Positions 1-64,000 of a DNA stretch of 64,000 nucleotides are shown piece by piece; position 1 is the stretch's first letter, and each line of letters starts with the position of its first letter. Origin of the DNA: an uncultured Oscillospiraceae bacterium (GTDB taxonomy: Bacteria > Bacillota > Clostridia > Oscillospirales > Oscillospiraceae); NCBI GenBank assembly GCA_959607825.1, contig CAUHNW010000006.1, positions 6,757-70,756 of the forward strand, given 5' to 3'. The notes beneath the pieces are model-generated. The model saw only the letters and a list, made by a program, of their open reading frames with translations. It ran no database searches and was not told the DNA's origin. The position numbers were made by a program, and so were the translations under genes.

Positions 1-210
1 ATCAGCTTTTTTCTGTTTGTCAACCCAAAGTTGAAAAAAAGTAAAATTTCTGCGGTTTTCCCGGGGTGCAGCCCCCGGGGAAGGAAGGTTTGCCCAATCG
101 GTCAGGTATGTGTGAACTTTCATCTTTTTCCGTTGCAAATTCCCGCTTTTTCTGTTAAAATGGCATTTGTGCTATGGCCACTGGGTCATGGATTGAGAGG
201 AGGCGTGGAT

Positions 211-939
211 ATGCCGCGTTTTTTTATGAATCAGATCATGCCCGGTGACGCTTCGGCGGTGCTGACCGGGGAGCAGGCGGCCCACGCCAGAGTTTTGCGG
301 CTGAAGCCCGGGGAGGAGATCGTCCTGTGCGACGGGCAGGGGACGGACTATGCCGCCCGGGTGCAGGAGATCACGGACGGGCAGATTTTCTGCTCCATCC
401 AAAGCTCCGGCCCTTCGGCCTCTGAGCCAAGGGTACACTGTACGGTTTACATGGGCTTTGCCAAGGGCGATAAGCTGGAGCATGTGATCCAGAAGGCCAC
501 CGAGCTGGGGGCTGACCGGATCGCCGCATTCCCCAGCAGCCGCTGTGTTGCAAAATACGACCGGAAATCTCTGGAAAAGAAGCTGCCCCGGTGGCAGAAG
601 ATCGCCGCCTCTGCGGCGGAGCAGTCCGGCCGGGGGCGCATCCCGCTGGTAGAAGCCGTGGATTCCTATGCGGCAGCACTGGAAGCGGCCGTCAAGGCCG
701 ATCGTGCCCTGTTTTTCTATGAAAACGAGCAGGCCCATACCCTCACCGCCGCCCTGCAGGGGGATTTTGAAACGGTCTCCATCGTAACCGGCCCCGAAGG
801 CGGATTTTCCCCGGAAGAGGCCGGGCTGGCAGGGAAGGCGGGTCTTTCCGTCTGCACCCTTGGGCGGCGGATCCTCCGGTGCGAAACGGCGCCCCTTTGC
901 GCCCTGTCGGCGGTGATGTTTGCCGCCGGGGAGTACTAA
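211..939 (+). CDS. rsmE: 16S rRNA (uracil1498-N3)-methyltransferase, RsmE family
   Basis: Start moved to the internal ATG (MPRFFMNQ...) behind a GAGAGGAGG RBS; the 31 start in the ORF track has no RBS. C-terminal GPEGGFSPEE...LGRRILRCETA motif is typical of RsmE. Confidence 0.8.
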   Translation: MPRFFMNQIMPGDASAVLTGEQAAHARVLRLKPGEEIVLCDGQGTDYAARVQEITDGQIFCSIQSSGPSASEPRVHCTVYMGFAKGDKLEHVIQKATELGADRIAAFPSSRCVAKYDRKSLEKKLPRWQKIAASAAEQSGRGRIPLVEAVDSYAAALEAAVKADRALFFYENEQAHTLTAALQGDFETVSIVTGPEGGFSPEEAGLAGKAGLSVCTLGRRILRCETAPLCALSAVMFAAGEY

Positions 940-957
940 AGGCAAAACCGTATCATT

Positions 958-1245
958 GCGTCTGCGGGCTTTGACGGTTCTTTTCCGCCACAAATCCACT
1001 GCGAAAATTTGAAATACACAAAGTATTCCGGCATTTTCCCAGCATATTTGTGACGCAAAATTCCTCGCCAAATCTCCTTGCCGAATGATGCGGTATTGCC
1101 TCAGGGCAAAAGCACCTGCCGAATGATGCGGTAGTGCCTTAAGGCAAAAGCACTTGCCGAATGATGCGGTAGTGCCATAAGGCAAAAGCACCTGCCGAAT
1201 GATGCAGTATTGCCTTAAGGCACCCCCAAGGGGCGGTGCCCCCAT
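958..1245 (+). repeat. Copy A of a ~190-nt conserved intergenic element. Its 3' part (1079..1222) is four tandem 38-bp units, ending in the hairpin GGCACC-N10-GGTGCC (1219..1240).
   Basis: Aligns block-by-block with 43515..43708. Shared blocks include gcgtctNcgg, tttgacggNtcttttNcgcca, an identical 21-mer ttgaaatacacaaagtattcc (1009..1029 = 43567..43587) and gcggtattgcctYagg. Confidence 0.8.
1079..1222 (+). repeat. Tandem direct repeat, 38-bp unit x ~3.8. Consensus TGCCGAATGATGCGGTAGTGCCTTAAGGCAAAAGCACC; each unit carries the palindrome TGCCTTAAGGCA. No spacers.
   Basis: Units at 1079-1116, 1117-1154, 1155-1192 and 1193-1222 (truncated), with 1-3 substitutions per unit. Sits directly upstream of the activase gene at 1283. 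Confidence 0.9.
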
Positions 1246-1282
1246 TCTGTTGGAAACAATTTTTACATATAAGGTGACGTAA

Positions 1283-4219
1283 ATGAGTTTGAAAATTGGC
1301 ATTGACGTGGGTTCCACCACGGTCAAGGTAGTTGTGCTGGATGAGCAGGATAACCTGCTGTTCCGCTCCTATGAGCGGCATCTTTCCATGGTCCGGGAGA
1401 AGACCTGTGAGCTTCTGCGCCGGGCGCAGCCCATATTGGAGGGGCAGCAGGTAAAGACCGTCATCACCGGCTCTGCGGGGCTGGGCCTTGCCAAGTCCGC
1501 AAAGGTGGACTTTGTGCAGGAGGTCTTTGCCACGGCGGAGGCCGTGGAGCGGTTTATCCCCGATACCGATGCGGTCATTGAGCTGGGCGGCGAGGATGCA
1601 AAGATCATCTTCTTTCAGGGCTCTCTGGAGGAGCGCATGAACGGCTCCTGCGCAGGCGGCACCGGTGCCTTCATCGACCAGATGGCAACGCTGGTGGGTG
1701 TAACCGCCGATGAGCTGGACCAGCTGAGCCTCCACTATGAGAAGATCTATCCCATTGCCTCCCGGTGCGGCGTATTCGCAAAATCCGACATTCAGCCCAT
1801 TCTCAATCAGGGCGCCCGGAAGGAGGACGTAGCCGCCTCGATTTTTCAGGCCGTGGTGGATCAGACCGTGGCCGGACTGGCACAGGGCCGGGATATCACC
1901 GGAAAGGTGGTCTTTCTGGGCGGCCCCCTGCACTTCCTGAAGGGCCTGCGGCAGCGGTTTCAGGAGACCCTGAAGCTGGATGACGACCATGCGGTCTTCC
2001 CGGAGAACGGCGACTGCTTTGCCGCCATCGGTGCGGCACTGTGCTCCGAGGGCTATGGGGTATCCACCTATGAGGACGTCTACGACCGGCTGGTAAAGTC
2101 CGTGGAGGACCGGGGCGGCACCCAGACCATGCCCCCGCTGTTCGCCTCTCAGGCGGAATATGACCAGTTTATCGCCCGCCACAATTCCAAAAAGCCCCCG
2201 GAGGTGGATGCAGAGCACTACACCGGCAAGGCATATCTGGGCATTGACGCCGGTTCCACCACCACCAAGGTCTGTCTCATCGACCCGGATGGGGGCCTGC
2301 TCTATACCTATTACAGCTCCAACCGGGGCAATCCGGTCTCCGTGATTCTGGAGCAGCTCCACGCCATCTATGAAAAGTTCGGCAGCCGCATCACCATTGC
2401 AGGCAGTGCCGTTACCGGCTACGGCGAGGATCTCATTAAATCCGCCTTTCAGGTGGACGCCGGTCTGGTGGAGACCGTGGCCCATTTCCGTGCGGCCTCT
2501 CATTTCTCCCCCGGGGTGGATTTCATCATTGACATCGGCGGGCAGGACATGAAGTGCTTCAAAATCCGCAACAACGCCGTGGATTCCATTATGCTCAACG
2601 AGGCATGCTCCTCCGGCTGCGGCAGCTTTATCGAGACCTTTGCCAAGGCGCTGGGGTATTCCATTGCAGACTTCTCCAAGATGGGGCTGCTGGCAAAGCA
2701 TCCGGTGAATCTGGGCTCCCGGTGCACGGTGTTTATGAATTCCTCGGTGAAGCAGGCCCAGAAGGACGGGGCTACGGTGGAGGATATCTCTGCGGGCCTG
2801 TCCATCTCCATTGTCAAAAACGCCGTCTATAAGGTCATCCGTGCGGCCTCCGCCGATGATCTGGGCAAGAATATCGTGGTGCAGGGCGGCACCTTCCTCA
2901 ATGACGGCGTGCTCCGGGCCTTTGAGCTGGAGCTGGGCCGGAATGTGACCCGGCCTGTCATCGCCGGGCTTATGGGTGCCTACGGTGCGGCGCTGACCGC
3001 CCGGGATCTCGGGCTCGACAAGTCCGCCATTCTGACGGAGGAGCAGCTGAAATCCTTTGCCCACAAGTCCAATCCCACCACCTGTAAGGGCTGTACCAAC
3101 CACTGTTCCCTGACCATCAACCTCTTTGACGGAGGCCGCCGGTTTATCTCCGGCAACCGCTGCTCCAAGCCCCTGGGGGGCAAAAAAACGGAAATGCCCG
3201 ATATGTTCCACTATAAATACAACAAGCTCCGTGCCATGGAGGGCAAGGGCACCGGCACCGGCGCCCGGGGGCGCATGGGCATTCCCTTCGGCCTCAACAT
3301 GTATGAGAATCTGCCCTTCTGGTATACGCTGTTTACCAAGCTGAACTTTGAGGTGGTGCTGTCGCCGGAATCCTCCCGGGGCATCTATCTCAAGGGGCAG
3401 CACACCATTCCCTCGGATACGGTCTGCTATCCCGCCAAGCTGCTCCACGGCCATGTGGAGGCGCTGGTGGAGGCCGGGGTGGACGCCATCTGGTATCCCT
3501 GCATGTCCTATAACAACGATGAGGGCATCGGGGACAACCACTATAACTGCCCGGTGGTGGCCTACTATCCCGAGCTGCTGGCGGCCAACGTTCCGGCCCT
3601 GCAAAAGACCAAATTCCTCGACCCCTATGTGGGCCTGTGGCGGCATAAGGACTGCGCAAAGCGCCTCTCCGAGCTGCTTTTCACCGAGTTCGGCATTCCC
3701 AAAAAGGAGACCAAGGCCGCTGTGGAGGCTGCCTACGATGCCTACAACGCCTATGTGGAGGATGTCCACCAGACCGGTGAGGCTTACATCGAGCAGGCCC
3801 GGCAGGAGGGAAGGCCCATCATCGTCATGGCAGGCCGTCCCTACCACATCGACCCGGAGATCAACCACGGCATCAACGACCTGATTACCTCCTTCGGCTT
3901 TGTGCTCATCACCGAGGATACGCTGGCCTATCGGGAGGGCTATGAGACCCGCACGGTTCTGAACCAGTGGACGTTCCAGAGCCGGATGTACAATGCTGCC
4001 CGGTATGTCTGCGCCCAGAAGGATATGCAGATGGTGCAGCTGGTCTCCTTCGGCTGCGGCACCGATGCCATCACCACCGATGAGCTTCGCTCCATTCTCG
4101 AGCAGGGCGGCAAGCTCTATACCCAGCTGAAAATTGACGATATCACCAACCTCGGGGCGGTGAAAATCCGAATCCGCAGCCTCATGGCTGCCATGGATGC
4201 CAGAAAGGAGGCGGAGTAA
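1283..4219 (+). CDS. CoA-substrate-specific enzyme activase with two tandem BadF/BadG/BcrA/BcrD-type ATPase domains plus a C-terminal extension
   Basis: Two acetate/sugar-kinase-fold starts (MSLKIGIDVGSTTVKVVVLD and KAYLGIDAGSTTTKVCLID), each followed by a CxxC-containing region. RBS TAAGGTGA. 978 aa. Confidence 0.85.
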   Translation: MSLKIGIDVGSTTVKVVVLDEQDNLLFRSYERHLSMVREKTCELLRRAQPILEGQQVKTVITGSAGLGLAKSAKVDFVQEVFATAEAVERFIPDTDAVIELGGEDAKIIFFQGSLEERMNGSCAGGTGAFIDQMATLVGVTADELDQLSLHYEKIYPIASRCGVFAKSDIQPILNQGARKEDVAASIFQAVVDQTVAGLAQGRDITGKVVFLGGPLHFLKGLRQRFQETLKLDDDHAVFPENGDCFAAIGAALCSEGYGVSTYEDVYDRLVKSVEDRGGTQTMPPLFASQAEYDQFIARHNSKKPPEVDAEHYTGKAYLGIDAGSTTTKVCLIDPDGGLLYTYYSSNRGNPVSVILEQLHAIYEKFGSRITIAGSAVTGYGEDLIKSAFQVDAGLVETVAHFRAASHFSPGVDFIIDIGGQDMKCFKIRNNAVDSIMLNEACSSGCGSFIETFAKALGYSIADFSKMGLLAKHPVNLGSRCTVFMNSSVKQAQKDGATVEDISAGLSISIVKNAVYKVIRAASADDLGKNIVVQGGTFLNDGVLRAFELELGRNVTRPVIAGLMGAYGAALTARDLGLDKSAILTEEQLKSFAHKSNPTTCKGCTNHCSLTINLFDGGRRFISGNRCSKPLGGKKTEMPDMFHYKYNKLRAMEGKGTGTGARGRMGIPFGLNMYENLPFWYTLFTKLNFEVVLSPESSRGIYLKGQHTIPSDTVCYPAKLLHGHVEALVEAGVDAIWYPCMSYNNDEGIGDNHYNCPVVAYYPELLAANVPALQKTKFLDPYVGLWRHKDCAKRLSELLFTEFGIPKKETKAAVEAAYDAYNAYVEDVHQTGEAYIEQARQEGRPIIVMAGRPYHIDPEINHGINDLITSFGFVLITEDTLAYREGYETRTVLNQWTFQSRMYNAARYVCAQKDMQMVQLVSFGCGTDAITTDELRSILEQGGKLYTQLKIDDITNLGAVKIRIRSLMAAMDARKEAE

Positions 4220-4220
4220 T

Positions 4221-5516
4221 ATGGCAGAGCTTGTCTACGATAAAACCGGGCGGCTGCTTTTTACCAAGGAAATGGCAAAGGAGTATACCATTCTGGCCCC
4301 CCAGATGCTGCCGGATCACTTCGCCATGCTGGAAAGCATCCTGCAGGAGGCCGGTTACAAGGTAAAGATGCTCAACACCACCGGCCATACCATTCTGGAG
4401 GAGGGGCAGAAGTACGTCCATAACGACGCCTGCTTCCCGGCCATTCTGGTCATCGGCCAGCTCATCGATGCCATCCATCGTGGCGGCTATGATCCCCATA
4501 AGGTGGCCCTGTTCATCACCCAGACCGGCGGCGGCTGCCGTGCCTCCAACTATCTCTACCTGCTCCGGAAGGCACTGGCCCGGGCGGGCCTTGACTATGT
4601 GCCCGTGGTGTCCCTGAACCTCTCCGGCATGGAGAAAAACCCGGGCTTCAAGCTGACCCTTCCCATTCTCCGGAAGGCGGTCTTTGCGGTCATCTACGGC
4701 GACCTGATGATGAATGTGGGCTGGCAGGTGCGCCCCTATGAGGTCACCAGAGGCGACACCGACCGCTGCCTGCAACAATGCCGGGCATACCTGCTGGGCG
4801 AAATGCGGCAGGGCAAGGGCATGACCTACAAGAGCATGGTGAAGCACTTCGACTATATCATCGACCAGTTCAAGGCCGTGCCCGTGCAGGGAGCGCAGAA
4901 GGTCCGTGTGGGTGTCGTAGGCGAGATCTATGTAAAATACGCCCCCTTGGGCAACAACGACCTTGCCAATTTCCTCTTGTCCGAGGGCGTGGAGCCGGTG
5001 ATCCCGGGCCTTATGGACTTTATCATCTTCAAGGTCTACAACCGGGACGTGGATGTGGATCTCTACGGCGGCCACATCGCCAAGAAGAAGCTCTGCCGGT
5101 TCCTTGAAAAATACCTGATGAAGTATCAGCATGCACTGATCGACGCCCTGAAGCGCTCTGACCGGTTCCGTGCCCCGGGAGATTTCAACGACCTCCACAG
5201 CATGATCCACGGCTATCTGGGAGACGGCAATAAGATGGGCGAGGGGTGGCTGCTGACGGCGGAGATGCTGGAGCTGATCCATTCCGGGGTGCCCAATATC
5301 GTCTGCACCCAGCCCTTCGGCTGCCTGCCCAACCACATTGTGGGCAAGGGCATGATCCGCCGGATCAAGGAGGACTATCCGGATTCCAACATCGTGGCCA
5401 TCGACTATGACCCCGGCGCCACCCGGATCAATCAGGAAAACCGCATCAAGCTCATGCTGGCCAATGCCCAGAAGAAACGGATGATGGAGGAAAAGAAGAA
5501 CGCCGCCCATTCCTAA
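4221..5516 (+). CDS. 2-hydroxyacyl-CoA dehydratase-like (HgdB/DUF2229-type) partner of the activase
   Basis: Start at MAELVYDK behind an AAAGGAGG RBS, 2 nt after the activase stop. Cys-containing motifs such as TQTGGGCRASNY; the pairing with an activase is conserved. Confidence 0.7.
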   Translation: MAELVYDKTGRLLFTKEMAKEYTILAPQMLPDHFAMLESILQEAGYKVKMLNTTGHTILEEGQKYVHNDACFPAILVIGQLIDAIHRGGYDPHKVALFITQTGGGCRASNYLYLLRKALARAGLDYVPVVSLNLSGMEKNPGFKLTLPILRKAVFAVIYGDLMMNVGWQVRPYEVTRGDTDRCLQQCRAYLLGEMRQGKGMTYKSMVKHFDYIIDQFKAVPVQGAQKVRVGVVGEIYVKYAPLGNNDLANFLLSEGVEPVIPGLMDFIIFKVYNRDVDVDLYGGHIAKKKLCRFLEKYLMKYQHALIDALKRSDRFRAPGDFNDLHSMIHGYLGDGNKMGEGWLLTAEMLELIHSGVPNIVCTQPFGCLPNHIVGKGMIRRIKEDYPDSNIVAIDYDPGATRINQENRIKLMLANAQKKRMMEEKKNAAHS

Positions 5517-5532
5517 TGCGATGTCAATATAG

Positions 5533-5569
5533 AACAATCCCCGGCAGCCCAAAGCTGCCGGGGATTGTT
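5533..5569. terminator. Bidirectional rho-independent terminator between convergent genes
   Basis: Hairpin aacaatccccggcagc-ccaaa-gctgccggggattgtt. Confidence 0.7.
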
Positions 5570-5584
5570 GCGCAAGTGTTCTGT

Positions 5585-7198
5585 TTAAGCGGCCTGCTGG
5601 CTGGGGCTGGGCGATGCCTCTGCCGCCGGGGATTCCATGGGGCTGATCTCCGCCGCCGGGGTCTCAGGCACGCCTGCGGCAGCGCCGGTCTTCGGGGAAG
5701 GGGAGGGACTGGCCTCCGGGGTAGCCGCAGGGGTGTTTTCTGCCGGAGTACCGGCCGCCAGCGGCCGCTTGGGGTCGTCGGAACCCGTGGAGGCATCCGC
5801 AAAAATCTCATCCCACACCGCCTGAATATCCGCCTTGGAGCAGTTTTCCCGGATGTGGGTGGCGGCCAGTTCATCGGTGTACTCGTCCATATGGAGCACG
5901 TGGAACTGGTAGCCAAGGCCGTGGGTGCCCCCGGACTGGATCAGGTTCACCATGGGGCTGATGTTGTACTTTGACACATAGGTGCCGGTTTCATCCTTGG
6001 TGATGGTGACCTTGGCCATGCCCCCCAGCATGTTCATGGTCTCCCGCTGGCTGGAAACAAAATTGCCCAGCGAGTAGAAAATGGGCATTTTGTTGCCGTC
6101 CTTGCCGGTGATCACATCCACCGGCTCCACCACATGGGGATGGGTGCCGATGACCAGACCCACGCCGTGATCCGCAAACAGCTGGGCCCACGTCTTCTGA
6201 TCCTCATCGGGCTTAAAGCTGTCCTCGGTGCCGTCGTGCATGAAGACCACGGTGATGTCCGCCATGGTCTTTGCCTGCTCCAGCTGGCTCTCGACCCGTG
6301 CCTTGTGGCTTTCGTCCATCAAATCAATTTCATAGTCGTTCTCCGGGGTCATGCCGTTGAGGCCGTAGGTGTAGTCCAGCAGGGCAATTTTGATGCCGTT
6401 CTTCTCCACCACACGAATGGTGTCCGCATCCTCCTTGGAGCCGTGGAGCCCCAGAACCGTCACCTCCGGGTGCCCAGCCCATGCGGCAAGGGTATCGGAA
6501 ATGCCCGTTTCGCCCATGTCGCAGGTATGGTTGGATGCCTGACAGATGACATTGAAGCCCACCTTGCTGAGGGAATCCGCCATTTCCGCCGGGGTGCCGA
6601 ACATGGGATAGTTGCTGTAGTTGGCGGGATCGGACACCAGAATGGTCTCCTGCTGGATGCAGGCCAGATCCGCCTCCTTGATATCGTCGGCAATGTATTT
6701 ATAGATGTCCGTAAAGTCGTATGTACCGTCATCCTGCTCCGCAAACTCATAGACAGTGCTGTGGATCAGGTTGTCGCCTACTGCCATGAGATTGACCGTA
6801 TGTACCTCCGGGGTGGGACTGGGGGTCGGCTCCGCTTCCAGCAGGGAGTCCTCCTGCTGGGATTCCGGCGCTGCGGACACCGCCGGAGCCTCGGGTGCTT
6901 TGTTCAGTGCCCCACGGAAGGGCAGGGTAATCAGGCAGATCAGTGCAATGACGATCAGTGAGGCCACCACGCCAAGGCCTGCAAACAGTCCCGCCTGCAT
7001 CCCGTGGAACCGCCACCAGCGCTGCTCCCTGGTGAGCCTTTTCTTTGGTCTGGGGGGCTTGGGGGGCCTGCCGGTACCGGCTGCCCCGGGCACTGCCTCG
7101 GGCGCCGGTGGTACAGCGGCTGCAACATTGTCCGTCTGAGGTGGAACCGGAGCGCCGGAACGCTGCTCCGGGGTCATTTCTGTATCATTCATGTTCAT
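5585..7198 (-). CDS. CapA-family (poly-gamma-glutamate synthesis / metallophosphatase-like) membrane-anchored protein
   Basis: Start at MNMNDTEM behind a GGAGG RBS. Pro-rich cytoplasmic N-terminus, one TM segment, CapA core (AVGDNLIHS...YSLGNFVSSQ), and an S/P/A-rich low-complexity C-terminal tail. Confidence 0.8.
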   Translation of the reverse strand: MNMNDTEMTPEQRSGAPVPPQTDNVAAAVPPAPEAVPGAAGTGRPPKPPRPKKRLTREQRWWRFHGMQAGLFAGLGVVASLIVIALICLITLPFRGALNKAPEAPAVSAAPESQQEDSLLEAEPTPSPTPEVHTVNLMAVGDNLIHSTVYEFAEQDDGTYDFTDIYKYIADDIKEADLACIQQETILVSDPANYSNYPMFGTPAEMADSLSKVGFNVICQASNHTCDMGETGISDTLAAWAGHPEVTVLGLHGSKEDADTIRVVEKNGIKIALLDYTYGLNGMTPENDYEIDLMDESHKARVESQLEQAKTMADITVVFMHDGTEDSFKPDEDQKTWAQLFADHGVGLVIGTHPHVVEPVDVITGKDGNKMPIFYSLGNFVSSQRETMNMLGGMAKVTITKDETGTYVSKYNISPMVNLIQSGGTHGLGYQFHVLHMDEYTDELAATHIRENCSKADIQAVWDEIFADASTGSDDPKRPLAAGTPAENTPAATPEASPSPSPKTGAAAGVPETPAAEISPMESPAAEASPSPSQQAA

Positions 7199-7325
7199 AA
7201 AACCTCCATTTTTCCATGAACCACTATACACCAAAACAGAGGAAGAAACAAGCAGAATAATAGAAAATCTTGCCGAAATAGCGGCCCGCCAACCTGCAAG
7301 TGCAGATCAGTGGGCCGCCGTGTCC

Positions 7326-7553
7326 TCATCCGGCCTGCTGATGGGTCTCGCCTGCGTCCAGCGGATGATCCTTAAAGAGCAGGCTGATGCACCAGATTCC
7401 GGCCAGACCGATGACGGTATAGATGATCCGGCTGAGCAGTGCCCCCTGACCGCCGAAGATCCATGCCACCAGATCAAACTGGAAGATTCCCACCAGCGCC
7501 CAGTTCAGGGCCCCTACGATGGTGAGTACCAATGCAGTGGTGTCCATTGTCAT
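7326..7553 (-). CDS. DUF378 small membrane protein
   Basis: Internal start MTMDTTALVLTIVGALNWALVGIFQFDLVAWIFGG behind an AGGAGG RBS. Matches the DUF378 signature (GALNWxLxG...FDLVAxIFGG). Confidence 0.6.
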   Translation of the reverse strand: MTMDTTALVLTIVGALNWALVGIFQFDLVAWIFGGQGALLSRIIYTVIGLAGIWCISLLFKDHPLDAGETHQQAG

Positions 7554-7562
7554 TCCTCCTAG

Positions 7563-7596
7563 CAAAAATGGTTCCGCCCATAGCATGGACGGAACC
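7563..7596 (-). terminator. Terminator of the V-type ATPase operon
   Basis: Hairpin ggttccg-N13-cggaacc, followed on the minus strand by a U-run. Confidence 0.65.
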
Positions 7597-7614
7597 GGAG
7601 AAAAATATGCAGTT

Positions 7615-8220
7615 TCAGGCATTTTTCTGCTTTTTGATGACCTTCAGCCGGGCGAATTCCTCCCGTTCCTTCTCCTCCAGAGCCTCGGTGATGAGCCGGA
7701 TGGTCTCATTGTAGCCGGGGATCACGATATTTTTCAGGGCATTGGCCCGCTTCTGGGTCTTGCCGATGGTAAAGGCCAGCCGATAGATGGTATTTTCCAG
7801 CTCCGAAAGCTCCCGCACCAGCTCCTTGACCCGGCCAAACTTAATCAGGGCATCGTCAAAGGCGGAGTTGGTGATGGAAAGGCCATAGGGCAGGGGCTGC
7901 TGGGCAGGCTTTGCCGACACCGTTGGGATCTCCACGCCCATAACCGAGCGGTAGCGGATTTCAACGGAATCGTCTACGGGAACCTGCTCTGCAAGATGGA
8001 TGGTCTTTCCCATGGTGATGTTCGCCAGCATCAGGGCGTCATAGGCTTCGGAAAAGGTAGAGTCGATCCGGGACTGGATTTCCTCGGCCCGGGAGATCAG
8101 GCTCATCATTTCCCGGGTGAGGATGTTCCGCTTCCGGTCCATAAGCTCAAAGCCCGTCCCGGCCAGCTCAAGGGAATGCTTTGCGGCAATGAGATTGCCT
8201 TTTGTGGGCAGTACAGCCAT
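7615..8220 (-). CDS. ntpD: V-type ATP synthase subunit D
   Basis: MAVLPTKGNLIAAKHSLELAGTGFELMDRKRNIL, the conserved subunit-D N-terminus. 201 aa. Confidence 0.95.
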   Translation of the reverse strand: MAVLPTKGNLIAAKHSLELAGTGFELMDRKRNILTREMMSLISRAEEIQSRIDSTFSEAYDALMLANITMGKTIHLAEQVPVDDSVEIRYRSVMGVEIPTVSAKPAQQPLPYGLSITNSAFDDALIKFGRVKELVRELSELENTIYRLAFTIGKTQKRANALKNIVIPGYNETIRLITEALEEKEREEFARLKVIKKQKNA

Positions 8221-8232
8221 GGCAGCGCCCCC

Positions 8233-9615
8233 TTATGCCTGTGGTTCCGGCCGGTAGTGCAGGGCAATTTCCTCATCGCTGAGGCGGTCCAGCTCCGACC
8301 GGGGGAGAATGGACAGCAGCCGCCAGCCAAGGTCCAGCGTCTCGTCCATGGTGCGGTTTTCCCGGCTGCCCTGTGAGACAAACTGCTGCTCAAAGGCATT
8401 GCCGAATTTCAGATACAGCTGATCCGTATCGCTGAGCTCATCCTCACCGATGACAGAGGCAAGGCTCCGGGCATCCTGCACCTTGGAATAGGATGCAAAG
8501 AGCTGGTTGGATACGTCTGCATGATCCTTCCGGGTGTAGCCCTCGCCGATGCCGTCCTTCATGAGCCGGGACAGGGAGGGGAGCACGGAAATGGGCGGAT
8601 AGATCCCCTTCTGCTCCAGCTCCCGGGACAATACGATCTGCCCCTCGGTGATATAGCCGGTGAGATCCGGGATGGGATGGGTGATATCGTCATTGGGCAT
8701 GGTGAGAATGGGCACCTGCGTCACCGAGCCACTTTTCCCCTTGATAATGCCCGCCCGCTCATAGATGGAGGCCAGGTCGGAGTAGAGGTAGGAGGGGAAG
8801 CCCTTCCGGGAGGGAATCTCGCCCTTGGAGGAGGAGAATTCCCGCAGGGCCTCACAGTAGGAGGTCATATCCGTCAGGATCACCAGCACGTGATACCCGT
8901 GCTGGAAGGCCAGATATTCCGCAGCGGTCAGGGCACAGTGGGGGGTCAGCATCCGTTCAATGATGGGGTCTGAGGCCAGATTCACAAACATGACCACCCG
9001 CTGCAGGGCTCCGGCCTCCTCAAAATCCTTTTTGAAGAAGTCCGCCACATCGTTTTTGACGCCCATGGCCGCAAAGACAATGGCAAACTCCCCGTCATCG
9101 GCGGCGACCTTGGCCTGCCGGACGATCTGGGCCGCCACATCGTTGTGGCGCATGCCCGCCCCGGAGAATATGGGCAGCTTCTGCCCACGGATCAGGGTGG
9201 ACATGCCGTCAATGGCGGAAATGCCCGTATAGATGCAGTTCCGGGGATAGATCCGGGAAACGGGATTGATGGCGCTGCCGTTGATGTTCCGGCGCTCCTC
9301 CGGGTAAAGCTCTCCAAGCCCGTCAATGGGCCGTCCCGCCCCATCGAAAATGCGGCCCAGCATTTCCGTGGAAAGGGCCAGCTCCATGGGGTGGCCGGTA
9401 AAATTGGTGCGGGCGTTTTCCAGCGAAATGCCCCGGGTGCCCTCAAACACCTGCAGCACCGCCCGGCTTCCCTCCAGCATAATGACCCGGCCATAGCGCT
9501 TCTGTCCGTTTTCCAGCGTGATCTCGGCCACCTCGTCATAGCCAATGCCGCTGACGCCGTCCAGATAGACCAGACTGCCCTCCATCTGAGAAAGGCCGAT
9601 GTATTCCAGTTTCAT
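8233..9615 (-). CDS. ntpB: V-type ATP synthase subunit B
   Basis: 460 aa with an A/B-type nucleotide-binding fold; reads as V-ATPase B throughout. Confidence 0.95.
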
Positions 9616-9627
9616 GTGCGGCCCTCC

Positions 9628-11391
9628 TTACTGATAGGCTGCCGCAACAGAGGAAATGGCCTCGTCCACTGCGGCATCGTAGTCGTCAAACTGAGAAATA
9701 TCGTCGTTGGGAATTTCATATTTCATGCGGATGAGCTTGTCAAAGATCCCGGTGGCACGGATCTGGGACAGGGGGATGCTCTTTGCAATCAGCCCTCTTG
9801 CCCCGTCATAGAGCCGGAAGATCACTGCCATCATCCGCTTCATCTTCTCCATGGGCACATAGGTGTCGATGGCGTTGAAGGAGTTCTGCTGCAGGAAGCC
9901 CAGCCGGATCACCCGGGCGATCTCAATGGTGAGCTTCTGATCCTCCGGGAGAATGTCCGAGCCAATGAGCTTTACGATCTCATTGAGGCTGGTCTCCTCC
10001 TTCATGACCCCCTGCAGGCGGCTGCGGAGCGTCATAAACTCCTCCCCATAGTTTGCAACATACCACGGGGTCAAATCCCCAAGATACTCCGAATAGCTGG
10101 TGTTCCAGTTGATGGCAGGGAAGTGCCGGGCATAGGCAAGGCTCCGATCCAGCGCCCAGAAGGTACGGATAAACCGCTTGGTGTTCTGAGTCACAGGCTC
10201 CGAAAAATCGCCGCCCTGAGGGGATACGGCTCCGATGACCGTAATGCTGCCCTCTCTGCCGGAAAGGGCGTCCATGTATCCGGCCCGTTCATAGAACTCC
10301 GCCAGCCGGGAGGAGAGATAGGCAGGGAAGCCCTCCTCTGCGGGCATTTCCTCCAATCGGCCGGAGATCTCACGAAGAGCCTCCGCCCAGCGGGAGGTGG
10401 AGTCCGCCATCATGGCCACATGATAGCCCATATCCCGGTAGTATTCCGCAATGGTCATGCCGGTATAGATAGAGGCCTCACGGGCCGCCACGGGCATATT
10501 GGAGGTGTTGGCCAGCAGTACCGTCCGGTACATCAGCGGCTGCCCCGTGTGGGGATCGATAAGCTCCGAAAATTCGTCCAGCACCTGGGTCATCTCATTG
10601 CCCCGCTCGCCGCAGCCAAGATACACGATCAGATCCGCATCGGACCACTTTGCCAGCTGGTGCTGGGTAACGGTCTTTCCCGCCCCAAAGGGCCCGGGGA
10701 TGGCGGCACAGCCGCCCTTTCCCAGCGGGAACAGTGCGTCAATGATTCGCTGACCGGTGACCAGCGGCCTTGTGATGGCGCGCCGGGCCTTGACCGGCCG
10801 GGCCTGCCGAATGGGCCACCGCTGGGCCAGCTTCAGCTCCACCTGCTGTCCCTCCGGGGTCTCCAATACCGCCAGAACGTCCTCTACGGTATAGCTGCCG
10901 CTTTCCACGGCGGAGACGACCCTGCCGGAGAGGTTGGGCCGCAGCATGCTCCGGTGACGGATCACCGGGGTCTCGTCACACTCGGCGTAGACCTGCCCGG
11001 GTGCAAGGGCATCCCCGGCCTTGACCAGCATGGTCACGTCCCATTTTTTCTCCGTGTCCAGGGGCGGGATATGGATGCCCCTGCCGATAAATGCCCCGGT
11101 CTCCTCTGCAATGCCCCGGAGGGGGCGGCAGATGCCGTCAAAGATGTTGTTCAGCAGTCCCGGCCCAAGGGTAATGGACATGGGGGCATTCTGCGGCTCC
11201 ACAGGCATCCCGGACACCAGTCCCGTGGTGTCCTCATAGACCTGCACGGTGGTCTCGTCTCCAATGACGGATACCACCTCACCCAGCAGCCCCTCCGGGC
11301 CCACGCTGACCATGTCCATAATGGCAAGGCCCTTGCCGCCCTTTACGGTGACAACGGGGCCGTTGACCCCGTGAATGTAGTAATTTGACAT
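9628..11391 (-). CDS. ntpA: V-type ATP synthase catalytic subunit A
   Basis: 587 aa with the P-loop GPFGAGKTV and a non-homologous insertion region. Confidence 0.95.
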
Positions 11392-11403
11392 TGCCTCGCC
11401 TCC

Positions 11404-12009
11404 TCAGTCGTCCGCAAGATCCAGACCAAACAGCTCGGCAAAGTGTCCGTCCAGATCCCCAAGGGCCGTATCATAGCTCTGATCGGCCCGGAGCAGCTTG
11501 GAATGGCAGTCCACGATCAGTCCGCCCAGCCGGAAGGAACCGGCCTGAAAGGTCACATGCCGCCCGGGCAGGCACCCGGCCAGCTCCCGCTGATACTGCA
11601 TGTCCTCGGGGCGGAGCCAGATCAGGCCGTCATAGGGGTTGCCAAGGGCCGCAAAGGCCTCGATGTAGAGCTGCTTCAGGTGGGGGAGATAGTCCTCGGT
11701 TTTGGTAAAGGCCAGCAGCTTTTCCCGGACTGCGTCAAAGACCTCATGGCCGATCTTCTCCCGTCGGGTGGCAATGATCCGCTTGTCGGCCATCATGCGC
11801 CGGGAGATCTCCCGGCCGGTCTCTGCGGTGATGGCCTCAGACTTCTGCTGGGTCTCCGTATCCACCCGGCGGCGTATTTCCGCCGCAGCCGTCTCCACCC
11901 GGGCCCGGCGCTGGGCCTCCACCCGGCTGAGGATCCCGTCCCGTTCCTGCTGGGCATCTTCCAGCACCAGCTGCCGGAACCGGTTCAGTTTATGATTGAT
12001 ATCAGGCAT
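11404..12009 (-). CDS. V-type ATP synthase subunit E
   Basis: 201 aa. Coiled-coil N-terminus rich in Q/E/R/A and a globular C-terminus (GGLIVDC...); lies between F and A. Confidence 0.7.
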   Translation of the reverse strand: MPDINHKLNRFRQLVLEDAQQERDGILSRVEAQRRARVETAAAEIRRRVDTETQQKSEAITAETGREISRRMMADKRIIATRREKIGHEVFDAVREKLLAFTKTEDYLPHLKQLYIEAFAALGNPYDGLIWLRPEDMQYQRELAGCLPGRHVTFQAGSFRLGGLIVDCHSKLLRADQSYDTALGDLDGHFAELFGLDLADD

Positions 12010-12027
12010 TCGCCCATCACTCCTTCG

Positions 12028-12336
12028 TTATACCTTGATTCCGATGGCCTCCCGGATATACCGGGTGATGGAGTCCGGCGGGCGCTCCGTATGGTGGCGA
12101 TCCGGGATCTCCACCAGCAGGGGCCGCACCGAGGTGAGCTTCAGGGCCTTTACCCGTTCCGGGCACAGGGCCGAGAGCTTTTCATTGATGAGAAGGATGC
12201 CGATGTCCGGATCCTTCTCCGCCATGTCTATGGCCCGAAGGGTCTCCTCCTTGGTTTTGCAGAGAACCCCCTCCATTCCGGCCAGCCGAAGTCCTGTGAG
12301 GGTGTCGGAATTATCGGAGATCACAAAGTACCGCAT
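12028..12336 (-). CDS. V-type ATP synthase subunit F
   Basis: 102 aa: MRYFVISDNSDTLTGLRLAGMEG... Confidence 0.8.
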   Translation of the reverse strand: MRYFVISDNSDTLTGLRLAGMEGVLCKTKEETLRAIDMAEKDPDIGILLINEKLSALCPERVKALKLTSVRPLLVEIPDRHHTERPPDSITRYIREAIGIKV

Positions 12337-12340
12337 GATC

Positions 12341-12778
12341 TTACATAAAGAGCATCAGCAGAGCCACCAGCAGGCCGTAGAGGGCCACGCCCTCGGCCAG
12401 ACCTACAAAGATCAGTGCCTTGCCGAAAATGCTGTCGTTTTCGCTCATGGCGCCCAGTGCCGCTGCCGCCGCAGAGGAAACGGCGATGCCGCCGCCTACG
12501 CCGGACAGGCCCACGGCCAGCGCCGCACCCACATATTTGAGGCCATCGGCAATGCCGGAGGCATTTGCGGCATTCGCTGCCGCATCGGCGGCAAATGCGG
12601 TGCCCGAGCAGGCAAAGCCGAATACGGTGGCCATTGCCACCAGTCCGAAGAAGCCGAAGCAGTGGGCAATCAGGGGCTTTTTCACGGTTTTGCCGTCCTT
12701 ATGGCGGCGGGAAATGTACACAAGGGGCAGGACGATGGCCAATGCCATCACGAGCATAATCAAGATTGTCTTTATCAT
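12341..12778 (-). CDS. V-type ATP synthase proteolipid subunit K
   Basis: 145 aa; Gly/Ala-rich hairpin helices with the conserved carboxylate helix. Confidence 0.85.
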   Translation of the reverse strand: MIKTILIMLVMALAIVLPLVYISRRHKDGKTVKKPLIAHCFGFFGLVAMATVFGFACSGTAFAADAAANAANASGIADGLKYVGAALAVGLSGVGGGIAVSSAAAAALGAMSENDSIFGKALIFVGLAEGVALYGLLVALLMLFM

Positions 12779-12804
12779 GGTAGATCCTCCATTTACGCAA
12801 AGAA

Positions 12805-14721
12805 TTAGAAATCAGTCTTTTTTGTATAATCGATGACTGCGGGGGAGAAGGGACGGCTGCCGGATTCATAGAACCGGCCAAACATCTCATAGAATTCCAG
12901 ACGGAGCACCTGAATGCAGACCATCAGGCCCTCGATGCCCATGACCAGAATGTTGCCGATGACCAGCACCACCGGGGAGGCGGGGCTGCCCGCCAAGGTA
13001 TAGACCACCAGCATCATGCCCGCATGGCAGATGGCATAGGCCCCCACCCGCAGGAAGGATACGGTGTTGGTGACAAAGGAGAGGATCACCTCAAACATTT
13101 CAAAGAGGTTCTCGGCAATGAAGCCCCCGATGGATTCGGGCTTCCAGTCCTTTTTCTTTGCCGCCAGCTTCCCCAACGGCTCCTGACAAAACATCACCAG
13201 CAGGGGAAGCACGATAAATACAAGGATATAGGCAGGGCGGAAGACCTTTGCGCCGGTGGTGAGCATCACCACGGCCCCGATGACCACCGCCAGATAGAAG
13301 ATGATCCCCGCCAGAGAGTTGTTGGTAAAGAAGATCTTTTTGATGTCCTTCTGACGGATGCCGTTGGTGATGTTGATGACCATCATCATCGTAATGATCA
13401 CGGCGCCCATGGCGGCGGAGACGATCAGGATCCTTGTGGCGTTGGCCCCGGATTCCAGCACATGAAAGCCCGGGATCAGGTGTTCATAGCCAAAGAAGCT
13501 GCCGAACACAAAGCCGAAGAGGGTAGAGAACACGCCCACGCTGCCCAGAATGCCGCCCAGCCACATGCCCTTTACCTTGTAGAGGAAAATGCCCAGTCCA
13601 ACCAGCACAAGCCCCTGTCCCACATCCCCGTACATGAGGCCGAAGAGAATGGAATAGGTCACGGCCATCAGGAATGTGGGGTCAAATTCATTGTAGGCGG
13701 GAAGGCCGTACATCTCCGTAAAGGGCTGGAAGAGCCTTGCCCAGAAGTTGTTTTTCAGCAGCACCGGCGGCGTCTGCTCCTTCACCGATGCGGGGTCATC
13801 CTGGGCCAGCATCACGTCCGGGAAGGGCTCCAGAGACTTCTGGATCTCCGCCACGGCACTGACCGGAGCCCAGCCGCAGAGCAGGAAGGTCTGATCCTCG
13901 GTCATCACCGCATATTTCTTGATCTCTCCGGCGCCGTACATGAATTTCAGGTAGCTGTAGAGCAGCAGAAGCTCTCCGGTGGCCTGCTGCTTCCAGCTGT
14001 CATAGGCCGCCTGATTCCGGGAGAGCTTTTCCCGGCTGGTATTGGTGTCCGCCTCCAGCATTACGGCGGTATCCTCCGGGGTGCCCGCCACATGCTCCGT
14101 CAGGCGCATCCGCTCGAAGCCAAGGGAATCCATGAGCCGGTCGGATTTCCCGGCGCAGCTCTTGGGGGTCACATAGCAGAGATACACATAGTCCTGCCCC
14201 AGCTGGGTGGGGTAGAGGATGATCTCCGGGTTATCCTCGATTTTTACGCTGAGGGAGTCAAATGCCTCCCGGAGCATCCGGCCAAACCGGAACCGCACAT
14301 AGCCCAGATGATAGATCTCGGATAGATTGCTTGGAAGTCCCGCAAACCGCTGGAGATCCTCCACCTCATGGGTATTCTCGGAGATCCGGCGCTCCAGCTG
14401 CTGGCGTGTATCCGTAAACTGCCGGAACTGCCCGTTCAGGGCCCCAAGCCGCTCTCTGGCCGTGTCCAGATCCAGCGCTTCCTGACGGAAATCCGCAAAT
14501 GCAAACGGAATCTCCATCTCCTCCATGAGCTTCTGCACCATGGAAAGGGGCTCCTGCCACGAGTTGTTCCATGACAGGGGAACCATATGGGTATTCTTGC
14601 TGAGAATGCCTTCGGCCTCCACGGGATGGAACTGCTGGTTCACAAGACTGGTGCAGATGACATGGTCAATGGCATCGCCGGGCCCCGCCAGCGTCAGCAT
14701 TTTCATGGGAACGACAGACAT
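12805..14721 (-). CDS. V-type ATP synthase subunit I (a)
   Basis: Start taken at MSVVPMKMLTL behind an AAAGAGGTGA RBS, 1 nt after the subunit C stop. Soluble N-terminal half and polytopic C-terminal half. Confidence 0.85.
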   Translation of the reverse strand: MSVVPMKMLTLAGPGDAIDHVICTSLVNQQFHPVEAEGILSKNTHMVPLSWNNSWQEPLSMVQKLMEEMEIPFAFADFRQEALDLDTARERLGALNGQFRQFTDTRQQLERRISENTHEVEDLQRFAGLPSNLSEIYHLGYVRFRFGRMLREAFDSLSVKIEDNPEIILYPTQLGQDYVYLCYVTPKSCAGKSDRLMDSLGFERMRLTEHVAGTPEDTAVMLEADTNTSREKLSRNQAAYDSWKQQATGELLLLYSYLKFMYGAGEIKKYAVMTEDQTFLLCGWAPVSAVAEIQKSLEPFPDVMLAQDDPASVKEQTPPVLLKNNFWARLFQPFTEMYGLPAYNEFDPTFLMAVTYSILFGLMYGDVGQGLVLVGLGIFLYKVKGMWLGGILGSVGVFSTLFGFVFGSFFGYEHLIPGFHVLESGANATRILIVSAAMGAVIITMMMVINITNGIRQKDIKKIFFTNNSLAGIIFYLAVVIGAVVMLTTGAKVFRPAYILVFIVLPLLVMFCQEPLGKLAAKKKDWKPESIGGFIAENLFEMFEVILSFVTNTVSFLRVGAYAICHAGMMLVVYTLAGSPASPVVLVIGNILVMGIEGLMVCIQVLRLEFYEMFGRFYESGSRPFSPAVIDYTKKTDF

Positions 14722-14725
14722 TTCA

Positions 14726-15772
14726 TCACCTCTTTGCTTCCGCACCAATGAGGGGCACATAGCTCCGGGGCTCCACCCCGTAGCGGATGCACTCAATGAT
14801 GCTGATGATATTGCGCAGCTCGATCTCCTTCAGGCCCAGATAGGCCATGGGCGTATAGATGGTGGGCACGGCGGCCCGGAGCTGTCGCTGATTGAACCGG
14901 TACTGCATGGTATAGAGATAGGCCTCCGGCCCCGAGGGTGAAATGGACCGGAACAGGGGCCCGTAGGGCCCGTTTAGAACCAGCTCTCTGGCGGCGGCAT
15001 AGTCCGGGGCGGAGAGAAGCTGCTGTACATAGTCCTTCCCCAGCTTGCCGGAGCAGGGCAGGGGAAAGCTGAAGGACCGCACATCCTCTTCGGAGAAGTG
15101 CTGCCGGAGCCGGAGAAACATCACCAGATTTAAGAGATCCGTCTCCTGATCCAGCGCCTTCCGGGTGATCTTCTGACCGTCGGGCCTTCCATAGCGGCCC
15201 AGCACCTTATATAAATGGGCGTAATAGGTCACCAGCAGGATGTTGTCTACAAAGGCCATGGTGGGCGGGGATTCGGAGGCGGCGCTTCGGGCCATGGCGG
15301 AGCCGTAGATGGTGTCCCGGGCGGCATCCGCAATCTGCCGGTAGGTCTCCGCCTGACTCAGGGCCTGAAGATCCAGATGGCTGTGCCTGCGGAGCAGGGG
15401 CGCCCATGTGGCCTCCGGCTCCAGCATATGCCGGGAGGAGAGCCGCCGCATGGAGGTCAGAATGGCCTCCTTTTCCGCCTGATAGATGGGAAACCGCATC
15501 AGCGCCTGATCCTGTAGGGATAAAAAGCTGAAAATCCGGTGATATTCATTGCGGTAGGTGGTGCGCAGGGCATTTTCCAGCTGCTCCCGGTGCAGTCCCT
15601 CGGGATGCAGCCCCGCAAGCTCCCTTCGGTAGCCCCGATGGGACTGCAAAAAGGCCGCCGCCTGAGGGATGGTGGTTTTGCCCATGAGCTGCCGGTAGTC
15701 CTCGCCGGTCATCCGGCCCCCATACATGGCCCGAACCTTGGCGGCCACCGCCAGATAGGCGTTACCGGCCAT
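14726..15772 (-). CDS. V-type ATP synthase subunit C (d)
   Basis: 348 aa: MAGNAYLAVAAKVRAMYGGRM... matches the NYxYLxARVRAM motif. Confidence 0.8.
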   Translation of the reverse strand: MAGNAYLAVAAKVRAMYGGRMTGEDYRQLMGKTTIPQAAAFLQSHRGYRRELAGLHPEGLHREQLENALRTTYRNEYHRIFSFLSLQDQALMRFPIYQAEKEAILTSMRRLSSRHMLEPEATWAPLLRRHSHLDLQALSQAETYRQIADAARDTIYGSAMARSAASESPPTMAFVDNILLVTYYAHLYKVLGRYGRPDGQKITRKALDQETDLLNLVMFLRLRQHFSEEDVRSFSFPLPCSGKLGKDYVQQLLSAPDYAAARELVLNGPYGPLFRSISPSGPEAYLYTMQYRFNQRQLRAAVPTIYTPMAYLGLKEIELRNIISIIECIRYGVEPRSYVPLIGAEAKR

Positions 15773-16100
15773 GGCCGTCGCCTGCCTTTCCTACGATCCG
15801 GGCTACAATGGTGTCCACCCATTGATCCTTTTTGGCTGCATACAGGGCTTCCACCTGCCCCAGCTTTTGCTGAAGGCGGTCATCCAGTGCCTGAAGCTGC
15901 TCCTGACAGGCGGCCTGCTCTTTTTGACGAAGCTCGTCCAGCGTCTTTTGGGCCTCGGCCTCATACTGGGCAGTAATGGTCTCGATCTCCCGCTGGATAC
16001 CTTCCTCCAGCGTGGCCTCCGCCGCCTTGGCGTCCCGGGTCAGTGCCTGCGCCTGCTGGTCGGTGGCCAGAACACGGCCAATGAGTTCTGCCTGATTCAC
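15762..16100 (-). CDS. V-type ATP synthase subunit G/H-like coiled-coil protein; first gene of the operon
   Basis: GTG start (VNQAELIG...) preferred because of an AAAGGGGGA RBS; the track's TTG at 16121 is the alternative. A/E/Q-rich coiled coil. Confidence 0.5.
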   Translation of the reverse strand: MNQAELIGRVLATDQQAQALTRDAKAAEATLEEGIQREIETITAQYEAEAQKTLDELRQKEQAACQEQLQALDDRLQQKLGQVEALYAAKKDQWVDTIVARIVGKAGDGHGR

Positions 16101-16518
16101 AGAAAGTCCCCCTTTTTGCAAAAGCTCCGGGCAGGTGGTGGGAATGTGCCAGATGTCCGGAGTGAATATTATTGTTTGAGTTTCGATTTTGCGAAGATGA
16201 AATAATCTTCACAAACCATTATAAACCGATTCTTATAAATTGCAAGTATTTGGCCGCAAATTGTATCCGCCTCCCGGCAATCGCCGCAGTCCGGCTGCCG
16301 TTCCGGCCCCTTCACGGCGAAGATTTTACAAACTTTTTTGATGAAAAAACATTATTTTCTCACTGTTTTGAAGGAAGATATTCCATCATTTTGCGGGAAA
16401 ATTGATTTGTAAAAATCACTTCCATTTCGGGATACACTCCTGTATAATATTCCTAAACAACGGAGGCGGCAGCGCCGCTTCCCGGCAAAACCATCACATT
16501 ATGACAGGAGGATTTCAT

Positions 16519-17010
16519 ATGGATCAGCGTTCTAAAAAGCTTTTGACGCTTCTGGAGAATGACTGTACACTGAATCATACAGAGCTGGCCGCCATGTGCG
16601 ACACCACCGTAGAGGACATCGACCTTCGGATCAAGAGCCTCACGGAGGAGGGCGTCATTCTGGGCTATAAGGCCATGATCAACTGGGAAAAGACTTCCGT
16701 AGAGGCCGTAGAGGCTCTGATTGAGGTCAAGATCACCCCTCAGCGGGACAAGGGCTTTGACCGCATCGCCCAGCGGATCTATCAGTATGAGGAGGTGGAA
16801 AGCTGCTACCTTATGTCCGGGGGCTATGACCTGACGGTGATCCTCACCGGCCGGACCCTGCGGGAGGTGGCGCTGTTCGTATCCCAGAAGCTCTCCACCA
16901 TTGAGGGCGTCACCAGCACTGCCACCCATTTCATTCTCAAAAAATATAAGCAGAGCAACGTGGTGTTCATTCCCAAGGAGGAACAGAAAGAAAGGCTGAT
17001 TTTCGTATGA
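16519..17010 (+). CDS. Lrp/AsnC-family transcriptional regulator
   Basis: Start at MDQRSKKLLTLLEN behind an ACAGGAGGA RBS. HTH followed by a RAM domain (ExYxxxGxYDLxV). Confidence 0.85.
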   Translation: MDQRSKKLLTLLENDCTLNHTELAAMCDTTVEDIDLRIKSLTEEGVILGYKAMINWEKTSVEAVEALIEVKITPQRDKGFDRIAQRIYQYEEVESCYLMSGGYDLTVILTGRTLREVALFVSQKLSTIEGVTSTATHFILKKYKQSNVVFIPKEEQKERLIFV

Positions 17011-18182
17011 TCGACTACAGCCGTATGATTTCTCAGCGGGTGCAGGATATCAAGCCCTCCGGCATTCGCAAATTCTTTGATATTCTTGAAAATATGACCG
17101 ATGCCATCTCTCTTGGCGTTGGCGAGCCGGATTTCCAGACCCCATGGCATATCCGGGATGCGGGCATCTACTCCCTGGAGCAGGGCTTTACCAAGTACAC
17201 CTCCAACGCCGGTATGACCGATGTTCGCCGGGAGATCTCCAACTATCTCTCCCGGCGTTTTGATCTCCACTATGACTATAACGACCAGATTCTTGTGACC
17301 GTAGGCGGCAGCGAGGGCATTGACTGTGCCATCCGGTGTCTTGTGAACCCCGGGGACGAGGTGCTGATCCCGGAGCCAAGCTTTGTGTGCTACGGGCCCA
17401 TGGTATCGCTGGCCTCCGGTGTGCCGGTGCCCATTGAGCTCACCGCCGACAATGAGTTCCGTCTCAGCCCCGAGCAGCTTCTGTCCAAGGTCACGGACAA
17501 GACCAAGATCCTTGTTCTGCCCTATCCCTCCAACCCCACCGGAGGCATTATGGAGCTGGAGGATCTCAAGGCGCTGGTGCCCATCCTGAAGGAACGGGGC
17601 ATTATGGTTTTGTCCGATGAGATCTATGCGGAGCTTACATACGGCCCCCGCCATGTCTCCATGGCCAATATCCCGGAGATGTACGACCAGACCATCGTGG
17701 TCAACGGCATGAGCAAGTGCTATTCCATGACCGGCTGGCGTCTGGGCTATGCCTGCGGCCCCAAGGAGATCATTGCCCAGATGACCAAAATCCATCAGTA
17801 CGCCATCATGTCCGCCCCCACCACCAGCCAGTATGCGGCGGTGGAGGCCCTGCGCAACGGGGACGGGGACATTGAGGCCATGAAGGAAGAGTATGACGGC
17901 CGCCGCCGGTTTCTGGTGCAGGGGCTCCGGGAGCTGGGCCTTGACTGCTTTGAGCCCAGAGGCGCTTTTTACGTGTTCCCCTGTATCCGCTCCACGGGGC
18001 TTTCCTCCGAGGAGTTCTGTGAGCAGCTTCTGATCTCCCAGAAGGTGGCCTGCATTGCGGGCAACGCCTTTGGAGAGAGCGGCGAGGGATATGTGCGCAT
18101 GTGCTATGCCGCCAGCATGCATGATCTGCAGGAGGCCCTCCGGCGCATTGGGCTTTTCCTTGACACGTTAAAGCAAAAATGA
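17007..18182 (+). CDS. Class I/II PLP-dependent aminotransferase (AlaT/AspC-like)
   Basis: 4-nt ATGA overlap with the Lrp gene. Motifs GEPDF, NPTG, SKxYxMTGWRLGY. Confidence 0.85.
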   Translation: MIDYSRMISQRVQDIKPSGIRKFFDILENMTDAISLGVGEPDFQTPWHIRDAGIYSLEQGFTKYTSNAGMTDVRREISNYLSRRFDLHYDYNDQILVTVGGSEGIDCAIRCLVNPGDEVLIPEPSFVCYGPMVSLASGVPVPIELTADNEFRLSPEQLLSKVTDKTKILVLPYPSNPTGGIMELEDLKALVPILKERGIMVLSDEIYAELTYGPRHVSMANIPEMYDQTIVVNGMSKCYSMTGWRLGYACGPKEIIAQMTKIHQYAIMSAPTTSQYAAVEALRNGDGDIEAMKEEYDGRRRFLVQGLRELGLDCFEPRGAFYVFPCIRSTGLSSEEFCEQLLISQKVACIAGNAFGESGEGYVRMCYAASMHDLQEALRRIGLFLDTLKQK

Positions 18183-18192
18183 TACTCTAATA

Positions 18193-18229
18193 GGGGTATG
18201 GGCGGATCCCATACCCCTTCATTTTTATA
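18193..18229 (+). terminator. Rho-independent terminator
   Basis: Hairpin ggggtatgggcggatcccatacccc followed by a T-run. Confidence 0.7.
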
Positions 18230-18259
18230 CCGTGCACGGCACGAAAAGGAGCGAGATAA

Positions 18260-19489
18260 ATGCATAACTGCTTTCAGGCTGCTGATATTCTGATTCCCGG
18301 CAAAATTTCCATGACCAAATGGGCCTGCGTGGCCTGCGATCAGTATTCCTCCCAGCCGGAATACTGGGAGCGTGTCCGGGACTTTGTGGGGGATGCCCCC
18401 TCTACCTACCATATGATCTTCCCGGAGGCCCTGCTGCGGCAGGGAGCAGGGAAGGAGCGCATCGAATCCGGCCACCGGCATATGGAGGAATATCTGTCCT
18501 CCGGCCTGTTCCGGGAGCTGCGCCGGAGCTTTATTTATGTGGAGCGCACCATGGCCTCCGGGGCGTGCCGCCGGGGCCTCATGGGTCAGGTGGATCTGGA
18601 GGAATACGACTTTACACCCGGCTCCGCTGCCCACATCCGTGCCACCGAGGGCACCGTGCAGGAGCGCATTCCCCCCAGAATGGAGCTGCTCCGTGGGGCC
18701 AAGCTGGAATTCCCCCATGTGCTGCTGCTCTGCGATGACAAGAAGGATGAAATCCTGAAAACCGCAAAGGAAAACGCCGGGGAAAAGGTCTATGACTTCG
18801 ACCTGATGGAAAACGGTGGACGGATCCGGGGCTATCTGATCTCCGGCATGGGCGTGGGCGTGGTCAACAGCGCCATTTCCGCCTATATCGCCGCCACCGA
18901 GGCCGCCCAGCCCGCCGGAAAGGCCATGAGCTTTGCGGTAGGTGACGGCAACCACTCTCTGGCCTCCGCCAAGGGCTGCTGGGAGGAGATCAAGCCCACC
19001 CTCACCGAAGAGGAGCGGATCTCCCACCCCGCCCGGTATGCGCTGGTGGAGCTGGAAAATGTCCATGACGAGGCCATCGAATTTGAGCCCATCCACCGGG
19101 TGCTGAAGGGCGGGGCGCTGCCCCGTCTCATGGATATCCTCCGGGCAAAGTCCGTGTCCGAGGGCTACCCCATTACCCTGATCACAAAGGACGGGGAGGA
19201 GACCATTCATTTTTCCAGAGACGAAAGCCCGCTGGCCCTGTCGATTCTCCAGCCCATTCTGGATGACTTTGTGGCCGAGACCGGCGATGCCATCGACTAT
19301 ATCCACGGGGAGGATGTAGCCCGGCAGCTGGCGCAGGCAGAGGATACCCTTGCCATTATCGTTCCGGGCATGGAAAAGTCCTCCCTGTTCCCTGGGGTTC
19401 TCGCAGGGGGCGTGCTGCCTCGAAAGACCTTCTCCATGGGGCAGGCCAACGAGAAGCGCTATTATCTGGAAGGGAAGAAGCGAGCATGA
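18260..19489 (+). CDS. DUF1015 family protein
   Basis: 409 aa; resembles the conserved DUF1015 core (FRELRRSFIYVER...). Confidence 0.65.
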   Translation: MHNCFQAADILIPGKISMTKWACVACDQYSSQPEYWERVRDFVGDAPSTYHMIFPEALLRQGAGKERIESGHRHMEEYLSSGLFRELRRSFIYVERTMASGACRRGLMGQVDLEEYDFTPGSAAHIRATEGTVQERIPPRMELLRGAKLEFPHVLLLCDDKKDEILKTAKENAGEKVYDFDLMENGGRIRGYLISGMGVGVVNSAISAYIAATEAAQPAGKAMSFAVGDGNHSLASAKGCWEEIKPTLTEEERISHPARYALVELENVHDEAIEFEPIHRVLKGGALPRLMDILRAKSVSEGYPITLITKDGEETIHFSRDESPLALSILQPILDDFVAETGDAIDYIHGEDVARQLAQAEDTLAIIVPGMEKSSLFPGVLAGGVLPRKTFSMGQANEKRYYLEGKKRA

Positions 19490-20343
19490 TCCATTTGTCT
19501 TCCATGGCCCATGCCAAACTGAATCTGACCCTTGACGTTCTGGGGCGTCGTGGGGACGGCTATCACGACCTGAAAATGGTCATGCAGGAGATTTCGCTGG
19601 GAGACGCCTTGGAGCTGGACTTGGAAACCGGCGCTCCATGGGCCATGGAGTGCGGCAGCGCCGGGATTCCCTGCGACGACACCAATCTCTGCATCAAGGC
19701 CGCAAGGCTGTTCTTTGGAGCCACCGGCATCGACTGCCATGGGCTTACGGTGCGTCTGACCAAGTACACCCCCTCCTGCGCAGGCATGGGCGGCGGCAGT
19801 GCCGATGGGGCCGCTGTGCTGCGGCTCTTATGGGAGCACTATGACCGCCCCATCTCCCGGGAAGCACTCTTTTCCATTGCCGAGCAGGTTGGCTCTGACG
19901 TGCCCTTCACCCTGCTGGGCGGTACGGCGCTGGCGGAGGAAAAGGGTCAGATCTTAACGCCCCTTTCTCCCATGCCCCAGTGCACCCTTGTGATCTGCAA
20001 GCCTGATTTCCCCATCTCTACCCCGGCGCTGTTCCACGCCATTGATGACGCTGAGATCGTGGCTCGTCCCGATACCCCCGGCATGCTCCGGGCGCTGGAG
20101 CAGGGGGATCTTTCCGGCATCGCCGGGAAGCTGTTTAATGTCTTTACCCCGGTGGTAGCCCGGGAGCACCCGGAGATCGGCGTCATTCAGGATATCATGG
20201 TGTCCCATGGGGCACTGGGGGCGGAAATGACCGGCTCCGGGCCTACGGTCTTCGGCATTTTTACGGATAAGACCGCCGCCGGGACCTGCTATGGTGTCCT
20301 GCGTCAGCGGTTCCCGGAGACCTTTTTGGCGCATCCTGTATAA
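19486..20343 (+). CDS. ispE: 4-diphosphocytidyl-2-C-methyl-D-erythritol kinase
   Basis: AKLNLTLDVLGRRGDGYHDL and the GHMP kinase motif; ATGA overlap with the DUF1015 gene. Confidence 0.9.
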   Translation: MIHLSSMAHAKLNLTLDVLGRRGDGYHDLKMVMQEISLGDALELDLETGAPWAMECGSAGIPCDDTNLCIKAARLFFGATGIDCHGLTVRLTKYTPSCAGMGGGSADGAAVLRLLWEHYDRPISREALFSIAEQVGSDVPFTLLGGTALAEEKGQILTPLSPMPQCTLVICKPDFPISTPALFHAIDDAEIVARPDTPGMLRALEQGDLSGIAGKLFNVFTPVVAREHPEIGVIQDIMVSHGALGAEMTGSGPTVFGIFTDKTAAGTCYGVLRQRFPETFLAHPV

Positions 20344-20354
20344 AAATCAGAAAT

Positions 20355-20397
20355 ACCGTCCATCATTTGGGTATCTTCCAAGATGGACGGTGTTTTT
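20355..20397 (+). terminator. Rho-independent terminator after ispE
   Basis: Hairpin accgtccatc-N17-gatggacggt followed by TTTTT; it abuts the spoIIR start codon. Confidence 0.65.
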
Positions 20398-21036
20398 ATG
20401 AAGAAATCAGCTTGTATGGTAAAATTGGGGCTGCTGCTACTGCTGGCGCTGGCATTTTCGCTGGCCACAGGTCTGGAACGGCAGCAGCAGCGGATCTCCG
20501 ACAGTCTGGTGCGGCTCCATGTGGTGGGCAGCTCCAACGACCGGCGGGATCAGGACATAAAGCTCCTTGTGCGGGATGCGGTGCTTCAGGAGAGCGGGGA
20601 GATCCTTGCCGGTGCAGGGGACAGAGCCGATGCCATGGCTCTGCTGGGGGAAAATCTCCCCCGGCTGGAGGCCGTGGCCAATGATGTCCTTCGGGAGCAG
20701 GGCACAGGGGATCGTGCACAGGTGACCCTCCGGCGGGAGCTGTTTGGAACACGATTTTATGATACCTTCACCCTGCCCGGAGGCTATTATGAGGCCCTGC
20801 GGGTCAAGATCGGTGCAGCGGAGGGGAAAAACTGGTGGTGTGTGGTGTACCCCCAGCTTTGCATGTCCGCCGCAGCAGCGCCGGAGGCGGTGCCCGCCAT
20901 GGGCGGCATGGCCCCGGAGGACGCCCGGCTGATCTCCCAGGGGGAAATCAGCTTCCGGTTCCGGTGTCTGGAGCTGCTGGAGGATCTGCTGGGTTATTTT
21001 CGGGCCAGGGGGGAAGGAATCCCCACTTCCGAATAA
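20398..21036 (+). CDS. spoIIR: Stage II sporulation protein R (forespore signal for pro-sigma-E processing)
   Basis: Signal peptide followed by the conserved RLHVVGSSN...NWWCVVYP motifs. Confidence 0.75.
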   Translation: MKKSACMVKLGLLLLLALAFSLATGLERQQQRISDSLVRLHVVGSSNDRRDQDIKLLVRDAVLQESGEILAGAGDRADAMALLGENLPRLEAVANDVLREQGTGDRAQVTLRRELFGTRFYDTFTLPGGYYEALRVKIGAAEGKNWWCVVYPQLCMSAAAAPEAVPAMGGMAPEDARLISQGEISFRFRCLELLEDLLGYFRARGEGIPTSE

Positions 21037-21085
21037 ACGGAAAATATGGTATACTGTCAGCAGCAACAACGAAGGAAGTGACCCT

Positions 21086-24000
21086 ATGCTGACCATTATC
21101 ACCGGACGGGGCAAGTCCGGAAAGACCACCCGGCTTTTGGAGGCGGTGCGGGCATGCCCGGGGGAGGCCATGGGCAGCCGCATCGTCATCGTGCCGGAGC
21201 AGCTGAGCCATGAGACCGAGCGGCTTTTGTCCCGGCTCTGCGGGGACTCCATCAGCTATGTGTCGGAGGTACTCAGCATGACCCGGCTCTTTGACCGGGT
21301 CTGTGCAGTCTCCGGAGGCGGCGCTCGCCCTACGCTGGATCAGGGCGGCCGGATTCTGACGGCACAGCTGGCCCTGTCCAGCCTGCGGCCCCAGCTGAAG
21401 GTCTTCGGAGCGGCAGCGGGAAAGCCGGAATTTCTGTCCGGCATGGTCAGCATGATCGATGAGCTGAAATCCTACGGGGTAACGCCCCAGACCCTCATGG
21501 GGGCGGCGGCGCAGGCCCAGGGGCTGTTTGCCCAGAAGCTCTCAGAGCTTTCGATGATCCTCGGTGCCTATGAAGCGGCCTCGGCCCAAGGGGCCAGAGA
21601 CCCCCGGGACAAGCTGACCCTGCTGCGGAAAAAGCTCATGGAGGGGGCGTATGCCCCCGGGCGTCATTTCTTTGTGGACGGCTTTACCGACTACTCGGAG
21701 CAGGAGCTTCGGGTGCTGGAGGCACTGCTGCGCCGTGGGGAGAGCATGACCGTTACGGTGCCCGCCGGGAACCCGGAGGACCCTCAGGCGCTCTTTGCCC
21801 CGGGCCGTGAGACCCTCAGTGCCCTTTGCCATATGGCGGAGGCCGCCGGGGTGCAGGTAGAGATCATACATACCACGTTCCGGCGGACGCTGCCGCCGGA
21901 GCTTGCCTGTTTGGAGCAAAACCTCTTTTCCTATGGTGCCTCGCCCTTTCCCGGCGAAGCGGATCATATTACCGTTACCCAGTGGGAGACCCGGCTGGAG
22001 GAATGCCGTGCCTGCGCCGCAGTCCTGCGCCGTCATGCCATGGAGGGCATGCGGCTCCGGGATATGGCCATTGCCTGCGGAGATGAAAAGAGCTATGGCG
22101 CCCTGCTGTCCTCGGTGATGGAGGAAATGGGACTGCCCCTTTATCGGAACGAAAAACGTCCGGTGCTGACTCATCCGGCAGCCCGGTTCCTGCTGCTGGC
22201 GATGGAATGCGCCGGGGAGTCCATGGAGCAGGAGGCAGTGCTGGCCTATCTCAAAACCAGCTACTGCGGCCTTGACCGGAATGACGTGGATCGGATCGAA
22301 AACTACGTGGTCACATGGGCCATCAGCGGCTCAAAATTCTTCTCCAAATGGACCATGCACCCGGAGGGCTATGACGGCTTCTTCACCGGGGAGACCGAGG
22401 CCCGGCTGCAGCGGATCAACGACTGCCGCCAGCAGGCCATGGCGCCTCTGCTGCATCTCTCTGCCAAGCTGAAATCTGCCCTGAACGTCAAGGGGCAGAT
22501 GGAGGCGCTCTTTGACTTTATGCAGGAGACCCGGCTCTATGAATCGCTGGAGGAACAGGTATCCCGGGAGACAGCACAGGGAAATCTGGAGGCGGCGCAG
22601 GAGACGGCACAGATCTGGTCCATCCTGCTGTCCTGCCTTCAGCAGGTCTGCGGGGTACTTGGCTCTCTGAGCCTGAAAAGCTCGGAGCTGCCCCGGATTT
22701 TGGAGCTTGCACTAAAAGAATATCAGGTGGGCACCATTCCCGCAGCGCTGGACGCCGCCAGCTTTGGCACCCTTGGCTCCATGCGTGGGAAGGAGCCGAA
22801 GCTTTTGTATGTACTGGGGGTCAACGAAGGGGTCATTCCATCGGTGGCTGCCGGGGGCAGCCTGCTGACGGAGCAGGAGCGCCAGACCCTCCGGGATCGG
22901 TTTGGCATTCCGCTGGCCCCGGATACCGAGGGGAATCTCCAGCGGCAGCTATTGGAGATCTATGGAGCCTTCACCGCCCCCACGGAGCGGCTGTATCTCT
23001 CCTACCTCACCGGGGAGGAGGCCCAGCCCGCCTTCCCGGTTCGCCGGGTCATGGAGCTGATGCCCAATTGCGGAGGGCCTGTATCCCCCTATGCGGGGCT
23101 TTCGGCCCGGAGCGCTGCGGAGCAGTATCTGATGGCCTCGGAGGAAAACGGGCTGCTTCCCCTTCGTGCCGCCATATCCCGGGCCGCCGAACAGGTGCCG
23201 GAGCTGGAACAGGCCATTTCGCTGGGAAAGCAGCTCTCCCAGCCCCGGGAGATGCAGGTGTCCCCGGAGACCGCCAAGGCCCTCTTTGGCAATCCCGTAG
23301 GGCTTACGGCCTCCCGGATGGACAAGCTGGCCTCCTGTCCGCTGGATTTCTTCCTGTACTACGGCCTGAAAGCAAGGCTTCGGAAGGAGGCCACCTTTGA
23401 TGCGGCGGAATTTGGCACCTTCGTCCATTTTATCCTTGAAAAAACCGTCCCGGAGCTGCTGGGGCGGCAGGCCCCCTGCACCGGGGAGGAGAGCATGGCG
23501 CTGGTGGCATCCCACATGGGGGAATATACGGAGGAAAGGCTTTCCCAGCTGGAACAGACCAGCCGACAGCGCTATCTTCTGACCCGTAACCGGAAGGAGG
23601 CGGCGCTTCTGGTGGAGGAGATCTCCAAAGAGCTTGTCACCACGGCATTTACGCCCGTGGGCTACGAGGTCGCCATCGGCGGCAGGCAGGGCCTTCCGCC
23701 CCTGACGGTGCAGGGACAGCTGGGCCGGGGCAGTCTCAGCGGCTTTGTGGATCGGGCGGATCTCTGGCACGGCCCCGACGGAGACTATCTTCGGATCATA
23801 GACTATAAAACCGGCAGCAAGAAATTTGACTATACGGATCTTCTTGCCGGTTCGGGCATGCAGATGCTGCTGTATCTCTTTGCCTTGGAGCGCTCCGGAC
23901 TGCCGGGACTGGATGCCGCCCTGCAGCCCGCCGGGGTGCTGTATCTTCCGGCCCGGCACAGCTACCAGAGCGCCGAGGGCCCGGGCACCATAGATGCGGC

Positions 24001-24394
24001 CCATACGCCAAACCGCCGCAGCGGCCTTCTTTTGGGGGAGCCGGAGGTATTGGAGGCCATGGAGCACGGCGACCAGTACCAGTATATGCCCCTGCGGAAG
24101 ACCAAAAGCGGCTTGGGAGACTATGCGGTATCCCGGCAGCAGCTTCGCCTGCTGGAGGACTATGTAAATAATCAGATGATTCGGATGACCGATCAGATTC
24201 TGGGGGGTGGGTTTGCCCCGGCACCCTTCTACCGGGGAATCAGTCACGATCCCTGCCGCTATTGCGATTTTGGCCCCGTGTGTCAGAAGGATCCGCAGTT
24301 CCGCAAGAGCTGCTATCACCCGCCGGTCAGCGCCAAGGCATTTTGGCAGCTGCTGACGGAAGGCGGAACGGAAGGAGGAGCGGAAAATGGCTGA
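21086..24394 (+). CDS. addB: ATP-dependent helicase/nuclease subunit B (AddB/RexB)
   Basis: 1102 aa with an N-terminal P-loop (GRGKSGKTT) and C-terminal Fe-S cysteines (CRYCDF...C). Extended -10 TGgTATACT upstream. Confidence 0.9.
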   Translation: MLTIITGRGKSGKTTRLLEAVRACPGEAMGSRIVIVPEQLSHETERLLSRLCGDSISYVSEVLSMTRLFDRVCAVSGGGARPTLDQGGRILTAQLALSSLRPQLKVFGAAAGKPEFLSGMVSMIDELKSYGVTPQTLMGAAAQAQGLFAQKLSELSMILGAYEAASAQGARDPRDKLTLLRKKLMEGAYAPGRHFFVDGFTDYSEQELRVLEALLRRGESMTVTVPAGNPEDPQALFAPGRETLSALCHMAEAAGVQVEIIHTTFRRTLPPELACLEQNLFSYGASPFPGEADHITVTQWETRLEECRACAAVLRRHAMEGMRLRDMAIACGDEKSYGALLSSVMEEMGLPLYRNEKRPVLTHPAARFLLLAMECAGESMEQEAVLAYLKTSYCGLDRNDVDRIENYVVTWAISGSKFFSKWTMHPEGYDGFFTGETEARLQRINDCRQQAMAPLLHLSAKLKSALNVKGQMEALFDFMQETRLYESLEEQVSRETAQGNLEAAQETAQIWSILLSCLQQVCGVLGSLSLKSSELPRILELALKEYQVGTIPAALDAASFGTLGSMRGKEPKLLYVLGVNEGVIPSVAAGGSLLTEQERQTLRDRFGIPLAPDTEGNLQRQLLEIYGAFTAPTERLYLSYLTGEEAQPAFPVRRVMELMPNCGGPVSPYAGLSARSAAEQYLMASEENGLLPLRAAISRAAEQVPELEQAISLGKQLSQPREMQVSPETAKALFGNPVGLTASRMDKLASCPLDFFLYYGLKARLRKEATFDAAEFGTFVHFILEKTVPELLGRQAPCTGEESMALVASHMGEYTEERLSQLEQTSRQRYLLTRNRKEAALLVEEISKELVTTAFTPVGYEVAIGGRQGLPPLTVQGQLGRGSLSGFVDRADLWHGPDGDYLRIIDYKTGSKKFDYTDLLAGSGMQMLLYLFALERSGLPGLDAALQPAGVLYLPARHSYQSAEGPGTIDAAHTPNRRSGLLLGEPEVLEAMEHGDQYQYMPLRKTKSGLGDYAVSRQQLRLLEDYVNNQMIRMTDQILGGGFAPAPFYRGISHDPCRYCDFGPVCQKDPQFRKSCYHPPVSAKAFWQLLTEGGTEGGAENG

Positions 24395-27300
24395 TATGAA
24401 ATTGACGCCCCAGCAGCAGGCTGTGGTAGACAATCGCGGCGGCACCCTGCTGGTGTCCGCTGCTGCCGGTTCCGGCAAAACAAAGGTGCTGGTGGATCGG
24501 GTCATGGCCCGGATCCAACAGGAGGGGCAGAATATCAACGAATTTCTGATCATCACCTTCACCAACGCCGCCGCCGCAGAGCTTCGTGGCAAGATCGCCT
24601 CCGCCATCGGCAAGGCTCTTGCAGCCCAGCCCGAGAATCGCCATCTTCAACGGCAGATGAATCTGATGCATCTTGCCCAGATCTCCACGGTACACGCCTT
24701 CTGCGGGGCGCTGATCCGCCAGTACGGGTATCTACTGGAGGTGCCCTCGGACTGCGCCATGCTGGAGGATCCCAGACGGGAGGAAATCCTCTCCAAGCTG
24801 ATCTCCGACATTTTGGAAGAAGCATATGAGACCATGACCCCGGGATTCCGGCTTTTGGCCGATACCCTTGGGGCAGGCCGCAGCGATCAGTCATTGGAGA
24901 CCCTGATCCGGAGCCTCTTTGAAAAGATGCTCAGCCAGCCGAATCCGGGTAAGTGGCTCCGCAGCCTGACGCTGACCCTGCCGGAGAATGTGCCCCTTGG
25001 AGAGAGCACCTTTGGAGGGCTTCTGTTGGAGGACGCCCGGCAAAGGCTCTTATGGATGCAGCAGCGGCACAGCTGGGCCATTTCTCAGATGCAGGGGGAT
25101 GAAAAGCTGATCCCCAAGTATCTGCCTGCCTATGAAAATCAGAAAAAGGCCATTGACGGGATGCTTGCAGCGCTGGACGGCCCATGGGATCAGATCAGCG
25201 GCGCACTGTCTCTGGAATTTCCGAAGGTTGTGGTCATGAAATACCCCGACCCCGAAAAGCTGGATGCCATCAAACAGGTGCGGGCGGACTTTAAGTCGCT
25301 TTTGGAGGATCTGCGCCGCCGGTTTTCCCGGACGGAGGCCCAGCTGATTCAGGAGCAAAATGACATGGCCCCGGCATTGGAGGCCCTCTGCGGCCTTGCC
25401 GAAGCCCTTGACCGGCGCTTTTCTGCGGAAAAACGCCGGAAAAACCTCATGGATTTCTCCGATCAGGAGCATCTGGCCATACAGCTTCTGACAGACGGCG
25501 CCGGGCAGCCCTCTGCGGTAGCCAAAGACGTTGCCCAGCGGTTTACGGAGATCATGGTGGACGAGTATCAGGATTCCAACCGGATTCAGGAGCTGATTTA
25601 CTGCTCCATCGTCCGTGGACGGGACGAAAACCGTTTTCTGGTGGGGGATGTAAAGCAGTCCATCTATGGCTTCCGTCAGGCCCAGCCGGAGCTGTTTCTC
25701 GAAAAGTATCAGGCTTATCCTCCGGCGGCGGAGGCCGAAACGGGATCGCCCCGAAAGCTGATCCTTTCAAAGAACTTCCGCTCCCGGCCCGAAATCCTCG
25801 AAGCGGTGAACCATACCTTTACCACCATTATGCGTCCGGAGATCGGCGGCCTGTCCTATGGGCCCGATGAGAGCCTCTATCCCGGTCTTCCCGAATACCC
25901 GGAGGATCATAACGCCCATGTCTATCTGGATATGCTGCTGTTTCCAAAGTCCGCCGCCGGAAGCGGCCCTGATGACCTCAGCAAATATCAGAAGGAGGCC
26001 GCATGGGTGGCCCAGCGCATTGCCGGGCTGCTGAAGGCGGGGCTTCCGGTGCGGGACGGCGATGGTACCCGGCCCGCACGTCCCGAGGATTTTGCCATTT
26101 TATTCCGCTCCCGGGACCCCATGACCATCTACCAGCGGGCTTTGACCCGGGCCGGGATCCCGGTATCTGCCGACAGCGGGGGAGACCTGTTTTCCGCCCC
26201 GGAGGTACAGGTGCTCATGAGCCTTCTGCGGGTACTGGATAATCCCCATCAGGATGTGCCGCTGCTGGCGGTGCTGTGCAGCCCCCTGTACCGGCTGTCC
26301 AACGATCAGCTGGCAAAGATCCGTGCATGCAGCAAAACGACCCGGTTTTATGACGCCATGGGGGAGTGCCCCGAGGACTTCTGCCGGGAGACGCTGGCAT
26401 CGCTGGAAGCGCTCCGCCGGAAGGCGGAAACCATGTCCGCCGATCAGCTGGTCTGGATGCTTCTGGAGCAGGAGGGGCTTCTGGGGGCCTACAGTGCCAT
26501 GGAGGGCGGCGCCCAGCGCCGGGACAATCTGCTGAAGATCTATGAACTGGCCCAGAGCTATGCCGGGGGCAGCTATCTCTATCTCTTTGAGCTGCTGCGG
26601 AATCTCAGCCGGTTGGAGGCCGCCGGACAGAGCGGCGGCGCCCAGGGCACAGGCGGCGTAACGCTGACCACCATTCACCGCTCCAAGGGGCTGGAATACC
26701 CCATTGTGTTTCTCTGCGATCTGTCCCGGAAGCTCAACTTCCGGGAGCTCATGGATCCCGTTCTGCTGGATGGCGACCTTGGCATCGGTGCCAAGATCAC
26801 GGATACGGAGGCACGGATCCGCTACCCGGGCCTTGCCTATGAGGCACTCAGCGTCAAAAAGCGCAGGGCCTTTCTGGCGGAGGAAATGCGCATTCTCTAT
26901 GTAGCCATGACCCGTCCCAAGGATTATCTGTTCATGACCTACGGCGCCCAGGAGGGAACCTCCATGGGCACAAAGCTGCGGCCCGGGGCAGGCTGTCCCG
27001 CCGAGTCATGGGCGGTGGAGAGTGCCGGTAGCCTTGGAGACTGGGTGCTGCTGTCGGCCATGAGCCGGGTGGAATCCGGGGCACTGTTTCAGCTCTGGGG
27101 CCGTCCCCAGTGTCAGCTGAAGGTTTCGGATACGCCTTGGCATGTGGCGATACATACCATCGATACGGTGCCGGAGGCACAGTATGCCCCGGAAGCACAG
27201 GAGAAGGAACGGGAGAATACCGCCGTTCCCAGCCCGGAGCAGCTGAGCCGGGCCCTGTGCTGGCGCTACCCCCATATGGAGGCGGCCCGAACTCCCTCTA

Positions 27301-27929
27301 AGGTCACCGCCACGGAGCTCAAGGGCCGCTTTAAGGATCAGGAGGCACAGGAGGAGGCTGCGGCCCCTGTCCGTGCCCCCCAGCTGCTGCGGCCGGACTT
27401 TATGCTGGCCTCCGGGGCACTGAGCCCCACGGAAAAGGGCACCGCCACCCATCTGTTCCTGCAATATGCCGATTTTCCGGGCCTTGACACCATGGACGGG
27501 GTGCAGGCGGAGCTGGATCGAATGGTGGACGAGGAATATCTGACGGAGCAGCAGGCGGAGGCCGTGGAGCCCCGGGAAATCCTTCGGCTGTTCCGGTCCC
27601 CGCTGGGGCAGTCCATGCTCCATGGGGAGCATCTGATCCGGGAGTTTAAGTTCTCGCTGCTGACCGATGCTTCGGAATTTTACCCTGCCATCGCCGGGGA
27701 GCAGGTACTCATGCAGGGCGTGGTGGATGCCGCCATGGTAGAGCCGGATGGGATCACGGTCATTGACTTTAAGACGGACCGGGTCTCGGAGGCCGGTGCC
27801 ATGCAGCGGGCAGAGCACTACCGCCCCCAGCTTGCCACCTACAAAGAGGCGCTGGAACGGATTTTTGAAAAGCCGGTGCGGAAGACCGTACTGTACTTCC
27901 TGAAGCCGGGAAAGGAGATTGTACTATGA
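24387..27929 (+). CDS. addA: ATP-dependent helicase/nuclease subunit A (AddA)
   Basis: UvrD-type helicase motifs (AAAGSGKT, VDEYQDSN) plus a C-terminal nuclease domain. Confidence 0.95.
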   Translation: MADMKLTPQQQAVVDNRGGTLLVSAAAGSGKTKVLVDRVMARIQQEGQNINEFLIITFTNAAAAELRGKIASAIGKALAAQPENRHLQRQMNLMHLAQISTVHAFCGALIRQYGYLLEVPSDCAMLEDPRREEILSKLISDILEEAYETMTPGFRLLADTLGAGRSDQSLETLIRSLFEKMLSQPNPGKWLRSLTLTLPENVPLGESTFGGLLLEDARQRLLWMQQRHSWAISQMQGDEKLIPKYLPAYENQKKAIDGMLAALDGPWDQISGALSLEFPKVVVMKYPDPEKLDAIKQVRADFKSLLEDLRRRFSRTEAQLIQEQNDMAPALEALCGLAEALDRRFSAEKRRKNLMDFSDQEHLAIQLLTDGAGQPSAVAKDVAQRFTEIMVDEYQDSNRIQELIYCSIVRGRDENRFLVGDVKQSIYGFRQAQPELFLEKYQAYPPAAEAETGSPRKLILSKNFRSRPEILEAVNHTFTTIMRPEIGGLSYGPDESLYPGLPEYPEDHNAHVYLDMLLFPKSAAGSGPDDLSKYQKEAAWVAQRIAGLLKAGLPVRDGDGTRPARPEDFAILFRSRDPMTIYQRALTRAGIPVSADSGGDLFSAPEVQVLMSLLRVLDNPHQDVPLLAVLCSPLYRLSNDQLAKIRACSKTTRFYDAMGECPEDFCRETLASLEALRRKAETMSADQLVWMLLEQEGLLGAYSAMEGGAQRRDNLLKIYELAQSYAGGSYLYLFELLRNLSRLEAAGQSGGAQGTGGVTLTTIHRSKGLEYPIVFLCDLSRKLNFRELMDPVLLDGDLGIGAKITDTEARIRYPGLAYEALSVKKRRAFLAEEMRILYVAMTRPKDYLFMTYGAQEGTSMGTKLRPGAGCPAESWAVESAGSLGDWVLLSAMSRVESGALFQLWGRPQCQLKVSDTPWHVAIHTIDTVPEAQYAPEAQEKERENTAVPSPEQLSRALCWRYPHMEAARTPSKVTATELKGRFKDQEAQEEAAAPVRAPQLLRPDFMLASGALSPTEKGTATHLFLQYADFPGLDTMDGVQAELDRMVDEEYLTEQQAEAVEPREILRLFRSPLGQSMLHGEHLIREFKFSLLTDASEFYPAIAGEQVLMQGVVDAAMVEPDGITVIDFKTDRVSEAGAMQRAEHYRPQLATYKEALERIFEKPVRKTVLYFLKPGKEIVL

Positions 27930-28603
27930 TATCCGGTGTGATTTTTGATATGGACGGCCTGATGACCGACACCGAGCGGCTGTTTATTGACCTGTGGTGT
28001 CAGATCCGCAGGGAGCAGGGACAGCCGGAATACCGGGAGGTTATGGAGCACTGCATCGGCCTCGACCACGAAAAGACCCATGCCTATCTGGAAGAAGCCC
28101 TGGGGCCGGATTTTGACTATATGCCGGTATTTCAGCAGATTGCGCAGCGCTCCCGGGCCTATTGCCTGGCCCACGGAGTTCCGGTAAAGCCGGGGCTCTA
28201 TGATCTTCTTGACTATCTGGACAGCCACAAGATCCCCTATGCGGTGGCCACCTCCACCAAGTCGGACAATGCCCGGTTCCGTCTCAAGAACATCGGCGTA
28301 CTGTCCCGGCTCCAAGGCCTCGTGACCGGGGATATGGTCACCGCCGGGAAGCCCCAGCCGGAGATTTTCCTGAAAGCGGCCCAACTGCTGGAGCTGCCCC
28401 CGGAAGCCTGTCTGGTTTTGGAGGATTCGCCCCATGGGATTCTTGCGGCCCATCGGGCCGGGTGCAGACCCATGATGATCCCGGATCTCAAGGCGCCGGA
28501 TGCGGACACACTGGCGCTGCTCTATGCCAGAGGGACCAGCCTTTTGGACGTGATCCCCCTGCTGGAACGGGAAAATTCCAATGCGCCTGTATCGCTGGCA
28601 TAG
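27926..28603 (+). CDS. HAD-superfamily hydrolase, subfamily IA (beta-phosphoglucomutase-like)
   Basis: Motif I (DMDGLMTDTE) and motif IV (LEDSPHG). Confidence 0.8.
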   Translation: MISGVIFDMDGLMTDTERLFIDLWCQIRREQGQPEYREVMEHCIGLDHEKTHAYLEEALGPDFDYMPVFQQIAQRSRAYCLAHGVPVKPGLYDLLDYLDSHKIPYAVATSTKSDNARFRLKNIGVLSRLQGLVTGDMVTAGKPQPEIFLKAAQLLELPPEACLVLEDSPHGILAAHRAGCRPMMIPDLKAPDADTLALLYARGTSLLDVIPLLERENSNAPVSLA

Positions 28604-28654
28604 CATTTTTCCCGCAGGTATGGTATCATAGCCCGCAGAAAGGGGAACTGACCC

Positions 28655-29602
28655 ATGACAACAAAAAAACTGATCCTCGCCCCCATGGCCGGCGTGACGG
28701 ATCTTGCCTACCGTACCATTGCGGCGGAAATGGGAGCTGACGTTACCGTAACAGAGATGGTATCCTCCCGGGCCCTGTGCTACGGCGATAAAAAGACCGC
28801 AAAGCTGCTTGGGAAGACCCCCACAGGCTGCTGCGGCGCACAGATTTTTGGCAATGACCCGGAGTTTATGGCAAAAGCTGCAAAGCTGGCGCTGGATATC
28901 TCCGGCTGTGACTTCATCGACATCAACATGGGCTGTCCCATGCCCAAAATTTCCGGAGCCGGTGACGGCTGCGGCCTTATGAAGACCCCGGAGCTGGCAG
29001 CGAATATCGTCCGAGCCGTGGTGGAAGCGGTGGATGTGCCCGTCACGGTAAAAATGCGGAAGGGCTGGGACAAGAGCCATGAAAACTGCGTGGAGCTGGC
29101 CAAGCTGGTGGAGGACGCAGGGGCCGCTGCGGTCGCCGTCCATGGCCGGACCCGGGTGCAGCTCTATACGGGCCGGGCCGACTGGGACTGCATCCGCAAT
29201 GTAAAGCAGGCGGTATCCATCCCCGTCTATGCCAACGGCGACGTGGACTCCCCGGAAGCTGCCCTGCACATTCTCCGGTACACCGGGGCGGATGGCGTCA
29301 TGGTGGGCCGTGCTGCCTTCGGAGATCCATACCTGGTTGCCCAGATCCGGGCCGCCATGGAGGAAAAGCCCGTGCCGGCGCTTCCGCCGCTGGCCCAGCG
29401 ATTGGATACGGCCCTTCGTCAGTTTGAGCTGGCGAAGGAAGACAAGGGAGAGCACATCGCCTGTCTGGAGGCACGCAAGCACCTGTGCTGGTATCTCCAC
29501 GGGGTGCCCCACGCAGGGTACTATAAGAAGGATATCTCTCAGGTATCCACCTCCGAAGAGGTATATACGCTCATCAAGCTTATGAAGCGGGATTTGAGGT
29601 GA
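28655..29602 (+). CDS. dusB: tRNA-dihydrouridine synthase
   Basis: APMAGVTD, a TIM-barrel flavoenzyme; catalytic Cys in NMGCP. Confidence 0.85.
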   Translation: MTTKKLILAPMAGVTDLAYRTIAAEMGADVTVTEMVSSRALCYGDKKTAKLLGKTPTGCCGAQIFGNDPEFMAKAAKLALDISGCDFIDINMGCPMPKISGAGDGCGLMKTPELAANIVRAVVEAVDVPVTVKMRKGWDKSHENCVELAKLVEDAGAAAVAVHGRTRVQLYTGRADWDCIRNVKQAVSIPVYANGDVDSPEAALHILRYTGADGVMVGRAAFGDPYLVAQIRAAMEEKPVPALPPLAQRLDTALRQFELAKEDKGEHIACLEARKHLCWYLHGVPHAGYYKKDISQVSTSEEVYTLIKLMKRDLR

Positions 29603-29606
29603 CGAT

Positions 29607-30212
29607 GTGGAAGAACAGGAACTGATCCGACAGGCAGGGCAGGGGGACGAGTCGGCCTTTGAAGCGCTGGTAAAAGCCTACGAAAAGCCCGTCTACAGCC
29701 TGTGCCTCCGCATGTGCGGAGACCGAGACGAGGCCTTTGACCTGTCACAGGATACCTTTATCAAGGCATGGCATGCCATCGCCTTATTTCAGGGGGACAG
29801 CAAATTCCAGACATGGCTTTTGCGCATTGCCTCCAACACCTGCATCGATCATCTGCGGAAGAAAAAGCGCAGAAAAGCCGTGTCTCTGACGGAGCTGGAC
29901 GATGAGAATCAGCCGCTGGAACGGCAGATCGCCGACTACAGCACCGACCCGGCCCTGCTGGCGGAAAAGGCACAGGATCATGAAGCGGTTCGGGCGGCCA
30001 TGGATCGTCTGCCGGAGCAGGATCGACTGATTCTCTCCCTGCGGGCCGTGGAGGATATGAGCTATCAGGAGATCGGAACGGCTTTGGAGCTTCCAGCCGG
30101 CACGGTAAAATCCCGGATCTCCCGGGCGAGAGAAAAAATCAGACGCCAGCTGGACGGGAACCTTTTTTCGTTTTCTGCGTCTGATCAGAAGAAAGGGGGC
30201 AGAAGATCGTGA
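29607..30212 (+). CDS. ECF-type RNA polymerase sigma-70 factor
   Basis: GTG start behind a GAGGTGA RBS. Sigma region 2 (FEALVKAYEKPVYSLC...DLSQDTF) and region 4 (MSYQEIGTALELPAGTVKSRISRAR). Confidence 0.85.
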   Translation: MEEQELIRQAGQGDESAFEALVKAYEKPVYSLCLRMCGDRDEAFDLSQDTFIKAWHAIALFQGDSKFQTWLLRIASNTCIDHLRKKKRRKAVSLTELDDENQPLERQIADYSTDPALLAEKAQDHEAVRAAMDRLPEQDRLILSLRAVEDMSYQEIGTALELPAGTVKSRISRAREKIRRQLDGNLFSFSASDQKKGGRRS

Positions 30213-31060
30213 GAACCTGCGAATCCTATATTGCGGACATGAATCTCAGCATTGACGGACTTCTGGACGAAGCCGAAGAGCAGGCACTTCAGGCCCATCT
30301 GGCCGTCTGCCCCAAATGCCGGAGCCTGTATCAGTCCTATCAGGACATCAACGCCGCCATTCTGGAAGCCGAGGTGGAGCCGCCCAAGGGGCTGACCCAC
30401 AGCGTCATGACGCAAATCCATCAGGAAAAGACAAGGAACAAGCCAAAGGCCATTTTGAGCCGGATGCGGTTTACGCTGGCTGCGGCCGTGATCGCACTGG
30501 TGGTGGTGGCCGCCGGAACCTATCTGGGCCATCCCCGGGACAATATCAGTGCTGCGGCGCAAGCGGAATCCGCTGCGGTGGCGGAGGCAGCAGAAGCTCC
30601 CGCTGAGCCTTCCGCAGGCGAGGCCGCTCTTGCAGCACCGCCAAAAGTCGGAGCCACGGCAGAGCAGCCGGAAGCGGAAACCGAAGTCGATACTCAGGAC
30701 GCCGGAGCGGAAGAATATGCGGCCGATGCAGCCCCGGAGGCAGAAGGGAGATCCTTCGATTCCGCCATGGAGGACACGGTGGAATCCGGCGCAGCCGGCA
30801 CCGCACCGGAAACGGCTGTGGCCGCTTTGGAGGCCCTTGGATATCAGGGAACTCTGCTGGAGGTCTCCGCCACGGAGGAAACACTCTATGCGCTGCTGCC
30901 CGATGCCCAGCCCATTGAACTGGAAAACGGAGATACGGTCTATCAGGTGTCCCAGACGGCGTATGATTCTGTCATGGATCAGCTGCCCAGCATGGGCGGC
31001 GCCGTAATGGAAAGCAAAGGAAATTCGGACCAGACATATGTCTATCTGCTCTTGAAATAA
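30209..31060 (+). CDS. Putative zf-HC2 anti-sigma factor with one TM segment and a low-complexity ectodomain
   Basis: 4-nt overlap with the sigma gene. HLAVCPKCRSLY zinc-finger motif, a TM segment (LAAAVIALVVVAAG), and an A/E-rich region. Confidence 0.6.
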   Translation: MRTCESYIADMNLSIDGLLDEAEEQALQAHLAVCPKCRSLYQSYQDINAAILEAEVEPPKGLTHSVMTQIHQEKTRNKPKAILSRMRFTLAAAVIALVVVAAGTYLGHPRDNISAAAQAESAAVAEAAEAPAEPSAGEAALAAPPKVGATAEQPEAETEVDTQDAGAEEYAADAAPEAEGRSFDSAMEDTVESGAAGTAPETAVAALEALGYQGTLLEVSATEETLYALLPDAQPIELENGDTVYQVSQTAYDSVMDQLPSMGGAVMESKGNSDQTYVYLLLK

Positions 31061-31064
31061 AGGG

Positions 31065-31106
31065 AATCCCCCTGCGGAGACTGGGTTCCTCCGCAGGGGG
31101 ATTTTG
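31065..31106. terminator. Bidirectional terminator
   Basis: Hairpin aatccccctgcggag-N9-ctccgcagggggatt. Confidence 0.7.
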
Positions 31107-31148
31107 CACGAAAAGTGGCCGCTGCATTTCGCAGCGGCCACAAAGCAT

Positions 31149-32066
31149 TTATCTGCTTCCCTTGTCGTAGGGAACGCCCTCAGCCTTGGGGGCACGGGAT
31201 TTCTTGGAGGTGAAGATCAGGATCACCATGGATGCGATAAAGGGCATCATGTTGTAGATCTCCTTGCTCCAATGGAGGGTGGAGAGCACCGTGGAATCGG
31301 CAATGTTGGCCAGCGCCTTAAACACCGCAAAGAACAGCGCCGCACCGGCAATTTGCAGAGGCTTCCACTGACCAAAGATCATAACGGCCAGCGCAAGGAA
31401 GCCCATGCCCGCTACGCCGACCTCAAAGTTCCAGGAGGAAACCGAGGGGACAATATAGGCAAAGCCGCCAATGCCGCCCAGTACGCCGGAGATCAGCACG
31501 CCGCACCAGCGCATCTTATAGACATTGATTCCCACGGAATCCGCAGCCTGAGGATGCTCGCCGCAGGCGGAGAGCCGAAGGCCGAACCGGGTCTTATAGA
31601 GCACCACAAAGGCGGCGATCAGGATCACAATGCCAATGAAGAAGAACACGTTCAGGGTCAGAGGCCCGATGTTGAAGGAGAACGCAGAGTTGTCGAAATC
31701 CACCTTACCGGACTGACTGCCGTTAAACCGCTTGGCAGCAACCAGCGCAAGGGCTGTTGCCAGCAGGTTCAGGGCCGTACCGCCAATGGTCTGGTCTGCC
31801 TTCAGATTGACCGAAGCAAAGGCCAAAAGGGCGGAGTAAATGGCGCCGGAAATGGCAGAGCCAAGAATACTCAGGGTCACCATGGCCCATGCGGGCATAT
31901 CTGTGGGAAGCATCCGGGTCATAAGGACACCCACAAGACCGCCAATGACCATAATGCCCTCCAGTGCAATGTTAATGATACCGGAACGCTCGGAGAACAT
32001 GCCGCCAAGGGCAACCAGCATCAGCACCATCATATACATGAGGGTGTATTTCAGCAGCAGCATCAT
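31149..32066 (-). CDS. ABC transporter permease (nucleoside/BMP-type, NupQ/YufQ-like)
   Basis: 305-aa polytopic permease; 4-nt overlap with the upstream permease gene. Confidence 0.8.
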   Translation of the reverse strand: MMLLLKYTLMYMMVLMLVALGGMFSERSGIINIALEGIMVIGGLVGVLMTRMLPTDMPAWAMVTLSILGSAISGAIYSALLAFASVNLKADQTIGGTALNLLATALALVAAKRFNGSQSGKVDFDNSAFSFNIGPLTLNVFFFIGIVILIAAFVVLYKTRFGLRLSACGEHPQAADSVGINVYKMRWCGVLISGVLGGIGGFAYIVPSVSSWNFEVGVAGMGFLALAVMIFGQWKPLQIAGAALFFAVFKALANIADSTVLSTLHWSKEIYNMMPFIASMVILIFTSKKSRAPKAEGVPYDKGSR

Positions 32067-33235
32067 TGTGCGTCATCCTCCTTTCCGGTATCCGCTTCTT
32101 CTCCGAGAGAAGCAGCCGAGGCAGCGGCCGCAGTCTCTTCCTTCCGGCGGCCCAGCTTCTTGGTAAACCAGTTCTTAAACAGCAGGGAGAAGGCGCAGAG
32201 GTAAATGACCACACCGGAGATTACATCCGCAATTTCCGGTGGGAATACGTTGGTGTCCATAAAGCCGCCGCCGGTGGTAATGTGAGAGATAAAGGCAGCG
32301 GAGAAAATGGTGCCGATGGGGTTGGAGGAGGCAAGGAGGGCAACGGAAATGCCGTCAAAGCCGATGCCGGGCAGTGCCGTAGAATCCTGGGGATTCCACT
32401 CGGCCACACCGGAGAGATAATAAAGCCCTGCGCCAAAGCCCGCCAGTGCACCGGCGATGACCATGGAGAGGATGATGTTCCGCTTTTCGTTGATACCGGC
32501 GTACCGGGCTGCATCCTTGTTGTGGCCGCAGGCCTTCAGCTCATAGCCGAAGGTGGTCTTATCAATGATGAACCATACGATGACAGCCACCAGAATGGCA
32601 AGGAACACGGCAATGGTGGTGGACTTATTGGAGAACAGGTCACCCAATCCCAGATCCGGGATCACCGCATCCGGGAAGTTTGCCCGAAGGCTGTAGGACT
32701 TGGTCTTGGTGGCGTCATACATAATGCCGGTGCCGCCGCCATAGATGATGGTATTGACCGCATAGAGGCCGATCCAGTTGAACATAATGGCGGTAATGAC
32801 TTCGTTAACGTTGAGATACGCCTTGAGAATGCCGGGAATTGCGCCCCAGATGGCCCCAAACAGGGCAGAGGCCAGCAGGCACACCCACCATGGCATTTTC
32901 AGCACGATGGCAAAGAACAGCGCCCCAAAAGCGCCCACAGTATACTGACCCGCAGCGCCGATGTTAAAGAGGCCCGTCTTAAAGGCAAAGCCCACGGAAA
33001 GGCCGGTCATGATCAGCGGTGCGATCTGTGCGATCTCACGGCCTATGCCAATGGGCTTCATGTAGAAGCCGCCCATTAAGATCCGCTGGAAGCCCAGAGA
33101 CCACGCCCCTGCGGGATCCAGTGCCAGAAGGAACAGGAAGCCCAGTGCCAGACCGATCACGATACACAGCAGAGAGGACATGACCGTGGAGAAGCCGCTG
33201 CGCTGGAGCAGAGGAGATTTTGCTTGTTTTTTCAT
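32063..33235 (-). CDS. ABC transporter permease (NupP/YufP-like)
   Basis: 390-aa polytopic permease; its start overlaps the ATPase stop by 1 nt (TGATG). Confidence 0.8.
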   Translation of the reverse strand: MKKQAKSPLLQRSGFSTVMSSLLCIVIGLALGFLFLLALDPAGAWSLGFQRILMGGFYMKPIGIGREIAQIAPLIMTGLSVGFAFKTGLFNIGAAGQYTVGAFGALFFAIVLKMPWWVCLLASALFGAIWGAIPGILKAYLNVNEVITAIMFNWIGLYAVNTIIYGGGTGIMYDATKTKSYSLRANFPDAVIPDLGLGDLFSNKSTTIAVFLAILVAVIVWFIIDKTTFGYELKACGHNKDAARYAGINEKRNIILSMVIAGALAGFGAGLYYLSGVAEWNPQDSTALPGIGFDGISVALLASSNPIGTIFSAAFISHITTGGGFMDTNVFPPEIADVISGVVIYLCAFSLLFKNWFTKKLGRRKEETAAAASAASLGEEADTGKEDDAQ

Positions 33236-34785
33236 CAGGACACCTCCTCAAATTTATGGCCCCGCTTTGCGCCGGACATATACAGGCCCAGCGTCTGGAC
33301 ATCTGTGGTCTTGGGATTGAACTCGCCCACGATTTCGCCCTCATACATGACCAGAATACGGTCAGAGAGGTTCATGACCTCGTCCAATTCCAGCGAAACC
33401 AGAAGCACAGCCTTCCCGGCGTCCCGCTGGGCCACCAGCTGCTTGTGAATGTTTTCAATGGCGCCTACGTCCAGACCACGGGTGGGCTGCACCGCCACCA
33501 GCAGCTCGGGATCCTTATCCAGCTCCCGGGCGATAATGGCCTTCTGCTGGTTGCCGCCGGACATAGCCCGAACCGTCGTCGTAGCGCCCTGACCGGAGCG
33601 GACATCGTATTCCTCGATGAGCCGGTTGGCGTACTGCCGCACGGCATCTTTGCGGATCACGGAGTGATTCTGGAACTCCGGCTCCCAATAGCGCTGGAGC
33701 ACCATATTCTCCTCCAGAGAATAGTCGAGAACAAGGCCGTGCTTATGGCGATCCTCGGGAATATGGCTCATGCCCAGCTTGCTGCGGCTGCGGATGGGGG
33801 CACGGGTAATGTCCTTCCCCAGCATGGTAATGGTGCCCGCAGTGGACTTTTCCAGGCCGGTAACTGCATAGACAAATTCCGTCTGCCCATTGCCCTCAAT
33901 GCCTGCCAGACAGACGATCTCACCGCCCCGGACTTCCAGAGAGGCATTCTTTACCGCATCATTCTTATGAACCTTGGAGGGGACGGTAAGTCCGTCTACC
34001 TTCAGGATCACGTCACCCAAGTGGGTTTCCTGCTTGGAGACCGTCAGCTGTACATCACGGCCCACCATCATCCGGGAAAGCTCCTGAGCATTGGTATCCT
34101 TGATGTTGACGGTGCCCGTGCATTTGCCCTTCCGGAGCACGGTGCAGCGATCGGCCACCGCCATGATCTCCGCCAGCTTATGGGTGATAAACAGAATGCT
34201 TTTTCCTTCCTTGGTAAAGTTCCGCATGATCTCCATAAGCTCGTCGATCTCCTGAGGCGTCAGAACTGCCGTAGGCTCGTCAAAGATCAGGATCTCATTT
34301 TCCCGGTAGAGCATCTTCAGGATCTCCACTCTCTGCTGCATGCCAACAGAAATATCTTCGATCTTTGCGTCAGGGTCTACCTTCAGGCCGTAGCGCTCAG
34401 ACAGCTCCACGACCTTTTTCCGGGCTTCCTTCCGATTGATGAACCCGTGATTGCAGGGCTCACAGCCAAGGATGATATTGTCGAGAACCGTAAAGCATTC
34501 TACCAGCTTGAAGTGCTGATGCACCATGCCGATATGCAGGGCAGTGGCATCGTTGGGGTTCTTGATCTCTACAACCTGTCCGTCTTTTTTGATGGTGCCG
34601 GATTCCGGCTGATAAAGGCCGAAGAGTACGCTCATCAGGGTGGACTTTCCAGCGCCATTTTCGCCCAGAAGCGCATGTACCTCGCCCTTTTTCAGTTGCA
34701 GGGTGATGTTGTCATTGGCCTTGATACCGGGAAATTCCTTGGTGATGTTCAGCATTTCAATGACGTAATCGCTCATGCACATCAT
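33235..34785 (-). CDS. ABC transporter ATP-binding protein with duplicated ABC domains
   Basis: Two sets of Walker A/B and signature motifs (GENGAGKST...; LSGGNQQK). 516 aa. Confidence 0.9.
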   Translation of the reverse strand: MMCMSDYVIEMLNITKEFPGIKANDNITLQLKKGEVHALLGENGAGKSTLMSVLFGLYQPESGTIKKDGQVVEIKNPNDATALHIGMVHQHFKLVECFTVLDNIILGCEPCNHGFINRKEARKKVVELSERYGLKVDPDAKIEDISVGMQQRVEILKMLYRENEILIFDEPTAVLTPQEIDELMEIMRNFTKEGKSILFITHKLAEIMAVADRCTVLRKGKCTGTVNIKDTNAQELSRMMVGRDVQLTVSKQETHLGDVILKVDGLTVPSKVHKNDAVKNASLEVRGGEIVCLAGIEGNGQTEFVYAVTGLEKSTAGTITMLGKDITRAPIRSRSKLGMSHIPEDRHKHGLVLDYSLEENMVLQRYWEPEFQNHSVIRKDAVRQYANRLIEEYDVRSGQGATTTVRAMSGGNQQKAIIARELDKDPELLVAVQPTRGLDVGAIENIHKQLVAQRDAGKAVLLVSLELDEVMNLSDRILVMYEGEIVGEFNPKTTDVQTLGLYMSGAKRGHKFEEVS

Positions 34786-34892
34786 CTCCCTCGTTTCATA
34801 TTGCAGGTTATATTATATTGAGTATTGCACCAAAAAGCAAGGATATCCTTTGGATTCTCATTTGTTTTTTCATCCCCCGGGAAAATGGGCAT

Positions 34893-34926
34893 AAAAAATC
34901 CGCCCCGGAGAAATCCGGAGCGGATC
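34893..34926 (-). terminator. Intra-operon hairpin; possible attenuator between the binding-protein and ATPase genes
   Basis: gatccgctccggatttctccggggcggatc followed by a T-run on the minus strand. Confidence 0.45.
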
Positions 34927-34935
34927 GCTTAAAAA

Positions 34936-36093
34936 TTACTCGATGACAGTCAGAGTGGTGTGATCACCAACTGCGGGATAGTCAGCGATGGAGTCGGAGA
35001 TGGAAACCTCGCCGGACTTGATCTTCTCAACCAGAGCGTTGTAGTCGTCCACGGTGAAGTTCTTCATGCTCCAGGTATCGGTGGGCAGGCCAACATAGTC
35101 GCCGTCTGTCAGAGACAGGGAGGACAGGGTGCCGCCAACGGTATCCCACTGGCCGTTGAAGTAGGTATCCAGTGCGTTGTAGGTAGCAGCGTACAGGCCC
35201 TTCATAGCGGAAGTGATGATGCAGGGATCAATGTTGGACTGGTCAACGTCAACGCCGATGACCTTGCCTTCGTACTTGTTGGCAGCCTCAACCGCAGAGG
35301 TGTAGATGCCGCCGCCGCAGGCGAAGACGACCTCGGTGCCGTCAGAGTACCAGCCCTCCATCTTTGCGGTGATGGTAGCATCGCCGAAGAACTGGCCGCC
35401 ATAGGTGTACTTGATTTCAACGTCAACGCCCTTCTCGTTTGCAGCGTCGTTGATGCCCTGAATGTAGCCGTAGCCATAGCGCTGAACAGCGGGAACAGCC
35501 ATGCCGCCCAGATAGCCCAGCTTGGTATAGCCTTCCATAACAGCAGCGTAGCCAGCCAGATAACCGGCCTGCTCCTCATGGAACACCATGGTGTGGGTGT
35601 TCTTTGCCAGAGTGGTGTCGCCCAGATCGCTCTCGCCTACGTCAACGGCGATGAACTTTACGTTGGGATACAGGTCCTGAGTCTGGCCGATGGCCTCACC
35701 GAACAGGTAGCCGGGCATGATGATCACGGTTGCACCCTCGTTAACAGCCTGTGTAATGGAAGTAACACGGGCATCGGTGGAGTCCTCGGTGGGCTTATAG
35801 TAGGTGGTCTCGATGTTGTGCTCCTTGCCGTAGTCCACCATGGCCTCGTAGCAGGTCTGGTTAAAGGACTCGTCGTCGATGTTGCCGACATCGGTAACAA
35901 GGGCAATCTTGTCAGCGCCGGACGCAGTCTCGGTACCAGCGGTGGAACCGGCCTCAGCAGCAGCAGTGGAACCAGTCTGGGGTGCGGCAGCAGAAGCGGC
36001 AGAGCTTCCCTTGTCGGAGCCACAGCCGGAGAGCATTGCCAGCATCATGCCTGCAGCCAGAGCAAGCGCAGTGATTCTCTTCATGTGATTCAA
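34936..36093 (-). CDS. BMP-family (PnrA/Med-like) ABC substrate-binding lipoprotein, probably nucleoside-binding
   Basis: Lipobox LSGC; S/A-rich linker; BMP fold. Confidence 0.85.
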   Translation of the reverse strand: MNHMKRITALALAAGMMLAMLSGCGSDKGSSAASAAAPQTGSTAAAEAGSTAGTETASGADKIALVTDVGNIDDESFNQTCYEAMVDYGKEHNIETTYYKPTEDSTDARVTSITQAVNEGATVIIMPGYLFGEAIGQTQDLYPNVKFIAVDVGESDLGDTTLAKNTHTMVFHEEQAGYLAGYAAVMEGYTKLGYLGGMAVPAVQRYGYGYIQGINDAANEKGVDVEIKYTYGGQFFGDATITAKMEGWYSDGTEVVFACGGGIYTSAVEAANKYEGKVIGVDVDQSNIDPCIITSAMKGLYAATYNALDTYFNGQWDTVGGTLSSLSLTDGDYVGLPTDTWSMKNFTVDDYNALVEKIKSGEVSISDSIADYPAVGDHTTLTVIE

Positions 36094-36200
36094 CCTCCAA
36101 AAAAAATTGCGGCATTTTTACCGCCAACCTATTCTTGCACAAACAGCGTAAAAAATCAACCGGTATTTTCGGTTCTTACGTTTTTTTGTAAAGTTTGTAT

Positions 36201-36241
36201 CAAAAAACGCTGCCAAAGGTGTAATATTGCCCTTGGCAGCG
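36201..36241 (-). terminator. Terminator after cdd
   Basis: Hairpin cgctgccaa-N16-ttggcagcg followed by a U-run on the minus strand. Confidence 0.65.
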
Positions 36242-36250
36242 CCCCAATTT

Positions 36251-36667
36251 TCAGTTGTCCTGCATATATTCCCCGGCGGAGAAGCTGTAGGGGAGGATAT
36301 CCTTCAGGGTCAGTGCCTTGATCTCGTTGTCGCGTCCCACCAGATAAACCTCAAAATCATCCCGGCAGAACTCCCGCATCACTTGACGGCATACGCCGCA
36401 GGGCGGGAAGAAGCCGGTAACGGTTCCGCCCTTGCCGCCCACCACAGCGATGGCCCGAAAGTCCCGTTTTCCGTCATAAATGGCCTTGAAGAAGGCAGTT
36501 CGCTCAGCGCAGACCGTGGGGGTAAAGGACGCATTTTCGATGTTGCAGCCCTGATAGACGGTGCCATCGGCGGTCAGCAGCGCCGCCCCTACCAGATAGC
36601 CGGAATAGGGGGCGTAGGCATGCCCCATGGCCTCAACGGCCTTCCGGGCAAGTTCTTCCTTTGTCAT
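36251..36667 (-). CDS. cdd: Cytidine deaminase
   Basis: Zinc-binding CAERTA and PCGVCRQ motifs. 138 aa. Confidence 0.9.
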   Translation of the reverse strand: MTKEELARKAVEAMGHAYAPYSGYLVGAALLTADGTVYQGCNIENASFTPTVCAERTAFFKAIYDGKRDFRAIAVVGGKGGTVTGFFPPCGVCRQVMREFCRDDFEVYLVGRDNEIKALTLKDILPYSFSAGEYMQDN

Positions 36668-36682
36668 ATGGTCGCTTCCTCC

Positions 36683-38782
36683 TTAGCCGGTTCCAACGGT
36701 GATGACCCGGTCACGTTTTTTATAGGTGCTCTTCCCCAGATAGTTGGTCTCCAGCAGGGTGCCGTCACCGCTGTAGACATACTGGTATGCCTCGTAGGTG
36801 TAGCCCGTATAGGGATAGGTGGTCTCCTTGGAGGTGCCGGAGGGCAGGGAGCTGCTGTACTCGGTCACCGTGCTGTAGGGCGTGGTGGAGAGCTTGGTAT
36901 AGTCCAGCACCACATAGTTGTCGTTGATCTTGGTGCCGTAGATGGAGATATTCACATAGCCCCCGGATACCCATGCGTCCACACGGATGGGATATTCGGT
37001 ATTGTTGCGGAAGCAGAAGTCCTGCGAGCCCCAGTAAACTGTGGCATCAAGGCCGCCGTTGACATAGGTCACGAAGAAGGTGTGGGGGGCACGCTCGGTG
37101 ATCTCCAGATCTGCGTACAGGGCAGCATCATAGACGGTGGAGGCCACCTGGCAGATGCCGCCGCCGGTTTCCTCCTTGGAATCGCTGCCCACATAGACCG
37201 TAGCCTTCTGGTAGCCCTTGGCGGCGGTGCGTTCACCCACCACGCCGTTAAAGGAGAAGGTCTCTCCGGCATTGATGACCGTGCCGTTGATGGCATTACA
37301 GGCAAGGGTCAGGTTGGCGGTTCGTCCTGCGTTGGCGGTATGGGGAGAGGAGAAGGTGGAAAGCTGATCCCGGAACAGCACTGCCCGGATCTCATCGGCA
37401 GTTTTCTCCGGAGGAACGGCAGTCATGGGAACGCTGACCAGCTCGCCCCACTTCGCATTTACAATCTGATTGACGGCGGACTCCCAGTCCAGCGTATAAC
37501 CGTCATAGCCCTCCTGTACGTCGCCGTTGGCATAGTACGGCTCCGTGGGATCACAGGCCAGCTCATGATAGGCATCGGTGATGTCCACATCTGTGGGGAT
37601 CACCTCGGTCAGCTCCAGCGTAACGCTGCCGTATGTGCCGGAGGCCATAGCCTCCTCGGCCTTTTTGTACAGATCTTCTGCCTTCATGGTATAGCCCGGG
37701 GTGCCCATGTAGACATCGATGGTATGGGAGTCAGCGTCGGCGTAGACATAGGGCTCCACCACGTCCACCCCATAGTCCCGGACGCACTGACGGGTCAGGC
37801 GGGCAAGGGCCTTGGTGTCGATCTCGATTTTGTCGTAGTCCAGCGAAATATCGGAAAAGTCCAGCGTTGTAAATGCCTGCTCCACTGCGTTTTCGATGCT
37901 CTCCGGCAGGATCTCACGTCCCGGTTCTCCAAGGGTCAGGGTGACGGTATGGTTCCCTTCGTCGTAGGAGGCTGTGGACTCCGTAGGCTCGATCCGGGTC
38001 TCCTTGCTGATCGTTTCGGCCTGCTTCGCAATATCCTCGCTGCTGTATTTAAGCTCAGTCTCCGCCGTCAGGTGGTATTCTGTGGCCTTGGCCTGCCGGT
38101 AGGCCTTATACATGCCAAAGGCTGTGGTGTCCGTGCGCATATAGCTGTAGGCACGCCGGGCCACCGCCTCGCCATTGAGGGTCACACCCTCCTGTGCCGG
38201 GCAGAACTCATAGCTGCCGTCCGGAAGCTTTACCGTAACGGAATTGGAGGGAGAACGCAGGGCCTCTTCAATGGCCGCCTGTGCCTCCGACTGGGTCATT
38301 CCGCCCAGATTAATCCCGGCGCAGTAGACGTTGGGCATGATCTTGTCATAGCTCTCGTAGGGCTTGATGACCAGATACACATAGCTGATGCCCGCAATGG
38401 CGCAGAGGGCCAGTACCGCAAATACGCACGTCAAGGCGATAAACAGCTTTCGGTGGGGCTTTTCCGGCTCATTGGCGTCCGGCTCCTGTCGGGGGGGCTC
38501 CGCCGGTGGAGGAGGATCGACGTCCTCCGGCGCCGGAGCTGCATGCTCCGGTTCCTCCTCCGGCGTTGGCTCCGGGGCTTCCGGTACCGGGGATGGTTCC
38601 GGTTCCGAAGGGCAGGGGACAGGTGCCTGCTCCGTTGGCTCCTCCACCGGTGTCACTGGGGCTGTGACTTCGGGCTGCATGGCAGGACCATCCAGCGGCT
38701 CGTCATCTTCCAGCTGAATATTGGGAACATAGCCGGAGGCATCCTCCGGGACTATGGCTTTCTCATTGGGATCAACAGACAT
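36683..38782 (-). CDS. VanW-family protein with a Pro/Glu-rich cytoplasmic N-terminus and one TM segment
   Basis: C-terminal VanW-like core (GGGICQVASTVYDAALYADLEI...); TM segment LFIALTCVFAVLALCAIAGI. Confidence 0.7.
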   Translation of the reverse strand: MSVDPNEKAIVPEDASGYVPNIQLEDDEPLDGPAMQPEVTAPVTPVEEPTEQAPVPCPSEPEPSPVPEAPEPTPEEEPEHAAPAPEDVDPPPPAEPPRQEPDANEPEKPHRKLFIALTCVFAVLALCAIAGISYVYLVIKPYESYDKIMPNVYCAGINLGGMTQSEAQAAIEEALRSPSNSVTVKLPDGSYEFCPAQEGVTLNGEAVARRAYSYMRTDTTAFGMYKAYRQAKATEYHLTAETELKYSSEDIAKQAETISKETRIEPTESTASYDEGNHTVTLTLGEPGREILPESIENAVEQAFTTLDFSDISLDYDKIEIDTKALARLTRQCVRDYGVDVVEPYVYADADSHTIDVYMGTPGYTMKAEDLYKKAEEAMASGTYGSVTLELTEVIPTDVDITDAYHELACDPTEPYYANGDVQEGYDGYTLDWESAVNQIVNAKWGELVSVPMTAVPPEKTADEIRAVLFRDQLSTFSSPHTANAGRTANLTLACNAINGTVINAGETFSFNGVVGERTAAKGYQKATVYVGSDSKEETGGGICQVASTVYDAALYADLEITERAPHTFFVTYVNGGLDATVYWGSQDFCFRNNTEYPIRVDAWVSGGYVNISIYGTKINDNYVVLDYTKLSTTPYSTVTEYSSSLPSGTSKETTYPYTGYTYEAYQYVYSGDGTLLETNYLGKSTYKKRDRVITVGTG

Positions 38783-39046
38783 GGACTGCTCCTTTCTGCG
38801 GTGAAAAGCAGTTTTTTGTCTTTATTATACAAAAAGCGTGCTTCGAATGCAAATTTTTATTATGAGGTTTTCCCTTTGTTTCCAGTATAGACGCATGATT
38901 TTCGCAAAATGTTTCACTTTATATTATTTTTTGTAGAAATTTACTGTTTTTCATTTACTCCGGCGAGCAAATACGCTATAATAAATGAATGGCGATTTGC
39001 GTGTTTTTACGCTGTTTTACAGTTTTTTCGGCAGGAGAGATCATAG

Positions 39047-40945
39047 ATGAACCAGAATTCGCAACATAAGCCCCGGCACCTCCATCGGCTCCGAAGAGCA
39101 GCCGGATGGCTCTGGCTCCCACTGCTGTGGCTGGTGCTGGTGTGGTTGGATCTGGGGTACCGGTATATGTATCCCATGGATGGGATGCACCCTTGGAACG
39201 ACCCCACGGCCATGTTTTTTACCATGCTCTGGTCGCTGCTCCTGACCGGTATTGTCTATATCATGCCCACGGTGGGGCGGCGCATACTGATGGTTTTATT
39301 TGTAACCGTCCAATGCATCTGGTGTCTGGTGTTCGGCGCCATGTACACCATTTTCGGCAGTGTTTTTTCTTTTGCCGACCTTGCCTATGCGGGAGACGGC
39401 GCAAAATTTTTCAGCTTTTCCTGTCTGCACTACCGGAAGGGACTTCTGCTTGCGGTGGCTGGGGGGATTTTGCTGGCGGTACTGCTGGCCGTGCTGCTTC
39501 CCAAAAAACGATACCGGTTTTATCGTCCCATGGTCGGGCTTCTGATGATCGCTGCCGCCGTGGCGGGAATCTGGTACCTGAACGGCACCATGCGGGAATC
39601 TGACAACAGTGCGTTTACATGGGACACCACCTACGAGGCGGATACGGACAAGGCTGTTTATACAAACTTTTCTGACACAAACCGCTGCTTTTATATGGCT
39701 GGCGGCTATCAGTATCTGTTCCGCAGCTTTAATGTGACCTTCGGCATCGAGGATGCCTTCCGAAACGGCATGACCTATGACAAGCTGGATACGTACTATG
39801 CCCAGCGGGAGGAAACGGTGCATTCGGACAATGAAATGACCGGTGCCTTTCAGGGGAAGAACGTGATGCTGTTCCTGCTGGAATCCATTGATACATGGCT
39901 GCTCACCGAGGACTATATGCCCAATCTCTACCGGCTTCAGCAGCAGAGCATCAATTTTGAGAATCACTTTTCCCCCATGTTTATTTCCGCCGGAACCTTC
40001 GGCACGGAGTATACCGTCAATACCGGGCTGATCCCGCCCACCAACGGCGTCAGCTCCAAGGCGTACAGCAGCTACAGCTTTCCCTATTCGCTGGCGCACC
40101 TCTTCGAAAATGCCGGATATACGGCAAACTCCTTCCACTCCTCCAGTCCCAAAATATACAGCCGTGTGCTGATCCACGCCAACTGGGGCTACGAAAAGTA
40201 CCACAGCTTTGTAGACATGGGCATGGAGGACTACCAGCGGGACAGTCAGATGATGAACGGCTATGCCGACATGGTGGCGCCGGAACACTATTTTGACTTT
40301 ATCCTGACCTATTCCGGCCACGGGCCATATACCGAGGAGATGGACAACATCTGTCAGGGGCACTGGGAAGACGTTTCCCGGACAGTTGACCCCGGCACCA
40401 TCCCTGCACAGGGGGCAGATCTTGATGAGTATCGGCGGGCGGTGGCCCATGCCATGGAGACGGATGCCTTCATCGGGCAGCTGGTAGAACAGATGGAGTC
40501 GGACGGAACCCTGGACAATACCGTACTGATATTCTTTACGGATCACTACTGCAAATATATGACCAATACCCAGCTGGTCATGGATCTCAAGGGTGCGGAA
40601 AACATGGACATGATCAACAGGACGCCCTTCTTTATCTACAGCAAGGGCACTCCGGCACAGACCGTCAGCAAGGTGACCTCCTCCATGGACATTGCGCCCA
40701 CCATTGCCAATCTATTTGATCTGGACGTGAACTACGCCTATTATACCGGGGATGACGCCTTTGGTGACGGAGGCGGGTACGTGATCTTCAAGAACATGAA
40801 CTGGTACGATGGGGAGACCTACTACACCGCCGACTACAGCGGGGAGATCACCGATGAAATCCGTCAGCGGACCCAGGAGGCCAAGACCTGGGTACAGATG
40901 TCATGGGACACGCTAAAATGTAATTACTTTGCAAATGCGGAGTAA
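39047..40945 (+). CDS. LTA-synthase / sulfatase-family (alkaline phosphatase superfamily) membrane protein
   Basis: Polytopic N-terminal domain followed by an extracellular sulfatase-like domain (HSSSPKIY..., DHY). Confidence 0.7.
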   Translation: MNQNSQHKPRHLHRLRRAAGWLWLPLLWLVLVWLDLGYRYMYPMDGMHPWNDPTAMFFTMLWSLLLTGIVYIMPTVGRRILMVLFVTVQCIWCLVFGAMYTIFGSVFSFADLAYAGDGAKFFSFSCLHYRKGLLLAVAGGILLAVLLAVLLPKKRYRFYRPMVGLLMIAAAVAGIWYLNGTMRESDNSAFTWDTTYEADTDKAVYTNFSDTNRCFYMAGGYQYLFRSFNVTFGIEDAFRNGMTYDKLDTYYAQREETVHSDNEMTGAFQGKNVMLFLLESIDTWLLTEDYMPNLYRLQQQSINFENHFSPMFISAGTFGTEYTVNTGLIPPTNGVSSKAYSSYSFPYSLAHLFENAGYTANSFHSSSPKIYSRVLIHANWGYEKYHSFVDMGMEDYQRDSQMMNGYADMVAPEHYFDFILTYSGHGPYTEEMDNICQGHWEDVSRTVDPGTIPAQGADLDEYRRAVAHAMETDAFIGQLVEQMESDGTLDNTVLIFFTDHYCKYMTNTQLVMDLKGAENMDMINRTPFFIYSKGTPAQTVSKVTSSMDIAPTIANLFDLDVNYAYYTGDDAFGDGGGYVIFKNMNWYDGETYYTADYSGEITDEIRQRTQEAKTWVQMSWDTLKCNYFANAE

Positions 40946-40968
40946 AATAGATCAGAGGAGGAATTGTT

Positions 40969-41535
40969 ATGAAATGTAAAAAGTGCGGCACACAGGTAGA
41001 CGATCAGGCAAAGTTCTGCCCAGTCTGCGGCGAGGCCCTGCACGCAGACGGCTTCGGTGGCGAGCCACCGAAAGCTCCCCAGCCGCCCCGGCCCGATTTT
41101 GGCAGTCAGGAAGCCGGCGGCAGCTACCAATATGGCGGCGGACAGCCCGGAGGTTACCGCCCCGCCGGCGGACGCTACAAGGCTCCCATTACCTCCCGCA
41201 GCATCCCGGTGGCCATCATCCTTTCCATCGTCACCTGTGGAATCTACGGGATCTACTGGCTCTATTGCATGGTCAACGACCTGAATACCGCCAGCGGACA
41301 TGAAAATGATACCAGCGGCGGCATGGTCATTCTGTTCTCTATCATTACATGCAATATCTACGGTCTCTTCTGGGACTATACCGCAGGCAACAAAGTCGGT
41401 GAGATTCAGGAATATGACGGCCGTACCAGAGACAGCTATCTGGGAATCCTCTATCTGCTGCTGGATTTCTTCGGACTTGGCATTGTGGCTATGGCGCTGA
41501 TTCAGAATGAGCTTAACAAAGTGGCCGGCCTGTAA
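40969..41535 (+). CDS. Zinc-ribbon + DUF4234 membrane protein
   Basis: CxxC-N12-CxxC ribbon, a G/P/Q-rich linker, and two TM hairpins with CGIYGIYW / CNIYGLFW motifs. Confidence 0.65.
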   Translation: MKCKKCGTQVDDQAKFCPVCGEALHADGFGGEPPKAPQPPRPDFGSQEAGGSYQYGGGQPGGYRPAGGRYKAPITSRSIPVAIILSIVTCGIYGIYWLYCMVNDLNTASGHENDTSGGMVILFSIITCNIYGLFWDYTAGNKVGEIQEYDGRTRDSYLGILYLLLDFFGLGIVAMALIQNELNKVAGL

Positions 41536-41911
41536 GCATCGGCTGGCGCAGGTCTTGCTGCTCTGGGGCTGTGTGCTGGTGATGGGGATATGCTACGGGC
41601 TTGTGATATCCCGGTTGGGTTTTGGAATTCCCTGTATGTTTCGGCTGCTGACCGGCCTGAAATGTCCCGGCTGCGGGGTCAGTCATATGGCCCTCCGGCT
41701 CATGGCCGGGGATATCCCCGGCGCATTTCGGGAAAACCCGGCCGTGTTCTGCCTGCTCCCATTGGGCGGAATTCTGGCCGGAAGGTGCAGCGTTCGATAT
41801 ATCCGATCCGGCACCAAAAAGCTGTCACGCTTTGAAAATGGCATGGCTGTTTTTATGATCGTGGTGCTGGTTGCCTATGGAATCCTGCGAAATTTTCCGG
41901 TTTTCCCTTGA
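41507..41911 (+). CDS. DUF2752 membrane protein; start codon uncertain
   Basis: CPGCGVSHMAL motif (DUF2752 CPxCGxTRA-like) after a TM helix. The ATG at 41507 overlaps the upstream gene by 29 nt; TTG 41554, GTG 41572 and ATG 41582 are alternative starts. Confidence 0.5.
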   Translation: MSLTKWPACKHRLAQVLLLWGCVLVMGICYGLVISRLGFGIPCMFRLLTGLKCPGCGVSHMALRLMAGDIPGAFRENPAVFCLLPLGGILAGRCSVRYIRSGTKKLSRFENGMAVFMIVVLVAYGILRNFPVFP

Positions 41912-41943
41912 CAAGCCCCGGAGAAATATGCTATACTCCGCCA

Positions 41944-42210
41944 CGATAACACAAAGGCAATGATGGAGAACAGTAGGGATCGTCTCCGGCCCTCAGAGAG
42001 CTTCCGGTTGGTGCGAGGAAGCGGCCCCCAATTCCGAAATTACACTCCGGAGCTTCCGGCTGAATGAAGTAGGCCCCCACGGGTGCGCCCGTTACTGCGC
42101 AGGAGTTGTCTGACTCCCTGAGGCCGTCTGCTGTGAGGCAGCGGCGAACCAGAGGTGGTACCGCGTAATTACGCCCTCTGCTTGCAGCCATGCAGGCAGA
42201 GGGCTTTTTG
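41944..42210 (+). promoter_or_regulatory. T-box riboswitch leader (tyrosyl) with intrinsic terminator; promoter TTGACA-18-TATACT at 41908..41937
   Basis: Conserved T-box sequence aaccAGAGGTGGTACCGCG (42147..42165) overlaps the terminator hairpin gccctctgc...gcagagggc followed by TTTTT; tyrS lies downstream. Confidence 0.8.
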
Positions 42211-42256
42211 TATCCTCCTCCTGCCATGGAAATCATATTATCTGGAGGAAATCACT

Positions 42257-43489
42257 ATGACACTGTACGAAGAACTCACCGCCCGGGGCCTCATTGCCCA
42301 GACCACCAATGAGGAAGAGATCCGGGACATGATCAACAACGGCAAGGCCACCTTCTATATCGGCTTTGACTGCACCGCCGACAGCCTTACCGCAGGGCAT
42401 TTTATGGCCCTGACCCTGATGAAGCGCCTTCAGATGGCGGGCAACAAGCCCATCGCCCTGATCGGCGGCGGCACCACCATGATCGGCGACCCCTCGGGCC
42501 GTACCGACATGCGGAAGATGCTCACCAAGGAGGACATTGACCACAATGCCGAGTGCTTCAAGCGCCAGATGGAGCGGTTTATCGACTTCTCCGATGGCAA
42601 GGCCCTGATGCTCAACAACGCCGATTGGCTGCTGAACCTCAACTATGTGGAGCTGCTCCGTGAGGTGGGCGCATGCTTCTCCGTCAACAACATGCTCCGT
42701 GCCGAGTGCTACAAGCAGAGAATGGAGAAGGGGCTTTCCTTCCTGGAGTTCAACTACATGATCATGCAGTCCTACGACTTCTACTACCTGTTCCAGCACT
42801 ACGGCTGCAACATGCAGTTCGGCGGCGATGACCAGTGGAGCAATATGCTGGGCGGCCGGGAGCTGATCCGCCGGAAGCTGGGTGACGGCACCAAGGCCAA
42901 CTCCATGACCATCACCCTGCTCACCGACTCTCAGGGCAAGAAGATGGGCAAGACAGCCGGCAATGCCGTGTGGCTGGATGCCAACAAGACCTCTCCCTAC
43001 GACTTCTACCAGTACTGGCGGAACGTGGGCGATGCGGACGTGATGAAGTGCATCCGCATGCTGACCTTCCTGCCGCTGGAGCAGATCGATGAAATGGACA
43101 AGTGGGAAGGCAGTCAGCTCAACCAGGCCAAGGAGATCCTTGCCTACGAGCTCACCCGGATGGTGCATGGTGAGGAAGAGGCCGAGAAGGCGCAGGCCGC
43201 TGCCCGGGCGATCTTTGTTTCCGGCGGCGCTTCTGCCGATATGCCCACCACCACTCTCACCGCCGAGGATGTGCCTGAGGATTCCATTGGCGTCCTGAGC
43301 CTTATGGTCAAGTGCGGTCTGTGCAAGTCCAACGGCGAAGCCCGCCGTCTGGTACAGCAGGGCGGCGTACTGGTAGACGATGAAAAGGTCACGGATTCCG
43401 CCGCAACCGTAGCAAAGGAAAAGCTGGAAGCCGGTGTTGTCATCAAAAAGGGCAAGAAGGTCTTCCATAAGGCTGTTCTGGCAAAGTAA
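42257..43489 (+). CDS. tyrS: Tyrosine--tRNA ligase
   Basis: Start at MTLYEEL behind a GGAGGAA RBS. HIGH-type FDCTADSLTAGH, KMSKS-type KKMGKT, and a C-terminal S4 domain. Confidence 0.95.
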   Translation: MTLYEELTARGLIAQTTNEEEIRDMINNGKATFYIGFDCTADSLTAGHFMALTLMKRLQMAGNKPIALIGGGTTMIGDPSGRTDMRKMLTKEDIDHNAECFKRQMERFIDFSDGKALMLNNADWLLNLNYVELLREVGACFSVNNMLRAECYKQRMEKGLSFLEFNYMIMQSYDFYYLFQHYGCNMQFGGDDQWSNMLGGRELIRRKLGDGTKANSMTITLLTDSQGKKMGKTAGNAVWLDANKTSPYDFYQYWRNVGDADVMKCIRMLTFLPLEQIDEMDKWEGSQLNQAKEILAYELTRMVHGEEEAEKAQAAARAIFVSGGASADMPTTTLTAEDVPEDSIGVLSLMVKCGLCKSNGEARRLVQQGGVLVDDEKVTDSAATVAKEKLEAGVVIKKGKKVFHKAVLAK

Positions 43490-43514
43490 ATTTTTAGGGC
43501 AACACCGCGCAAAT

Positions 43515-43708
43515 GCGTCTTCGGATTTTGACGGATCTTTTTCGCCAGAAATTCGTCTGTAAAACCTTGAAATACACAAAGTATTCCTGCGGTTTTACAC
43601 CTTTTTCTGACAGAAAAATCTCTCGTCAGACTCTCTCGCCGATTTGCGCGGTATTGCCTTAGGATGCTCCCTGATATCCGCAGTCTTCGGGCTGCGGATA
43701 TTTATTTT
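43515..43708 (+). repeat. Copy B of the ~190-nt conserved intergenic element, ending in a rho-independent terminator (43673..43708)
   Basis: Homologous to 958..1245, including the identical 21-mer at 43567..43587. Terminal hairpin gatatccgcag-N7-ctgcggatat followed by a T-run. Confidence 0.8.
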
Positions 43709-43717
43709 ATCTTTCTC

Positions 43718-43764
43718 TTGACATATCTGTGCATACTGTATATACTGTTTATACACAGTATGCA
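43718..43764 (+). promoter_or_regulatory. Sigma-A promoter (TTGACA-17-TATACT) overlapped by a palindromic operator
   Basis: Perfect 9-bp inverted repeat GCATACTGT (43731..43739) and ACAGTATGC (43756..43764), extending to a 12-bp near-palindrome; it spans the -10 element and the transcription start. Confidence 0.7.
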
Positions 43765-43777
43765 GGGAGGTGCTGGG

Positions 43778-44155
43778 GTGCAGTTACTCATCGACAATAA
43801 GAGCGGCGCACCGATCTACGAGCAGATCTATACGCAGCTGAAGGAGCAGATCATTTCCGGTGCGCTTACTGAGGATCAGCCGCTGCCCTCCATCCGCGCT
43901 CTGGCCAAGGATCTCCGCATCAGCGTCATCACCACAAAGCGGGCCTACGATGAGCTGGAGCAGGAGGGGTTCCTCTACACCATCGCCGGGAAAGGGTCCT
44001 TTGTGGCAAAGAAGAATACCGAGCTGCTCCGGGAGGAACAACTGAAAAAAATAGAGGGGCATCTGTCCGAGGTGCGGCGGCTGGCTGCCTCCATTCACCT
44101 GACCCGGGAGGACATCCGGGAAATGCTGGCGCTTATGTGGGAGGATGAATTATGA
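43778..44155 (+). CDS. GntR-family (YtrA-like) transcriptional regulator
   Basis: GTG start behind a GGGAGG RBS. Winged HTH (PSIRALAKDLRISVITTKRAYDELEQEG); short, with no effector domain. Confidence 0.85.
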   Translation: MQLLIDNKSGAPIYEQIYTQLKEQIISGALTEDQPLPSIRALAKDLRISVITTKRAYDELEQEGFLYTIAGKGSFVAKKNTELLREEQLKKIEGHLSEVRRLAASIHLTREDIREMLALMWEDEL

Positions 44156-45003
44156 ACGCAATTTCGGTAAAAGACCTGACGATTACCTATCATGGGGGAA
44201 AGAAACCGGATTTCTCCTTTGGTCCTGTGACGCTGGAGCTGCCCAAGGGCGCAATTCTTGGGCTATTGGGAGAAAACGGTGCCGGAAAGACAACATTGAT
44301 GAAGTTGATCCTTGGCCTGCGGCGGCCTCAAAGCGGCGAGATCTCTCTGCTGGATGGGGTGCCGGGACAACCGGCCATCATGGAAAACGTCGGCGTGGTA
44401 CTGGATGAGCCGGGGGTTCCCGCATGCCTGACGCCCGTGCAGCTTGGAAAGGTGCTGGGTCGGATCTACCATTCATGGGATCCCCAGCGCTATGCGCAGT
44501 ATCTCCGGCAGCTGCAGCTGCCGGAAAATAAGCCCTTTTCGGAGTTCTCCAAGGGCATGAAAACAAAGCTGTCCATTGCAGCGGCACTGGGACACTGCCC
44601 AAAGCTTCTTATACTGGATGAACCCACCTCCGGCCTTGACCCGTTGGTTCGAGAGGAAATGCTGGAGCTGCTTTCGGATTTTACCAGAGACCCGGAGCAT
44701 TCCATCCTGATTTCCTCCCACATTGTCGGTGATCTGGAAAAGCTCTGCGACTATGTAGCGTTTCTCCATCACGGAACGCTGCTGCTGTGTGAAGAAAAGG
44801 ATCGGGTGCTGGAGCAGTATGGCATTCTGCATGGGTCGGCCTCTGAGATCGATGCGCTGGATCCGCAGGCAGTGCTTCATCAGGAGCGATCCGCCTACGG
44901 CGTAGAGGCGCTGGTTCGGCGTGCGCTTGTGCCTCAGAGCCTAGCGCTGCGCTCAGCCACCCTGGAGGAAATTTTTGTTGGTATGATAAAGGAGGAGGCA
45001 TAA
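44152..45003 (+). CDS. ABC transporter ATP-binding protein
   Basis: Walker A (GENGAGKTT), signature (FSKGMKTK), Walker B (LILDEPTSGLD); 4-nt overlap with the GntR gene. Confidence 0.9.
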   Translation: MNAISVKDLTITYHGGKKPDFSFGPVTLELPKGAILGLLGENGAGKTTLMKLILGLRRPQSGEISLLDGVPGQPAIMENVGVVLDEPGVPACLTPVQLGKVLGRIYHSWDPQRYAQYLRQLQLPENKPFSEFSKGMKTKLSIAAALGHCPKLLILDEPTSGLDPLVREEMLELLSDFTRDPEHSILISSHIVGDLEKLCDYVAFLHHGTLLLCEEKDRVLEQYGILHGSASEIDALDPQAVLHQERSAYGVEALVRRALVPQSLALRSATLEEIFVGMIKEEA

Positions 45004-45004
45004 A

Positions 45005-45598
45005 ATGCTGGGACTCATTCAGAAGGACATCTATCAGATGCTGAAGTATCAGCGGGTGCTGCTGCTGATCGTGATCGTCTTTGCGGCAGTTTCCGCCAAA
45101 AACATCGACAATGCGTTTTTCTCGATTTATCCGGCAGTGATTGCCGGACTGTCCATGGTAACGCTCCAAAGCTACGATGAGCAGAGCGGCTTTGCCTGCT
45201 ACAGCATGGTTATGCCGGTTTCCAAAAAGACCATTGTGGGGGAGAAATACCTCTACGGCATAGGGATGATCCTGCTGGTGTCGCTGGTAGACGCCGTCTC
45301 CTTCCTGTTCTTTCAGTTTCCTATATTGGAGGCCCTTCGGAGCATCTGCTTTATCATAGCGGTGGGACTCATCTGCCTCAGCGTATTTCTTCCCTTTATC
45401 TTTGCCTATGGGGTAGAACGGGGACGTACTGCCTATGTGGTCGCCATGGGTGTGTACTGCGCTCTGACATTTCTGATAAAGGATCGGCTACAGAATGTTC
45501 CCATAATCACGCTGGGCGGTGCGGTCGGAATTGGTGTCGTGCTGACGGCGGTTTCCTTTGCGGTATCCGTTCTGGCATACGATAGAAGGAGCTTCTAA
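45005..45598 (+). CDS. ABC-2 type transporter permease
   Basis: 197 aa, about 6 TM segments; completes a GntR-ATPase-permease operon. Confidence 0.6.
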   Translation: MLGLIQKDIYQMLKYQRVLLLIVIVFAAVSAKNIDNAFFSIYPAVIAGLSMVTLQSYDEQSGFACYSMVMPVSKKTIVGEKYLYGIGMILLVSLVDAVSFLFFQFPILEALRSICFIIAVGLICLSVFLPFIFAYGVERGRTAYVVAMGVYCALTFLIKDRLQNVPIITLGGAVGIGVVLTAVSFAVSVLAYDRRSF

Positions 45599-45609
45599 GG
45601 CAATACGCA

Positions 45610-45652
45610 ATGGAGGCACGCTGCCTTTTTCTTTGCAGCGTGCCTCCATAAT
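45610..45652. terminator. Bidirectional terminator
   Basis: Hairpin ggaggcacgctgc-N11-gcagcgtgcctcc. Confidence 0.7.
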
Positions 45653-46897
45653 TTAGACTTCCCAGCCGTTTAAGTATTTAACCTGCGCATCCGTCAGGGT
45701 ATCCACCTTCAGTCCCATGGCATCCAGCTTGATTTTGGAGACCAGATCATCGATCTCCGCAGGAACCTCATAGACGTCATTCTTCATTTCCCTGCGATGC
45801 TCCATGAGATATTTCAGGCTCATGGACTGAATGGCAAAGCTCATGTCCATAATCTCAGCAGGGTGGCCGTTGCCGGAGGCCAGATTCACAAGCCGTCCCT
45901 CTGCCAGCAGATTCAGAGTGCGGCCATCGGGCAGCTCATAGCCCATGATCTCATCCCGGCGGAGATAGACCCGATCTGCCATTTCCCGAAGCTCCACCTC
46001 GTTGACCTCCACATTAAAGTGGCCGGCATTGCTGAGGAAGGCATTGTTCTTCATCTTTTCAAAATGGCGCTTGGTGATAACGTCCCGGCAGCCGGTGGCG
46101 GTAACAAAAATATCGCCAAGGGGTGCGGCCTCATCCATGGTCATGACCATGTAGCCGTCCATAGTTGCCTCCAGCGCCTTAATGGGGTCAATCTCCGTTA
46201 CGATTACCGTAGCACCCATGCCCTTGGCCCGCATGGCAATGCCTCTTCCGCAGTAGCCGTAGCCCGCAACTACCACAGTGCGGCCCGCTACCAGCAGATT
46301 GGTGGTATGCATAATGGCATCCCAGACACTCTGACCGGTGCCGTACTTGTTGTCATAGTAGTGCTTGCACTTGGCATCGTTGACGTTCATCATGGGGAAG
46401 GGGAGCGCTCCGGCCTTGGCCCGGGCCCTCAGCCGGTGGATGCCGGTGGTGGTCTCCTCACAGCCGCCCATGACCTTGTCCGCATAGTCCTTGCAGGTGG
46501 AGGTCAGCAGCTCCAGAAGATCGCCGCCGTCATCGATAAACAGGTCGGGATGGCAGGAGAGGGTTTTGCTCAGATGGTCAAGATATTCCTCCTGGGTAGC
46601 GCCGTGCCACGCCGCCACATGGACCCCCAGCGAGGCAAGCCCCGCCGCCACATCATCCTGGGTGGACAAGGGATTGCAGCCGGTGGCATATACCTCAGCA
46701 CCGGCCGCCTTCAAAACCGTTGCCAGATAAGCGGTTTTTGCCTCCATGTGGATGGACATGGCAATGGTTTTCCCGGCAAAGGGCTTTGTTGCTTCAAACT
46801 CCTTTTTGATGGCGCTCAGGGCCGGCATAAAGTCCTGCACCCACTGGATCTTCATGCGTCCATGCTCCTGCAGGGACATATCTCTGACAATATTCAA
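45653..46897 (-). CDS. ahcY: Adenosylhomocysteinase
   Basis: Apparent TTG start. NAD-binding motif (VVVAGYGYCGRG) and a conserved SAH hydrolase N-terminus. Confidence 0.9.
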   Translation of the reverse strand: MNIVRDMSLQEHGRMKIQWVQDFMPALSAIKKEFEATKPFAGKTIAMSIHMEAKTAYLATVLKAAGAEVYATGCNPLSTQDDVAAGLASLGVHVAAWHGATQEEYLDHLSKTLSCHPDLFIDDGGDLLELLTSTCKDYADKVMGGCEETTTGIHRLRARAKAGALPFPMMNVNDAKCKHYYDNKYGTGQSVWDAIMHTTNLLVAGRTVVVAGYGYCGRGIAMRAKGMGATVIVTEIDPIKALEATMDGYMVMTMDEAAPLGDIFVTATGCRDVITKRHFEKMKNNAFLSNAGHFNVEVNEVELREMADRVYLRRDEIMGYELPDGRTLNLLAEGRLVNLASGNGHPAEIMDMSFAIQSMSLKYLMEHRREMKNDVYEVPAEIDDLVSKIKLDAMGLKVDTLTDAQVKYLNGWEV

Positions 46898-47038
46898 GTC
46901 CTTTCGACCTCTTTCTTCATAAATTCAGACTCAGTATATCATATTATTTACAGAGGAACAAGAAAGTTTACACATTTTTCATGGACTTTTCCATGGGGAT
47001 GCAATAGAATAGCGTTACAAATGTTAGGAGGATGCCAA

Positions 47039-47911
47039 GTGAATGAATTAAGACGGAAATGGAGCCGTTTCCTTTATAACAACCGGGACAAGGGGATCCC
47101 CAATCTGATGCTGTTTATCAGCGTCGGTACTTTGATCGTCTATTTCTTTTCCATGATCGATCCCAGCAACGTGATCTACCGATTTATCTGCTTTGACCGA
47201 AACGCCATCCTTCACGGGCAAGTTTGGCGGCTTTTCACCTATGTATTCGTGCCCACATCCCGGGGGATTTGGCTGTTTCTGCTGCTCTTTGCCTATTACG
47301 GCATTGGCCGGATGGTGGAGAGCGTCTGGGGCACCCTGAAATTCAACCTGTTCTATCTCTGCGGTGTTGTGATTATGGACATTGCAGGACTGCTTTTGGG
47401 GCGCACCGCCACCACCTATTACCTGAATCTCAGCCTGTTTCTTGCCCTTGCCACCATGTACCCGGACAACAAGGTGCTGCTGATGTATATCATCCCCATT
47501 AAAATGAAGTATCTGGCGTGGGTGTATCTGGCCTTTACGGTGCTGGATGTGGTAAGAGGCGACTTCTTCTCCGTATTCGCTCTGCTCAACTACTTTATTT
47601 TCTTCGGGCGTGACTGCCGGAATGTGCTTCCCGGGGCCGACCATGTGGGGGCCCGGCACATTCAGTTTGGGCGGAAGAATCATGGGAATCCCAACTGGGC
47701 CAATCATTACCGCAGTGCCTCCGGCCACCGTCCCGGTCAAAAGGGCGACTTTAAGAAGGTAGTAGACGCACCGGCCTATCGGCACAAGTGCACCGTCTGC
47801 GGCCGCACCGACGTCTCCAATCCGGAGCTGGAATTCCGCTACTGCTCCAAGTGCAATGGCTTCTACTGCTATTGTCAGGATCATATCAACAACCATGCGC
47901 ACATTCAGTAA
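47039..47911 (+). CDS. Rhomboid-like polytopic membrane protein with a C-terminal Cys-rich zinc ribbon; probably non-proteolytic (catalytic Ser replaced by Cys, no TM6 His)
   Basis: GTG start behind an AGGAGG RBS. Rhomboid TM2/L1 motifs (GQVWRLFT...GRMVESVWG), YLCGVV in place of GxSG, and a C-terminal C-x2-C...C-x2-C...CYC. Confidence 0.45.
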   Translation: MNELRRKWSRFLYNNRDKGIPNLMLFISVGTLIVYFFSMIDPSNVIYRFICFDRNAILHGQVWRLFTYVFVPTSRGIWLFLLLFAYYGIGRMVESVWGTLKFNLFYLCGVVIMDIAGLLLGRTATTYYLNLSLFLALATMYPDNKVLLMYIIPIKMKYLAWVYLAFTVLDVVRGDFFSVFALLNYFIFFGRDCRNVLPGADHVGARHIQFGRKNHGNPNWANHYRSASGHRPGQKGDFKKVVDAPAYRHKCTVCGRTDVSNPELEFRYCSKCNGFYCYCQDHINNHAHIQ

Positions 47912-48737
47912 ACGGATTGCAGCAGCACTCTTTCTGCTGACGGTGCTGTTGACTGCGGTCTTCACAGGCTGCGGGAAAAAAGACGTAAACGGCCTTACCG
48001 TGGTGTTCCCAAAGCTGGGCGCCGCAGACTGCGCCATTTTGATGGAAACAAGCTGCACGGTGGTCATCGACACCGGGGAATCCGGGGATGGAGCGGCCAT
48101 TTTGGACGTACTGGAGGCATATGGCCGGGAATCCATCGACCTTCTGGTGATCTCTCACTACGATAAAGACCATGTGGGCGGCGCAGCCGAGCTGCTGGCC
48201 TCCATGCCCGCGGAGCGTGTCATCGGTTCCGCCTATCCCAAGGATTCCGAGGAATACGATGCATATCAGCAGGCTCTGGCGGATGCCGGGCTTACGGAAG
48301 AGCTGCTGAGCAGTCCTGAGACCTTCTGTGTCTCAGATGACCTGATCCTGACGGTCTGCCCGCCGGAGCAAGGCATCTATTCTGACCACATGAGCAACAA
48401 TGCCTCAGTGGCCGTGGCGGCACGGTACGGGGATACCCGGATGCTCTTTACCGGCGATGCCATGGAAGAGCGGACGGAAGAGCTGCTCACCGAGTTCTCC
48501 GGCACCTTCGACCTCATTAAGCTGCCCCATCACGGACGGGATAAGTCTACCGCTCAGGCGCTCTCTGATGCCTTCGGCACGGAGCATACGGCCTATGTGG
48601 CCACCAGCTCCAAGAAGGAACCCGAGAACAAGCATCTGGAGGATGCGGTGTCCGGCCCTCTCTATCTGACCCGAAAGGGGAACATCATCGCCATTTCCGA
48701 TGGAACCACCGTGAAAATCACGCAATCTGAGGAATAA
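47895..48737 (+). CDS. MBL-fold metallo-hydrolase lipoprotein (ComEC C-terminal-like)
   Basis: Lipobox FTGC; HxHxDH-type motif ISHYDKDHVGG; overlaps the upstream gene's 3' end. Confidence 0.7.
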   Translation: MRTFSKRIAAALFLLTVLLTAVFTGCGKKDVNGLTVVFPKLGAADCAILMETSCTVVIDTGESGDGAAILDVLEAYGRESIDLLVISHYDKDHVGGAAELLASMPAERVIGSAYPKDSEEYDAYQQALADAGLTEELLSSPETFCVSDDLILTVCPPEQGIYSDHMSNNASVAVAARYGDTRMLFTGDAMEERTEELLTEFSGTFDLIKLPHHGRDKSTAQALSDAFGTEHTAYVATSSKKEPENKHLEDAVSGPLYLTRKGNIIAISDGTTVKITQSEE

Positions 48738-48845
48738 GACCGCTGTTTTTACCCACTTTCTACAAAGTGTCCGAAAACAGTTGACAAAGCATATTTTCCT
48801 GTTATAATGCAATAGGCAATGAACATTGCTGTAATTTCATAACGG

Positions 48846-48990
48846 CCCTTATTAAGAGTGGTGGAGGGATCGGCCCTATGAAGCCCGGCAACCTGCAAAT
48901 GCAAGGTGCCAAATCCGGCGGTGCAAATCGAAAGATGAGGTTTTCTACGCTCTTTCAGCGTCCCGCCGATTCCGGCGGGACGCTTTTTGT
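48846..48990 (+). promoter_or_regulatory. SAM-I (S-box) riboswitch with terminator; promoter TTGACA-16-TATAAT at 48781..48808
   Basis: cttattaagagtggtggagggatcggccctatgaagcccggcaacc...gaaagatgagg matches the S-box consensus. Terminator gcgtcccgccg-attc-cggcgggacgc followed by a T-run. Confidence 0.85.
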
Positions 48991-49034
48991 ACGAAAGTTT
49001 TATGAGATAATAACTTGAAAGGAAGATCAATAGA

Positions 49035-50198
49035 ATGGCAAAACGTATTTTTACATCAGAATCGGTAACGGAAGGACATCCCGATAAGATCTGTGACCAG
49101 ATCTCTGACGGCGTACTGGACGCCATCCTTGAAAAAGACCCCATGGCCCGGGTGGCCTGCGAGACCATTACCACCACCGGCATGGTCTTCGTCATGGGCG
49201 AGATCACCACGGACTGCTATGTGGACATTCCCGCCATTGCCCGGGAGGTCATCTGCCGCATCGGCTACGACAAGCCCGAATACGGCTTTGACGGCAACAC
49301 CTGCTCTGTAATGACCGCCATTGACGGCCAGAGCCCCGACATCGCTCAGGGCGTCAACCACGCCTATGATGACGAGGGCGAGACCGGTGCAGGCGATCAG
49401 GGCATGATGTTCGGCTTCGCCTGTGACGAGACCCCCGAGCTGATGCCCGCCCCCATTTCCTATGCCCATCAGCTGGCCCACAAGCTCACCGAGTGCCGGA
49501 AGTCCGGGGAGCTGCCTTGGCTGCGCCCCGATGGAAAGAGTCAGGTTTCCGTCCAGTATGGCGAGGACGGCAGCGTAGAGCGCATTGACGCAGTGGTGGT
49601 CTCCACTCAGCACGCCCCGGACATCGACATTGAGACCCTTCGCCGTGAGATCATCGAAAAGGTCATCAAGACCACGCTTCCTTCCGAGCTGCTGGACGAG
49701 GACACCAAGTTCTTTGTGAACCCCACCGGACGCTTTGTGGTAGGCGGCCCTGTGGGCGATTCCGGCCTCACAGGACGGAAGATCATCGTTGACACCTACG
49801 GCGGCTATGCGGCCCATGGCGGCGGCTGCTTCTCTGGCAAGGATCCAACCAAGGTAGACCGTTCTGCCGCCTACATGGCCCGGCACATCGCCAAGAACAT
49901 TGTAGCTGCCGGTCTTGCAAAGAAGTGCCAGATCGAGCTGGCCTATGCCATCGGTGTGGCACAGCCCGTGTCCGTGCTGGTGGACACCTACGGTACCGGC
50001 GTGGTAGCCGACGAAAAGCTCTCCGATGCGGTGCGCAAGGTCTTTGATCTGCGGCCCGCCGAGATCATCCGCTATCTGGATCTCCGCCGCCCCATCTACT
50101 CCGCCACCGCTGCCTACGGTCACTTTGGCCGTCCGGAGCTGAACCTTCCCTGGGAGCGCACGGACCGGACAGAGGACCTCAAAAAGGCTGTGCTGTAA
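49035..50198 (+). CDS. metK: S-adenosylmethionine synthase
   Basis: [25 protein letters not shown]...GGGAFSGKD. Confidence 0.95.
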
Positions 50199-50214
50199 TT
50201 CCATCCAAAGCTGC

Positions 50215-50247
50215 GTTTGCCGCCCATTTGGGGCGGCAAACTTTTTG
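50215..50247 (+). terminator. Rho-independent terminator
   Basis: gtttgccgccc-atttg-gggcggcaaac followed by TTTTT. Confidence 0.75.
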
Positions 50248-50319
50248 GGTGCAGAAAAGTGTTGTCAGTTTTCCGTGGATTATGATAGAATAGCCAAAAC
50301 AGCTCCGGGAGGGATCACA

Positions 50320-51309
50320 ATGCGCTTATACGTCTTTGGCTGCCGCCCTTATGATGAGGAAGCGATCTTTCGTCGGCTGGCACTGGAATACCACTTGGAA
50401 ATCGGCCTTACGCCGGCGCAGCTGACCAAGGACAACATGGAGTATTACATTCCCATGCTGCGGGGCTATGATGCGGTCTCCGTGGTGGCAACGCCCATTC
50501 ATTTTGAGCTGCTGGAGGCCATGCATGAGGCCGGGGTACGGCTCCTCAGCACCCGCACCATCGGCTATGACCACATCGACATGGCGGCGGCAAAGGCACT
50601 GGGCTTCACCGTCTGCAACGCCGGCTATGGGCCGGATGCCGTGGCGGACTATACGGTAATGCTGATGCTCATGGCCCTGCGGAATGCAAAGCGGGTGCTA
50701 CAGCGGGCGGACCTTCACGATTTCTCCATGCCCGGGCTTATGGGGCGGCAGCTCCGCAGCTGCACCGTGGGCATTCTCGGGGCAGGCCGCATCGGCGCAA
50801 GAGTTATGGAAGAGCTTCGGGGCTTTGGCTGTCGTGTGATTTACTGGAACAGAACCAGCCGTCCCGGTCTGGCCGGAGCGCAGGTCTCCCTTGAAACGCT
50901 GTACCGGGAAAGCGATATCATCTCCCTGCACATGCCGCTGACCCCGGAAACACAGCATATCATCAGCCGGGATGCCATGGAGAAAATGAAGCCCGGCGTA
51001 ATCCTCGTCAACACCGCCCGGGGCGGCCTCGTGGATACGCAGGCGCTGATCGATGCATTGGAGACCGGAAAAGTCGGCGGTGCAGCGCTGGATGTGGTAG
51101 AAGGGGAAGCGGGGCTGTACCACTTCAATAAAATGTCGGATCAGATTGGGAATCGTGCCCTCAGCATTCTAAAGGATATGCCCAACGTGGTCTTTACCCC
51201 CCATATGGCCTTCTATACCGGCGAGGCCGTGGAGGAAATGGCCCGCTGCAGCGTAGCGGCCTGCAAGCTTTTCGCAGAGGGCAGGGAAATCCCATGGAAG
51301 ATCATATAG
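50320..51309 (+). CDS. D-isomer-specific 2-hydroxyacid dehydrogenase (D-lactate dehydrogenase-like)
   Basis: NAD-binding motif GILGAGRIG and the catalytic R/E/H triad context. Confidence 0.85.
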   Translation: MRLYVFGCRPYDEEAIFRRLALEYHLEIGLTPAQLTKDNMEYYIPMLRGYDAVSVVATPIHFELLEAMHEAGVRLLSTRTIGYDHIDMAAAKALGFTVCNAGYGPDAVADYTVMLMLMALRNAKRVLQRADLHDFSMPGLMGRQLRSCTVGILGAGRIGARVMEELRGFGCRVIYWNRTSRPGLAGAQVSLETLYRESDIISLHMPLTPETQHIISRDAMEKMKPGVILVNTARGGLVDTQALIDALETGKVGGAALDVVEGEAGLYHFNKMSDQIGNRALSILKDMPNVVFTPHMAFYTGEAVEEMARCSVAACKLFAEGREIPWKII

Positions 51310-51354
51310 GGCGGCATATGGATGCGCTGCCGCCTCAAAAAGGAAGGAATACCA

Positions 51355-51876
51355 ATGAATTACGTTTGCAATGGAAGCTTTCAGGACTTTGTTTGTCTGG
51401 ATTTTGAGACCACCGGCCTTTCCGGCACCAAGGATAAGGTGACGGAAATTGGCGCCGTGAAGGTACAGGGCGGGGACGTGGTACAGCGGTTCTCCACTCT
51501 GGTCAATCCGGGCCGCCCCATTCCGCCCCGGGTGGTGGCACTGACCGGTATTTCCAACGACATGGTGGAGGACTATCCCAGAATCCATGAGCTGCTGCCT
51601 GTATTTTTGAGCTTTCTGGGGAATCTTCCGCTGGTTTGCCACAATGCCAAGTTTGACTGCAAGTTTTTGGAGCGAGACCTTGCCCAAATGGGCCGAAGCA
51701 TTGAAAATCCGGTAGATGACACCCTTCAGCTTTCCCGATTGAAGCTCAAGGGACTGCCCAGCTACAAGCTTGGCTATTTGACGGACTATTTTTCCATTGC
51801 GCTAAACGATGCCCATCGGGCATGGTGCGATGCGGAGGCCACCGCCAATCTGTACTTAAAACTGCAAGCAGTATAA
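51355..51876 (+). CDS. DnaQ-like 3'-5' exonuclease (DEDDh)
   Basis: Exo I (LDFETTG), Exo II (CHNAKFD), Exo III (HRAWCDAEA). Confidence 0.8.
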   Translation: MNYVCNGSFQDFVCLDFETTGLSGTKDKVTEIGAVKVQGGDVVQRFSTLVNPGRPIPPRVVALTGISNDMVEDYPRIHELLPVFLSFLGNLPLVCHNAKFDCKFLERDLAQMGRSIENPVDDTLQLSRLKLKGLPSYKLGYLTDYFSIALNDAHRAWCDAEATANLYLKLQAV

Positions 51877-51880
51877 AGCT

Positions 51881-51921
51881 CACCCGCAGACGGCATCGTT
51901 CAAGCCGTCTGCGGGTGTTTT
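51881..51921. terminator. Bidirectional terminator
   Basis: cacccgcagacggc-N9-gccgtctgcgggtg followed by a T-run. Confidence 0.7.
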
Positions 51922-52343
51922 CATTCCTTGATGGTCAGGGCTCCAATGGGGCAGGTATGGACGCAGGCAGGCAGGAGCCCGGCCTCCAGCCGTCCCCAGC
52001 AGCCGTCACATTTTACCGCATGCCCGCTTTCGGGATCCACCGAGATCACCGACAGGGGGCAGGCCGCAGCACAGGCCCCGCAGCCTCGGCATTTATCCTC
52101 CGAGAGCACCACAAATCCGGCTTCGTTCCGGGTGATGGCCCCGGCGGGACATACCTTCATGCAGGCCCCGCAGTGGACACAGCCCACGGAGTAGCTGAGG
52201 ATCCTGCCGTTCTTTTCCCGCCGCTCCATGTGCCGCAGAGGCTTCTGCCCAAGGGCACATTTGATATCCCGCTGATCGTTGCAGGCCAGCTGGCAGGCAC
52301 AGCAGCCAGTGCACTTTTCCGGATCAAAGACAATGCGTTTCAT
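51921..52343 (-). CDS. 4Fe-4S dicluster ferredoxin-like electron-transfer subunit (DmsB/PsrB-like)
   Basis: Start at MKRIVFDPEKC behind a GGAGG RBS. Four CxxCxxCxxxCP-type clusters. Confidence 0.8.
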   Translation of the reverse strand: MKRIVFDPEKCTGCCACQLACNDQRDIKCALGQKPLRHMERREKNGRILSYSVGCVHCGACMKVCPAGAITRNEAGFVVLSEDKCRGCGACAAACPLSVISVDPESGHAVKCDGCWGRLEAGLLPACVHTCPIGALTIKE

Positions 52344-54466
52344 GGTTTTTCCTCCTTCCTGATACTGCACCGGATGCAGCGATAGCCCGGGAACCCGGAA
52401 TAGGGATCCCGATGGTCATAGCTGAGAAGGCTGTTGGCGTCCGCCTCCCGGTAGCCGTGGTACAGGCTCACCATTCCGGCAGGGATGATGTCCGTGAGGT
52501 TCGCCAGCACCGTGACCCTGCCATGGGCGGTTTCGATTGCAACGGAATCTCCCTGACATATGCCAAGGTGCTGGGCATCCACGGGATTCAGATCCGCCAT
52601 GGGATCCGGCCGCAGGGATCGGGCGGAGGGACAGTCGTGAAGCCGGGAGTGGAGACCCCCGGGAATCCGAATGCCCGTAGAGAGGATCATGGGGTAGCGC
52701 TCCGGGTCTGCGTCATCCTCCGATGGCCGGTAGGTGGGCAGGGAATCCAGCCCCGGTGCGCCCAGCTCCCGAATGATCTCCGAATCCAGCTCAAATTTTC
52801 CCGTGGGGGTCTGGAAGCCGTGCTGGCCCACGCCCACCATATGGAGTCCTGCGATCTTCTGAGGAAGCTCCGGGTGCTGCTTCAGGGCGTCCAAATCAAT
52901 GGGCGTATTCCGCAGCATATGCCGGATACAGGTATCCCGATCGGATTTCAGAAGCGCATCCTCCACGTCCAGCCGCCGTGCCAGCTCCAATATGATCTCA
53001 TCATCCCGGCGGGATTCATACAGCGGCTGGATCACCGGGCTTGTATATTGGGCAAAGCCCCCGCCAAAGACCTTGAATTCCCCACGTTCGTAGGAGGAGC
53101 AGGCGGGCAGCACAATATCTGCATATTTGGCGGAGTCCGTCAGGAACAGATCCGTATCTACAAAGAACTCGATTTTTTTCAGGGCCTGTTCCATCTCCGC
53201 TGCCCCGGGGAACATCCGAAAGTTCATTCCATGGGCATAGAGGGCCCGGAGGGGATAGGGCTTTCCGGTCAAAATAGCCCGGGGCAGGTCGCAGGCCTGC
53301 ATCTCCCCAATAACCTTATGCCACAGGGGGAATCGATCACAGCCAATGGGAATTGGCCCGTCCTTGGGATACTTCTCTATGGAAAACTCCGGCTCCATGG
53401 TTTCAAAGCCGCCAATGGAGTGGGCATAGGTGAGATAGGTGGGGATCATGCCGCCCACCCGGTCATAGCTGCCGGTGATGGCGGACAGCGCCATGACGGC
53501 CCGGTGGTTCTGCATGCCGTTTTTGAAGTGTACCAACGAGGCGTTGGAAGGGTTGATGGCAAGGGGCAGGTTTTCCCCCACCATTCGGGCCGCCAGACAG
53601 ATCTCCTCCGGGGTAAGTCCCGTAATTTCGGCGGTCTTCTCCGGGGTAAACTGCTCCACATAGTCCCGGTAGGCTTCAAAGCCATGGACATTTTCCCGGA
53701 TATAGTCCTGATCGATCCAACCATGCCGGATCAGCTCCCGCCCAAGCCCCAGCGCCAATGCTCCGTCTGTACCGGGCTTTACCCGCAGGTGCAGGTCGGC
53801 ACTCTGGGAGGCCGGAGTGATCCGGGGATCGATGATAATGACCTTCATGCCCCGGCGGTGGTTGGCTTGAAGGCCCCCGTTCATCAGATAAGAGGAGATG
53901 CCCGGGTTGGCGCAAAAGCCCAGAAATACCCCTGCGTGGCCCAGATCCGGCTGTACCATCTCCGCACCCGTGGCGCACTTCCATGACATAATGGTGGAGG
54001 TAAAGCAGGAGGAAGACTCACTGCCGTAGTTCACCGATCCATAGCTGTAGGCCAGCCGCTGCAAAAAGGGGCGATACCACTTTTCGTATCCGCAGTAGAA
54101 GGCAGTACTGGAGGCCCCGGACTCCCGCCGAATAGACAGCAGCTTTTCCGTGATCTCCTCCATGGCCTCGTCCCATGAGATGGGTTCAAATTCTCCTGCT
54201 CCTTTTTCGCCCACCCGGCGCAGGGGGGTACGGATGCGGTCCTTCCGATACACATAGTCCCGGCCGGAAAGGCCCCGGGCGCAGAGCTTCCCATGGTTGG
54301 TAGGGTGGGCATCTGTGCCCTCGAGCTTTATGATTTTTCCGTCCTTCACATAGCAGGTGACGCCGCAGTGAGGCCCCGGGGCACAGATATCGCAGAAGGT
54401 ATTGTGCAGGGTAATGCCGGTGTCCTCTCCGGGCAGCTTCGCCTGAAGACGCTCTTTTGTGGTCAT
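52340..54466 (-). CDS. Molybdopterin (bis-MGD) oxidoreductase catalytic subunit, probably cytoplasmic
   Basis: N-terminal Fe-S motif CDICAPGPHCGVTC. Three MGD-binding regions. No twin-arginine signal peptide. Confidence 0.85.
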   Translation of the reverse strand: MTTKERLQAKLPGEDTGITLHNTFCDICAPGPHCGVTCYVKDGKIIKLEGTDAHPTNHGKLCARGLSGRDYVYRKDRIRTPLRRVGEKGAGEFEPISWDEAMEEITEKLLSIRRESGASSTAFYCGYEKWYRPFLQRLAYSYGSVNYGSESSSCFTSTIMSWKCATGAEMVQPDLGHAGVFLGFCANPGISSYLMNGGLQANHRRGMKVIIIDPRITPASQSADLHLRVKPGTDGALALGLGRELIRHGWIDQDYIRENVHGFEAYRDYVEQFTPEKTAEITGLTPEEICLAARMVGENLPLAINPSNASLVHFKNGMQNHRAVMALSAITGSYDRVGGMIPTYLTYAHSIGGFETMEPEFSIEKYPKDGPIPIGCDRFPLWHKVIGEMQACDLPRAILTGKPYPLRALYAHGMNFRMFPGAAEMEQALKKIEFFVDTDLFLTDSAKYADIVLPACSSYERGEFKVFGGGFAQYTSPVIQPLYESRRDDEIILELARRLDVEDALLKSDRDTCIRHMLRNTPIDLDALKQHPELPQKIAGLHMVGVGQHGFQTPTGKFELDSEIIRELGAPGLDSLPTYRPSEDDADPERYPMILSTGIRIPGGLHSRLHDCPSARSLRPDPMADLNPVDAQHLGICQGDSVAIETAHGRVTVLANLTDIIPAGMVSLYHGYREADANSLLSYDHRDPYSGFPGYRCIRCSIRKEEKP

Positions 54467-54528
54467 GATATTCCCTCCGATGGCGTTTTGGTACTCCTAG
54501 TATATCACCCAATGGGGGACAGTTCAAC

Positions 54529-55251
54529 CTATCGGTTTTGGGGGTGATCCTCCAAAATGCCGCCTTCTATGGGCTGTTCCATGGCATCCTTCAGCTTTTG
54601 CAGGGCCTTTTTTTCGATCCGGGACACATAGCTCCGGGAGATCCCCAGCTTTTCCGCCACCAGCCGCTGCTGAAGCGGATGGCCGTCTCCCAGCCCATAG
54701 CGCCAGAAGATGATCTGCTGCTCCCGGGGCGTTAGCACCTTGGGCAGCAGGGTGCGAAGCTTTTGGGTCTCACTGCGCAGATGGGTCTGCTGAAACAGGT
54801 CTTCATCGCTGGACAGGACATCCATGACGCTGAGGCTGGTGCCGTCCTGTCCGGTCTCGATGGCATCGGAGAGGCTGATATCTCCGGCACTTTTTCGCTG
54901 GGAGCGGAAGTACATGAGAATTTCATTCTGGATGCAGCGGCCCGCATAGGTGGCAAGCCTTGCGCCCTTGGTACTGTCGAAGGTAGAGATGGCCTTGATG
55001 AGGCCAATGGTGCCGATGGAGATCAGGTCATCCTGATCCGAGGCGGCGGCATAGTATTTTTTCAGGATATGGGCCACCAGACGGAGGTTCCGTTCCACCA
55101 GAATATTCCGGGCCTCCATATCCCCCTGGGCCCAGCGTTCCAGATAAAACTGCTCCTCCTTTGCACTCAGGGGCTTGGGAAAACAGCCCCCGGGGGTGGT
55201 GAGCCGCAGGGAGTAGAGCAGGGTGTTGGCGGTCAGCAGCAGTGTGATCAT
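54529..55251 (-). CDS. sigK: Sporulation sigma factor pro-sigma-K; intact, with no intervening element
   Basis: Start at MITLLL behind a GAGGTGA RBS. Pro-sequence followed by FPKPLSAKEEQFYLERWAQGDMEARNILVERNLRLVAHILKKY and the region-4 HTH. Confidence 0.85.
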   Translation of the reverse strand: MITLLLTANTLLYSLRLTTPGGCFPKPLSAKEEQFYLERWAQGDMEARNILVERNLRLVAHILKKYYAAASDQDDLISIGTIGLIKAISTFDSTKGARLATYAGRCIQNEILMYFRSQRKSAGDISLSDAIETGQDGTSLSVMDVLSSDEDLFQQTHLRSETQKLRTLLPKVLTPREQQIIFWRYGLGDGHPLQQRLVAEKLGISRSYVSRIEKKALQKLKDAMEQPIEGGILEDHPQNR

Positions 55252-55483
55252 GGCATTCACCTCATAGGAGCATATGCACGCAGGCCCTGTCCTCTTGCGG
55301 ATATTTGGAGCATCATTGTGAGTTTTCACCAAGGCGGCCCGGAAAACCGGGGGAAATATCTCTGCCGCCGGAGCGACGCTTCCCGGTTGCACAGAATGGC
55401 GTTCCGGAGTATAATGAGATGGGGTAGTTTTCATATCCCCGGATTCTGCTTTCGGCAAGGCCGAAGCCACAGGAGGAATCTCC

Positions 55484-57283
55484 ATGAACGCCCTTGGGCA
55501 CTTTAAGACCATTACGCACCATAAGCTTCTGGTGATGCAGTACTGCTTCCGGGTGGGGCTCATCCGGCAGGGGCTGATGCATGATATGAGCAAGTATTCC
55601 CCCACAGAGTTCCGTGTGGGGGCCAAGTATTATTCCGGCACCCGAAGCCCCAATGCCGCTGAGCGGGAAGAGCTGGGCTACTCTACCGCATGGCTCCATC
55701 ACAAGGGCCGGAACAAGCACCATCTGGAATACTGGATCGACTACGGCGGCCGTGACATGGTGCTCATGGGCCACCCCATGCCCACCCGCTATATGGTAGA
55801 GCTGTGTCTGGATCGGATTGCCGCCTGCCGGGTCTATCACGGAAAGAATTATACGGACCGGGATCCGCTGGACTACTTGGAGCACAGCCGGGATTCCCGG
55901 ATGATGCACCCCCAGACCCAGGCACAGGTGGTGGAGATCCTCAACATGCTGGCGGAAAAGGGGGAGAAGGAGACTCTCCGGTATATCCGAACGGTGGTGC
56001 TGAAGCATCCGGTAAAATGCTACCCCAATCTTCCGCCAAAGGACGGAGCCCCCGGAGAAAAGGATCCCACCTTTGCCTCTGCCCCGCAGCTTCAGGCACT
56101 GGCCCGGGAGGCGGGTACGCCCTACTATCTCTACGATCAGAAGGGAATCATAGAAGCCTGCCAGACGGTACAGGCGGCCTTTGCATGGAACCCAGGCCAC
56201 CGGCAGTTCTTTCCGGTGAAGGCAACGCCCACGGCCGGGATCCTGAAGCTCCTGCGGCAGCAGGGGCAGGGGGTGGTGTGCTCCTCGGCAGCAGAGCTGG
56301 AGCTGTGCCGCCGGTGCGGCTTTACCGGGGATGAGATCCTGTTTCTGCCCAATTTCCCCCGTCAGGAGGATCTGGAAAAGGCCCGTGAGGTGGGCTGTAT
56401 GCCGGTGCTGGACGGGCCGGAGCTCATCGACCGCTTTGGGGCGCTGGGGCTGCTGGGAAATACGGTAGGGCTGCGGACCACCCCGGAGGAGATCTTCCGG
56501 TTTGGGCTTACAGAGGTTCAGACAGAGGGGATCAAGTTCGGCGTTCCGGTCTCTGCGCTGCCGGAAACCGTAGCCCGGCTCAAAGGGCTGGGTGTCAAGG
56601 CGGTGGGCCTCCACGCCTACCTCTCCGGCAACACCTTAGAGCAGGACTATTACCCGAAGCTTGCGGCCCTGCTCTGCAAAGCCGCAAAAAATGTAGAGGA
56701 CATTCTTCCGGTATCTTACCTGAACATCTCCGGTGGCATCGGCATCGGCTACCGGCCCGGGGAGCAGACACCGGATCTTATGGAGCTGGGCGCCGCTGTC
56801 CGGCAGGTGCTGGAAGCATATTATCCCGGCGGCACTGCCCCGGCCATCTATACGGAGCTGGGCCGCTATGTTACCGGCCCTCACGGCGTTCTGGTAACGA
56901 AGGTCACGGAGCTGAAACATGCCGGGCGAAACTACGCCGGGGTGGACGCCTCGGCCTCCGACCTGATGCGGCCCATGATGTACGGCGCCTACCATCATAT
57001 CTCAATTGTTGGGAAGGAAGGCGCCAAAGAGCGCAGACAGTGGGACGTTGTGGGTGCGGTCTGCGAGAACACCGATAAATTTGCCCAAAAGCGGATGCTG
57101 CCGGAGCCGGAGCTTGGAGACCTGATGGTGATCCACGATGCAGGCGCCCACGGCCACTCCATGGGCTACCAATACGGCGGAAGGCTCCGCTGCGGGGAAT
57201 ACCTGCTGACGGATCAGCAGGAGATCTTGCCGCTGCGCCGGAGAGAGACCACCGAGGACTACCTGCAAACACAGATTTTCTAA
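55484..57283 (+). CDS. lysA: Fusion protein: N-terminal DUF5662 domain (~180 aa) + Pro/Gly-rich linker + PLP-dependent diaminopimelate decarboxylase (LysA-type)
   Basis: N-terminal HHKLLVMQYCFRVGLIRQGLMHDMSKYSPTEF, linker NLPPKDGAPGEKDPTF, then YYLYDQKGI...GGIGIGY... with no internal Met at the LysA-domain start. RBS AGGAGGAA. Confidence 0.8.
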   Translation: MNALGHFKTITHHKLLVMQYCFRVGLIRQGLMHDMSKYSPTEFRVGAKYYSGTRSPNAAEREELGYSTAWLHHKGRNKHHLEYWIDYGGRDMVLMGHPMPTRYMVELCLDRIAACRVYHGKNYTDRDPLDYLEHSRDSRMMHPQTQAQVVEILNMLAEKGEKETLRYIRTVVLKHPVKCYPNLPPKDGAPGEKDPTFASAPQLQALAREAGTPYYLYDQKGIIEACQTVQAAFAWNPGHRQFFPVKATPTAGILKLLRQQGQGVVCSSAAELELCRRCGFTGDEILFLPNFPRQEDLEKAREVGCMPVLDGPELIDRFGALGLLGNTVGLRTTPEEIFRFGLTEVQTEGIKFGVPVSALPETVARLKGLGVKAVGLHAYLSGNTLEQDYYPKLAALLCKAAKNVEDILPVSYLNISGGIGIGYRPGEQTPDLMELGAAVRQVLEAYYPGGTAPAIYTELGRYVTGPHGVLVTKVTELKHAGRNYAGVDASASDLMRPMMYGAYHHISIVGKEGAKERRQWDVVGAVCENTDKFAQKRMLPEPELGDLMVIHDAGAHGHSMGYQYGGRLRCGEYLLTDQQEILPLRRRETTEDYLQTQIF

Positions 57284-57294
57284 TACAATATCTC

Positions 57295-57332
57295 AAAGGG
57301 TACAGGAACAGCGCCTGTACCCTTTCCTTTTA
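57295..57332. terminator. Bidirectional terminator
   Basis: aagggtacagg-aacagcg-cctgtaccctt followed by a T-run. Confidence 0.75.
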
Positions 57333-57539
57333 TCGAAGGCCGCAGAACAGAGCCAGCAGTCCCCAGACAATGGCCCCGGCGCACAGCAGGAACAGCGTCC
57401 CTTCCACAAGATAGGGGAGGGCAGCCCAGAGCAGCCGCCGGAACACCAGCTTTCGGCGAAAGTCTGCCTGCGAGGCAGCACGCTTTGGCATGGGGACGGT
57501 AAAGAGATCACTGACATAGACATCATTGGTAGTACGCAT
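57330..57539 (-). CDS. Hypothetical small membrane protein, 69 aa
   Basis: Strong AGGAGG RBS 8 nt upstream of the ATG. One C-terminal TM segment. No recognisable family. Confidence 0.35.
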   Translation of the reverse strand: MRTTNDVYVSDLFTVPMPKRAASQADFRRKLVFRRLLWAALPYLVEGTLFLLCAGAIVWGLLALFCGLR

Positions 57540-57667
57540 GGTTCATTCCTCCTGAGTGCATTTCATTTTGTGCCCTCAGTATAGCAAACAGAGCATACCA
57601 ATAATGGTACTTTTCTTTGCGGCGTAAAAGATCCGGCGGAGCACTCGTTCCGCCGGATCTTCTATCA

Positions 57668-58864
57668 TTATTCGCCCTTCAAGCCGTATTCCGCCGCCAA
57701 TTCCCCAAAATAGGGAAGGCTGCGGACAATGGTATCGTAGGCCACACAGTAGGCAATGCGCACATAGCCGGGGCAGGCAAAGCTGGAACCGGGCACCATG
57801 AGGATATGGTACTTTTTCGCACGCTCTACAAACTCTTTCTCGTCCTCGGTGGGCGCTTTGACGAAGAGGTAGAAGGCGCCCTGGGGCTTGATGCACCGGA
57901 AGCCGCAGGCTTTGAGCCCGCCATACAGGGCTTCCCGGTTCCGGTCATAGGCTGCAATATCCGTCTTTTCCTCCAAACAGCGGGCCACGGCCCGCTGCAT
58001 GAGAGACGGGGCGTTGACAAAGCCCGACACCCGGGTGGCGATGCCCGCCGCAGCATAGAGCAGGTCATAGTCTGCGGCCTCGCCGGGGATCACCAGATAG
58101 CCGATGCGCTCCCCAGGCAGGGACAGGGACTTGGACCAGCTGTAGCAGACGATGGTATTGGCATAGTATTCGGTGAGATAGGGAACCTCTACCCCGTCAT
58201 AGGCCAGCTCCCGGTAGGGTTCATCGGAGATCAGATAAATGTCCGTACCGTATTCATGCTGCTTCTCCCTGAGAATGCGGGAAAGCTCCATGCAGGTCTC
58301 ACGGGAGTATACTACGCCGGTGGGGTTATTGGGATTGTTGATGATAACAGCCTTGGTTTTGGCCGTGATCTTCTCTGCAAATTCCCGCAGGTTTGGCTGG
58401 AAATCCACGGTGTTGGGGGACACCACCACAAGCTCGCCGTCGTAGTTTGCTACATAGTTGCCATACTCCGTAAAGTAGGGGGCAAAGGTCAGCACTTCAT
58501 CCCCGGGATTCAGCAGAGTTTTGAGGATCACATTGAGACCTCCCGCCGCACCCACGGTCATAATGATATTATTCTCGTGAAAATCCGTGCCGAACTGACG
58601 ATTCAGGTGCTCTGCCACCGCCTGCCGCACATCGCTGTACCCCACATTGGACATATAGCCGTGAACCATCAGGGAGTCCTCATCCTGAAGAATATCCCGG
58701 ATGGCCTCCTTGACCGCCGCCGGAGCCGGCACCGAGGGATTGCCCAGAGAAAAGTCATAGACGTTTTCCGCCCCAAATTCCCGTGACATCTGCTGGCCCT
58801 CTTCAAACATGGCACGGATCACGGAGTTATTCTCCGCCAGACGCTTCATTTTTTCCGAGATCAT
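57668..58864 (-). CDS. Class I/II PLP-dependent aminotransferase (aspartate/aromatic type)
   Basis: Start at MISEKMKRL behind an AAAGGAGA RBS, in an ATGA overlap with the glpK stop. NPxNPTG and SKSLSLPGERIGY (Lys) motifs. Confidence 0.85.
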   Translation of the reverse strand: MISEKMKRLAENNSVIRAMFEEGQQMSREFGAENVYDFSLGNPSVPAPAAVKEAIRDILQDEDSLMVHGYMSNVGYSDVRQAVAEHLNRQFGTDFHENNIIMTVGAAGGLNVILKTLLNPGDEVLTFAPYFTEYGNYVANYDGELVVVSPNTVDFQPNLREFAEKITAKTKAVIINNPNNPTGVVYSRETCMELSRILREKQHEYGTDIYLISDEPYRELAYDGVEVPYLTEYYANTIVCYSWSKSLSLPGERIGYLVIPGEAADYDLLYAAAGIATRVSGFVNAPSLMQRAVARCLEEKTDIAAYDRNREALYGGLKACGFRCIKPQGAFYLFVKAPTEDEKEFVERAKKYHILMVPGSSFACPGYVRIAYCVAYDTIVRSLPYFGELAAEYGLKGE

Positions 58865-60390
58865 TTCAGGTTCTCCTTTCGGGTTGCGGCGTGGCCCCAT
58901 GCCATGGACAGCTCCACAGCGGTGCGCCAGAGGCTCCGCAGCTCCATTCGTGTCTCCGGGGCCATGTCAGGGGTGAATACCCGGTCTGTCTTCTGGAGAC
59001 CGGAGAGCTCGTCCAGACCGCTCCATACGCCGGTGGCAAGGCCGGCAAGATAAGCAGCGCCTGCTGCCGTGGTCTCTACCATCTGAGGCCGGATCACGGG
59101 GATCTCCAGCAGGTCAGACTGGAACTGCATCATAAAATCGCTGACGGATGCACCGCCGTCTACCCGGAGCTCCGCCATGGGCGTCCGGGATTCCATGGCC
59201 ATGGTGTCCACCAGATCTCCCACCTCATAGGCAATGGATTCCAGCACCGCCCGGCACATATGGGCCTTGCCGGAGCCCCGGGTCAGGCCAAAGAAGCTGC
59301 CCCGGGCGTCTACATCCCAATAGGGTGCGCCCAGACCCGTAAAGGCCGGAACGAAATAGACGCCCTCGTTACTTTTCAGCGTCTCTGCCTGCAAATCACA
59401 CTCGTGGGCGGTGGCGATCACCTTGCACTCATCCCGGAGCCATTGGATGGCCGAGCCTGCATGAAAAGCGCTGCCCTCCAGCGCATAGGTGGTCTTGCCG
59501 CCAAGGCTCCAGGCCACCGATGTAAGCAGCCCCCGGCTGGAACGGACGCTCTCTTCCCCGGTGTTCAGCAGGGTGAAGCAGCCGGTACCATAGGTGTTTT
59601 TGGCCTGTCCGGGCGCAAAGCAGCCCTGCCCAAACAGAGCCGCCGCCTGATCGCCTGCTGAGCCGGAAATCGGGGTATTCTCCAGCATTTCAAGTCCCCC
59701 AAGGCCCCGGGCCACCCGGCCATAGACCATGGAGGAGGGCACCGGCTGGGGCAGCATGCACATTGGGATGTTCAAAAGGCCACAGAGCTCCGGGTCCCAG
59801 CAGAGCTTGTTGATATCAAAGAGCATGGTGCGGGAGGCATTGGAATAGTCCGTCACGTGGGCCTTGCCGCCGGTGAGGTTCCAGATCAGCCAGGAATCCA
59901 CGTTGCCGAACAGGATCTCGCCCTTTTCCGCCCGGGCCTGAAGGCTGGGGTCCTGATCCAGCAGCCAGCGGATCTTGGTGCCGGAGAAATAGGGATCGAT
60001 GAGAAGGCCCGTGCGGCTGAGCACCAGATTTGCCGCACCATCGGCGGTGAGCCGGTCACAGATGGGGGCCGTCCGGCGGCACTGCCACACAATGGCGTTG
60101 GCCACAGGCCGTCCGGTGGCTTTTTCCCAGAGGATGGTGGTCTCCCGCTGGTTGGTGATGCCAATGGCGGCAATATCCGTGGGGCTCAGTCCGCTGCGCT
60201 CAAATGCCTCGGACATGGCAAGGATCTCCGTGGAGAGGATCTCCATGGGATCGTGCTCTACCCAGCCGGGCTTGGGATAGTGCTGGGGCAGGGGATACTG
60301 GGCTTTGGTGACAATATTGCCGGATTTATCGAAGATGATGGCCCGGGAGGAGGTGGTACCCTGATCCACGGCCAGAACATAGCCATTCAT
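58861..60390 (-). CDS. glpK: Glycerol kinase
   Basis: MNGYVLAVDQGTTSSRAIIFD...; FGGY-kinase motifs throughout. Confidence 0.95.
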   Translation of the reverse strand: MNGYVLAVDQGTTSSRAIIFDKSGNIVTKAQYPLPQHYPKPGWVEHDPMEILSTEILAMSEAFERSGLSPTDIAAIGITNQRETTILWEKATGRPVANAIVWQCRRTAPICDRLTADGAANLVLSRTGLLIDPYFSGTKIRWLLDQDPSLQARAEKGEILFGNVDSWLIWNLTGGKAHVTDYSNASRTMLFDINKLCWDPELCGLLNIPMCMLPQPVPSSMVYGRVARGLGGLEMLENTPISGSAGDQAAALFGQGCFAPGQAKNTYGTGCFTLLNTGEESVRSSRGLLTSVAWSLGGKTTYALEGSAFHAGSAIQWLRDECKVIATAHECDLQAETLKSNEGVYFVPAFTGLGAPYWDVDARGSFFGLTRGSGKAHMCRAVLESIAYEVGDLVDTMAMESRTPMAELRVDGGASVSDFMMQFQSDLLEIPVIRPQMVETTAAGAAYLAGLATGVWSGLDELSGLQKTDRVFTPDMAPETRMELRSLWRTAVELSMAWGHAATRKENLK

Positions 60391-60591
60391 ACTGCGTCGT
60401 TCCTTTCGGATTGGAATTGGGCGGAGCCCTTTTTATAGTTTTACTGATTTCCACCATGAAAGTCAATGGTCAGATGGTTTTTCCAAAAGATAATCGTCAT
60501 TCTAAACGAAATTAAGGGTCTTTTCTTGTATGTTTCGGATTATCTGATATAATAAACCCACGCAAAATGAAAAAGAGCGGAGTGATACCCT

Positions 60592-61644
60592 ATGAAAAAA
60601 GCACTGCGGCGGGAGACCATGCGTCATTTACTGCCACGGATCATTTTATTTGCCCTGCTGGCGGCAGTATTTCTGGGCCTGTCCGGCAAGGGTCTTATCT
60701 GCATGGTACGAGGCCCCAAGGCCCTGTCCTCTGTGGATCCTTCAGAGCTGTCGGGAGAATATGTGTCCTTTGACGCAAGCGAGGTCATTGTGGCATTTGC
60801 CAACCTGACGGCGAAGTCCGACAGCTCCAGCAGCACCCTGAAAACCTACTATCTGCTGCCTGCGGGAGACGGCACATATCTTGCAGTCATGGATCGGAAG
60901 GAGCATCACGCCGATGTCATGGACAAGGCCATGGATCAGAGCCATGAATACTATCTGGGCGATCTGGAGACCCTGACGAAGCTGGGCAGTCTCAGCGGCA
61001 CCGCCGCAGCGCTGGATGATGATATGACCGGGTATATGTCTGACTGCATCGAAAAATATCAGCTGCCCGGTTATACAGAGGGCGGCGATACCTTGGCGCT
61101 GATCCGTCCCGTTCAGATCAATCTGGATCATGTTGGCCTGTTCTCTACTACCATCACGCTGCTGCTCGGAGGCGTGGGGCTGGTATTCCTGATCCTGATG
61201 CTGGCATTCCTGATTCCCGCCATGATGGGCCATTACCAGAAGAAGGCCATGGCGGTAGTGCTGAACGACCATACCACGGAAGAAGCGGAAGCTCTTTACG
61301 CCGAGGCTTCGCCGCTGGAACGGGTGAAGGTGGGCGAATATCTGTTCTATCAGAAGGGCGCCTATACGCTGGCAGAAAAAACCGCAGATCTCATCTGGGG
61401 CTATCCCATGCCGGAGCCGCTGGTGGTCAGTAAATACCGCTGGCCGGTGGCCCTCTATGACCGGGAGCAGAACATGATTCAGGTCTGCTTCCGGGAGCAG
61501 AAGGACTGCAAGGCCCTGCTGGAGGCCATCCGCTCTCAGGGAAATCCATTTGTGGTGGGCTACACCAGCGAGCTCTCCCAGAAGTTCCAGCAGGACTTTG
61601 CTGGATTTGTCGCAGCGGCAGAGAAAGAATGCCATAATGCATAA
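60592..61644 (+). CDS. Hypothetical bitopic membrane protein, no recognisable family
   Basis: Promoter CTTGTA-17-TATAAT (60525..60553). N-terminal signal anchor, a ~150-aa ectodomain, a second TM segment (LFSTTITLLLGGVGLVFLILMLAFLIP), and a ~150-aa cytoplasmic C-domain. The antisense ORF is R/H/Q-rich junk. Confidence 0.6.
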   Translation: MKKALRRETMRHLLPRIILFALLAAVFLGLSGKGLICMVRGPKALSSVDPSELSGEYVSFDASEVIVAFANLTAKSDSSSSTLKTYYLLPAGDGTYLAVMDRKEHHADVMDKAMDQSHEYYLGDLETLTKLGSLSGTAAALDDDMTGYMSDCIEKYQLPGYTEGGDTLALIRPVQINLDHVGLFSTTITLLLGGVGLVFLILMLAFLIPAMMGHYQKKAMAVVLNDHTTEEAEALYAEASPLERVKVGEYLFYQKGAYTLAEKTADLIWGYPMPEPLVVSKYRWPVALYDREQNMIQVCFREQKDCKALLEAIRSQGNPFVVGYTSELSQKFQQDFAGFVAAAEKECHNA

Positions 61645-61693
61645 AGGAAAATCAGCGCTCCATTCGGGACTGCCGAATGAAGCGCTGATACAT

Positions 61694-62194
61694 TTATAAA
61701 AAGGTCAGCAGCATATCATACCATTCTGCGCCCCCGTGCTCCGAATCACTCAGGCCCTGACACACATAGCCCATGGATTCGTAGAACCCGATCTTCTCCT
61801 TTTTGCAGGTGAGGATCACGCCCTTCTGCCCGCCATTCCGGGCCCGCTGTACCAGCGCTTCCATCAGTGCCCTGGCAATGCCCCGATGCTGGTAGTCCGG
61901 GTCTACGGCAAGGCCGAACACCGTCTGCCATGGATTTTTCAGGCTGTGGGGGCAGTCCGGCTCATAGAGCTGGTCCCCCAGTACGGGCTCTGTGGTGCAG
62001 CAGCCGTTGATGAGACCGATGATGGTGCCTGCCTGATTCTCCGCCACCAGAAATCGCTCCGGGAACAGAGCAAGACGGGTCTCAAAGGCGGCTCGTGTGG
62101 CTGCCTCTGCCGGCGGGAAGCAGCGGTTTTCCACCCGGCAGACGGCATCTAAGTCCTCCGGACAGGCGGTACGGATGATGTATGTATGCTCCAT
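61694..62194 (-). CDS. GNAT-family N-acetyltransferase
   Basis: Start at MEHTYIIR. Acetyl-CoA motif QHRGIARALME. Confidence 0.8.
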   Translation of the reverse strand: MEHTYIIRTACPEDLDAVCRVENRCFPPAEAATRAAFETRLALFPERFLVAENQAGTIIGLINGCCTTEPVLGDQLYEPDCPHSLKNPWQTVFGLAVDPDYQHRGIARALMEALVQRARNGGQKGVILTCKKEKIGFYESMGYVCQGLSDSEHGGAEWYDMLLTFL

Positions 62195-62265
62195 TGTAAA
62201 AACTCCAAACTGTAAATGATTTCTGTATGATTGTAGCACCTCCCGCCGCATATTGCAATCAAACG

Positions 62266-62294
62266 TTGCATATTTTCCTATGAAATGGTATAAT
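62266..62294 (+). promoter_or_regulatory. Sigma-A promoter for dapF
   Basis: TTGCAT-17-TATAAT. Confidence 0.5.
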
Positions 62295-62350
62295 GCGGGC
62301 ATCACCCTTCGCCTTGGTGGAAAAAATCAGCAAAGCGGCTTGGAGGTATT

Positions 62351-63199
62351 ATGAAATTTACAAAAATGCAGGGCATCGGCAATGACTACGTCTATGTCAA
62401 CTGCTTTCAGGAGAAAATCGCCGCCCCCTCAGATCTGGCTGTCAGGATCTCTGACCGGCATTTGGGGGTTGGCTCTGACGGACTGATTCTGATCTGCCCC
62501 TCGGAGATCGCCGATTTTCAGATGGTCATGTACAACTCCGATGGGAGCCGGGCACAGATGTGCGGCAACGGTGTCCGCTGCGTGGGCAAATACGTCCATG
62601 ACAAGGGCCTGACCAGCAAGACTACGGTGACAGTGGAGACACTGGCCGGGGTCAAAACCCTTGCGCTGCATCTGCAGGAGGACGGCACCGTTGGCTCTGT
62701 CACCGTAGACATGGGCGCACCCATTCTCTGTCCTTCGGACATTCCCGCACTGGGAGCGGGTGATTCCTTCGTAAACCAGCCCTTGATGGTAGACGGAACG
62801 GAGTGGCTGGTGACGGCAGTTTCCATGGGCAACCCCCATGCCATCGTCTATGTGGATAACACCGAGCATCTGGATCTGCCGGCCATTGGCCCGGGCTTTG
62901 AGCATCATCCGGCCTTCCCGGAGCGCATCAATACAGAGTTTTTACAGGTCATCGACCGGCACACCATTCGGATGCGGGTATGGGAGCGTGGCGCCGGGGA
63001 AACTCTGGCCTGCGGCACCGGTGCCTGCGCCAGTCTGGTGGCTTCGGTGATCACCGGGAAAACAGACCGGGAGGCTACCTTACGGCTGCTGGGGGGCGAC
63101 CTGTTTATTCGCTGGGATCCGGATACGGGCCATGTATTTATGACCGGCCCCGCAGAATTTGTATTCGAAGGCGAATACCCCATTTCCACCAAGGAGTGA
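62351..63199 (+). CDS. dapF: Diaminopimelate epimerase
   Basis: KMQGIGNDYVYV plus the catalytic Cys pair (MCGNGVRC and ACGTGACA). Confidence 0.9.
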   Translation: MKFTKMQGIGNDYVYVNCFQEKIAAPSDLAVRISDRHLGVGSDGLILICPSEIADFQMVMYNSDGSRAQMCGNGVRCVGKYVHDKGLTSKTTVTVETLAGVKTLALHLQEDGTVGSVTVDMGAPILCPSDIPALGAGDSFVNQPLMVDGTEWLVTAVSMGNPHAIVYVDNTEHLDLPAIGPGFEHHPAFPERINTEFLQVIDRHTIRMRVWERGAGETLACGTGACASLVASVITGKTDREATLRLLGGDLFIRWDPDTGHVFMTGPAEFVFEGEYPISTKE

Positions 63200-63206
63200 T
63201 TCAATA

Positions 63207-64000
63207 TGGCAAACATCAACGAAAATTATCAGAAGCTTCCGGGCAGCTATCTCTTTGCGGAGATTGCCCGGCGGGTGGCGGCTTATACCACAGCCCATCC
63301 CGACAAAAAGCTCATCAAGCTGGGCATCGGTGACGTGACCCAGCCCCTTTGCCCCGCTGTAATCGAGGCCATGCACAAGGCCGTGGACGAAATGGGCAGT
63401 AAGGAGACCTTCCGGGGCTATGGCCCGGAGCAGGGCTATGATTTTCTTCGGGAAGCCATTCGACAGAATGATTTTCTGGCCCGGGGGGCGGATATCGCCA
63501 TGGACGAGATTTTTGTATCGGACGGAGCCAAGAGCGACTGCGGCAACATCGGGGATATCTTCTCGCGGGACAATGTGGTGGCAGTCTGCGACCCGGTGTA
63601 TCCGGTTTATGTGGATACCAATGCCATGGCGGGCAGGGCAGGGGAGTACCTTGCAGACAAGGAGATGTGGTCAAACATCTACTACATGCCCACCACTGCG
63701 GAAAACGGCTTCCTGCCGGAGCTGCCCAAGGTTCCCGTGGACATGATCTATCTGTGCTCTCCCAATAACCCCACCGGCACCACGCTGAATCGGGCCGCCC
63801 TTCAAAAGTGGGTGGATTACGCCAATGAAACCGGGGCCGTGATCCTCTTTGACGCAGCCTATGAGGCATTTATCACGCAGGAGGATGTGCCCCACACCAT
63901 CTATGAGATCCCCGGGGCAAAAACCTGCGCCATTGAGTTCCACAGCTTCTCCAAAACTGCGGGCTTTACCGGCAACCGCTGCGCCTATACCGTAGTGCCC
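63207..64000 (+). CDS. dapL: LL-diaminopimelate aminotransferase; 3' end lies beyond the window
   Basis: [25 protein letters not shown]...[18 protein letters not shown], the DapL signature. Runs to the window edge without a stop. Confidence 0.85.

Follow-up and report, generated by a model that had tools for sequence, protein, structure and literature searches.

A dispersed, hairpin-forming element of about 160 bp beside rsmE and tyrS in Oscillospirales is probably a MITE with IS5-type ends

The window analysed here, a 64,000-nt stretch of a contig from an uncultured Oscillospiraceae bacterium, contains two copies of a non-coding element, both on the + strand and each placed behind a gene. 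Copy A (941-1100, 160 bp, full length) sits on the stop codon of rsmE, and copy B (43498-43658, 161 bp) lies between the tyrS stop codon (43487-43489) and the intrinsic terminator of tyrS (43673-43702, + strand), which a terminator scan resolved as a 13-bp stem followed by a T run. The first-pass annotation had proposed a repeated element at these two places, and this proved real: the copies can be aligned, and its figure of roughly 75% identity is borne out by the 74.8% (122 of 163 columns) measured over the true element. Its boundaries have to be redrawn, however. The unit had been given as about 190 nt (958-1245 and 43515-43708), whereas the true unit is of about 160 nt, and the structures that were taken to end the two copies belong to the host. 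The GC-rich hairpin after rsmE (1219-1245, + strand, beginning GGCACCCCCAAGGGGCGGTGCC) is also found in element-free strains, with one extra base, and the terminator behind copy B is likewise host flank, a diverged hairpin being present there in an element-free strain. Boundary calls based on minimum free energy ran over into the flanks, and arm-extension alignment was used in their place. Copy A was delimited with an nhmmer family profile, forms a single long hairpin and is missing in empty-site strains; copy B is a full-length nhmmer match (112 bits). The two copies have unrelated flanks. As had been claimed, the element lacks coding potential, containing only chance ORFs of at most 40 aa, and no transposase-like ORF was present in the two stretches of the window that lack confident genes (14.8-16.4 kb and 46.9-47.9 kb).

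Each copy has inverted-repeat ends, which were overlooked in the earlier annotation and which make of it one long imperfect hairpin. The terminal repeats read GGCAAAACCGTATCATT... on the left and ...AATGATGCGGTATTGCC on the right in copy A, and GGCAACACCGCGCAAAT... and ...ATTTGCGCGGTATTGCC in copy B. At the apex lies the exact 21-mer TTGAAATACACAAAGTATTCC (1009-1029 in copy A and 43567-43587 in copy B, both on the + strand), which had been correctly reported as shared; it forms a stem GAAATAC/GTATTCC with an A.C mismatch around the loop ACAAA. The chance expectation for this 21-mer is 0.01 matches, and there is no third site in the window even with up to three mismatches. A second shared block, GCGGTATTGCCTYAGG, is found at 1090 and 43648, and degenerate versions of it recur at 1128, 1166 and 1204. 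Short direct repeats border both elements. Copy B is flanked immediately outside its GG...CC ends by TTAG on both sides, the left one (43494-43497) beginning 4 nt past the tyrS stop and the right one at 43659-43662. The left duplication of copy A (CTAA, 936-939) includes the rsmE stop codon TAA (937-939) and is followed by an extra A at 940.

On its right side copy A is continued by a minisatellite (1101-1218, + strand), which Tandem Repeats Finder describes as a 38-bp array of 3.8 units with 91% matches. It is made up of three 34-bp mini-elements (1105-1138, 1143-1176 and 1181-1214), each of which consists of the start of the left end (GGCAAAAGCAC) joined to the terminal 22 nt of the right one. 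YTAR-like tetramers lie between them (TCAG at 1101-1104, TTAA at 1139-1142 and ATAA at 1177-1180), and the last mini-element is followed by TTAA (1215-1218), which is copy A's right-hand target-site duplication.

Searching related genomes with the 21-mer alone, a check that the first-pass annotation had proposed, returned at least 118 stretches in one-genome-per-species contigs, often several per metagenome-assembled genome, so that the element is not confined to the window. Nearly all of the matches listed carry the labels Oscillospiraceae, Faecousia, Limivicinus, Acutalibacter, Ruminococcaceae or Butyricicoccaceae. The terminal repeat was found at more than 120 metagenome loci, and 138 elements were counted at 121 distinct sites. 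BLAST searches of plasmid and phage collections with copy B were negative, and among the papers searched none ties MITEs to Oscillospiraceae or related taxa. All ends in the family are of the form GG...CC, reading GG[A/C/T]A[A/C]C... and ...G[T/G]T[T/G/A]CC, and the size between them is constant at about 160 bp. Pairing in the terminal helix (columns 1-11 with 161-171) reaches 93% over 40 copies. Exact 4-bp direct repeats surround 27 of 83 copies (shuffle mean 3.0, maximum 8), and an independent metagenome set gave an exact 4-bp duplication in 31 of 68 copies (shuffles 4.7, maximum 12). The consensus of the duplication is Y-T-A-R, with TTAA, CTAA, TTAG and CTAG as the commonest exact forms, and non-palindromic duplications such as CTAA/CTAA and TTAG/TTAG are also seen.

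Comparison of strains supplied the corresponding empty sites. The exact TyrS protein is not on record, and strain loci were found by look-ups of RsmE and of the ABC ATPase. In ten contigs whose 242-aa RsmE is identical to that of the window, the spacer measures 66 nt and has a single TTAA and no copy A; their sequence GAGTA-TTAA-AGGCACC stands against GAGTA-CTAA-A[element]TTAA-GGCACC in the window, and the entire 940-1218 stretch is lacking. Copy B is carried by loci L120-126 and L128 and is missing from L119, a more diverged strain in which the terminator hairpin comes immediately after tyrS, in the same place as in the window. As the copies are polymorphic between near-identical strains, they are dispensable. 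At locus L127, a breakpoint falls inside a copy of the element.

A candidate for the source of the mobilising enzyme surfaced only when metagenomes were scanned with the 18-mer end. At L242 (11660-12872), in a gut metagenome, there is a 1213-bp insertion sequence with TTAA on either side, and the same insertion sequence occurs in L230 and L259 (CTAG on either side), with 18-nt ends equal to those of the element. The left end at L242 agrees at 18 of 18 positions, as the search itself demanded; GAAACCTCTGAATTAATC, at the right end, is an independent match. The 332-aa protein encoded there (11807-12805, - strand) is an IS5-family transposase (NF033581, 316 bits with a cut-off of 140) that also matches PF01609 (E = 4.8e-29) and PF05598, and it is 49% identical to InsH1 of Escherichia coli IS5 (E = 3e-112). 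On one 2.5-kb contig, L224, a copy of the small element accompanies one end of the insertion sequence. The partner is identified for the GGAACCTCTGAATAAATC subfamily of ends; no insertion sequence was found with the ends of the subfamily to which the window copies belong (GGCAAYACCGC...). Earlier searches for an autonomous element had yielded solo end-like matches and zero pairs among the first 118 loci, and no match by tblastn with E. coli InsH1; the flanks of copies contained no repeated protein family apart from ABC ATPases.

Taken together these data suggest that the element is a non-coding, non-autonomous MITE of about 160 bp with IS5-type ends that has spread through Oscillospirales, a reading to which we assign a probability of about 0.88. 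It rests on features that are directly observed: the terminal repeats, the 4-bp YTAR duplication, the dispersal over at least 118 loci, the presence or absence of copies that leaves empty sites, and the identical ends of an insertion sequence whose family is identified as IS5. The element is thus apparently an undescribed member of a well-known class of mobile DNA. The earlier suggestion of a dispersed repeat of the REP or MITE kind stands as far as MITE is concerned, for the reasons just given, and falls as regards REP. REPs and REPINs are likewise palindromic, dispersed, intergenic and tandem or clustered, and persist across related species, but their units are of 20-40 nt, make no target duplications and are moved by an HUH tyrosine transposase (RAYT), whereas the present unit is of 160 bp, duplicates 4 bp and has a DDE partner.

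In the mechanism that we propose, the terminal repeats of about 18 nt (GG[A/C/T]A[A/C]C...) would be recognised by a DDE transposase of the IS5 group that the 1.2-kb insertion sequence with the same ends provides in trans; we infer this mobilisation from sequence. The enzyme would insert the element at YTAR (TTAA, CTAA, TTAG or CTAG) and duplicate those four base pairs. As YTAR includes TAA and TAG, insertion at or just past stop codons, between a gene and its terminator, would be favoured, and many copies appear to have settled there. Such copies would be co-transcribed as a long hairpin in the 3'-untranslated region, with possible effects on the host mRNA. Once in place, copies may serve as substrates for tandem insertion, recombination and symmetric internal deletion, which could have given rise to the mini-elements and the 38-bp minisatellite.

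The nearest known systems are E. coli IS5 and the IS5 group, together with their MITE derivatives. YTAR is the target of IS5, and the 4-bp YTAR duplication is common to the IS5 group and the element described here. The ends of E. coli IS5 (GGAAGGTGCGAATAAG) and the MITE end (GGAACCTCTGAATAAA) both begin with GG and, aligned in the same register, coincide at 11 of 16 positions, and the partner insertion sequence is of a similar length to IS5 (1213 bp against 1195 bp). IS5 has its host range in Proteobacteria, however, whereas the present family resides in Oscillospirales. In addition, the element is not an internally deleted copy of the insertion sequence: the two have only about 19 terminal nucleotides in common, and the MITE interior, a 125-nt quasi-palindrome with a conserved apex, has no counterpart in the insertion sequence and is not derived from it.

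It is this interior that the simplest form of the MITE reading leaves unaccounted for. Every copy folds as a single hairpin on either strand (for copy B the z-scores are -9.8 on the + strand and -10.6 on the - strand), and structure is kept along the full length while the sequence drifts. Double changes are found in 35 of the 43 pairs, and 91.2% of cells are paired, whereas shuffles give 66.8% and slid controls 33-48%. This covariation spans the whole hairpin and is nearly all Watson-Crick: of the 1718 cells, G.U pairs account for about 31 on the + strand and for about 60 on the - strand, and other mismatches for about 92, and per copy there are about 2 G.U pairs on the + strand and about 5.5 on the - strand, other mismatches exceeding both. 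The same pattern is expected from any conserved DNA palindrome. The apex GAAATAC-N5-GTATTCC is kept in copies that were selected by the terminal repeat and not by the core. It was considered as a host operator and rejected, no further GAATAC-N5-GTATTC being present in the window or the partner insertion sequence. The two strands are not equivalent. In each copy the same strand folds more stably, with a gap of about 20 kcal/mol, and 40 of 40 copies show a GC skew (-0.19); the right arm is about 3 nt longer, the A.C in the apex is conserved and one site has G.T in 64 of 83 copies. Orientation with respect to genes is biased and not fixed, with 45 copies ++ and 14 -- (about 76%, p = 6.5e-5) in tandem gene contexts, and the 3' neighbouring gene has the orientation of the element in 69 cases and not in 30. 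One orthologous copy is 97.5-98.7% conserved while its flanks are at 89-91%. A model of passive MITE spread does not explain the hairpin-wide covariation and the conserved apex, nor does it explain the strand gap, the GC skew, the orientation bias or the well-conserved orthologous copy.

One way to accommodate these observations, which we regard as unlikely, is that the interior goes beyond that of a passive MITE and is a strand-specific structured module under selection across the order. Its parts may be the apical hairpin GAAATAC-N5-GTATTCC, the length-wide covarying quasi-palindrome and the C-rich unpaired positions of one strand. Such a module could work at the RNA level, as a hairpin of untranslated regions whose orientation would be relevant to the host; alternatively, mobilisation by an IS5-group enzyme could require the folded form. 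In both cases the family would represent a long-term association, resembling that of REPINs, in which a hairpin element is partnered by a DDE transposase.

A further step would be to regard the element as primarily a functional structured RNA, either a cis-acting module of 3'- or 5'-untranslated regions or a small RNA, which has spread or been domesticated, its hairpin and apical loop being selected as, for example, an mRNA stabiliser, an insulator, an RNase III site or a protein-binding loop. The very strong covariation, the apex conserved irrespective of how copies were chosen, the strand asymmetry in each copy, both orientation biases and the orthologous copy that has diverged less than its flanks would all suit this explanation, as would the location of both window copies within probable transcription units. 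We nevertheless consider it unlikely, and the small structured RNA or 3'UTR family that had been suggested for the two window copies is not supported as the primary nature of the element. Rfam searches with both copies and one copy with a nested insert, run at gathering as well as permissive thresholds, gave nothing relevant, and a promoter search inside the element found none; termination is left to host terminators, the element having none of its own. Copies are seen in all four gene contexts and in both orientations, and the better-folding strand, as RNA, would be mostly antisense to adjoining genes. Wobble pairs are rare, which would be unusual for an RNA family, and presence or absence between near-identical strains marks the copies as dispensable. 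An RNA role might conceivably remain as a secondary property, the window copies being placed for co-transcription with rsmE or tyrS and the family having an orientation bias and a strand asymmetry. The first-pass annotation had reckoned that the element would be known if it matched an Rfam family and trivial if the similarity were confined to two loci and showed no covariation. No such match was reached, the best sub-threshold hits (E at least 0.045) being to unrelated families, and the element is dispersed and covarying instead; it is the transposon hallmarks, and neither of those two outcomes, that make it ordinary.

Recognition of the element as folded single-stranded DNA, in the manner of REPIN/RAYT, IS200/IS605-PATE or integron attC systems, is very improbable. 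Here the enzyme would read the hairpin and not the terminal sequence, which would agree with the conservation of structure over the full length despite sequence drift, with the conserved asymmetric features (the longer right arm, the apical A.C and the G.T in 64 of 83 copies) and with the same strand always folding better. However, the copies are flanked by the 4-bp YTAR duplication, and to our knowledge HUH-type single-strand transposons and REPs make no such target duplications. The ends and the target are shared with a DDE insertion sequence of the IS5 family, and no Y1/HUH gene was seen adjoining any copy. An integron attC site can be set aside in the same way, since by eye the ends have no R''/R' boxes (RYYYAAC/GTTRRRY) and the sites are scattered beside housekeeping genes, with duplications. 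Finally, a local duplication or chance resemblance within this genome is refuted by the expectation of 0.01 matches to the 21-mer, by the numbers of loci in other species (at least 118) and in metagenomes (more than 120 with the terminal repeat), and by the unrelated flanks of copies A and B.

Recognition of the family as a MITE explains a repeat 3' of rsmE and tyrS that could otherwise be mistaken for a regulatory RNA, and gives annotators of gut Oscillospirales a repeat family defined by its ends, size, target and partner insertion sequence. Such a family probably breaks assemblies and seeds rearrangements; the genome loci used here were cut in fixed 8-kb blocks, and we therefore make no claim that contigs break at the element. 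In human-gut strains, polymorphic copies beside identical proteins could serve as strain markers, and they are also natural experiments on the effect of a 160-nt hairpin at the 3' end of an mRNA. In addition, because the Watson-Crick-only covariation, the conserved apex and the strand asymmetry with orientation bias are all unexplained, the family is a reasonable model for how long palindromic MITEs maintain the complementarity of their arms.

Several bacterial repeats resemble the element in general architecture. ERIC/IRU of enterobacteria, Correia of Neisseria and RUP of Streptococcus pneumoniae are dispersed, full-length imperfect palindromes of 100-160 bp, which are intergenic and often co-transcribed, forming long RNA hairpins able to affect mRNA processing. 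We know of no sequence similarity between any of these and the present element, and Correia and RUP have TA targets and are tied to other transposase families, whereas the element described here has YTAR and an IS5-group partner. BrickBuilt and related MITEs of Porphyromonas gingivalis are also non-coding and have terminal repeats that match IS5-family elements of the same genome (PMC4596501), although their duplications vary in length and sequence, their sequences and hosts are unrelated to those studied here, and the paper that describes them never uses the word 'hairpin' (PMC4596501). Like copy A, BrickBuilt bears a minisatellite of short tandem repeats, but there it is an internal repeat, whereas that of copy A consists of ends of the element itself, joined together. 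Mini-elements comparable to those behind copy A, of 27, 45 and 76 nt and likewise end-to-end, occur at metagenome loci.

A search of the window for the 21-mer TTGAAATACACAAAGTATTCC returned exactly two sites, at 1009-1029 and 43567-43587, and no third with up to three mismatches (chance expectation 0.01). These lie on the + strand within two copies of a non-coding element, copy A (941-1100, after rsmE) and copy B (43498-43658, after tyrS), which also share a second block, GCGGTATTGCCTYAGG, at 1090 and 43648, and are 74.8% identical when aligned across the true element. The exact 21-mer and this alignment bear out the repeat described in the first-pass annotation, which had however overlooked that each copy ends in inverted repeats (GGCAACACCGCGCAAAT... 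/ ...ATTTGCGCGGTATTGCC in copy B, GGCAAAACCGTATCATT... / ...AATGATGCGGTATTGCC in copy A). Because of these ends each copy is a single long imperfect hairpin with the 21-mer at its apex. Both strands fold with z-scores of about -10, and the differences between the two terminal stems compensate across the arms (TATCATT/AATGATG in A, CGCAAAT/ATTTGCG in B). The element's architecture is similar to that of ERIC, Correia and RUP, which are also hairpins over their whole length.

With the ends set as GG...CC, the 4 bases on each side of every copy were compared with shuffled pairings. Exact 4-base direct repeats flanked 27 of 83 copies (shuffles: mean 3.0, maximum 8) and, in an independent metagenome set, 31 of 68 full copies (shuffles 4.7, maximum 12). 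Flank composition is Y-T-A-R, and exact duplications comprise TTAA (7), CTAA (4), TTAG (4), TTGA (3), CTAG (2) and others; the occurrence of non-palindromic pairs such as CTAA...CTAA shows that the repeats are direct duplications and do not merely prolong the palindrome. Of the window copies, B lies between TTAG and TTAG and A between CTAA and TTAA.

Sites lacking the element were found for both copies. For copy A we compared contigs from other human-gut samples that encode the window's exact 242-aa RsmE; the spacer between rsmE and the next gene is 66 nt in the ten contigs listed vs 343 nt in the window, and empty and filled sites align identically on both sides save for two single-base changes downstream. 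Where the element is absent the sequence is GGGGAGTA-TTAA-AGGCACCCCC, the rsmE stop codon forming part of the target TTAA; the filled site reads GGGGAGTA-CTAA-A, followed by the element and its mini-copies to 1214 and then TTAA-GGCACCCCC. The insertion register is one A off, which may reflect either a 5-bp duplication that has lost one base or prior variation. For copy B, related contigs were recovered through the exact ABC-ATPase protein (44152-45003); the element is present in eight of them, whereas in a more diverged strain (L119) the tyrS-gntR spacer is 106 nt, does not contain it and runs from GTAAGTTTTAAT... directly into a terminator hairpin. Copy B is therefore inserted between the tyrS stop codon and the tyrS terminator. 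These element-free strains show that the two features taken earlier as the ends of the copies, the GC hairpin (1219-1245) and the terminator (43673-43702), belong to the host.

The wider search with the 21-mer that had been proposed was run against one genome per species and matched at least 118 stretches. Among the matches listed, nearly all sources are MAGs labelled Oscillospiraceae, Faecousia, Limivicinus, Acutalibacter(aceae), Ruminococcaceae, Butyricicoccaceae or Oscillibacter, and several single MAGs hold many copies, for example Red_deer_2_mag_2 and RGIG3677. When the arms are extended outward from the core, element size is sharply fixed at 159-172 bp (mode 162), the cleanest copies having a left arm of 68-69 nt and a right arm of 71-72 nt. 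Copies were also seen on contigs in Bacteroidota-labelled bins (L013 and L109 in Barnesiella intestinihominis, L102 in Alloprevotella sp.); these are more likely to be mis-binned Oscillospirales contigs than cases of inter-phylum transfer.

The first set of loci held no autonomous element. A metagenome scan with the commonest end 18-mer, GGAACCTCTGAATAAATC, which is also free of ascertainment bias on the core, found several loci that share this end but run on into a longer element. One of them, L242 (11660-12872), is 1213 bp long, has GAAACCTCTGAATTAATC as its other end and is flanked by TTAA on both sides; further copies are at L230 (3912-5135; flanks CTAG/CTAA) and L259 (CTAG/CTAG; frameshifted), and L194 holds a 905-bp deletion derivative. 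L242 encodes a 332-aa protein that scores 316 bits against the NCBIfam model NF033581 'IS5 family transposase' (cut-off 140), matches Pfam DDE_Tnp_1 and DUF772, and shares 49% identity with InsH1 of E. coli IS5 across 319 residues (E = 3e-112). A single 2.5-kb contig (L224) carries the MITE together with an end of the L242-type insertion sequence, the sequence common to the two being only the ~19 terminal nt. No insertion sequence with the ends of the window subfamily (GGCAAYACCGC) was found among the loci or the metagenome scan matches, the partner belonging to another end subfamily. E. coli IS5 itself is 1195 bp with ends GGAAGGTGCGAATAAG / GGAAGGTGCGAACAAG, which in the same register agree with the MITE end at 11 of 16 positions.

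Judged at the level of sequence, the element bears the hallmarks of a MITE. Its ends and target are of the IS5-group type, and the same habitat holds an IS5-family insertion sequence that matches ends of the family. Among described elements, the nearest parallels are MITEs linked to IS5, for example BrickBuilt of Porphyromonas gingivalis, which likewise carries a minisatellite (PMC4596501). No description of the present family was found in the literature searched. The ends, target-site duplication, empty sites and partner thus uphold the MITE half of the earlier suggestion of a REP/MITE repeat but not the REP half; REP, an attC site (judged by eye) and a known RNA family were each rejected as the element's identity. 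With regard to the last of these, cmscan over the whole window reported only two ordinary known elements, the T-box leader of tyrS (41951-42181; 109.5 bits) and a SAM-I riboswitch (48846-48941; 79.5 bits) upstream of the gene at 49035, and permissive searches gave only chance-level matches to either element region.

A structured RNA, the other suggestion made initially, might seem to be favoured by the covariation of the arms. Across 40 copies mutually less than 90% identical, RNAalifold predicted 43 pairs, 35 of which show changes on both sides. Paired cells make up 91.2% vs 66.8% in shuffles (none of 500 as high as observed) and 33-48% with partners offset by 1-3 columns, and double-change cells number 389 against 128 expected. 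The pair spectrum is nearly all Watson-Crick, however: of 1718 cells, ~31 are G.U on the + strand, ~60 are A.C (equivalent to G.U on the other strand) and ~92 are other mismatches. This spectrum looks unlike that of RNA families, and would suit a palindrome in DNA whose arms stay complementary through selection or through copying of one arm onto the other; quasi-palindromes are known to undergo template switching.

The apex, GAAATAC-N5-GTATTCC, is conserved even among copies picked by end and not by core. The commonest cores are GGGAAATACATACAGTATTCC (21), TTGAAATACACAAAGTATTCC (11) and GGGAAATACACAAAGTATTCC (7), with occasional compensated variants (GCAATAC...GTATTGC, GAAATCC...GGATTCC), and neither the rest of the window nor the insertion sequence contains a site of this type. 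At eight loci (L148, L151, L182, L217, L225, L231, L253 and L257) an insert of ~54-58 nt lies in the apical loop, between GAAA-TA and TA-CACAAAG (~690-750 in L151), with the TA apparently duplicated; it carries hairpins of its own (GCGCAGCCGTTGGCGGC...GCCGCCTTACGGATGCGGC), has no Rfam match, and may be a second, smaller mobile element.

The two strands also differ. Folded as RNA, the complement of the window's + strand is the stabler in 40/40 and 63/63 copies (103/103) by ~20 kcal/mol on average, and this asymmetry remains in 90/90 copies when a tetraloop replaces the apex. G.U pairs number 5.5 per copy on the complementary strand and 2.1 on the + strand; the GC skew of the latter is -0.19 in 40/40 copies, so that unpaired positions are C on that strand. 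At 121 distinct insertion sites, with approximate gene calls from a home-made caller, the + strand is sense in 45 tandem gene contexts and antisense in 14 (p = 6.5e-5), and the 3'-side gene is co-oriented at 69 sites and opposed at 30. Stop codons face the 5' end of the element more often and at closer range (median 19 nt vs 91 nt for the 3' end, sites not being de-duplicated). Given the sense bias, most transcripts would bear the hairpin in its less stable form. The bias could stem from counter-selection of the very stable orientation, a strand-specific function or a preference at insertion. Together with the conserved apex and the Watson-Crick-only covariation, these asymmetries are not accounted for by a passive MITE.

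Derivatives of the element occur at several loci. The array after copy A (38 bp x 3.8) consists of three 34-bp mini-elements, each joining the start of the left end to the terminal 22 nt of the right end, with YTAR-like tetramers between them and degenerate versions of GCGGTATTGCCTYAGG at 1128, 1166 and 1204; other loci contain comparable products of symmetric deletion, 76, 45 and 27 nt long. Full copies lie head to tail at L084:2778-3100, where only TAA (3 nt), belonging to a YTAR-like site, separates them. L072:4640-4927 (7 nt apart) and L083 are looser cases, and the left flanks of L109 and L118 hold others. Such arrays would be expected if insertion favoured the duplicated target beside a resident copy. 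In the related contig L127 (2371-2507) other genes take the place of those upstream of the gntR operon, and the junction falls inside a chimeric element; its inner part is copy B positions 68-121 in exact reverse complement, fused to the outer right arm of that copy. Such a structure indicates a strain-level rearrangement with its breakpoint inside the element, and suggests recombination between two MITE copies. At one orthologous site in three species (L047:7553-7711, L060:6374-6532, L115:969-1127) the element is 97.5-98.7% identical, with flanks at 89-91% in the two L115 pairs and 98.3% in the close pair L047/L060; in this single case the element may have been held by constraint or converted by other copies.

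Elsewhere in the window, V-type ATPase-like subunits of 663 aa (membrane), 348 aa and 119 aa were noted by eye from translations at 12805-16121, the latter two being uncalled by a codon-based gene caller. At 43718-43768 a strong sigma-70-like promoter (TTGACA-17-TATACT) and the long palindrome ATACTGTATATACTGTTTATACACAGTAT overlap, just upstream of the operon for a GntR-family regulator and an ABC transporter. The palindrome is probably the regulator's own operator; both are conserved in strains with and without the MITE.
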